Assembly (NCBI GenBank): GCA_042217545.1
Contig: JBDGSM010000013.1
Coordinates: 1 to 38,033 of the forward strand
Direction of reading: 5' to 3'
DNA from: Candidatus Nanohalobium sp.
Lineage (GTDB): Archaea; Nanohalarchaeota; Nanosalinia; Nanosalinales; Nanosalinaceae
DNA length: 38,033 bases
Part shown: one piece after another, positions 1-38,033 of the stretch
Numbering within the stretch: the first letter of the stretch is position 1
Layout of the letters: each line of letters begins with the position of its first letter
Program-made: the position numbers and the translations under genes
The notes under the pieces: generated by a model
Database searches by the model: none
Told to the model about the DNA's origin: nothing
What the model saw: the letters and a program-made list of their open reading frames with translations, nothing else

Positions 1-79
1 CCTTTCCGATTTCTGAAGGTTTTTCTTTTCTGGCCTTCAGAAGTTAATCCTTTAAGCAGCGGAGCACATATCTTGTCTT

Positions 80-571
80 ATGACGGACTTTGAGCGGGCG
101 TTGGTTAACTCCTTCAACAAGTTCTTTGAGGAGGAGGATATCAACGGTATCGCACACAGGAAGAAGCAGCACCGTTTTTCAAGCCAGTTATGCGATGTAC
201 TCGTGGATTCGAAGCATGAAACGTTTTATATTGCGATAGAGAACAAGTCAGTCAAGACATCCAGTACTAACAAGCTCTACTTTTCCCAGCACTTCTCCCA
301 CAGCAAGAACGGCCACCAGGTCGAACGTATAAGCGATTTCATCGACAGAAGCGGTAGAAACGGTTTCCTGGCGGTTGAGTTCAAGAGAGGCAGAGGGAAA
401 GCGCGTAAGGCCTATATGGTGCCGTGGAGCAAAGTGCGTGAGGCCTATGAGGCGGGAGAGCCTGGTCTTCACCTTGATGATATACGTGAGTATCCGGAGA
501 TCTTCCGTGACTCCGAGGACTACGACCTGAAGGAGAACATGATGGAGATGTTCGTGGAGTCCGGGGCCTGA
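80..571 (+). CDS. PD-(D/E)XK nuclease, Holliday junction resolvase-like
   Basis: N-terminal FER helix and CDVLVDS...IENKS PD-(D/E)XK motif; TATA (tttaag, 51) 29 nt upstream of the ATG. Confidence 0.7.
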   Translation: MTDFERALVNSFNKFFEEEDINGIAHRKKQHRFSSQLCDVLVDSKHETFYIAIENKSVKTSSTNKLYFSQHFSHSKNGHQVERISDFIDRSGRNGFLAVEFKRGRGKARKAYMVPWSKVREAYEAGEPGLHLDDIREYPEIFRDSEDYDLKENMMEMFVESGA

Positions 572-608
572 AATAGTTCTTTAAACCAGCGCTGTCAATC
601 ATTGTTTG

Positions 609-1217
609 ATGGGTGAGAACGCTTTACCTGGCAGGCAGGACATGATCAACTTCCTGGCAGCATCTGCTTTACTTGGAATCTCTTTCACAGCATTCTCCGG
701 AAGATTTACTCTAGAAAGACTTGTCCTCTACCTGGTTGCAGGCCTTATAGTCATGTTTCTCAGGGAGGGCGGTCAGAGAACGGTCGCGCACTGGATGGAC
801 TCCTACGTTGAACTGAATGTCTCCCGGGAAGGAGCGTTCCTCACATTGATGGCAGCAGTCTTTTCTGTAGTAGCGAACACACCTTTCCTGCTTCTGTTCC
901 CGATATACACAGAGTTCTCCGGAAAGAGCTACGAGCAATGGGGCAAGGAGATAGACGCCATGTGGATGAAAAGGAAGTACTGGCTTTCCTCAGCAGGCAT
1001 AATAGGCCTCTGGCTTGGATGGGGTCTCGCATACCTCTGGTCTCTGAACATTATAGCACAGGCCATCTCCCTTTTCACAATCTTCCAGCTACTGCCACTT
1101 GACTACGAGAAAATCCCTGCAGGTCCACTGGACGGGGCAACAATCCTGAGGTGGAGCGGTTTCACCTGGCTGATGATGATGGGATTCAGCATACTGATGT
1201 ACGTCTTCGTCATCTAG
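609..1217 (+). CDS. Membrane protein, peptidase M50 (site-2 protease)-like, probably inactive
   Basis: Multiple TM segments; C-terminal FQLLP...GPLDG resembles the M50 NLLPxxPLDG motif; the HExxH position reads LREGGQ. Confidence 0.6.
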   Translation: MGENALPGRQDMINFLAASALLGISFTAFSGRFTLERLVLYLVAGLIVMFLREGGQRTVAHWMDSYVELNVSREGAFLTLMAAVFSVVANTPFLLLFPIYTEFSGKSYEQWGKEIDAMWMKRKYWLSSAGIIGLWLGWGLAYLWSLNIIAQAISLFTIFQLLPLDYEKIPAGPLDGATILRWSGFTWLMMMGFSILMYVFVI

Positions 1218-1257
1218 ATGTAGCGGTTTTTTATTCCAGGGAAGGCCTTGATTTTCC

Positions 1258-2520
1258 ATGCCTCAAATAAGCGTCGGCAGGGACGACGACCTGACCGATG
1301 AATACGGTTTGAAAGGAACAGGGAAGATAGGGAAACATCTTGTAGGAGAAAACGAAGAGGCACACGGCGCAAACCCTATCAACTTCGACCTCGCCACACC
1401 ACACGTCATGGGAGTCTTCGGAAAGAGAGGAACGGGAAAAAGCTACTCCCTCGGAACCATAGCCGAAGAAATACACGACGCAGACGTATCAGACAACCTT
1501 TCTACAATAATAGTCGACCCAATGGGGATATACTGGTCAATGAAAAGGCCTAACGACCGTGCAGCAACAATGCTCGAAAGATGGGACCTCAAGCCAAAGG
1601 GATACGAGATAAACATCTTCATACCGGAGGGAAAGACCCAGAGCTTCGAGGAAGACGACATGCCCTACGACGAAACATTCACACTCAACCCCGCGGAACT
1701 ATCCGCAACCGAATGGGCAATGGCCTTCGACCTCGAACTCAACTCAAAGATTGGCATACTCCTCGAAAGAGTAGTAACCAAACTCGACGACAAGTTCGGC
1801 AACGAATACGGCCTGAACCAGATGATAAAGGCCCTGGACAAGTTCGACTTCGACAAAGACACCAGAAGAGCGCTGGAAAACAGGTTCCAGAACGCAAAGG
1901 ACTGGGGAATCTTCGGAGAGGAAAGCACTATCGACGACTTCATGAAAAGAGGAGAGATCTCAGTCATCGACATGTCAGTATTCGGCGAAATGAGCTCTGG
2001 ATGGTCGGTAAGAAGCCTCGTAGTAGGCCTCCTCGCCAAAAGAGTGCTCAGGCAGAGAATGGCAGCCAGAAGAATGGAGGAACTCAACGAGATGCAGGGC
2101 CTCTCACAGAACGAAATGCCTATAGTATGGATGCTAATCGACGAAGCACACCAGTTCATACCCGACAAAGGAAGGACGCCAGCAACCAAACCACTCCTGA
2201 GATGGGTGAAGATCGGAAGAGAACCAGGAGTTTCTCTAGCACTATGTACACAGCAGCCGAACAAACTGAACTCCAACGCATTAAGCCAGTGCGACGTAAT
2301 ACTTTCACACCGCCTGACAGCGAAGGAGGACATCCAGGCCCTCGGAGAGATCATGCAGAGCTACATGAGACACGACATCGGCCACTACATTGACGCACTG
2401 CCGGACAGGCCTGGAACAGGCATCCTGCTTGACGACAACTCGGAGAGAGTCTTCCCGATCCAGATGAGACCTCGAAGAAGCTGGCACGCCGGAGGAACAC
2501 CGGACGCATTCGAAGACTGA
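1258..2520 (+). CDS. HerA/FtsK-family ATPase (DUF87)
   Basis: Walker A GKRGTGKS, IIVDPMG, Walker B LIDEAH, GREPG arginine finger, TQQP. Confidence 0.9.
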   Translation: MPQISVGRDDDLTDEYGLKGTGKIGKHLVGENEEAHGANPINFDLATPHVMGVFGKRGTGKSYSLGTIAEEIHDADVSDNLSTIIVDPMGIYWSMKRPNDRAATMLERWDLKPKGYEINIFIPEGKTQSFEEDDMPYDETFTLNPAELSATEWAMAFDLELNSKIGILLERVVTKLDDKFGNEYGLNQMIKALDKFDFDKDTRRALENRFQNAKDWGIFGEESTIDDFMKRGEISVIDMSVFGEMSSGWSVRSLVVGLLAKRVLRQRMAARRMEELNEMQGLSQNEMPIVWMLIDEAHQFIPDKGRTPATKPLLRWVKIGREPGVSLALCTQQPNKLNSNALSQCDVILSHRLTAKEDIQALGEIMQSYMRHDIGHYIDALPDRPGTGILLDDNSERVFPIQMRPRRSWHAGGTPDAFED

Positions 2521-2575
2521 TTCCGAAAGCTTAAGGCCTTCCACACGCAATTTTTCTAACAAAGGGATTCCTGAA

Positions 2576-3112
2576 GTGATACTGGACAAATACTTCGGTA
2601 AAGAAGTGATGAACGGTGTCTACCAGATCGTTACGGCACCACTCAGCCATCCAGACATGATCCCGACCTTGCTCCCACTTATCCTCGGAGGAGTCGTCCT
2701 CGAACTCTACTTCGGCAAGTACACCGAAGAAAACCTGGGCTGGAACTCATCAGTCTCCAACTCCGTAATCTGGATATCAACAGGCATCACATTAATACTG
2801 ACCGCGAACCTCACAACTATCTGGGGAAAAGGCGTCTCATACTTCCTCATAGGCCTGGGTCTCTTCACAGGGTACATGAACTTCTTCCATAAATGGAACC
2901 CGACAGTCGCATTCATAGCCTCCTCCTCCGGCGTCGTATACTCCATAGCCTACGTATCAGTAGTCATGATAAAATCAGGGATGCCTCTCAACCAGACAAC
3001 GATCCAGTCAGCAGCCCTCGCACTCATAGGCATAGGAATCTGCTTCCACCTCATAAAATTCATAGAACCGTCGAAGAAAGACTTATTCGGCATGGAAGGC
3101 TCCCGGATCTGA
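2576..3112 (+). CDS. Hypothetical integral membrane protein
   Basis: 178 aa with about 5 hydrophobic segments; host-like codon usage; GTG start. Confidence 0.7.
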   Translation: MILDKYFGKEVMNGVYQIVTAPLSHPDMIPTLLPLILGGVVLELYFGKYTEENLGWNSSVSNSVIWISTGITLILTANLTTIWGKGVSYFLIGLGLFTGYMNFFHKWNPTVAFIASSSGVVYSIAYVSVVMIKSGMPLNQTTIQSAALALIGIGICFHLIKFIEPSKKDLFGMEGSRI

Positions 3113-3159
3113 AAAGGCCTCCAGTCAGTTTATCAAAATTCAACTCCCTAAAATTTTGT

Positions 3160-5370
3160 GTGACACAGCTACTGAAAACCGACGTACTGGAATCCAGGGC
3201 CTACCAAGAAGTCATCGCAGCATCAGCATCCAACAAGAACACGTTAGTAGTGCTGCCGACAGGCCTCGGAAAAACAGTAATAGCCGCCATGGTGGCATCA
3301 CAGAAACTGAAAAATGGGAAAGTCCTCTTCATGGCGCCGACAAAACCGCTGGTCGAACAGCATCTCAAAGAATTCGACACGCTTCTCAACGTCGACAAAA
3401 GCCAGATGCAGATCATGACCGGAGAGACAAGGCCTGACAAACGTTACGAGCTCTGGCAGGAGAAAAAAATCTTCTTCGGAACACCACAGGTCGTCGAAAA
3501 CGATATAATCGCAGGAGAAGTACCGACCGAAGATTTCGCATTGACAATCTTCGACGAGGCGCACAGAGGAACAGGAGAGTACAGCTACGTCTTCATCAGC
3601 GAGAAAATGAACAGCCAGAAACTGGCGCTGACAGCATCTCCCGGCGGATCCAAGGAAAAAATCATGGAGGTCGCTGGAAACCTGGAGATAAACAACTTCG
3701 AGGTCAGAACGGAAGACGACCCGGATGTAGAACCGTACATCCAGGACAAGGAGGTAAACTGGAACTACGTATCCCTCGACAACAGGTTCGAAAAAGCCAA
3801 GGAAGACCTGGAAGAAGCCAAGAGAGAACAACTCAAAGAACTGAAACGGCTCGACCAGATAAACTCCATAAACAACGTCAAGAAGACCGACCTGCTCAAC
3901 TTAAGAGGAAAACTCGGCTCAAAACTCTCCAACACAGATGACCCAAAACTATACAGCGCGATATCACGGGTAGCCACCGCACTCAAAATCTCACAGGCAC
4001 TGGAACTTCTCGAAACACAGGGAGTCAGCCAGGCCTACGAATACATGCGAGGCCTCGAAAACGACGACTCGAAAGCCGCCAAACGCGCGGTCGATCACGA
4101 AAAATTCGTCAAAGCAAGAGGCATGATCGAACACCTCAAAAAGAAAGGAGAGGAACACCCCAAGATCGACAAGCTGCGAGAAATACTCAACGACAAGGCC
4201 TCGGATGAAAAAGCCATAGTCTTCACAGAGTACCGCTCCTCATGCGACGCAATAACAGAGGATCTTAACTCCTCCGGCTTCAACTCGGTCAAGTTCATCG
4301 GCCAGCAGGGAGACGACGGCATGACCCAGAACAAGCAGGCAGAAGTGCTCCAGGCCTTTGAAGACGACAAGTACGACGTCCTTGTATCTACAAGCATCGG
4401 CGAGGAAGGCCTTGACATCCCGGCGGTGGACTACGTAATCTTCTATGAGCCAGTGCCTTCCGGCATCCGTGACATCCAGCGTGCGGGGAGGACAGGCCGC
4501 CAGGAATCAGGTAAAGTTGTGGTCCTGATCGCGGAGAACACCAGGGATGAAGGATACTACTGGAGTGCACACCACAAAAAGAAGAAAATGAAGAAAGTAC
4601 TAAACGAACTTAAGGGCGAGACCCCGGATATGGCAGCAGAGAAAGAAGAAAACGAAAACGGTCAGAAGACCCTGGCTGACGGCTTCGACAGTGAAAAGGG
4701 AGAGAAAGATGAGAAGATCGCAGATCCTACGGAAGAGGAAGAGCTCGTGGTCTACGCAGATGACAGGGAGAACAAGGTGGCGAAGGAGCTCTCCCGGATG
4801 GATACGGTCGTGAAGAAGAAGAGGCTTGAAGTCGCGGACTTCCTCGTCTCGGAGAGGACTGCGATCGAGAGGAAGGAAGCGAAGGACTTCGTGGATTCTA
4901 TAATAGACAACAGGATGTTCGAGCAGATCCAGTCGCTCCATCAGTTCGAGAACCCTGTCCTCATCATAGAAGGAAAGGACCTGTACTCCCACAGAGACAT
5001 ACACCCCAACGCCATACGCGGCGCCCTCGCATCAATCGCCATCGACCACAGCATCAGCATACTCTGGAGCAACGAAATCAAAGGAACAGCCGAACTACTC
5101 CAGTCATTGGCGAAGCGGGAGCAGGAAGAAAACAAGGAAGAAGTCGCGGTCAGAGGCGGAAAAAGCCCGAAGACGGAGAAAGAACTCCAGGAATTCGTAG
5201 TAGCAGGCCTCCCTGACGTGAACACCAAGATCGCAAGAAGACTACTGAAACAGTTCGAAACCATACAGAACGTCCTAACCGCCTCAGAGGAAGATCTCAA
5301 GGAAGTCGAGGGAATCGGCGGCAAAAAAGCAGAATCAATACGGGAACTCGTAGAAAAAAAGTATGAGTAA
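3160..5370 (+). CDS. hef: Hef: FANCM-like DEAH helicase fused to ERCC4 nuclease and HhH domains
   Basis: PTGLGKT, DEAH, TAS and QRAGRTGR helicase motifs; ERCC4 VADF...ERK motif; C-terminal HhH (VEGIG). Start reassigned to GTG 3160, about 31 nt after tttatca at 3129; the ORF-track start overlaps the upstream gene. Confidence 0.92.
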   Translation: MTQLLKTDVLESRAYQEVIAASASNKNTLVVLPTGLGKTVIAAMVASQKLKNGKVLFMAPTKPLVEQHLKEFDTLLNVDKSQMQIMTGETRPDKRYELWQEKKIFFGTPQVVENDIIAGEVPTEDFALTIFDEAHRGTGEYSYVFISEKMNSQKLALTASPGGSKEKIMEVAGNLEINNFEVRTEDDPDVEPYIQDKEVNWNYVSLDNRFEKAKEDLEEAKREQLKELKRLDQINSINNVKKTDLLNLRGKLGSKLSNTDDPKLYSAISRVATALKISQALELLETQGVSQAYEYMRGLENDDSKAAKRAVDHEKFVKARGMIEHLKKKGEEHPKIDKLREILNDKASDEKAIVFTEYRSSCDAITEDLNSSGFNSVKFIGQQGDDGMTQNKQAEVLQAFEDDKYDVLVSTSIGEEGLDIPAVDYVIFYEPVPSGIRDIQRAGRTGRQESGKVVVLIAENTRDEGYYWSAHHKKKKMKKVLNELKGETPDMAAEKEENENGQKTLADGFDSEKGEKDEKIADPTEEEELVVYADDRENKVAKELSRMDTVVKKKRLEVADFLVSERTAIERKEAKDFVDSIIDNRMFEQIQSLHQFENPVLIIEGKDLYSHRDIHPNAIRGALASIAIDHSISILWSNEIKGTAELLQSLAKREQEENKEEVAVRGGKSPKTEKELQEFVVAGLPDVNTKIARRLLKQFETIQNVLTASEEDLKEVEGIGGKKAESIRELVEKKYE

Positions 5371-6385
5371 AAAGAAGAAGGCCCTGATAGTCGGGATCGA
5401 CCCGGGAAGCACCTCAGCAGTCGCAGCAGTCGACCTCGACGGCGAAATAGAACTTCTGGAAAGCGGGAAAAACTTCCCGTCCAGCGAAATAATAGAGAGG
5501 ATAGTAAAAGTCGGAAGGCCTGTAGTCATCGCCTCAGATAAAGGTAAAACTCCTTCAACTGTCCAGGACATCGGTTCCTCCCTCGGCGCGGAAATCTTCG
5601 AACCGGATGAAGACCTGGACTCACAGAGAAAGAAAGAACTGGGTAAAGGAGCGAACGACCACGAGAAAGACGCAGTAGCCTCCGCAGTATACGCGTACAA
5701 CAGTCTGCAGCGGGAGATAAGGAAGATAGAGAAATACAAGGACAAACTCGATATCGAGAGGCCTGAAGTCGCGAAGAGATACTTCTCCGACAGGCCTCTC
5801 GAACCTGAAGAAGAGGAAAACGAGGAAGAACATGTCGAAGAAGCTGAAGAAAGCTCTGAAGTCGAAAAGGACAGGGAAAAACAGCGTTTGAACCGGAAAA
5901 TCCAGAACCTCGAGGAACAGGTCGATGCACTGAAATCGGAGCTGGGAGAGGAAAGAAGAGACAGGAAAAAACTTAGGCAGAAGTACGAGGATCTCCGGGA
6001 GGGTAAACTGGATGAAATCGTTGAACAGCAGGAGATCAGGAAGAGAGAAGGCATCATCAAGGACAAGAACCGTGAGATCGGTGAACTTGAGGAAGAACTG
6101 GAAAACGCCGAGATCAGGGAGAGACAGTACCGAGAAGCAATCAAGGCCCTGAAAGAAGGCGCAGAAGTAATCCCTGTGATCGACGAAAGAACTGAAGAGA
6201 TACCTGAAAAAGCAGTAACCCGTTCAGAGGAGTTCGGGGAAAAACTGAGGAAGAAAGGATTCAACGTCCACAGAACAGAGGATATAGAAGGCGTGGAACT
6301 CAAAGACCATTTCATAGCCCATGAATTCCCCGAGAACGCAGAAAACTTCGAAGAGATCATAAAAGAATACAGAGAATCCCGATGA
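5363..6385 (+). CDS. DUF460 family protein (RNase H-like N-terminus plus coiled coil)
   Basis: IVGIDPGST motif, NDHEKDAVA motif, long coiled coil; overlaps the hef stop. Confidence 0.85.
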   Translation: MSKKKKALIVGIDPGSTSAVAAVDLDGEIELLESGKNFPSSEIIERIVKVGRPVVIASDKGKTPSTVQDIGSSLGAEIFEPDEDLDSQRKKELGKGANDHEKDAVASAVYAYNSLQREIRKIEKYKDKLDIERPEVAKRYFSDRPLEPEEEENEEEHVEEAEESSEVEKDREKQRLNRKIQNLEEQVDALKSELGEERRDRKKLRQKYEDLREGKLDEIVEQQEIRKREGIIKDKNREIGELEEELENAEIRERQYREAIKALKEGAEVIPVIDERTEEIPEKAVTRSEEFGEKLRKKGFNVHRTEDIEGVELKDHFIAHEFPENAENFEEIIKEYRESR

Positions 6386-6954
6386 AGATCCTGCCCCACT
6401 TCTTCAAACAGGACGGCCTCAACGAAAGACAGCAAAACCTCTACGAGACTCTCGAGTTCCTATCCAAACTCCTGTTCGCCGGAATCTTCTTCCAGGCAAT
6501 CCTGTTCATCTACCCAGATACCACGGGAATTCAGTCCCTGCTCGCTACGATAAGCGCCACGCTCACAGACCCGTTCTTAAAGGCCTCGCTTGGACACTCC
6601 GGCATCAAGGTAACAGCCGGAAACGTCAACTACGTAATATCACAGGACTGCATAGGCTGGAAATCAGTCTCTGCGTTCACAGCCCTGATCTTTGCCTCAT
6701 CAGACAGATTCAGAGACCACATAAAACCTCTCGTCGCAGGCTCCCTCCTGATTCTTCTGGCAAACATCTTCAGAATAGTCACAACTATAGCTTTGAGCCA
6801 CAGAGGCCTGATCTCCTTCAACGTGATACATGACTTCCTCTGGAAATGGAGCCTGACATTTATCGTATTCCTACTCTGGATAATCTGGTACGAAGACCTG
6901 ATAACTCCTGAAGACCTGTCCTGGAAAGGCCTATCCGATAAAATACGGTTCTAG
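6382..6954 (+). CDS. Exosortase/archaeosortase family transpeptidase
   Basis: Multi-TM protein with the Cys-Arg-His triad: ISQDCIG, NIFRI, IHD. Confidence 0.8.
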   Translation: MKILPHFFKQDGLNERQQNLYETLEFLSKLLFAGIFFQAILFIYPDTTGIQSLLATISATLTDPFLKASLGHSGIKVTAGNVNYVISQDCIGWKSVSAFTALIFASSDRFRDHIKPLVAGSLLILLANIFRIVTTIALSHRGLISFNVIHDFLWKWSLTFIVFLLWIIWYEDLITPEDLSWKGLSDKIRF

Positions 6955-7760
6955 AAGAGGTGAAGGAGTAGAGGCACTCCTGCTCCGATCATGTCGGTCA
7001 GAAGAAGTGCAACAGGGAAAACAGGCATGAAACGGATGCCTTCCTTGACCTCTACTTCATCGGTATCGAGATCATCTATTTCCTCCTCCGTTATGCCCTC
7101 TATCACGTCTCCCTGGTCAGCTACTACCTCACCGCCTTCAAGATCCTCTACAGCAACTGTTTTAGTCATCTCAGTATCTTCAAGCACCTTCAGGAATGGG
7201 TAGAGGAAAATTACGAGCAGGAGAGAGGCGAAGTACGTGTAAGGATTCATCCCCATGTAGGACACGTAGCCGGCTAACGCGGAAGCACCAATTATCTCAA
7301 GGACGATCTTCAACCTATCACCCGAGATCCTGCCTCTAACCCTGCCCATGAAGCCCTCAGAGCTGTAGGCCTTGGACGCGGCAAAAGCTATCGTGTAAAG
7401 AAGGCCTATAATCATCATATTAACCAGGAAGTTCAATGGAAACATTATACCAGGTCCTGACATGGCGTAAGGTGCTGCAAAACCTACGACAGTAAGGCCC
7501 ATGGCGTCTGCACCGCCCCACATACCCTGGAAGTAGGCGAACCAGCCGTAAGCTGCAAAGACGAGGCCTGTCACCGCCATCCAGATCATCGGCGTCCATG
7601 AGGAGACCTGAAAACTGTAGGCTGCGTGAAGCAGTAGGCCTCCACCGATCCCTATCCAGGCCGGAAGATCAGGTACGTCACCCTTCTCCGAGAATACATC
7701 AAACAGCGAGTTGATTAACAACACGGAGAAGGCCAGTAAGTGGGACAGAAGCAAGTACAT
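6951..7760 (-). CDS. Prepilin/prearchaellin peptidase (A24, PibD/FlaK/EppA-like)
   Basis: N-terminal Asp (SLFD), MWGGADA GxGD-type motif, C-terminal GIRFMPVFP, many TM helices. Confidence 0.85.
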   Translation of the reverse strand: MYLLLSHLLAFSVLLINSLFDVFSEKGDVPDLPAWIGIGGGLLLHAAYSFQVSSWTPMIWMAVTGLVFAAYGWFAYFQGMWGGADAMGLTVVGFAAPYAMSGPGIMFPLNFLVNMMIIGLLYTIAFAASKAYSSEGFMGRVRGRISGDRLKIVLEIIGASALAGYVSYMGMNPYTYFASLLLVIFLYPFLKVLEDTEMTKTVAVEDLEGGEVVADQGDVIEGITEEEIDDLDTDEVEVKEGIRFMPVFPVALLLTDMIGAGVPLLLHLF

Positions 7761-7803
7761 AACAGAGTTTAAAACCAGTCGCAGTTAAAACTGTATTGTT
7801 AAG

Positions 7804-9561
7804 ATGCCGGAGAACTGGGAGAATCTTGTTATCGAAACCGGGGTTGACACTGTTCTGGGATACCTCGCAGAAAACGGAGAAGCATCAGTATCAGAGATAT
7901 CAAAGGAAGCAGGTATCGATCAGGACCGGATAAAGGACTGGGCGGACGCCCTCGAACAGGAAGGCCTAATCGGCAAGAACTACACCATCAGATCAGGTCT
8001 CGTCCTGGAGTACAACGAGGAAAACATCGAAGAGATCAAGAAAAAACGGGACAAAGTTCACAGCGACCTGAAAGACAAGTCCAGCAAGATACAGAAACAC
8101 GCGGAGAAGAAAAGCAAACAGATAGACCAGATCAGGGACCAGCTGGAGAAGACCGCCATGGACATGGAAGCCGAGGAACTCAAGGAGGAATCCATAGACC
8201 AGAGAATAGAAGAACTTGAACAACTCCAGCAACAGCTCGACGAACACATGGAACAGTTCGAAGACGACAGGATCAAGACAGAAGCACTGAGCCTGATGCA
8301 GGACATCGACGAAGTAATAGACGAAATCGACCAGGCAGACGCAGACATAGACTACGAAAAAGAAGAACACGACATCAGAAGAAAAGTAAAGGCCTTCCAG
8401 AACCTGCACGAAAAAATAGAACAAAACGAAAGAGAAAAATATGGTTCAGAGGAAGAAAAAGAAGAAGACGAGGAAGAAGCTGAAAGCAAACTGACCTCCA
8501 TAAAATCCAAGGTACCATTCAAACTCCCTCCGATACCACCATTCAAATCCTCAGGAAGCAAACCGGAAGAAAACGAAGACGAGAAACAGGAGGCCTCAGA
8601 AGAAAAAGAACAGAGCCTGGTGGAAGAAGAAACATCCGGAAAGGAAAATGAAGAACAGGATGAGGCCGGTGAAGAGGAGCAGGACAGCGAAAATAAGGAT
8701 ACAGAAGAGGACGGAGACGAAGAGGGTAGGGAAGAAAGCTTCGAGGAAAGAGATGAGCCCTCTGAAGACGAGGACACTGAAGCAGATGAGATCCAGCAGA
8801 TAGTGGAACAGGCCTCACAGGAAGACGAGGAAGATCAGGATCAGAAGTCCTCAGAAGATGAACCAGTAGAAGAGCAGGAGGAAGAGGAGCGGGACAGCGA
8901 AAATAAGGATACAGAAGAGGAAGAAAAAACCGGTGAAACTGCAGAGCAGGCCTCCGAGGCAGAGGATCAGGGTTCAAGCATAATAGAAACTGATTCTGTG
9001 AGCGAGGAATCGGAATCGGAAAGAGAGGATGGGGAAGAAGGATCCGAGAACGAAGCTTCTTCGATCATCTCAGGCGGAAGCTCCAGCAGCGAAAGCACTG
9101 ATGAGACCTCGAACACCGTTGAAGACGATGAAAAAGGTGAAAAAGAGGAGAATAGTTCCGGGGACTCTTCCATAATCTCCTCCGGCCAGGATAGCTCCAG
9201 TGAAAACGAGGAAGAGCAGGAGGAGCAGGAACAAGAAGAATCCCGTGAAGGAGAAACCTCCGGAAAGGAAAATGAAGAACAGGATGAAGAAGACAGAGAG
9301 GCGCAGGAAAACGAAGATGAAGATGGAAACGATGAAAACTCCGAAGAAGATGTTGAGGCCTCGGATCAGGAAACAGGCAGCGAACCCGAAGCGGAAATGG
9401 ATTACGAACAGATTTTAAATGATCATGTTGAGAAAGCATCGGAGTTCAGGATCGAAGACCTGGACGATCCGGACTACGAGGCCCTGCTGGAGTTCGAGAA
9501 AAACCATAAAGACAGGAAAACCATGAAAGAGTTCCTTGAGGAGAAGATAGACGATGAGTGA
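7804..9561 (+). CDS. Extremely acidic low-complexity protein with N-terminal winged-helix-like domain, coiled coil and small C-terminal helical domain
   Basis: N-terminal VSEISKEAGI...WADALEQEGLI resembles a wHTH; about 330 aa of E/D/S-rich disorder; C-terminal EKNHKDRKTM; overlaps the ATPase start. Confidence 0.7.
   Translation: MPENWENLVIETGVDTVLGYLAENGEASVSEISKEAGIDQDRIKDWADALEQEGLIGKNYTIRSGLVLEYNEENIEEIKKKRDKVHSDLKDKSSKIQKHAEKKSKQIDQIRDQLEKTAMDMEAEELKEESIDQRIEELEQLQQQLDEHMEQFEDDRIKTEALSLMQDIDEVIDEIDQADADIDYEKEEHDIRRKVKAFQNLHEKIEQNEREKYGSEEEKEEDEEEAESKLTSIKSKVPFKLPPIPPFKSSGSKPEENEDEKQEASEEKEQSLVEEETSGKENEEQDEAGEEEQDSENKDTEEDGDEEGREESFEERDEPSEDEDTEADEIQQIVEQASQEDEEDQDQKSSEDEPVEEQEEEERDSENKDTEEEEKTGETAEQASEAEDQGSSIIETDSVSEESESEREDGEEGSENEASSIISGGSSSSESTDETSNTVEDDEKGEKEENSSGDSSIISSGQDSSSENEEEQEEQEQEESREGETSGKENEEQDEEDREAQENEDEDGNDENSEEDVEASDQETGSEPEAEMDYEQILNDHVEKASEFRIEDLDDPDYEALLEFEKNHKDRKTMKEFLEEKIDDE
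8629..9287 (+). repeat. Two internal near-perfect direct repeats in the acidic gene
   Basis: 35 bp at 8629-8663 and 9253-9287 (ETSGKENEEQDE); 41 bp at 8671-8711 and 8881-8921 (EEE.DSENKDTEE); one mismatch in each pair. Confidence 0.9.
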
Positions 9562-11776
9562 CGACGAAGAGGAGCTCGAGATAGAGGAGAAGATAGAGCA
9601 GAACCTTGCGGAGATAGAGGAGGCCTCAGAATCTTCCGGAGAAGAGGAAAAAGAGGAAGAGGCCTCTGAAGAAGATCAGGGAGAAGCCTCGGAGGATCAA
9701 GATGTTGAAGACGTTTCTGAAGAGGAGTTCGATATAGTTGAATCGGCAGATGAAGGGGAGGATGAGGACGAAAGCTCCGAAGACGGAGAAGAAGATGATT
9801 TCAGTGTCGTGGAGTCAGGAACTGACGCAGAGGAGGATCGAGACGACCAGGTCGAAGAAGAGAGCGACGAGGCTGGCTCCGAGGAGGAATTCGATCTTGT
9901 AGAATCCGATGACTACGACGAGAAAGAAGATGACGAGGACGAAGAGGAGGAAACGGCTGAAGATGATGTCGAATCTGAAGAGGAAGGATCTGGCTCAAGT
10001 ATAATCGAAAGCAGCTCCATAGACGATATAGAAGAAGAGGAAGAAGACGGTGAGGCCTCTGAAGAAGGTGAATCGGATGATGAAACCGACTCCGAGGATG
10101 AGGAAGAAGATGAGATTGAAGGCCTTGAAGGAGATGAGATCCCTGAAGAGGTTGAGATAGATGGAGGAAAAAATGAGATAGAGGTTGAAGATGCTGAGGA
10201 CGAAGAAATACCTGAGGAGGACAACGAGAACGTTGAATATGGTGAGCCACCTCTTGACGAGGTCCACCAAACCTACAAGGTAGATGCCGACCAGGTACCT
10301 GCTAAGATCATGATCGGAGATAAGAAAGATGAGTATGTTCCGATTTACTATATTAACAGGCCTCAAATCAGTCTGGGTACGGAGGCCTTTGTGCAGAATG
10401 TTAAGCAACGTGTTATTAACAGTGTTGAGTTGACAAGAGATGAGTTCACGGATTCTGATGAGGTTGGAAAGGTTAAGCAGAAGTTCAGTGAGGAGGTAAG
10501 AACTCAGCTTGAGGACCTTCTGCCTGACTCCGATGAGAGGGCGCGTCAGATCCTTACAGGTAATCTTATCCATGACATGGTGGGTCTTGGGGACATAGAG
10601 ATCCTTTTGAATGATCCAAGGCTAGAAGAACTGGTTGTCAACAGTGCTGACGAGCCTACGTGGGTTTATCACCAGGAACACGGCTGGTTGAAGTCCAATC
10701 TCACTTTCAAGGATGAAGAGGAGATCTACAATTACTCCTCGGAGATCGCCAGACGTGTGGGAAAGAATATTTCATCGCTTGACCCGCTTCTGGATGCTCA
10801 CCTGCCTACTGGAGACCGTGTCAACTCCACTATCCAACCTATATCGACTCATGGAAACACTATTACAATCCGTAAGTTCGCCAGGGATCCCTGGACGATC
10901 ATAGACTTTATCAAAAACGGTACTATCAACAAGGAGGTCGCGGCATTTCTCTGGCTCTGTTTGCAATACGAACTCTCCGTCCTTGTATCCGGAGGTACAG
11001 GTGCCGGAAAGACCTCGCTTCTGAACGTGTTGATGCCTTTCATCCCGCCAAGTCAGAGAGTAATATCCATCGAGGACACCAGAGAGGTCCAGCTACCTGA
11101 TTTCCTTCACTGGGTGCCGTTGACAACCAGGGAGGCAAACCCTGAAGGCAAGGGAGAGATCTCAATGCTTGACCTCCTTGTTAACTCGCTTCGTATGAGG
11201 CCTGACAGGATCCTGGTCGGAGAGATCCGTAAAAAGCGGCAGGCAGAAGTCCTGTTTGAGGCTATGCATACAGGACACTCGGTCTACTCCACCCTGCACG
11301 CGGATACAGCGGAGCAGACAGTGCAGCGCCTGCTTAATCCTCCTATCGATGTTGCAGAGCAGATGGTGAAGTCTGTTGACGTGAACGTGGTCATGTTCCG
11401 TGAACGCAGGAGGAACTTCAGACGTGTCTTCCAGGTCGCCGAGGTCTCTAAATCCGGTTACAAGAGAGGCGGAGAGACAGAGCTGGGCGCGAACGTCATC
11501 TATAGCTGGGACTCGGAGGAAGACGAGATCAAGAAGCAGAGGGAATCCAGCGAGATCGTGGAGAAGCTTAAACTGCACACGGGCATGGATCGTGGAGAGA
11601 TCTTTGACAATATCGACAACAAGAAGGAAGTACTTCAGTGGCTCGTGGACAACGAGGTAACTGATGTAGAGGAGGTCGGAAAGATCATCGCACAGTACTA
11701 CAGCGCCGAAGACCAGGTCATCAATATGGCGAAGAATGACGAAGACCCACAGCAGATCGTGGAGCAGTACGAGTGA
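9554..11776 (+). CDS. Type IV pilus assembly ATPase (VirB11/TadA/FlaI family) with ~230-aa acidic N-terminal extension
   Basis: GGTGAGKT, Asp box SIEDTRE, LRMRPDRILVGEIR, His box HTGH...STLH. Confidence 0.93.
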   Translation: MSDDEEELEIEEKIEQNLAEIEEASESSGEEEKEEEASEEDQGEASEDQDVEDVSEEEFDIVESADEGEDEDESSEDGEEDDFSVVESGTDAEEDRDDQVEEESDEAGSEEEFDLVESDDYDEKEDDEDEEEETAEDDVESEEEGSGSSIIESSSIDDIEEEEEDGEASEEGESDDETDSEDEEEDEIEGLEGDEIPEEVEIDGGKNEIEVEDAEDEEIPEEDNENVEYGEPPLDEVHQTYKVDADQVPAKIMIGDKKDEYVPIYYINRPQISLGTEAFVQNVKQRVINSVELTRDEFTDSDEVGKVKQKFSEEVRTQLEDLLPDSDERARQILTGNLIHDMVGLGDIEILLNDPRLEELVVNSADEPTWVYHQEHGWLKSNLTFKDEEEIYNYSSEIARRVGKNISSLDPLLDAHLPTGDRVNSTIQPISTHGNTITIRKFARDPWTIIDFIKNGTINKEVAAFLWLCLQYELSVLVSGGTGAGKTSLLNVLMPFIPPSQRVISIEDTREVQLPDFLHWVPLTTREANPEGKGEISMLDLLVNSLRMRPDRILVGEIRKKRQAEVLFEAMHTGHSVYSTLHADTAEQTVQRLLNPPIDVAEQMVKSVDVNVVMFRERRRNFRRVFQVAEVSKSGYKRGGETELGANVIYSWDSEEDEIKKQRESSEIVEKLKLHTGMDRGEIFDNIDNKKEVLQWLVDNEVTDVEEVGKIIAQYYSAEDQVINMAKNDEDPQQIVEQYE

Positions 11777-11820
11777 AAAAGTACGCAGGGTTTAAAAATT
11801 TCGCAGATACCGACTGTAAC

Positions 11821-12000
11821 ATGACGAACTACAAGTTCTCCGGAAAGATCAACCTGGGAATCGAGGAACAACCATTCACAAGAGAAATCGAAGCAGAAAC
11901 CAAAAAACACGGCAAAGATAAACTCTACTCCCAGCTAACCAGCGAACACAACATCAGCAGAAGCAAGATCACAATCGAGGCAACGGAGGAAGAAGCATAA
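11821..12000 (+). CDS. rpl18a: 50S ribosomal protein L18Ae/LX (eL20)
   Basis: FTREIEA...LYSQLTSEHNISRSKITI motif; conserved position before pfdA-ftsY; TATA tttaaaaa at 11791, 30 nt upstream. Confidence 0.88.
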   Translation: MTNYKFSGKINLGIEEQPFTREIEAETKKHGKDKLYSQLTSEHNISRSKITIEATEEEA

Positions 12001-12001
12001 A

Positions 12002-12412
12002 ATGCCACAGGACCAGCAAAAAATGCAGCAATACCAGCAGATCCAGCAACAGATCCAGCAGATCCAGGAATATGTCGAACAGGTCGAAAAAAGCATTAAC
12101 AAAGTACAGGAAACATCTGACGCAGTAGAAGACCTTGAAGACGTCGAAGAAGGAAAAGAAATCCTCGCACCAATCGGCGCAGGATCATACGCAGTTGCAG
12201 AGATCAAAGAAACAGGAAAAGTAGTCACAAACATCGGAGGAGAAAACTTCGAGAAAAGAGAGACAGACAAGGCAACAGAACTCCTCTCACAGCAAAAAGA
12301 AGAACTCAAAGCAACCAAAGACCAGCTACAGACACAGCTACAGGAACTACAGGAGCAAATGCAGGGCCTGCAGCAGGAACTCCAGCAACAAGCAATGGAA
12401 GAGGAGGAATAA
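12002..12412 (+). CDS. pfdA: Prefoldin subunit alpha
   Basis: Coiled-coil arms around EILAPIGAGSY...VVTNIGG beta-hairpins; synteny. Confidence 0.92.
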   Translation: MPQDQQKMQQYQQIQQQIQQIQEYVEQVEKSINKVQETSDAVEDLEDVEEGKEILAPIGAGSYAVAEIKETGKVVTNIGGENFEKRETDKATELLSQQKEELKATKDQLQTQLQELQEQMQGLQQELQQQAMEEEE

Positions 12413-12446
12413 AGGCCTCTAAGGCCTTCCCAGAGGGTGAAGCAAT

Positions 12447-13340
12447 ATTCTAGAGAAATTCAAGGAATCAGTTAAGGATTTCTCCGAGGACGTGAAGTCC
12501 GCGGTCGCGGAGAAGGAACTGGATGAGGAGACACTGGATCCTCTTCTCGAAGAACTGAGGCTTAAACTGCTTCAAAACAATGTTTCACTGGCCGCTACGG
12601 AAGCGATAGAAGATGAACTGCGTGAAACGCTTGAAGGCCGAGAAGTAAAACGTGGCAAAGCCGAGGAAGTTGTTGAAGAAGCACTGAGGGAAGTCCTGCT
12701 CGAACTACTAGACGACAGCTTCGATCTGGCCCATGCACTGGACGAGGCCTCTGAGCCACCGACGATCTTTCTCATGGGCTTCAACGGCTCTGGAAAGACA
12801 ACGACAGCTGGAAAAATGGGCTCGATGCTTGAAGGCCTTGGAGAGGAAGTTGTTCTCGGCGCAGGAGACACTTTCCGTGCAGCATCCATCGAACAGCTCG
12901 AAGAACACGGCGAAAATATCGGTTCAAAGGTTGTAAGCCATGACTACGAATCCGACCCGGCCGCGGTCGCCTATGACGCTGTCGAACACGCTGATAACGA
13001 GGGAAAGATTGCGATAATAGATACTGCCGGCAGAAGCCATAGTGATGAAAACCTGATGGGAGAACTGGAGAAGATGATCCGTGTCAACGAACCTGACATC
13101 TCCTTCCTCGTAGTCGATGCTCTCGCAGGAAACGACGTACTTGAACAGGCAGAGGCCTACGAAGGCATGTTCGACGCCGTCATAGTTGCCAAGATGGATG
13201 TGGACGAAAACGGAGGAGCGATAATCTCCATCAGCCAGAGATCAGGAAAACCTGTTGCCTACCTCGGCACAGGACAGGACTACGGCGACATAGAGGAGTT
13301 CGACAAAGAGGAGTTTGTCGACTCCATTCTTAAGGATTAG
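12447..13340 (+). CDS. ftsY: Signal recognition particle receptor FtsY (probable ATT start at 12447)
   Basis: GFNGSGKTTT, DTFRAAS, DTAGR, AKMD; the frame stays open upstream of GTG 12492 to ATT 12447, which follows the SD GAGGGTGA. Confidence 0.93.
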   Translation: MLEKFKESVKDFSEDVKSAVAEKELDEETLDPLLEELRLKLLQNNVSLAATEAIEDELRETLEGREVKRGKAEEVVEEALREVLLELLDDSFDLAHALDEASEPPTIFLMGFNGSGKTTTAGKMGSMLEGLGEEVVLGAGDTFRAASIEQLEEHGENIGSKVVSHDYESDPAAVAYDAVEHADNEGKIAIIDTAGRSHSDENLMGELEKMIRVNEPDISFLVVDALAGNDVLEQAEAYEGMFDAVIVAKMDVDENGGAIISISQRSGKPVAYLGTGQDYGDIEEFDKEEFVDSILKD

Positions 13341-13376
13341 GTCAATCTTATAAATACCGGGATAAATTGATTTGAT

Positions 13377-14384
13377 ATGGATATTGCTAATTCTCCAATC
13401 AGCAAGTATTCTTTAGTTCTTGTAATAGGCTTATTAGCAGGAGGCTTGGGCGTTCAAACAATGCAATCAAGCTCTAATGCTGGAGGAAAGAACTTAGGTA
13501 ATCCTGAATGGGCAGCTAATAATTCCAGCGAGGCCTACAAACCTGTCAGCTTTAATTGGTTCTCCCCAAAAGCTTCTGAAACCTTTAATTCTTATAAAGC
13601 AGAGTTTAAATTTGACGTAGAAACCCAAAAGGAAGGGAACGCTACACTTTATGTTGAAGGAGAAAAAAGGTTTACCAAACACCTGGATCCGGGATTAAAT
13701 TTAGTTAAAAAGGAAATATCTTTCAGCACTGAAGGCACCAAAAATTACAGGTTGAAAGTTATATCAAACGGTAAAAATTTTGAAAAAACAGGTTCTTTTA
13801 CTGTTAAGGAGTCTTTACCTCCATTAAAGATCAACATTGAGAACCCAGAGGAGGGCATGAAGTTAGACTCTCACGGGTTAAATATTGAGTTTTCTGTAGA
13901 TTCGACGGAAAAATTTAGATATAGTGTCAAGCTGGACGGTAGAGAACTGAAGAGTCTTTCATTGCTGCCATCTCAGGGAGAATCTTTAAAGGCAGATGCT
14001 ATCTGCGTTTCAAAAGGTCAACATGACCTAAAAATAATAGTAAAGGGAAAGGAAAGCGGTAGAACTACACAGAAATCCATAAGCTTTGAAACTACAGAAA
14101 AACAACCTATAGCCGAAATTGATTTCCTAAATCCTAAAGAAGGGACTATAGTTAGTAGCCCCGTAGACTTTGGCTATAAGATAAAGGCGTGTGAGAACGT
14201 TCAATTCACTGTATCTACATCAGATACTCAACTTGAATCGGGCAGTATAGATAAAGGTGACTCACATTTCCCTCCTAAAAGTCTTCATCCAGAAATAGAG
14301 GCAGGGAACAAAACATTGACAGTAAGTGTCTCAAAAGGCTCTAGAACATTTGAAAGAAAGATCAATTATGAGGTGGAAAACTGA
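13377..14384 (+). CDS. Membrane-anchored or secreted protein with about 3 Ig-like beta-sandwich repeats
   Basis: N-terminal hydrophobic anchor; repeated units beginning FNWFSPK, INIENPEEG and IDFLNPKEG; TATA cttataaa about 30 nt upstream. Confidence 0.65.
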   Translation: MDIANSPISKYSLVLVIGLLAGGLGVQTMQSSSNAGGKNLGNPEWAANNSSEAYKPVSFNWFSPKASETFNSYKAEFKFDVETQKEGNATLYVEGEKRFTKHLDPGLNLVKKEISFSTEGTKNYRLKVISNGKNFEKTGSFTVKESLPPLKINIENPEEGMKLDSHGLNIEFSVDSTEKFRYSVKLDGRELKSLSLLPSQGESLKADAICVSKGQHDLKIIVKGKESGRTTQKSISFETTEKQPIAEIDFLNPKEGTIVSSPVDFGYKIKACENVQFTVSTSDTQLESGSIDKGDSHFPPKSLHPEIEAGNKTLTVSVSKGSRTFERKINYEVEN

Positions 14385-15805
14385 TGAAAAAACTATTCAC
14401 GTTCGCAACTCTAAGTATTCTATTAATCTCATCAACTCTAGCAGCTACTACTAACTGGAAAGGACCTGAAGACTGGGATAACCTACTTCTAAGCAATGGA
14501 GTAGCTCACGAGGCCGTCTCACACACAGACCACAGCAATGAATCAAATATCAGAAAAGGTTATACGGTTAGCAGAGCATCCAGCAATCTTGAAGCATACT
14601 TAAGGTTTGATCAAAACGTTGCAGGGACTGGAGGAACAGCTGTAGATAGTTCCGGAAATAACAATGATGGAGTATACAAAAATGTTACTACAGGAGTAAA
14701 AGGTCTTTTAGGCACAGATGCAGCAAAATTTGATGGAGACACAAGTTACATTCCATTAGGTAATCTTGTTTATGATACTCAAGGAGGTATTTCGGAGATT
14801 ACTGTCTGTGCATGGGTTAAATCTTCTAAAGGTACTAACAAATATGGAAATTTCATAGCATCCTATGATAGGAGTGAATACTGGAGACTTGCTTTTGAAG
14901 ATGATGTTAACACTCATATAGGATGGGATACAACTGATTCAACTGGTAAAACTCATGACTTAGGTACTCCATCTGGTTATGCTGATGGAAATTGGCATTA
15001 CATTTGTGGCTGGTTTAAGGCCGGTGCCTCTCCTGACAAAAAGATTTTTGTTGATGGCCAAGTTGTTGCGTCAGCGACCGCACATAATGGACATAACCTT
15101 GGTACTGGGACAACTAGGTATGGCTTTATCGGAGCTGGTTCAGAGGCCTCAAGCTTTGATGGACAACAGGGCCAGGGTAATAATCCAGAGTTCAAAGGTA
15201 AGATTGAAGATTTCAGGATCTACAATAAAGCATTAAGCCTTAGTAAGGTACAAAACCTCTATGAAGTAGCTAAGAAGCCGTCAAACTTTACAACATCCTA
15301 CAAATCTTTCTCAAAACAAATAAACACTTCTACATTGCGGCTTGAAGGCCTAAAATATGATCTTAATGGAGGGAGTATTGATCTAGTGGTTTCCAGTGAT
15401 AATGGGTACACGAGTGATCAGATAACGCTTGATGGTAGTACTAGTTATGAAGTAACAGGATTGAGCGGCGTGGCAGATAAATTCCGGCTTGAAGTAGATG
15501 TTTCTTCACCTACGGTTTCAGATACTCCGGTTCTGAAGAAAGCCGTATTATCAGGCAAACCTTACAACGTCACATTCACCTGGAGCGATGACAGTTCTAA
15601 GGAGAAAGGCTTCAGAATATATAACAATGCATCTCCAAATACCGATAAATTCGTTAAAGTGGCAGAGGTGGACAAGAACAAAGAGAAGATTGTTCATTCG
15701 GGGGGATTTCTTCAACCAGGTAAATATGTCTGTTATAGGGCTAAGGCCTTTAATTCAGTAGGCCTATCAGGGTATACAGAGGCCTGTACCACACTTTCGA
15801 AATAA
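14384..15805 (+). CDS. Secreted LamG/concanavalin A-like domain protein with C-terminal FN3-like domain
   Basis: Signal peptide; DSSGNNNDG, ITVCAWVK, GNWHYICG, IFVDG and FKGKIEDFRIYNKAL (LamG3); FTWSDDS..EKGFRIY and YRAKAFNSVG (FN3). Confidence 0.85.
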   Translation: MKKLFTFATLSILLISSTLAATTNWKGPEDWDNLLLSNGVAHEAVSHTDHSNESNIRKGYTVSRASSNLEAYLRFDQNVAGTGGTAVDSSGNNNDGVYKNVTTGVKGLLGTDAAKFDGDTSYIPLGNLVYDTQGGISEITVCAWVKSSKGTNKYGNFIASYDRSEYWRLAFEDDVNTHIGWDTTDSTGKTHDLGTPSGYADGNWHYICGWFKAGASPDKKIFVDGQVVASATAHNGHNLGTGTTRYGFIGAGSEASSFDGQQGQGNNPEFKGKIEDFRIYNKALSLSKVQNLYEVAKKPSNFTTSYKSFSKQINTSTLRLEGLKYDLNGGSIDLVVSSDNGYTSDQITLDGSTSYEVTGLSGVADKFRLEVDVSSPTVSDTPVLKKAVLSGKPYNVTFTWSDDSSKEKGFRIYNNASPNTDKFVKVAEVDKNKEKIVHSGGFLQPGKYVCYRAKAFNSVGLSGYTEACTTLSK

Positions 15806-15816
15806 GGGTGGATAAA

Positions 15817-16443
15817 ATGCTTCATAGAGCTTTTAATAGCAAAAAGAAGGCTCAAGCCGCTATAGAATATCTAATGACTTATGGGTGGGCAATCCTAGTT
15901 GTAACTATAGTGGCGGGAGCTATTTTTTCTTTTGTAGGTCAAAGATGTACAAGGACAACGTCGGGGTTTATTGGCGGCGATGTTGAACCTGTAGATTTTG
16001 GTTTGAATGATCAAAAGCATATTGCTGTTGAGCTAAGAAATAAGGCATCAGATCCTGTCATCATTGAAAATATCTCAATAGGTTATCCGTATAATGAGAC
16101 AGTGGATCGTTCTATATCAGTTGGAGAATCCAGCGTTGTAGAGATAGCTCAAGGCTTTCATAAAACTGGAGGGGGGTGTGAGGAACTTAATATGAAGGTT
16201 GAATACAGAGTTCAAGGGGGGATTAATGGTACAGAAGAGGGCGTTATGACCGCTCCATTTGTCCTTGGATATAAAAGAGCCCCAAGCCCTCCTAATGGCT
16301 CTTTCCTAACCACTTCTCAGATTCAGGTGGATTACTCCCAGCAACCTCAACAACCTAATGGTTCTTTCCTGACAACGAAGCCTCTCAGTGTAGATTATTC
16401 ACAGATACCATCTTCACCAAGTGGAGCAAATATTGCCAGTTAA
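15817..16443 (+). CDS. Type IV pilin-like protein (class III signal peptide) with C-terminal tandem repeats
   Basis: KKKA/QAAIEYLMTYGWAILVV class III signal with E+5, typical of DPANN pilins; alternative start GTG 15808. Confidence 0.85.
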   Translation: MLHRAFNSKKKAQAAIEYLMTYGWAILVVTIVAGAIFSFVGQRCTRTTSGFIGGDVEPVDFGLNDQKHIAVELRNKASDPVIIENISIGYPYNETVDRSISVGESSVVEIAQGFHKTGGGCEELNMKVEYRVQGGINGTEEGVMTAPFVLGYKRAPSPPNGSFLTTSQIQVDYSQQPQQPNGSFLTTKPLSVDYSQIPSSPSGANIAS

Positions 16444-16481
16444 TGTCTAATTAAAGCTAAAGCCATCTCACAAAGAATTGA

Positions 16482-16748
16482 TCAAGTAGGTAGCTCCACA
16501 GCTCCGGCATGTCCCTGATCATCCAGATTATAGAAATGAACGTTAGGTTGCTGTGCAAATTTTTCAGCGTAATATCGTTTTCCCGATAATCCATTATTCG
16601 TAATACAGGTATCTGTTCCTTCAAAACTACTCATTATATCTGTAGGATTTTCGAGTAACTGAACTTCGTAATCCAGAGGATCTAAACAGCTGTCTTCGTA
16701 TTGAGAGGCTGAAAAGCTATAATTATCTTCTCCGAGATTTAATCTCAT
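16482..16748 (-). CDS. Small hypothetical protein or gene remnant at the island edge
   Basis: 88-aa ORF filling the gap, with AT-rich island composition; no recognisable motif. Confidence 0.35.
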   Translation of the reverse strand: MRLNLGEDNYSFSASQYEDSCLDPLDYEVQLLENPTDIMSSFEGTDTCITNNGLSGKRYYAEKFAQQPNVHFYNLDDQGHAGAVELPT

Positions 16749-16793
16749 TATTCAAAACAAAAGAAATAGAGATATGTCTGTTTTGTAGGCCTT

Positions 16794-17135
16794 CTAGCTG
16801 TAGGCGGTCTGGTCATCCAGTCTCTTCTGCATGGACTCCTCAAGCTTCCTCAGCTTCGACTTCAGAGGCTCCATATCCTCATCAAAGCCGTCCATCTTCA
16901 CTTCTTTTCCATTACTTCTCTGCTGGACACGCTCCTTACGCATAGTGGACAGAAGATGATTCACCTCGGCAACCAGCTGCTCGTACTCCTTCATCTGGGC
17001 CTCGATGTAGGAGATCTCCTGGCCAAGCTCCTGTCTCAGCTCTTCTGTAACTTCCTCCTTCAACTCTTCTTTCATCTCCTCTTTATCCAGACCAAACTTC
17101 CTGCGGACCGTCCTGTAAAACTTCTCCATTCCCAT
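16794..17135 (-). CDS. Hypothetical coiled-coil protein
   Basis: 113 aa, E/K-rich heptads, host-like codon usage. Confidence 0.7.
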   Translation of the reverse strand: MGMEKFYRTVRRKFGLDKEEMKEELKEEVTEELRQELGQEISYIEAQMKEYEQLVAEVNHLLSTMRKERVQQRSNGKEVKMDGFDEDMEPLKSKLRKLEESMQKRLDDQTAYS

Positions 17136-17184
17136 AATTTCAACGACCTGTATTTACCTTTTCATCCTAAAAACTTTTAAGTTT

Positions 17185-17739
17185 TCAGGCCCTCGGATCC
17201 AGACCATCATCGCTCTCTGTAGGATCCTCCTCTCTAACCGCCTCAGGCACGACCACGCCATGCTCCACATACTGGTTCTCCTGGTAGAAACGACCCGTCA
17301 CACACCCCAGAGCTGCATCAAACTCGCCTGCAGACCCGATATCCGAAACATCCAAACCATAGCTCTCCAGCGCCTCATCACCGTCCACAGCCAGCTCCCT
17401 GGCAGAGATCTGGGGCTCAAAACGGATAAACTCAGGCTGAAGCCCTGTCTCATGCGTCAACTGAGCCTTCAAAGCATCCAGCCTCTTCACAAGCTTTTCC
17501 CTGTGAGAATTCGGCGTAAAAGTATAACCTGCATCCTGGAGCTCTTCCTCCTGCTTCGTCAACTCCTCCTGCGACTGCTCAAGGCCTACGTTCGCCGCCA
17601 CAATATCGGGCTCCTTCTCCTCGAACAGTTCGACAATTTCCTGGTTCTCATTCACCGAGAAACATTCAAGGCCTTCATCCAGGAATGCTACGAAGGACTT
17701 CCCCCCCACTTTATCCTTCAAGATCAGGCCTGCTATCAT
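17185..17739 (-). CDS. DUF429-like RNase H-fold protein, degenerate
   Basis: PDIVAANVGL, ELTKQEEEL, RFEPQIS and EFDAALG...G track the DUF429 pattern (IDAPL, R..E..L, E..P, DA). Confidence 0.5.
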   Translation of the reverse strand: MIAGLILKDKVGGKSFVAFLDEGLECFSVNENQEIVELFEEKEPDIVAANVGLEQSQEELTKQEEELQDAGYTFTPNSHREKLVKRLDALKAQLTHETGLQPEFIRFEPQISARELAVDGDEALESYGLDVSDIGSAGEFDAALGCVTGRFYQENQYVEHGVVVPEAVREEDPTESDDGLDPRA

Positions 17740-18544
17740 TTCTAACCCTCACCTTTCTATCATTCTCCTGATTTTCGAACTCCTTCAACGAACGGTTCTC
17801 CGAGGCAGCCCGGTAAACCTCACGCTCCTCAACAAGCCTTTCCACTCCAGTGAGGAAGTCATGCATCGCCTTGTTATACTCCTGAGGCTTTTCGTAGAAA
17901 CTGAAGCTTCCTGCATCTATCACACTCAGGTTAGCGCCTTCTATCCCACGGGCGCACTCCCTGCTGGAGAACCTGTCCTTCTTTGCATGAATTATCATCG
18001 ACTGCTTCACGGGCGTCCTTATCCTGTGGTTCTCAATAAAGCTGCGGTAATTACCGTAATTCAAAAGCTCGACATCATCTGTAAACTCTTTTACAACACT
18101 GTAATCTGTCATACTGGAGAAGAAAAACTTCTTTACAAGCTTGGGCTCCATACATCCCAGCCTGGAACCTATCCTGTAAATCTCCTCGGGTAAAGGCCTG
18201 TAACTATCTTTTACTCCTGTGAGCACGGTGGCGACAACGTTCTCGTTCTCCTCAAATGCCTGGACCAGAGTGTTTCCGGGTCCCTGGCCTATCAGTACTG
18301 CATTCTCGACCTCCTCCTGGCTCAGGACCTCTTCCAGAGCCTTCATCTGGTCGTCAAAACCCCTGTTACTCACTGTAGGACTGTAAGCGACGGTGTCAAA
18401 CTTCTTCGAGAAATACCTTAGCTGATGCTTCCACACCTTCGGCCCGAAAACACCAGGTGTAAAGACAAGCTGAACCCTGGAATCGGTACACGAATCAAGA
18501 TAATGCAGGTTCACATCTCCAACTCTCTTCAGCGAAAACTCCAT
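17711..18544 (-). CDS. Alpha/beta hydrolase-fold protein, probably non-catalytic
   Basis: LVFTPG...WKHQ, AVLIGQGPG at the nucleophile elbow, IIHAKKD, DAGSFSFYEKP at the His position. Confidence 0.75.
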   Translation of the reverse strand: MEFSLKRVGDVNLHYLDSCTDSRVQLVFTPGVFGPKVWKHQLRYFSKKFDTVAYSPTVSNRGFDDQMKALEEVLSQEEVENAVLIGQGPGNTLVQAFEENENVVATVLTGVKDSYRPLPEEIYRIGSRLGCMEPKLVKKFFFSSMTDYSVVKEFTDDVELLNYGNYRSFIENHRIRTPVKQSMIIHAKKDRFSSRECARGIEGANLSVIDAGSFSFYEKPQEYNKAMHDFLTGVERLVEEREVYRAASENRSLKEFENQENDRKVRVRNDSRPDLEG

Positions 18545-18669
18545 CGCAACAAGGAAAGGACCTGAAAACCTTTTATCCCTTAAATCTCATAACACAGCCC
18601 ATTTCACACCAGAAGGCCTCCGCTGTTACCGAGAAGTTATAAAAATTTATCTCGAACCCGTTGGTAGAA

Positions 18670-19011
18670 ATGGCGTCAAGACTGACTATGATGCTCGCCG
18701 CAGTTGGAGGTATAGCAGGCTACCTGGCATTCCAGGCCTACAAGGTATCAGAGCTTACATCAGGCCTGATCGTGCTATTCATAATATCCTGGTTCTTCTT
18801 CTCAATGATCGGCTGGAGCAGTCTCTGGAACCTGCTCGCCTTCTTCAAAAACCCGTTCATGGCGGCACTGATGATAGCAGGCCTCGGATTCACGTACTGG
18901 ACCTACCACGGCCACCTGTTACCTGAGGCCTCGCTCTTTGGCACAGGAATGCTCTTTCTTGGCGCGGCCTTCGGAAGCTGGCTCTGCGCCTACTGGACGA
19001 TCGGCGGATAG
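18670..19011 (+). CDS. Small integral membrane protein (about 4 TM)
   Basis: Hydrophobic throughout; TATA ttataaaa near 18637. Confidence 0.7.
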   Translation: MASRLTMMLAAVGGIAGYLAFQAYKVSELTSGLIVLFIISWFFFSMIGWSSLWNLLAFFKNPFMAALMIAGLGFTYWTYHGHLLPEASLFGTGMLFLGAAFGSWLCAYWTIGG

Positions 19012-19111
19012 CCGCTCCAGATGCGGAGTTGGACAACATCGAACCCTGCAAGGTAGCCCCCATTCATGACTCAACACCTGATTTTTAACCATTCAGTACG
19101 AATCCTTCGGT

Positions 19112-20410
19112 ATGTTTGACAAAATCAAGGACTCGATACAGAAGTTCTCTTCCCGAAGCGTAGCTGACAAAGAGGCAGTAGAGCAGCTCGTCAAGGACAT
19201 CCAGAGAGACCTCATCAAGGCAGACGTCGACGTAGGCCTTGTATCCGAGCTCAGTGATGAGATCAGGGAGGAAGCGCTCCAGGACGACATTCCTTCAGGC
19301 CTTACACGGAAGGAACACGTCCTTGAAATAGTTTACAACAAGTTAGAGGAACTTCTTGGAGACGAGGCAGAAGTCGAGATAGAGCCGCAAAACATCCTTC
19401 TCTGCGGACTGTACGGTGCAGGAAAGACCACTACCGCGGGAAAGTTAGCGGATTTCTACAGGAAGAGAGGCCTCAAGGTAGGAGTTATCGCGGCCGACAC
19501 TGACAGGCCTGCAGCTTTTGAACAGCTCCAGCAGGTGGCGGAGGATGCGGAAGCAAGTTTCTACGGTGAAAAAGATGCCGAGGATCCCGTAAAGGTTGTC
19601 CGTGACGGTATGGAGGCGCTCGACGATGTAGATGTAAAGATAATTGACTCAGCAGGCCGTAACTCGTTGAACGAGGACCTGAAGCAGGAGCTGGCTGATA
19701 TAGCGGAGGTCGCGCAGCCGGACAACAAGTATCTGGTTATCCCGGCGGATATAGGACAGAGCGCCAGCGATCAGGCCTCGAGCTTCGACGATGCAGTAGG
19801 CCTCAACGGCGTTATAGTTACCAAGATGGATTCCTCCGCGAAGGGAGGAGGTGCACTGGTCGCATGTGAACACTCCGGTGCTGAAGTCAAGTTCATAGGT
19901 ACGGGAGAGGAGCTCGGCGACCTTGAAGTGTATGATCCTGTCGACTTTGTTTCCGAGATGATCGGCCAGCCGGATCTCGAGTCTCTTCTTGAGAAGATCG
20001 AGGAGATGGATACTGATCCGGAGGAGCTTCTTGAAGGAGACTTCACTTTAGAGGATTTCCAGCAGCAGATGGAGCAGGTCACAGGTTCAGGAATGATGGA
20101 TGATCTCATGGAGCAGCTTCCTTTCTCCTCAAGTCAGATACCGGACAACATGGCGAACCTCCAGGAGGAAAAGATCGGGATCTACAACGTCATCATCGAC
20201 TCCATGACTCCTGAGGAGAAGAAAGATCCAGATACTATCAAGAAAGAACGTGTTGAACGAATCGCCGAAGGTTCCGGGACATCAAATAACGAGGTAAGAG
20301 AACTCTTGAAACATTACAGGCAGACAAAAAACATGGTCGACAAGTTCGACAAAGGAAGCATGAAGAGAGGCGGCGGAATGCAGGACATGATGAAGAACCT
20401 CGGCTTCTAA
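19112..20410 (+). CDS. srp54: Signal recognition particle 54 kDa protein
   Basis: GLYGAGKTTT, DTDRPAA, DSAGR, TKMDSSAKGGGAL, Met-rich M domain (IIDSMT..E, RIAEGSG). Confidence 0.96.
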   Translation: MFDKIKDSIQKFSSRSVADKEAVEQLVKDIQRDLIKADVDVGLVSELSDEIREEALQDDIPSGLTRKEHVLEIVYNKLEELLGDEAEVEIEPQNILLCGLYGAGKTTTAGKLADFYRKRGLKVGVIAADTDRPAAFEQLQQVAEDAEASFYGEKDAEDPVKVVRDGMEALDDVDVKIIDSAGRNSLNEDLKQELADIAEVAQPDNKYLVIPADIGQSASDQASSFDDAVGLNGVIVTKMDSSAKGGGALVACEHSGAEVKFIGTGEELGDLEVYDPVDFVSEMIGQPDLESLLEKIEEMDTDPEELLEGDFTLEDFQQQMEQVTGSGMMDDLMEQLPFSSSQIPDNMANLQEEKIGIYNVIIDSMTPEEKKDPDTIKKERVERIAEGSGTSNNEVRELLKHYRQTKNMVDKFDKGSMKRGGGMQDMMKNLGF

Positions 20411-20422
20411 AAAAAGGCCTTA

Positions 20423-20722
20423 CTACTCGATATCTATCTTGCTGAACTCCTCACTGATACGTTTCAACTCCTCCTCACTGTAGTACTTCTCGTTGCCAAA
20501 ACTTCTCTCAAAACGTGTCTCCCACTCCTGAACCTCTCTATCAACATCCTCATCCAGTGTAGAAAGCGCAGAATACGCAAAGCCGCTGGAAACCTGGAGA
20601 GCATCAAGAAGACCCTGCCAACGGCTAGGAAGACTTATATCAGCTCTATAGATAACTCTGGTGGCTCCCAGAGCTGCCAGAAGGGCTTTACGGTAGGCAT
20701 TTTCAGCGTATTTTTTCAGCAT
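20423..20722 (-). CDS. Hypothetical protein (99 aa, MLKKYAEN...)
   Basis: 3' part of the 20423-20962 ORF; start moved to ATG 20722 to avoid overlap with the divergent phosphoesterase. Confidence 0.5.
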   Translation of the reverse strand: MLKKYAENAYRKALLAALGATRVIYRADISLPSRWQGLLDALQVSSGFAYSALSTLDEDVDREVQEWETRFERSFGNEKYYSEEELKRISEEFSKIDIE

Positions 20723-20815
20723 TCGTTTACAAACCTTTGAAACTCTCCCCGCAAAACCCCGTGTGTATATTCTGTTAAAGCCTGTTTTAAAACTGTGTCG
20801 CAGTTCAGTAAATAT

Positions 20816-21346
20816 ATGATCGCGGTAATATCGGATTCCCACATACCGAAAAGGGCGGAAGACATGCCTGAAGAATTCTAAGAAGTCCTGGAAGACGCAG
20901 AGATCGCTGTACACTGCGGAGACTTTGTATCTCGGGAGTTCAAACAGAAACTTGAACAACACGTAGAGCTTGTCGCTGTAAAAGGGAACTGTGACCTATT
21001 CGATCTCGAACCCTCCGAAACTTTCGAGAAAGAAGGCCTCAAGTTCGGAGCATACCATGGAACAGGTATCACGCCGAGAGCTCATCTGCCAACACTGGTC
21101 AACACCGCTGAAACCCTTTCCTGCGACGTACTTTTCCACGGCCACTCACATAAGGAGGAAGCTGTTAGGGCAGACGGCAAAATCCTTGTCAATCCCGGAT
21201 CATGTACAGGCTTCGGAGGAGGCACCGCAGAACCGGGAAACCCGACAATGGCCAAGATATTCCTCGAAGACGAACTGAAGGTCCAGATACTGGAGAAAAC
21301 AGGTGAAGGCCTCATCACCCGAGAGGAGAAAACCTTCAGCCGGTAG
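20816..21346 (+). pseudogene. YfcE/MJ0936/Vps29-family metallophosphoesterase interrupted by an in-frame TAA (20879-20881)
   Basis: Hand translation: MIAVISDSHIP...EEF*EVLEDAEIAVHCGDF...VKGNCD...YHG...FHGHSH...VNPGS...TFSR*; all calcineurin-like motifs lie in one frame. Confidence 0.88.
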
Positions 21347-21382
21347 AAAGATTTAACAGGCACCGGCAAATTAAAACGTAGT

Positions 21383-21970
21383 GTGTCGACAGGAGACCAA
21401 TTCGACTTCGGACCAGGATACTTTGAAGAACTGAGCGACTACTCCAACCAGGATCTGAGGCTTACCCCGGAATACACAGAGATAGAGGAAGACTTCAGAA
21501 AGATAAAAAGTTTCAGGGATGCAGTACAGCTTCTCGAAAATTCAGATGAGGCCTATCACCGCAGCGCAAAAGCTGTAGGATCTGCATGGCCTGAAGCATA
21601 CGATGCCTTCGTTTCGATGGATGACGCCCTGGGAGACGTATCCGAAAAGATAATAGGGGAGAAAGTGATGAACTCGGGCTTTCAGGACTTTCATGAAGAG
21701 GAGGGCGAGGTAATGACCCGGTACAGGGAGCTTCAGAACGCTATAGAGAATGCGAAACAGATGTACAGACAAGCCGCTGCATCACTGGCAGTACAGATCA
21801 AGTCAGCAGCTCTTCGAGGCCAGAAAACACCGCTCGAATACGCTGAAACAGTCTCTGACAGCGAGGTCTTTGATGGAAGAGCTGAGGAACTGGATAAGTA
21901 TGTTGTGAGGCCTGACGACAGCACAGGTGAAAGGGTATGGAAAATCCTGGACCAGACTGATGCCTCTTAA
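21383..21970 (+). CDS. Hypothetical helical acidic protein
   Basis: 195-aa ORF, host codon usage, GTG start. Confidence 0.65.
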   Translation: MSTGDQFDFGPGYFEELSDYSNQDLRLTPEYTEIEEDFRKIKSFRDAVQLLENSDEAYHRSAKAVGSAWPEAYDAFVSMDDALGDVSEKIIGEKVMNSGFQDFHEEEGEVMTRYRELQNAIENAKQMYRQAAASLAVQIKSAALRGQKTPLEYAETVSDSEVFDGRAEELDKYVVRPDDSTGERVWKILDQTDAS

Positions 21971-21996
21971 AAAGTTCATTTCACCTTGAGTTCTGT

Positions 21997-23229
21997 ATGC
22001 TTACTGTAAACGAAAAGAAAGAAATTCTTCTGGAGAAAGAAATATGCGATCACTGCCTCGGAAGACAGTTCGCAAAACTCGGACACGGACTGGAAAACTA
22101 TGAAAGAGGAGGGATCGTGAGAGAGACAGAAGAACTGGAAGAAGATGACTTCGTACGTGAAAACATTCCTGAAGACGCAGAGATAGGAACCGAATGCGAG
22201 TACTGCCAGGGCGTCTTCACAAGACTTGACCACTACACAGACATGGTTGTAGACAGCTTCGAAAGATACGAACTGGAGACATTCCTGATCGGGATAAGGC
22301 CTCCGGAAGAAGCAGTTGAAAAAGAGGAAGAGCTCTGGGAGGAGGCAGGCGTCGAATGGACAGAACCGATCAAGACCGAGCTTTCAAGACTTATCGGGAA
22401 GAAGATAGAGCAGAAAGCAGGCCTTGAAGTGGACTTTGAACGCGCCGACATCATGGCAGTTATCGACATGAGAGAAGGCAAGGACCGTGTCGAGCTCCAG
22501 GTCAACTCGGTACTGATCTACGGAAAATACAACAAGTATTCAAGAGAAATTCCGCAGACAGAATGGCCCTGCAACAACTGCAGAGGGAAGGGTTGCGACG
22601 AATGCGACTGGACCGGCTACCAGTACCCGACAAGCGTCCAGCAGGAGATCCAGGAACCGTTCATCAGCGAGACAAAAGCTATAGAAGCCAAGTTCCACGG
22701 CGCAGGACGTGAAGATATCAACGTAAAATGCCTGGGAAAGAGAGAGTTTGTACTGGAACTCATAGAACCACTGAACAGGGATCTGGACCTTGAGGCCCTG
22801 CAGGAAGAAGTCAACGAAAACACTGACAGGATCGAGGTCTTCGACATGCAGTTCACCCACAGCGATAAACCGGCGGAGATCAAGCAGAAACACGCCGATA
22901 AAACTTACCGGGCAGAAGTCCAGGTAGAGGACGAGATCAGCGAAGAAGACCTGGAGAAACTTGAAGAACTCATCGGAGAAATCGAACAGGACACGCCGGA
23001 AAGAGTAGAACACCGGAGAGCGGACAAAACCCGTGTCAGGGAAGTACTGGAGATAAACTACGAATTTGAAGACGAACACCACTTCACGGTGGAAGTCAAG
23101 GCAGAGGCAGGGACGTACATCAAGGAACTAATCCACAGCGACGAGGGACGTACAAAGCCCAGTGTAGCAGGCCTTCTTGGGGCTGAAGCGGAGTGCACAC
23201 AGCTCGACGTGATAGGTATAGATAAATGA
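21997..23229 (+). CDS. pus10: tRNA pseudouridine(54/55) synthase Pus10
   Basis: CDHCLGRQF, GKYNKYSREIPQT, FHGAGREDINV (catalytic Asp), AGTYIKELI. Confidence 0.96.
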   Translation: MLTVNEKKEILLEKEICDHCLGRQFAKLGHGLENYERGGIVRETEELEEDDFVRENIPEDAEIGTECEYCQGVFTRLDHYTDMVVDSFERYELETFLIGIRPPEEAVEKEEELWEEAGVEWTEPIKTELSRLIGKKIEQKAGLEVDFERADIMAVIDMREGKDRVELQVNSVLIYGKYNKYSREIPQTEWPCNNCRGKGCDECDWTGYQYPTSVQQEIQEPFISETKAIEAKFHGAGREDINVKCLGKREFVLELIEPLNRDLDLEALQEEVNENTDRIEVFDMQFTHSDKPAEIKQKHADKTYRAEVQVEDEISEEDLEKLEELIGEIEQDTPERVEHRRADKTRVREVLEINYEFEDEHHFTVEVKAEAGTYIKELIHSDEGRTKPSVAGLLGAEAECTQLDVIGIDK

Positions 23230-23927
23230 AAAATATTCTGGAAGCGAAGTTTGTTCTGGATCCTGGAGCAAAGAAGGATATAGCTGAAGCGGTCGCAGAA
23301 CTAAGGAACAGCGATTACCGGACAGAGAACAGGTTTGTAAGTCTCAACTACATGGCTGACACTGTCAAAGGCCTTTCAGATGCATCGGCCCAGGTCTCTG
23401 TATCAGGAAAGCACTTCAGCATGCCTGAAACCGATAAAATAACTCCAGAGTACAGGAGAGCCGCTGAAAAGTTGAAGAGGAAAGGCCTCAAGATGAACAG
23501 GTCGGAAAAAGTAGATGTAGACGTTCAGCTACCGTTCAGTTTCTGGCAGGAGGATCTTCTGGTCGATGCCAGGCAGGCCTTGACGGATGCAGGTTTCGAG
23601 TTCGAGGGATTCCGACTTGAAGGATACGGGGGGTCCGAACGCAGTATCGAAGAGCTATACGAAAATTTCGAGAACCAACGACAGTTCGTAGAGCTTCTCG
23701 TGGCTGAGCCCACAGAGAAAGGTGAGCCGGAACTGGAGATCTCGACACGTTACACCGAAGATCATTTCGAGGTAGAGGTATACGACTGGAACTACTCGGG
23801 AGATCTGGAGCCGGATCAGATCCGGGCCTATATCGAGAGAAGTCTGATAGATGAAGATCTTCCCGTGAAGCTCGGCGATCCTTCCGACCAGGGGAATCAG
23901 GTCGCATCTGAATTTTTCTACGGCTAA
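23226..23927 (+). CDS. Hypothetical acidic protein
   Basis: 233 aa; ATGA overlap with the pus10 stop. Confidence 0.7.
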   Translation: MKNILEAKFVLDPGAKKDIAEAVAELRNSDYRTENRFVSLNYMADTVKGLSDASAQVSVSGKHFSMPETDKITPEYRRAAEKLKRKGLKMNRSEKVDVDVQLPFSFWQEDLLVDARQALTDAGFEFEGFRLEGYGGSERSIEELYENFENQRQFVELLVAEPTEKGEPELEISTRYTEDHFEVEVYDWNYSGDLEPDQIRAYIERSLIDEDLPVKLGDPSDQGNQVASEFFYG

Positions 23928-23985
23928 TCAGCTTCATTGTTTAAAAAGTTTTGAGTCGTGTACCGTGTTATAAGGTGAATAAATT

Positions 23986-24273
23986 ATGGCAGAGAAGAGT
24001 AGAGGACCTCAGCACGGAGCGAGGGACAAGCTTTCCAGCGGTCCAAGGAGCAAGACCACAGTCAACGAGAAAGTAAAAGAGTTCGAGGAAGGAGAAAAAG
24101 CGTTGATCAAGGTCGAGCCGAGCGTCCAGAAAGGCAGGCCTCACATGAGATTCCACGGAGCAACAGTAACTGTAATAGGAAAGCGTGGACAGGCCTACGA
24201 AGTCAAGTTCAAGGATGGAAACACCGAGAAACAGCTTCAGGTTCCGCCTGTACACCTCCAGAAGAGGAAGTGA
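23986..24273 (+). CDS. rpl21e: 50S ribosomal protein L21e
   Basis: SRGPQHGARDKL, PSVQKGRPHMRFHG, PVHL; SD aggtga upstream. Confidence 0.96.
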   Translation: MAEKSRGPQHGARDKLSSGPRSKTTVNEKVKEFEEGEKALIKVEPSVQKGRPHMRFHGATVTVIGKRGQAYEVKFKDGNTEKQLQVPPVHLQKRK

Positions 24274-24279
24274 TTTTCT

Positions 24280-24615
24280 ATGGAGATTAAAGGCGAGGAA
24301 TATGCTTATCCTATTGAGGCACTGAACGTTCTAACTGAAAAAGACGAAGAGGATCTAACACACGAACAGAAGATTGCTCTTGAAAACCTCTCCAGGCACA
24401 CAAAGATCCGGGACCTCGACACGCTTGAAGAGCTCCACGAAGAGTTCTCGGAGATCGAAGCTCTCAAAGAAAAACATATCTACAAGCTGCTGGAAACAGT
24501 ACCAAAGCATGAATCAACAGTCAGAGCATTGTTCTCCAAGGAAAGAGTAAAACTCGAGGACTCCGACGTAGAGGACATCCTAGAGATCTGTAAGAGCATC
24601 GAAGTCGAAGAATAA
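24280..24615 (+). CDS. rpo4: DNA-directed RNA polymerase subunit Rpo4 (F)
   Basis: LTHEQKIALE, KL....P......VRALFSKER; conserved position between rpl21e and DUF655. Confidence 0.88.
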   Translation: MEIKGEEYAYPIEALNVLTEKDEEDLTHEQKIALENLSRHTKIRDLDTLEELHEEFSEIEALKEKHIYKLLETVPKHESTVRALFSKERVKLEDSDVEDILEICKSIEVEE

Positions 24616-24721
24616 GGCCTACCGATAGGCTTTTAATATCTGATCTTTTATCTTTACTTCACTGAGGACAAGGTATAGGCCTCGGGACTCAAAAGGCTTC
24701 ATCTCTAAAAATGGTTATATT

Positions 24722-25258
24722 ATGAGTGGAAAGGACGAATACGTAAAGGTTCTCGACTTCCTGGAACATGGGAAGTCGGGGGGCAGCGAACAGCGTGTTG
24801 CCCAGGTAATAGGAACAGAAAACTACAGCCTCCTAGAGGTAGTGATGCGTGAAGGTGAAAGGCCTAAAGGAGGAGAAGAACTCTACATTGGAGAAGGTGA
24901 GAGAGACGAGGTCCAGTTCATCAAGGACAGGATCGAATACAACGACCTGACCGGAAACGCAAAGTCCGAACTCAAATACGTTCTCGACGCACTTATCGAG
25001 GAGAACGAGGTAGACTTCGTCGAATTCTTCAACGAAGCAACACCTGTAACGCCTAGAAGACACGCCTTCGAACTACTTCCAGGAATCGGAAGCAAGCATA
25101 TGCAGAAACTGATAGACGAGAGAGAAGAAGGCGACTTCGAAAGCTTCGAAGACATCGAAGAGCGCGTACCGTCAATCCCTGATCCAAAGGAGACCATAAG
25201 AAAACGCATCACACAGGAACTCCAGGGAGAAACCAAGAGAAAACTTTTCCTATCATGA
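24722..25258 (+). CDS. DUF655 family putative RNA-binding protein
   Basis: VLDFL, FFNEA.P.TPRRHAFELLPGIG (HhH), FESFEDI; synteny. Confidence 0.93.
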   Translation: MSGKDEYVKVLDFLEHGKSGGSEQRVAQVIGTENYSLLEVVMREGERPKGGEELYIGEGERDEVQFIKDRIEYNDLTGNAKSELKYVLDALIEENEVDFVEFFNEATPVTPRRHAFELLPGIGSKHMQKLIDEREEGDFESFEDIEERVPSIPDPKETIRKRITQELQGETKRKLFLS

Positions 25259-26061
25259 ACGCGCAAGAAACACTGAAAAAACTCGGTGTCAAGCCCGTAA
25301 AGGGCCAGAACTTTCTGAACTCCGAACAAGTAGTTCAAGCGCTGGTAGAAGCCGGCGAAGTAGAAGACGAAGTAGTTCTCGAGATCGGGGCAGGAACAGG
25401 GGTAATAACGGAGAAGCTGGCGGAGAAAGCAGAGAAAGCATACGCTCTGGAAACAGATACAACGCTCTACAACCATCTTAAGGAAAAGTTCAAGGGCTCG
25501 AACGTCGAAGTTTTGAATAAAGATTTCCTGGAGTACGAAATACCTGAAGACGTCACCAGATGCGTCTCAAACCTGCCTTTCCATATAGCCACCCAGGCTG
25601 TCGAAACCCTGGGCGAGAAACAGATACAGGCCTCGGTGATCGTCCAGAAAGAGTTCGCGGAGAAGATACTCGCTGAGCCGGGCGACAACCAGTACACGGA
25701 AACCACACTGATTGTGAACTACTACTACCTGCCTGTAAAGCTGAGAGATGTCTCATCCAGAAGCTATCATCCTGAACCTGAAGTTAACACCTCGATCCTG
25801 AAACTTTACCCGAACAAGGACAGGCACGGCATAGAAGATACGGAGAACTTCTTCACGGTCGTTAAAGCATTGTTCACCAACAAGAGGAAGAAGGTCAGGA
25901 ACTCGTTCGTCGACGCAAGACATATCCTGGATATCTCCAAAGATGAAGCGAAAAAGTTCAGGGACGAACTACCGCATTCAGAGGAGAGGCCTGTAGAGCT
26001 AGAGATCCGTGAGCTCGGAGAAGTAGCGGAGGCCTTCCGCAGGGAGTTCCCGGAAGTTTAA
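25255..26061 (+). CDS. rsmA: 16S rRNA adenine dimethyltransferase KsgA/RsmA
   Basis: GQNFL, LEIGAGTG, VSNLPFHI, QKEFA, FTNKRKK. Confidence 0.95.
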   Translation: MNAQETLKKLGVKPVKGQNFLNSEQVVQALVEAGEVEDEVVLEIGAGTGVITEKLAEKAEKAYALETDTTLYNHLKEKFKGSNVEVLNKDFLEYEIPEDVTRCVSNLPFHIATQAVETLGEKQIQASVIVQKEFAEKILAEPGDNQYTETTLIVNYYYLPVKLRDVSSRSYHPEPEVNTSILKLYPNKDRHGIEDTENFFTVVKALFTNKRKKVRNSFVDARHILDISKDEAKKFRDELPHSEERPVELEIRELGEVAEAFRREFPEV

Positions 26062-26085
26062 AATAAGTGGAAGTTAAAGTTTCAG

Positions 26086-26370
26086 GTGATGAATCTTGAT
26101 TCTCGGAAAGTAGTAGCCGTCCTTCTGATAACCATATTCCTAACCAGTACTGGTGCCGCTCTAACTATCAACATCGATCTCTTCAACCTGGGTGGAGGAG
26201 GAAACAAACAGAAGAAGACGAACAAGTCAACCAACTCCACCAACGGCTCTAACGACAAGAGGTTTACGTACGGCGGTTCCAAGTCCGACCAGATAACAGA
26301 CAAGAAAGGAGTCAAGAAAGGCCTACTTGAGACCGTAGTCGGAAGCGTGGTAAACTTTCTCTTCAGTTGA
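26086..26370 (+). CDS. Small secreted or membrane-anchored hypothetical protein
   Basis: Signal-like N-terminus, basic linker, hydrophobic C-terminus; TATA tttaaaa about 30 nt upstream. Confidence 0.6.
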   Translation: MMNLDSRKVVAVLLITIFLTSTGAALTINIDLFNLGGGGNKQKKTNKSTNSTNGSNDKRFTYGGSKSDQITDKKGVKKGLLETVVGSVVNFLFS

Positions 26371-26403
26371 AAGATATTTAATCCATGCATCTCTCAATAA
26401 ATT

Positions 26404-27975
26404 ATGCCGAAGTGGATATTCGTTACAGGAGGTGTTCTTTCAGGCCTGGGGAAAGGCCTGATCTCAGCAAGTGTTTCCAAACTTCTACAGGAAAGAGACC
26501 AGCAGATCGTTCCGCTCAAATGTGACGGATACCTTAACGTCGATCCTGGCACAATGAACCCGCATGAACACGGGGAAGTATTCGTTCTCGACGACGGAAC
26601 AGAAGTCGATATGGACTTCGGCCACTACGAAAGATTCCTTGACGTCGAAGGAAGAGGAGACTGGAACCTGACCTCCGGAAAAATCTTCCAGGAAGTAATA
26701 GAAAAGGAAAGAGAAGGAGAATACCTTGGAAAAACAGTCCAGATGGTCCCACACGTCACAGGTGAGATAAAGGACTCCTGGAGACAGGCAGCAGAAGAAA
26801 AAGACGCAGATATCATCGCCGTTGAAGTAGGAGGTACAGTCGGCGACATCGAAAACATGCTATACCTAGAAGCAATAAGACAGCTAAGAAGCGAACTGCC
26901 GGAGGAACAGATATTCCACATCCATGCAACACTGGTCCCATACCTGGAAACAACAGGAGAACAGAAGACCAAGCCCACACAGCACTCGGTAAAGGAACTT
27001 CGGGAAACAGGCCTTGAACCGGACATGATCGTCGGAAGGAGTGAGGAAAAACTCCAGGAAGACACTTCAGAAAAGATAGCGCTGTTCTGCGATGTAAAAG
27101 AGGAAGCTGTAATCTCTGATCCAAACATAGAACACGTATACGAACTCCCTCTTCTATTCGACCAGCAGAACGCGGACGAAATAGTAGCAGAAAAGATGAA
27201 CCTCCCGGAACGCGAAAACGGCATGAAAAACTGGGAGAAAAAAGTAGAAAACCTGAAAAAAGGAGATATCGCCAGGATCGCTATCTGCGGGAAATACACG
27301 GATATGGACGATAGCTACGTCTCGGTAGAAGCAGCACTGAAGCACGCAGCAGCCGAGATAGGAGGAAACGTCGAGATCGAACAGCTCGCAACAGAAAACT
27401 TCAAACCTGAAGAAGAACTGGAAGACTTCGACGGCATCGTAATACCTGGAGGCTTCGGCAAAAGAGGCGTAGAAGGCAAAATCGAAGCAGCAAGATACTG
27501 CAGGGAAAACAACGTACCACTACTGGGCCTCTGCTATGGACTCCAGCTCATGACCATCGAATACGCCAGAAACGTCTTAGGCCTCGATGCAACCTCAGCA
27601 GAGTTCGAAAACGGAGAGGAACACGTCGTCATCGACGAGATGCCTGAACAGAAAAACATAGAGGAAATGGGCGGCACCATGCGACTCGGAAGCTACACAG
27701 CAGAACTTCAAGGCCAGGTAAAGAAGATATACGGCAAAGAAGAAGCAAGCGAAAGACACAGACACCGGTACGAAGTCAACAACGAATACACCGACCAGCT
27801 GGAGGAATCAGGCCTCAAGATCTCCGGCAAAAACAAAGAAAAAGACCTTGTAGAATACATAGAACTTCCTGAAAACGACTACTTCATCGGAACACAGGCT
27901 CACCCCGAATTCACATCACGCTTCACCGATCCAAACCCTCTCTACCTTTCCTTCCTCCAAGCAGCGTCCCAGTGA
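26404..27975 (+). CDS. pyrG: CTP synthase
   Basis: GGVLSGLGKG, DMDFGHYERF, KTKPTQHSV, GLCYG, ERHRHRYE, QAHPEF. Confidence 0.98.
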   Translation: MPKWIFVTGGVLSGLGKGLISASVSKLLQERDQQIVPLKCDGYLNVDPGTMNPHEHGEVFVLDDGTEVDMDFGHYERFLDVEGRGDWNLTSGKIFQEVIEKEREGEYLGKTVQMVPHVTGEIKDSWRQAAEEKDADIIAVEVGGTVGDIENMLYLEAIRQLRSELPEEQIFHIHATLVPYLETTGEQKTKPTQHSVKELRETGLEPDMIVGRSEEKLQEDTSEKIALFCDVKEEAVISDPNIEHVYELPLLFDQQNADEIVAEKMNLPERENGMKNWEKKVENLKKGDIARIAICGKYTDMDDSYVSVEAALKHAAAEIGGNVEIEQLATENFKPEEELEDFDGIVIPGGFGKRGVEGKIEAARYCRENNVPLLGLCYGLQLMTIEYARNVLGLDATSAEFENGEEHVVIDEMPEQKNIEEMGGTMRLGSYTAELQGQVKKIYGKEEASERHRHRYEVNNEYTDQLEESGLKISGKNKEKDLVEYIELPENDYFIGTQAHPEFTSRFTDPNPLYLSFLQAASQ

Positions 27976-28502
27976 CAGTATACAGGCTTGCAGAAGATAC
28001 ATACCTCGTTCTGAACTATATAGACGGCCTCGAACTTTCAGGCAAAAAAGTCCTCGATATCGGAACCGGTAACGGAGAGATAGCGTTGAAAGCAGCCGAG
28101 AAAGATGCAGAAGTCACTGCTGTAGACATCAATCCCGAGGCCCTGGAGTACGCACAGGGAAAAGCTGAGGAGAGAGGCCTTCAGGACAGGATAACATTCC
28201 TGGAGTCTGACCTGTTCGAGAAAGTGAAGGGAAAGTTCGACCTGGTGGTGTTCAATCCGCCCTATCTTCCGGGGGAGAAAGGCCTTGGAGACGAGGAGAT
28301 CTGGAGAGGTGGGAAAACAGGTTTAGAGGTCTCCCGCCGTTTTCTTGATGGGGTCGGAGACTTCCTTCTGGAAGATGGCTACGCCTTGCTTGTAGCCAGT
28401 TCTCTCTCAGGATACGGAGAACTTGTCGATGGTTACGGTCTTTCCGAGGTAGACTCTGAAGAACTCTGGTTTGAGAGGCTCTCGCTTCTGAAGTTCGGTT
28501 AG
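27972..28502 (+). CDS. HemK2/Mtq2-type protein glutamine methyltransferase
   Basis: VYRLAEDT, VLDIGTGNG, FNPPY, WFE C-terminus. Confidence 0.9.
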   Translation: MTVYRLAEDTYLVLNYIDGLELSGKKVLDIGTGNGEIALKAAEKDAEVTAVDINPEALEYAQGKAEERGLQDRITFLESDLFEKVKGKFDLVVFNPPYLPGEKGLGDEEIWRGGKTGLEVSRRFLDGVGDFLLEDGYALLVASSLSGYGELVDGYGLSEVDSEELWFERLSLLKFG

Positions 28503-28791
28503 TTTCGAGTGAAGTGACCTACTACCAATCGGAGATTGGAAGGGGCTTCCCTGTGGGCAATCTCCCAAACCTTTCCACCAAACTTGTCCCATACATCCGG
28601 TCAACAGGGAACTTACGCTTCGGACGGAACCGTCCTGCATAGGTGGCAGGGTTATTTGGTCTCCCTGACATATCAAGGCTGTTACAAGTCCTTTGTAGCC
28701 TCACGCTACCGCTACCTCCCGTCTCACCTATGAAGGTCTTGAGAGGAGGTACAGTTGTCACGTGGCATTAAGGCCTTTAATGCCTGTTGAC
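28503..28791 (-). ncRNA. Candidate ~290-nt structured non-coding RNA, family unassigned
   Basis: At least 7 stems, a 9-bp long-range pair and an 8-bp loop pseudoknot; G-U wobbles favour the minus strand; minus-strand TATA TTTTAAAG (28820-28813) places the TSS at about 28791; 3' end uncertain. Confidence 0.6.
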
Positions 28792-28833
28792 AGGAAATAA
28801 TGGTTGTAAAAACTTTAAAATATCTAATCCTTT

Positions 28834-28896
28834 AGGCTGATTCACCACCTACCTAACTCACTTCGTTCGTGAGGAAGGCGTCCTCTCAGCCCAAAC
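28834..28896 (+). ncRNA. Candidate small hairpin RNA, possibly an H/ACA-like pseudouridylation guide
   Basis: Basal stem GGCTGA/TCAGCC, 6x6 internal loop, upper stem including CTCAC/GTGAG; strand uncertain; no canonical ACA box or K-turn. Confidence 0.35.
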
Positions 28897-28934
28897 TGAT
28901 AGATTTTTTAAGGAGAGGGCTTTAATTATGCAAT

Positions 28935-31784
28935 ATGAGTGGAAGAATAGGTTTCGGTAGAATTTTGTTTGCTGTTCTCTTCTTAGCTGTTCTCGTCTCG
29001 CCGGCTGCGGCGACTTGGGACTTAAGCATTCCAAACCATGTTAACACGAACTCCGGTTCGATATTTACTTCGAACGGTAAGAAGACTGTGGTCTTCGTCA
29101 AAATCCAGACCAATCACGGCGAACCTATCCTTCCATCCGACGTTACAGATTCTTCGGAGTTCGTCTACGAGTACAATAAGAGTTCAGGCAGTTCTAAACA
29201 ACTGAAACATTACCAGGGAGCTTTCTGGTACGCAGACTTCAACGCAGATATCACTAAGCACGACATCTCCGGCGACAAGGCACAAATCCTTTTCGAGGCC
29301 CACGGAGACAGGAGCACAACTGACGGGGTCGACTCAGGTGGCTGGCAGAACACGACAGCAGCTCTCCAGGTCAACAACTACACAGTAAACATAACAGACG
29401 GAATCGAATCACCTATCAACCCGGGCGACAACGTTAACATGACGGTAAACGTTTCTGACCGGGATGGAGTCAACGCACCAGGGGTACAGGACGTCTACGC
29501 ATACTTCAGAAACAGTACAAACGACCTAATCGGCAAAAAAACATTCAGCTACAACTCGACAACAGGCCTTTACAACGTAAGCATAACACCACCCCTAACA
29601 CACGACGAAAAATACCTGATGAGGGTCATCGCAAAGAACAAGACGAGCAAAACATACGGATCAGTCTCCAGATGGGTTACAACCACGAAGGATATCCACG
29701 GAAATATAGAGAACTTCACAGGCCTTAAAGGATGCGACAGACTTCAGGGACAGCCAGTAGCCGCCAACTGCGAACCAGGTGGAAGCATGGACCTCAGCTT
29801 CAACGTTACAGGAGTCCCGGTGGACAACGTAACACTCAGCACCTACAAAGTAAACAGGTCATCCAGTGAACAGCAGCAGATAATGAACAAAACCCTGGGT
29901 AAAAGTGAAGGCCTCTACCAGGGCCAGGTCTCAGTTCCCGGGATAAACACCTCGGCGTTCGAAAACAAGGTAATAGTTAAGATAGAGATGAACAAGGGAG
30001 ACCGCTCAAAGACCATCCATAAAACAATCTCCTACAAGGCCCTCAAACTTGTCCATACAGGAGGCAGGACGACCTCCCAGGGACAGGACTACGATCTAGG
30101 AATCCAGGCCTTGAGACCTATCTCGCTTTCACCGTACGGCGCTTCAGCACTTGACTCGCTGAAGGTGAACGTTACAACTCCTTCAGGAAACCTTTACAGG
30201 AACTACTCGAAATCAGACCTGAGCTTTGATGACGGAAAGATGGTGTTCGACAGGAAGGTCAACATAGGACAGAACGCCGAGTCCGGAGGATGGGACGTCA
30301 GCGCAAAAGGTTCCATCTACGCCCAGAGCGATTCACTGAACTCCGGCTTCTCGGTCGCATCTTCCGACGCATCGATCCAGGTAAACGACACAGAGTACTT
30401 CATGGACGAACGTGGAGAGAAAGACGTCACCCTGGACGTAAAGAACCTGATAACGAGCAATATCACCATCAAGACAAACGTTTCCTCCCAGCTTAGAGGA
30501 ATACTAAACATCAGCGAAGACGGACGGTTCAACGTCTCAGCAGGAGCCAAAAAATCTGTTCCTGTAACCATTCAGAAGACAGATCTCGCGGATAACGTCC
30601 ATGGACAGGTAAACTTCACGGATGTAGACACAGGTTACCAGACACAGGCCTCTGCACGTATCCAGACGCTAGGATGCATGTTCAGCAACGGAAGCCTCTG
30701 CAGCACCACGGGCAAATGGATCAACATCTCCGCCGACTCAAGAGATACGAAACAGGGACATATCGAGATCTACTACACAGCAGGAGAAGGCAAAGCCACT
30801 AACGTAACAGTTAGCAAGCAAGGCAGCATTGCCAGCTTCATAGACATCAACAAGACAAAATATGAAGTAAAAGACGGCCTGACAATCGACCTGAACTACA
30901 CTCCAGTACAGAGAGGAAACTTCACAGGCAACATCATTCTGGAAGCAGACAACGGATCTGTCCTCAGGTACAACACGTCTCTTGAAGCAAACGTCACGGC
31001 ACAGGGAGAAATACTTTCGACAAATACTTCAACAGTCCAGTTAGGAACCCTGCCGGAAGGATCCTCCGAAAACATCGCATTACAGATCCAGAACACAGGA
31101 AGCCTTGATGTAAACAACCTGATCGCGAAATCACAGAGAATGGACGCAGGCCTCGACAACGGACCTGTAGACCTGCCAGCCGGAAGCTCAAAGACCGTGA
31201 CTGTAAGTTTAAGCAACATAAACTCCATGAGCTCCATAATCTTTACAGGAAGTAAAGGACAGGGATCCAACGCATCAACAACAGTACAGGCCCAAGGGAC
31301 AGTAGTCCAGAACTACTCCGCAAAAGCCGGAGACCTGAGAGGCAGGATCAGAGGCCTTCGACCAGTCTCCAAGTCCAACCTTTCCGACACACTCCAGAAA
31401 GTCGACGGAATGATCGGAGCGATAAAGGACCAGTGGTCAAACGAAAAGTACACAGAGGCCAGGAACACATACAGCCAGGCACAGGTACTCCTTGACTACG
31501 TCTCCAACCACAAGGGAACAGACACCAGCGGAAACACCGGAAACACCGGAAGTCCGGGGGACACAGGAAAGAAGGGAAGCCAGGGAGGAGGCAACAACCC
31601 ACCTGGAAGCGGAGGAGACCAGAACCAGGGAGGACAGCAGCAGAAGAAAGAAAGCGGAGGAGGCCTTCCAATCCTGCCGATCGTAGCTGTCGTGCTCGTC
31701 CTCGTCATAGTAGGAGCGGTCGTATACGAAAGCTACATACCTGAAGAAGGAGATCCACTCTACGGACTCCTCGGAGAGGAATAA
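28935..31784 (+). CDS. Large membrane-anchored cell-surface glycoprotein (multiple Ig-like folds)
   Basis: Signal peptide (SPAAA), many N-x-S/T sequons, beta-rich body, Gly/Gln linker, C-terminal TM plus short acidic tail. Confidence 0.8.
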   Translation: MSGRIGFGRILFAVLFLAVLVSPAAATWDLSIPNHVNTNSGSIFTSNGKKTVVFVKIQTNHGEPILPSDVTDSSEFVYEYNKSSGSSKQLKHYQGAFWYADFNADITKHDISGDKAQILFEAHGDRSTTDGVDSGGWQNTTAALQVNNYTVNITDGIESPINPGDNVNMTVNVSDRDGVNAPGVQDVYAYFRNSTNDLIGKKTFSYNSTTGLYNVSITPPLTHDEKYLMRVIAKNKTSKTYGSVSRWVTTTKDIHGNIENFTGLKGCDRLQGQPVAANCEPGGSMDLSFNVTGVPVDNVTLSTYKVNRSSSEQQQIMNKTLGKSEGLYQGQVSVPGINTSAFENKVIVKIEMNKGDRSKTIHKTISYKALKLVHTGGRTTSQGQDYDLGIQALRPISLSPYGASALDSLKVNVTTPSGNLYRNYSKSDLSFDDGKMVFDRKVNIGQNAESGGWDVSAKGSIYAQSDSLNSGFSVASSDASIQVNDTEYFMDERGEKDVTLDVKNLITSNITIKTNVSSQLRGILNISEDGRFNVSAGAKKSVPVTIQKTDLADNVHGQVNFTDVDTGYQTQASARIQTLGCMFSNGSLCSTTGKWINISADSRDTKQGHIEIYYTAGEGKATNVTVSKQGSIASFIDINKTKYEVKDGLTIDLNYTPVQRGNFTGNIILEADNGSVLRYNTSLEANVTAQGEILSTNTSTVQLGTLPEGSSENIALQIQNTGSLDVNNLIAKSQRMDAGLDNGPVDLPAGSSKTVTVSLSNINSMSSIIFTGSKGQGSNASTTVQAQGTVVQNYSAKAGDLRGRIRGLRPVSKSNLSDTLQKVDGMIGAIKDQWSNEKYTEARNTYSQAQVLLDYVSNHKGTDTSGNTGNTGSPGDTGKKGSQGGGNNPPGSGGDQNQGGQQQKKESGGGLPILPIVAVVLVLVIVGAVVYESYIPEEGDPLYGLLGEE

Positions 31785-31785
31785 A

Positions 31786-32241
31786 ATGCCTTCAGCAATG
31801 CTACAGTCGCTGCCACCGGAATTAACAAGCTTCCTGCTCGTGGCCCTGCTGATAGCCGTACTTGTCATCGCCTACAAGATCATGGAGATGGTATTCGAAA
31901 CCCTGACGGTAGCAGCACTGTCAGGAGTCTTCTACGCAGGCCTGACATACCTGTTCTCAGGAGGAAACTTCTCAGGATTCCAGATAAACCAGCTACTGCT
32001 GTTCATCTTCCTAGGAGCAGGCCTCTACATGCTGTACAGCTTCATCATCTCGCTATACCACGCAGGAACCACCCTGATAGAAATACCCCTCATGCTGGTC
32101 AAGGCAACTCTCTACCCATTCAAGAAAATCTGGAGACACCACAGAGAATCCAAGAAGGAGAAGAAACAGCAGGAAAACCAGAAAACCACGAAGGAAGTCG
32201 TACTCGACAAGACAAAGGACGAAGACGATGACGAAGAATAA
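31786..32241 (+). CDS. Hypothetical membrane protein
   Basis: 3-4 TM segments and a charged tail; 1 nt after the upstream stop. Confidence 0.75.
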   Translation: MPSAMLQSLPPELTSFLLVALLIAVLVIAYKIMEMVFETLTVAALSGVFYAGLTYLFSGGNFSGFQINQLLLFIFLGAGLYMLYSFIISLYHAGTTLIEIPLMLVKATLYPFKKIWRHHRESKKEKKQQENQKTTKEVVLDKTKDEDDDEE

Positions 32242-32276
32242 AGACTTTAAACAGTTAGAAACCGAAGAGGGATACA

Positions 32277-32894
32277 ATGGACGTTAAAATACTCGCAGCA
32301 GTCTTCGCCACACTGGCAATAGTATTCGTCGGAATGAACAGCGGAGGCCTCCACCTCGGAGGACTTTCAGGAATCACAGACATATTCAGCTCACCACCGC
32401 CAAAACCCGACACCCATGTACAGGCAGACATCCAGTTCCACACCAACAACACAACTATGAAGGTAAACGGCAACCTCACAGCAGAAGGCCTCACACACTA
32501 TTCTAAAGGCGATGTAAACATCAACGCGGATAAACCGATAAAGTTCCAGGGATTCCAGGGAACAGTATTCATCGAGGACAACGCAACGATCTCCGGAACA
32601 GCAGAAAAACTTGTAACCCCGGGAATCCAGATAAGCAACGTCCACCTCAACAGGGAAACAGATACACCGCTCATCAAGATCACAGGAGCGAAAATGGTAG
32701 GCCTCAAGTTCCGGAGAGCAGACATCAACCTGGACAAGGTCAACGGCTCATCATCTATCAGCCAGACCAACACCACGGTCGAAATCCAGTCCTTCAACGG
32801 CAATATAACCATAAGGCCTCCAGAGAAAAAGATCAGCCTGTCAGGAAACATCAGCAAGGTCTCCGCAGGAGCAACAACCTTCAGCGGAAACTAA
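32277..32894 (+). CDS. Membrane-anchored or secreted beta-rich protein
   Basis: N-terminal TM, Pro linker, N-glycosylation sequons; TATA ctttaaac at 32245. Confidence 0.7.
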   Translation: MDVKILAAVFATLAIVFVGMNSGGLHLGGLSGITDIFSSPPPKPDTHVQADIQFHTNNTTMKVNGNLTAEGLTHYSKGDVNINADKPIKFQGFQGTVFIEDNATISGTAEKLVTPGIQISNVHLNRETDTPLIKITGAKMVGLKFRRADINLDKVNGSSSISQTNTTVEIQSFNGNITIRPPEKKISLSGNISKVSAGATTFSGN

Positions 32895-32927
32895 AACATT
32901 TCACCCATACTCTTCTCTTACAGACCT

Positions 32928-33506
32928 ATGAAAGCAGTCATCCTCGTAGAACCCGAGATACCGGAGAACACAGGATTCACAGCCAGGCTCGCGGACAACT
33001 ACGACGCAGAACTCAGAGTGGTCAACCCGGACTTCCAGCTTGACGAAGCAAGAAAGACAGCGACCAACGCACAGCAAAAACTCAGAGACACAAAGATATA
33101 CGAAAACCTGGAAGAAGCAGTAAAAGACCTCGAACAGGTTATAGGCACCAAACCCGGCAGAGGCCTTCCAGTAGAAAAATTCCAACCACGGGAGAACACC
33201 TCGGTAATCATAGGACGGGAGAGCTCAGGCCTCAGCAACAAAGAACTGGACATGTGCGACGCAGTAGTCCATATAGACCTTCCAGGTTACAGCTCGATGA
33301 ACCAGAGCCATGCAGCAGCCGTCCTCATGCATGAACTCTCCAGCTCCCCGGAAGAACGATCTCTTTCAACGGAACAGAAGAAAGCCATCGGGAAAATACT
33401 CGGCGACGGAAAGATCAAGGAACTACTTCTCAGAGCCTCTCCCACCAGCCAGGAGTACGACAGGCTCATGGGAGAACTCAAAAAACTGGGAGAAAAACAG
33501 CCATAG
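32928..33506 (+). CDS. SPOUT RNA methyltransferase, TrmJ/TrmH family
   Basis: VILVEPEIPENTGFTAR, IGRESSGLSNKEL, YSSMNQSHA. Confidence 0.9.
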   Translation: MKAVILVEPEIPENTGFTARLADNYDAELRVVNPDFQLDEARKTATNAQQKLRDTKIYENLEEAVKDLEQVIGTKPGRGLPVEKFQPRENTSVIIGRESSGLSNKELDMCDAVVHIDLPGYSSMNQSHAAAVLMHELSSSPEERSLSTEQKKAIGKILGDGKIKELLLRASPTSQEYDRLMGELKKLGEKQP

Positions 33507-33592
33507 AGTATTCAGACAGTTACAGGCCTTTCTCCAAACCTATATCCTCCATGATTGAAGGAGTTAAAAATGTAGATACTTACTTTCGAAAC

Positions 33593-34864
33593 ATGGTATT
33601 CGGCTTAATGGCATCGAACGGCGGAGGAATACTCCAGCAGATCTACCAGATCTTCATGATACTATCTTTCCTGATCTTCCCGGCAATGATAATATTCGGA
33701 CCAAGACTGATGATCTGGCAGATATCAAAGAAACTTAACGCAGCCCTCATCGACCTCGAAGCATTCCACAACGACACAAAGGCCTACTTCCTCGACGAAA
33801 TGAACCCGGAGATGGACAAGGCCTTCCAGAAAAAATTCGACTCCATGAAGAACTTCCAGTTCTCACAGCCTACAGGCCTCGACCCTGCAGGAATGGTCGG
33901 AAGACTTGAAAACGTACTGGATGCCTCAGAGGACAAGTTCAAACGTTTCGTAAGACGGAACGCAGATACAGAAGACGAAAACGAACTTGCAAACCTGAAC
34001 ATGGCATTCAAAGGAGTCATGGGAACACAGCAGATCTACAAGGTCATGAGACACTTCAAGGAGCTGGTAACAAAGACCGGTAACTTCCAGCTCATCGGAA
34101 TCACACAGATGATGATCCCGATCTACACAGAACTGGCAGAAGCACAGAAAGGAGCTACAAGAGCCTTCGTCGACGAAGCACCGATTGGCGACGCCATCGG
34201 ACCGCTCGTCGCTGCAAAACTGATCCACGGCGAACCTGAAGAAATCGCAGAGGACATCATCCACAGCGAAGAAGAAATAAACGACCAGACAGCACATGTA
34301 GTGAAATCAAAAGGCCCAGGCGCCCGCCTCGGAAAATACGGCAACGCCATAGATCAGCTTGCCGACGACAACGACCTGGAAGCAATAATCACTGTAGACG
34401 CAGCCTCCAAGTTCGAAGGAGAGGAGACAGGAAAAGTAAACGAAGGAGTCGGCGTCATGATGGGCGGACCAGGAGTAGAAAAATCCAAGATAGAAGACGC
34501 AGCCACAGATCACGACCTACCGCTCGAAGGAGTAGTCATCAAACAGTCACCGCCAGAAGCCTCCAAACCGATGAAGAAAGAGATCTACGACGCCTACAAG
34601 GACGCAGTAGGAAAAGTCGAGGAAGTAGTAGCAGAGTTCGACGGCGAAGTAGTAGTAATCGGCGTAGGAAACACCTGCGGAATCGGCAACAAGAAAGAAG
34701 ACGTGACAAACGTACACAACAGACTTCAGGAGTACTGGAAAGAATACGAGGAAAAAGACGAAGACGACGTCAGCCACATGGGCCTCATGTCAGCGATGCC
34801 AGGAGGAGAAAGCAGCAAACTGGAAGACATGGCAAAGGCCTTCATGTGGAACCTTCCAAGATAA
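33593..34864 (+). CDS. DUF1512 family protein
   Basis: N-terminal TM, PTGLDPAG, PIGDAIGPLVA, ITVDAA.KFEGEETG, VIGVGNT.GIG; start moved to ATG 33593, about 30 nt after gttaaaaa. Confidence 0.85.
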   Translation: MVFGLMASNGGGILQQIYQIFMILSFLIFPAMIIFGPRLMIWQISKKLNAALIDLEAFHNDTKAYFLDEMNPEMDKAFQKKFDSMKNFQFSQPTGLDPAGMVGRLENVLDASEDKFKRFVRRNADTEDENELANLNMAFKGVMGTQQIYKVMRHFKELVTKTGNFQLIGITQMMIPIYTELAEAQKGATRAFVDEAPIGDAIGPLVAAKLIHGEPEEIAEDIIHSEEEINDQTAHVVKSKGPGARLGKYGNAIDQLADDNDLEAIITVDAASKFEGEETGKVNEGVGVMMGGPGVEKSKIEDAATDHDLPLEGVVIKQSPPEASKPMKKEIYDAYKDAVGKVEEVVAEFDGEVVVIGVGNTCGIGNKKEDVTNVHNRLQEYWKEYEEKDEDDVSHMGLMSAMPGGESSKLEDMAKAFMWNLPR

Positions 34865-34878
34865 AAAATTTACCGGGA

Positions 34879-34925
34879 GGAAACGGGAATCAGAAAAAGT
34901 CTCTTCTCCCGTTTCCAGCTTTTTT
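34879..34925. terminator. Inverted repeat between convergent genes
   Basis: GGAAACGGGA (34879-34888) and TCCCGTTTCC (34907-34916), flanked by an A-tract (34863-34868) and a T-tract (34920-34925). Confidence 0.55.
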
Positions 34926-35091
34926 ACTTTCCTCTAAGCTTTCTCCAGATACCGCTCAGAAAGCCGCCGCTTCTAACACCTTCTTTGATCTCAACGTTCC
35001 TCTTACCGTGCTGAAAACCGGCATGCTTCTTCAAGGCCTCCTCACTCGAGAAAACCTCTCCACACTCACCACACTCAAGTAATTCTTTCAT
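34924..35091 (-). CDS. 55-aa C2H2 zinc-finger microprotein
   Basis: Hand translation MKELLECGECGEVFSSEEALKKHAGFQHGKRNVEIKEGVRSGGFLSGIWRKLRGK*; C-x2-C-x3-F-x5-L-x2-H-x4-H. Confidence 0.85.
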   Translation of the reverse strand: MKELLECGECGEVFSSEEALKKHAGFQHGKRNVEIKEGVRSGGFLSGIWRKLRGK

Positions 35092-35164
35092 ACAACCAGA
35101 AATACCGCTTCAGAGTTAAAAAATGACCCAAAACTTTAACCGTCACTATGAGAAAGTAACAATT

Positions 35165-35899
35165 ATGTGGGGCGAGGCCTGGGAGAACTACGAAACGAAA
35201 GACAGCCAAGAGTTCCGGAGCAGAGGACTGGTCACCTCTGAGCTCGAGACACCGGATAAAGGCCTTGAAAAAGTCGAGGAAGTACTAGGATTCTCCCCGG
35301 ACGAAGCCTTTGACAGTTTCAAACAGGAAAGTTTCACTGGCGAAGACTACCAGACAAGAGCCGCCGCAGAACCGGAAGGAGACAAAGTCGTGCTGAAAGG
35401 GTTCAGAGACATGTCACCTCACGTACTGGCCCATGAATCCGTCCACGGACAGATGATGCAGCCCGACGGGGAAAACTATCTGCCTGGCGAAAACCAGTTC
35501 GAGAACAGGATCTACGACGAATTCGTTGCAAGACTGGCGGAGAACGAGATCAGCGACCTCCGTATCGACGAAGGCATGAAGGACGACTTCAGGGAAGCAA
35601 GAGCAGAATATCTCGCAACGAGAAAGAAATACAAGGGGGAACAGCTCTCCCGGCAATTCAAATCACTCTGGAACGACCTGGAACAGACCGACAGAACAAC
35701 AGATGAAAAAATACAGAAGGAGATCGACCAGGCCCTTTTCCCCTACCAGGAGCTCAGAGAACAGGTACTCGCAGCAGAAGCCGCCAAAAGATACAGCAAG
35801 GAACACCAGTACAACATCAAGGAACTCCTCAAACCCGATGAAAAACTTTACAGCCAGACAGTAGAATACATCAAACAGGTGGAAAACGATGTCGCCTGA
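35165..35899 (+). CDS. Putative zincin metallopeptidase-like protein
   Basis: VLAHESVHG (HExxH) followed by YDEFVA, a possible third-ligand helix; start moved to ATG 35165, about 30 nt after ctttaacc. Confidence 0.6.
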   Translation: MWGEAWENYETKDSQEFRSRGLVTSELETPDKGLEKVEEVLGFSPDEAFDSFKQESFTGEDYQTRAAAEPEGDKVVLKGFRDMSPHVLAHESVHGQMMQPDGENYLPGENQFENRIYDEFVARLAENEISDLRIDEGMKDDFREARAEYLATRKKYKGEQLSRQFKSLWNDLEQTDRTTDEKIQKEIDQALFPYQELREQVLAAEAAKRYSKEHQYNIKELLKPDEKLYSQTVEYIKQVENDVA

Positions 35900-36293
35900 A
35901 AAAGAGATAACAGAACAGGAGAAAAAATTCCTGGAAAAACTCTTCCAGTACACACAGGAAATACACGGCGACAGATGGAAAAAAGTCCTGAAAAGAGGCC
36001 TCAACATTCCGGAAAAAGGATTTAAAGAAAAATTCCAGCTCCACATCAACGAAAAAACCAGAAACGAAGAGAAAACAATCAAAAAACTAGAGGAAAAAGC
36101 CCTCATAGAGATAGAAACAGTCACAGAAGAAGTAGACACCAGCAAAAGAGAAGTAACATACAGCAAAACAGAAGAAGGCCTCAGCGAAAGAGAAATCGAA
36201 GACAGAGGAAGAATCAGGGGAGAAAGAGAGAAGAAAAAGCTGAAGATGCCGGACATCGAGGAAATCGCCGGCAAAATCGAGGTGAAAGAATGA
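35889..36293 (+). CDS. Hypothetical protein, paralogue of 36290-36637 (possible wHTH)
   Basis: Shares L..(Y/F)TQ...G..W..VLK...P.KGF...EEK.IK.L..K with the next gene. Confidence 0.7.
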   Translation: MSPEKEITEQEKKFLEKLFQYTQEIHGDRWKKVLKRGLNIPEKGFKEKFQLHINEKTRNEEKTIKKLEEKALIEIETVTEEVDTSKREVTYSKTEEGLSEREIEDRGRIRGEREKKKLKMPDIEEIAGKIEVKE

Positions 36294-36637
36294 AACTTAC
36301 CATACCAGAAGAAAACTACATAGAAGACCTTGCAAAATTCACACAGGACCTCTACGGAAACAACTGGAGGTCAGTACTGAAAAAGGCCTCCGTACCACTA
36401 CCCAGAAAAGGATTTCACAGCAGAACGGAATACTTCCACGAATTCGACACCGGAAAAGAGGAAAAAGTTATCAAACAGCTACAGAAAAAGAACATTGTAG
36501 TAATACGGAACCATGAGATCGACATCCAGGGAGAAACAGATTTCCACGAAAAATACAGCGACGGAAACAACCAGTTCATCGGCATAAGACCTGAAAAACT
36601 CTCTGAACTACATCAACATCTCAACCTCGACGGCTGA
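36290..36637 (+). CDS. Hypothetical protein, paralogue of 35889-36293 (possible wHTH)
   Basis: Same shared motif; ATGA overlap and SD gaggtga. Confidence 0.7.
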   Translation: MKLTIPEENYIEDLAKFTQDLYGNNWRSVLKKASVPLPRKGFHSRTEYFHEFDTGKEEKVIKQLQKKNIVVIRNHEIDIQGETDFHEKYSDGNNQFIGIRPEKLSELHQHLNLDG

Positions 36638-36708
36638 ACGACCTGAAAAAATACCCTGGACGTGTTACTACTCCCAAGTTATAAATAGTAGCGTGAGTAA
36701 TGTTCTTC

Positions 36709-37452
36709 ATGGAAGTTACAGTCCAGGACATAGAAGAAGGCCTTGACCCAAGATACGAAGTACAGGATATCGGGGACGATGGATATAGAGTTTCTAACGA
36801 TAACGGCGACGCAGGTGTTGTCAGCTTCGGAATAGATGACGGTAACGCATACATGGATGTTGACTCCTGGACTGGCGTCGATGACAGGATCTATGAGGAC
36901 GACTCCGAGAGCGATTCGTTCATGGACGCACGAGTTCTCGACAATGTTCTCATGGATGAGGAGATCGAGGACCTCGGTAACCGTGTCAGATCAATCCTCT
37001 CAAACGGCATGTCACATGCCTATAATCTAAGTAACAAGGAGGAGCAAGCCGATACACTTCTAACCTCAGCTCACAGAGCCTACAACGTTCTTGAATCACG
37101 GGGAAAGGGAATAGGCCGTGTATCTCTTGACGCAGAGGGAGAAGGCCCCCTGGGAAACGCGGTCCTCCACTACGGAGAAGCACCTGACAATGATCAGAAG
37201 ATGGGACCTGGAATCAACGATGTAAAGATAGACATGGAGGAGTACGAGAATGACAGAGGCTTCGCAACTTCTGCCACGTACATCATGGGAGCGGTCCTGC
37301 TCAATGAGAGCAACAGTGACAAGAAGCCGCAGGTCTCCACAGAGATGGGTTACAAGAGAGGATCAAAGCACCATGAATCACAGGAAACAAAAGCGGACAT
37401 GGAACTGGTCGAAGAAGCTACAGATATCTCAAAGTACGACTTCCTCAACTGA
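36709..37452 (+). CDS. Hypothetical acidic protein
   Basis: Long D/E-rich ORF; TATA ttataaat at 36679, 30 nt before ATG 36709. Confidence 0.7.
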   Translation: MEVTVQDIEEGLDPRYEVQDIGDDGYRVSNDNGDAGVVSFGIDDGNAYMDVDSWTGVDDRIYEDDSESDSFMDARVLDNVLMDEEIEDLGNRVRSILSNGMSHAYNLSNKEEQADTLLTSAHRAYNVLESRGKGIGRVSLDAEGEGPLGNAVLHYGEAPDNDQKMGPGINDVKIDMEEYENDRGFATSATYIMGAVLLNESNSDKKPQVSTEMGYKRGSKHHESQETKADMELVEEATDISKYDFLN

Positions 37453-37843
37453 GAAGTCCGTAAAACTCATCCAGGACCTCTGAATCAGGCCTGTAACCAT
37501 CCCTATTTTCTTCTCTAAATCTAAGCCTCTGATCTAAATCAATATCAAAGAAATCAACACCAGAATACTCTCCACGCCTCTCACCCGGCCTCACATCCAG
37601 GCCGTGATCATATGCGACATGCACGTTCTCATCCGGCGCAAAATCCTCCGCCAGATACTCGGGCGGAAAAACAGTCTCAACAAAAGAACTATCCTCTTCC
37701 CGGGTCTCCTCACCCCAGGTACTCAAGATAATAGGATCATCATGCACAACATCTCTACCGACATCGATGATGTACACCTCCCCAGACATATCAACGTGTC
37801 CCGTGATATAATCCAGGCCACCCTTCAGAGAATCTCCAACCAT
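37445..37843 (-). CDS. Hypothetical acidic protein
   Basis: 132 aa, acidic; tttaaa box about 30 nt upstream on the minus strand. Confidence 0.65.
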   Translation of the reverse strand: MVGDSLKGGLDYITGHVDMSGEVYIIDVGRDVVHDDPIILSTWGEETREEDSSFVETVFPPEYLAEDFAPDENVHVAYDHGLDVRPGERRGEYSGVDFFDIDLDQRLRFREENRDGYRPDSEVLDEFYGLLS

Positions 37844-38033
37844 GACAGGTAAACAAAACGGTCTTAACCTTTAAATACCAGATCTCTATCCCGTAGTACA
37901 TCAAAGACAGCTCTGCAAAACAGAAAAAAGGCCTCAGAGATAAAAGTTTCAGGCCCTGAAATTTTCTACACAATGAAAGGTGGACATGTTCCGCAGCTTT
38001 CTCTCACGAGAAAGACTGCTCGAGCAGGAATCT

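Follow-up and report, generated by a model that had tools for sequence, protein, structure and literature searches.

A protein-less IS200/IS605-type insertion downstream of hemK in a nanohaloarchaeon and its probable cargo, an enlarged stand-alone TnpB omegaRNA

In a stretch of 38,033 nucleotides from Candidatus Nanohalobium sp., hereafter the window, positions 28509-28898 are a lineage-specific insertion and not a host housekeeping RNA. The insertion is almost certainly a mobile element of the kind termed PATE, the cargo of which quite probably derives from an omegaRNA. Taken as a whole, the locus is likely a PATE carrying an enlarged stand-alone omegaRNA of a TnpB nuclease. An earlier note on this DNA had described positions 28503-28791 as a structured RNA with its own promoter, taken to be a novel ribozyme or RNP scaffold or else an extremely diverged RNase P or SRP RNA. 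A structured, probably promoter-driven minus-strand RNA without an Rfam family is indeed retained here, yet the role of host ribozyme or scaffold is not, the locus being a lineage-specific insertion. The feature extends over 28509-28898 and is bounded by transposon ends, which the note had missed. Its parts, in the direction of the minus strand, are as follows:

28509..28898, minus strand: the whole element, 390 bp, protein-less and of IS200/IS605 type (PATE), delimited by an exact junction with the empty site L001
28899..28902, minus strand: target tetranucleotide CTAT (TAM side) in host DNA just outside the left end, kept in the empty site and predicted from the left-end guide
28834..28898, minus strand: left end with a 4-nt DNA guide (28884-28881) and an imperfect subterminal hairpin, the TnpA site, from alignment and folding
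28813..28820, minus strand: TATA-like box, a putative promoter placed like that of the leaderless tnp gene in coding elements
28757..28791, minus strand: accessory 5' hairpin where the RNA is predicted to begin (28784-77/28771-64 paired with probability 0.98)
28708..28755, minus strand: long hairpin H1 (probability 0.93, 7-bp core), the top of which carries strand 28732-28725 of the pseudoknot proposed earlier
28695..28709, minus strand: pseudoknot ("nexus") hairpin with a 4-bp stem and a 7-nt loop, loop bases 28704-28699 being complementary to the six terminal bases 28514-28509
28620..28694, minus strand: middle domain, in which the hairpins 28667-63/28651-47 and 28635-31/28626-22 are present, together with the partner strand 28645-28638 of the pseudoknot proposed earlier
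28547..28611, minus strand: 3' accessory module with closing helix 28611-04/28554-47 and inner helix 28601-596/28582-577, aligning with L007, L024 and L113
28509..28549, minus strand: right end with DNA guide, subterminal hairpin and terminal TTCAC, doubling as the 3' end of the RNA scaffold, from an alignment of 12 ends and matched by model R1
28489..28508, minus strand: predicted guide in the host flank, antisense to the last hemK codons and presumably used as such

The insertion is seen by comparison with the empty site L001, where the hemK stop runs straight into the promoter of the next gene, while the window has exactly 390 bp extra at this joint. The element thus sits between the stop codon of hemK, which codes for a HemK2/MTQ2 methyltransferase, and the promoter of the downstream gene, which is left intact just outside the insertion; a target duplication is absent. 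Of 48 hemK matches in 50 family genomes, the best 30 were read: the element is present in the window's own genome and absent from all 29 other loci, which may overlap named records including L001 and are not counted as independent of those. The next long ORF follows 25-45 nt after the hemK stop in each of the 28 loci with a full flank, and a homologue of the same downstream gene is found at 25 of the 29 other loci. Such a distribution is not that of a housekeeping RNA. DNA contigs of the sequencing runs contain no empty-site joint, which is no proof either way as contigs drop rare variants. In the window, the downstream gene (28935-31784) codes for a 949-aa secreted, membrane-anchored protein without an NCBIfam family, and its synteny with hemK extends across the family. 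The element itself harbours no credible ORF: its 12 stop-to-stop frames span 33-97 aa and bear no likeness to TnpA or TnpB on reading. An 89-aa minus-strand ORF (28676-28407) was dismissed as spurious.

Both ends of the insertion belong to a family of related ends. The left end aligns with five others, including that of L057/L099, an autonomous element with an IS200/IS605 transposase and tnpB, and folds as a hairpin (z -1.64). The right end aligns with 11 others, some of which follow tnpB genes, and its stem carries one mismatch relative to the sister elements. This minus-strand 3' end recurs on other contigs of the same genome and in relatives: a model built from 12 right ends, which match by construction, yields 34 matches, spread over 9 of 70 phylum genomes, with 10 in the window's own genome.

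The target likewise conforms to the ends. With the exact guide-target pairing register taken from IS608, the window guide AGGA predicts CTNT, and CTAT occurs once in the 16 bases examined, exactly at the junction that the empty site fixes independently. Such base-pairing with a left-end guide is how IS605-type elements pick their target (PMC10055086). The guide-to-target rule holds for 15 of 17 left ends, missing L028 and the fused, terminal-only L109, and is to be read with the proviso that it specifies three bases and that T-rich targets can match by chance. Elements with A at guide position 2 follow TTAT, and hence guide and target changed together. The terminal-only copy L109 (G007:C27:3238-3288, ~50 bp) has a left tip nearly equal to that of the window element and also follows CTAT. 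Given its ends, its guide-predicted target 3' of which it sits, its insertion without duplication and its lack of an ORF, the window element qualifies, with near certainty, as a PATE as defined for Haloquadratum (PMC3119063).

The stretch is unusually rich in internal complementarity. All ten helices listed in the earlier note are perfect reverse complements, and the dense packing that it described is borne out: region 28503-28791 contains five perfect stems of at least 8 bp, whereas dinucleotide shuffles average 0.58 and none of 300 reaches five. The minus-strand fold has a z score of -2.40 (2 of 200 shuffles as good), the plus-strand fold one of -1.62 (13 of 200). Single long-range matches are unremarkable, since 15% of shuffles also have a 9-bp stem and 34% a long-range one of at least 8 bp. 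The TATA-like box (28820-28813) begins 29 nt upstream of G28791, as had been noted. In coding elements a TATA box after the left end drives the leaderless tnp gene, and L099, L110, L119 and L120 all have a box at the corresponding position behind their left end. Its position as in coding elements, pointing at 28791, argues for an RNA that would be read from the transposon's promoter at ~28791 through the right end into the hemK-antisense flank. Sigma-70 promoter scans are inapplicable to archaea.

A feature that links this predicted RNA to omegaRNAs is a potential pseudoknot between a stem-loop and the 3' end of the scaffold, a conserved trait of that RNA class (PMC10097598; bioRxiv 10.1101/2023.11.20.567912). 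Here, loop GTGAGG faces the terminal CTTCAC; the element contains exactly one such hairpin, and only 0.36% of 5000 shuffles do likewise (p 0.0036). In all six type-C omegaRNAs, a 4-bp stem bears a 7-nt loop, the last six bases of which complement the last six of the element, the two strands changing together; this covariation comes from relatives and not from the window core. The pseudoknot best supported by relatives, which would pair 28704-28699 with 28514-28509, differs from the one proposed in the earlier note. By the geometry of the element, the scaffold ends at the right end and is followed by a guide derived from the flank, both RNA ends being predicted. The 20-nt flank guide agrees with the empty site L001, following CTAT, in 18 of its 20 bases; elsewhere in the window's own assembly, CTAT is nowhere followed by a near match.

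The core of the RNA is more divergent. A covariance model of type-C omegaRNAs has its best local match at 28756-28659 with a weak score of 7.3 bits (rank 4 of 11 and E 2.2 across the window; E 0.025 when 441 nt are searched), in which the first two helices are in register and H1 falls on the H1 of type C. The type-C HMM does not match the window core, models R2 and R3 give no significant match there (R3 none at all), and the best of 47 pairwise alignments of the core with collected omegaRNAs reaches an insignificant p of 0.015. The 170-nt core thus has no detectable homology to any collected omegaRNA, nor was a significant homologue of the middle domain found in searches of the collected omegaRNAs and with core DNA. 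Among the tnpB 3' ends read, no gene ends in a core of the window type. Core DNA gives five short matches outside its own genome among 401 genomes, and a pattern scan of metagenome contigs gives 20, all judged to be chance on reading. Viral contigs contain no match with two patterns and no relative of the 429-aa TnpB, and plasmids and phages yield no match. One 220-nt contig from a lake (a single run) matches 28623-28789 with 19 substitutions and 9 gaps, and therefore the core has at least one diverged relative. Computed without pseudoknot energy, the omegaRNA-like fold lies 5 kcal/mol above the free minimum (-93.0 versus -98.1 kcal/mol unconstrained). The assembly of the host, which is 92% complete, contains one tnpB, of another omegaRNA type, and neither a Y1 tnpA nor a cognate TnpB or TnpA was found there; Y1 matches occur in 4 of 70 genomes of the phylum. 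It is doubtful that the RNA can still guide a TnpB in this host.

Related protein-less elements provide the context for this reading. Nine complete sisters were read (L007, L008, L012, L014, L020, L024, L111, L113 and L117), and the core of each looks like the 3' RNA of some tnpB gene of the phylum, a likeness judged by reading except in type C. In type C, an alignment of three solo copies with three tnpB-linked ones has 97% of its cells paired and double changes in 8 pairs; the solo RNA aligns with the 3' end of the gene for the 429-aa TnpB. Two solo copies are also detected, at 20-24 bits, by a model trained on 10 tnpB-linked RNAs from other genomes. In Rfam searches, six sister loci yielded only a 5S rRNA.

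Several side observations concern the spread and build of these elements. The window's own genome holds a second complete protein-less element, L012 (G000:C26:19937-20230), with related ends, the target TTAA and a core like a classical type-A omegaRNA, upstream of a gene that, judged by eye, probably codes for leucyl-tRNA synthetase. Further right ends lie at contig ends of G000:C53, C82, C59 and C21, the last of which ends in a tnpB 3' remnant, and their location at contig breaks suggests collapsed repeats. One and the same short copy, consisting of ends only, is found on both G000:C12 and C41. Additional 5' domains are a further gain of solo elements (L007, L024, L113, L117, L111 and L008), and in type-C solos the loop of a 5' hairpin complements the beginning of the omegaRNA core. 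L024 and L117 bear stacked palindromic inserts like those of haloarchaeal PATEs (PMC3119063).

The 3' module is shared with protein-less copies. Across four sequences, 90.7% of cells in its helices are paired, 7 of 14 pairs show double changes and none of 500 shuffles matches this, each double change being seen once and the structure being drawn from the same sequences; in slid registers, pairing drops to 31-48%. Among the 3' ends read by eye, the module is seen only in protein-less copies. Other inserted 3' modules, with a similar closing stem before the right end, occur in L014, L013, G000:C53, G000:C59 and L111, where they accompany type-A and type-E cores in protein-less copies.

The module bears on the 5' long-range stem (28791-28783/28608-28600), which the earlier note had taken to close the RNA. 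This stem has a pairing probability of 0.0 and overlaps the covarying sister helix; forcing it costs ~9 kcal/mol (-89.5 versus -93.0 kcal/mol for the omegaRNA-like fold without pseudoknot energy and -98.1 kcal/mol unconstrained). Since it uses bases inside the covarying module, which is kept in sisters with other 5' ends, the stem is contradicted. In the plain energy model, the closing helix of the module has a pairing probability of only 0.01. The same model favours the alternative helix 28565-58/28538-31 (0.83), which would melt the right-end hairpin, and therefore allows for misfolding or a second state. As a speculative and rather improbable extension, the accessory module may be exchanged between unrelated omegaRNA cores and keep an orphan guide folded or stable without TnpB mRNA, while a second pseudoknot and the alternative fold of the present copy would make the guide switchable or fit an unknown CTAT-type RNA-guided protein.

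Based on these features, we propose that a non-autonomous IS200/IS605 element lost tnpA and tnpB and would have been inserted as single-stranded DNA by a Y1 TnpA acting in trans, a putative partner, with the left-end guide pairing with CTAT. An RNA initiated at ~28791 by the promoter of the transposon itself would extend past the right end into flanking DNA and would represent a stand-alone TnpB omegaRNA. Loop 28704-28699 would pair with the last six bases of the element to make the conserved pseudoknot, and the next 16-20 nt of host flank would act as guide. A compatible TnpB might then cleave an unoccupied site, whereupon repair templated by the filled copy would retain the element; the scaffold may have been enlarged by the 5' hairpin, the middle domain and the 3' module common to other protein-less elements. 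In the published model, TnpB cutting of empty alleles favours retention, and PATEs often encode omegaRNAs acting in trans (PMC10055086); stand-alone omegaRNAs are likewise used in trans (PMC10691335).

A less favourable view of the same element, which we regard as possible yet unlikely, is that of a PATE with a decayed omegaRNA core and small palindromic inserts, where structure reflects ancestry and insertion bias without any present function. The missing cognate TnpB and TnpA in the assembly and the mismatch in the right-end stem relative to the sisters would fit decay, as would the obvious palindromic inserts in L024 and L117, which recall haloarchaeal PATEs (PMC3119063); the spacing of the promoter, the complement of the pseudoknot and the helices of the module are nevertheless all intact, and one run contains a diverged copy of the core (28623-28789). 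Alternatively, the PATE may carry some other undescribed non-coding cargo, e.g., a ribozyme or a two-state switch, before an ordinary right end, in line with the mutually exclusive folds of the earlier note. This is improbable. The core matches no model, and the helices 28791-83/28608-00 and 28565-58/28538-31 are mutually compatible and would together open both the right-end hairpin and the module. The second of these helices has a probability of 0.83, and an extra 8-bp long-range complement exists as well. The 5' long-range helix, however, has a probability of 0.0 and arises in 15% of shuffles, its 3' strand belongs to a module conserved in elements with differing 5' ends, and Rfam gives no ribozyme or intron match at E values up to 10.

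Known RNA families offer little else. At gathering score, Rfam has no match in the whole window, and for the region the matches at E up to 10 are three chance lncRNA hits without any ribozyme, intron or HEARO; an ARAGORN run on the window returned none. An IscB/IsrB-type (HEARO-like) omegaRNA with a 5' guide is very improbable: the RNA begins with a hairpin closed near its first bases, which resembles that of HEARO-like omegaRNAs, yet no iscB lies downstream, no HEARO match appears at E up to 10, and the RNA ends at the forward right end, like TnpB RNAs. The RRXRR domain was found in none of 70 genomes, but a control likewise had no match anywhere, which makes this survey uninformative. The suggestion of an extremely diverged RNase P or SRP RNA is hardly tenable, even though no RNase P RNA was found in the genome (best E 7.6) and the window codes for two SRP54-domain GTPases (12492-13340 and 19112-20410; FtsY and SRP54 by size). 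The insertion is missing at 29 of 29 other loci. Archaeal SRP RNA (RF01857) has no match in the region, and the canonical SRP RNA of the genome lies on another contig (G000:C61:1397-1669, 127 bits), which refutes the SRP part. The candidate archaeal RNase P RNA (RF00373) was rejected as well, with no match, absence from the relatives' loci and protein partners not found.

The lack of RNase P RNA has an explanation for which the locus is not needed: a PIN_5/HARP protein is present (G000:C17:44429-45031, 227 bits), and Rpp29, Pop5 and Rpp30 have no match in the 92% complete genome. Of 70 phylum genomes, 44 have Rpp29; it was found in neither of the two other genomes of the genus. Given HARP without RNase P RNA or proteins, the lineage may be a HARP-only archaeon. 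According to a 2019 report, HARP occurs in no DPANN genome and never without the RNP proteins in archaea (PMC6380272).

The reading as a PATE with a stand-alone TnpB omegaRNA removes a candidate for a new housekeeping ribozyme and provides, for DPANN archaea, a clear case of a transposon with a stand-alone guide RNA, in which a target change is mirrored in the DNA guide. The core also hints at a clade of TnpB for which no coding copy turned up. If the module stabilises orphan omegaRNAs, it would help explain the persistence of stand-alone guides and could inform the design of halophilic TnpB scaffolds. Literature searches, mostly outside subscription journals, yielded no account of such elements in nanohaloarchaea and none of extra omegaRNA domains.

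Among known systems, the PATEs of Haloquadratum walsbyi share with the window element the lack of terminal inverted repeats, near-terminal IS605-like palindromes, the absence of target duplication, a length too short for a transposase, a conserved terminal oligonucleotide and strain-specific insertion; the window element, by contrast, resides in a nanohaloarchaeon and has an internal promoter and a predicted structured RNA of 283 nt, two features that are not part of the Haloquadratum description consulted (PMC3119063). IStrons share an IS605-type RNA 3' end able to hold competing folds (bioRxiv 10.1101/2023.11.20.567912), whereas the window element has no detected group I core and is intergenic and antisense to its neighbours, so that there is nothing from which it could be spliced. 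Stand-alone omegaRNAs likewise stem from protein-less IS200/IS605 derivatives, end at the right end and use a flank guide in trans (PMC10055086, PMC10691335). Compared to these, the window scaffold is longer than the 116-nt ISDra2 core (PMC10097598) and than the tnpB-linked scaffolds of 130-180 nt measured here, has an extra 5' hairpin, middle domain and 3' module, and contains a core that matches no model built here. Similar in build is the type-C omegaRNA of the 429-aa TnpB (L093, L094 and L101), with a similar left end and a long hairpin followed by a 4-bp/7-nt pseudoknot hairpin, and the type-C solo copies (L007, L024, L113 and L117) share the 3' module and the right-end tail; yet the window core is not significantly similar to type C, and its target is CTAT rather than TTAT, a difference mirrored in the guide of the left end. 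The type of element is already known, and this form of the RNA is uncatalogued.
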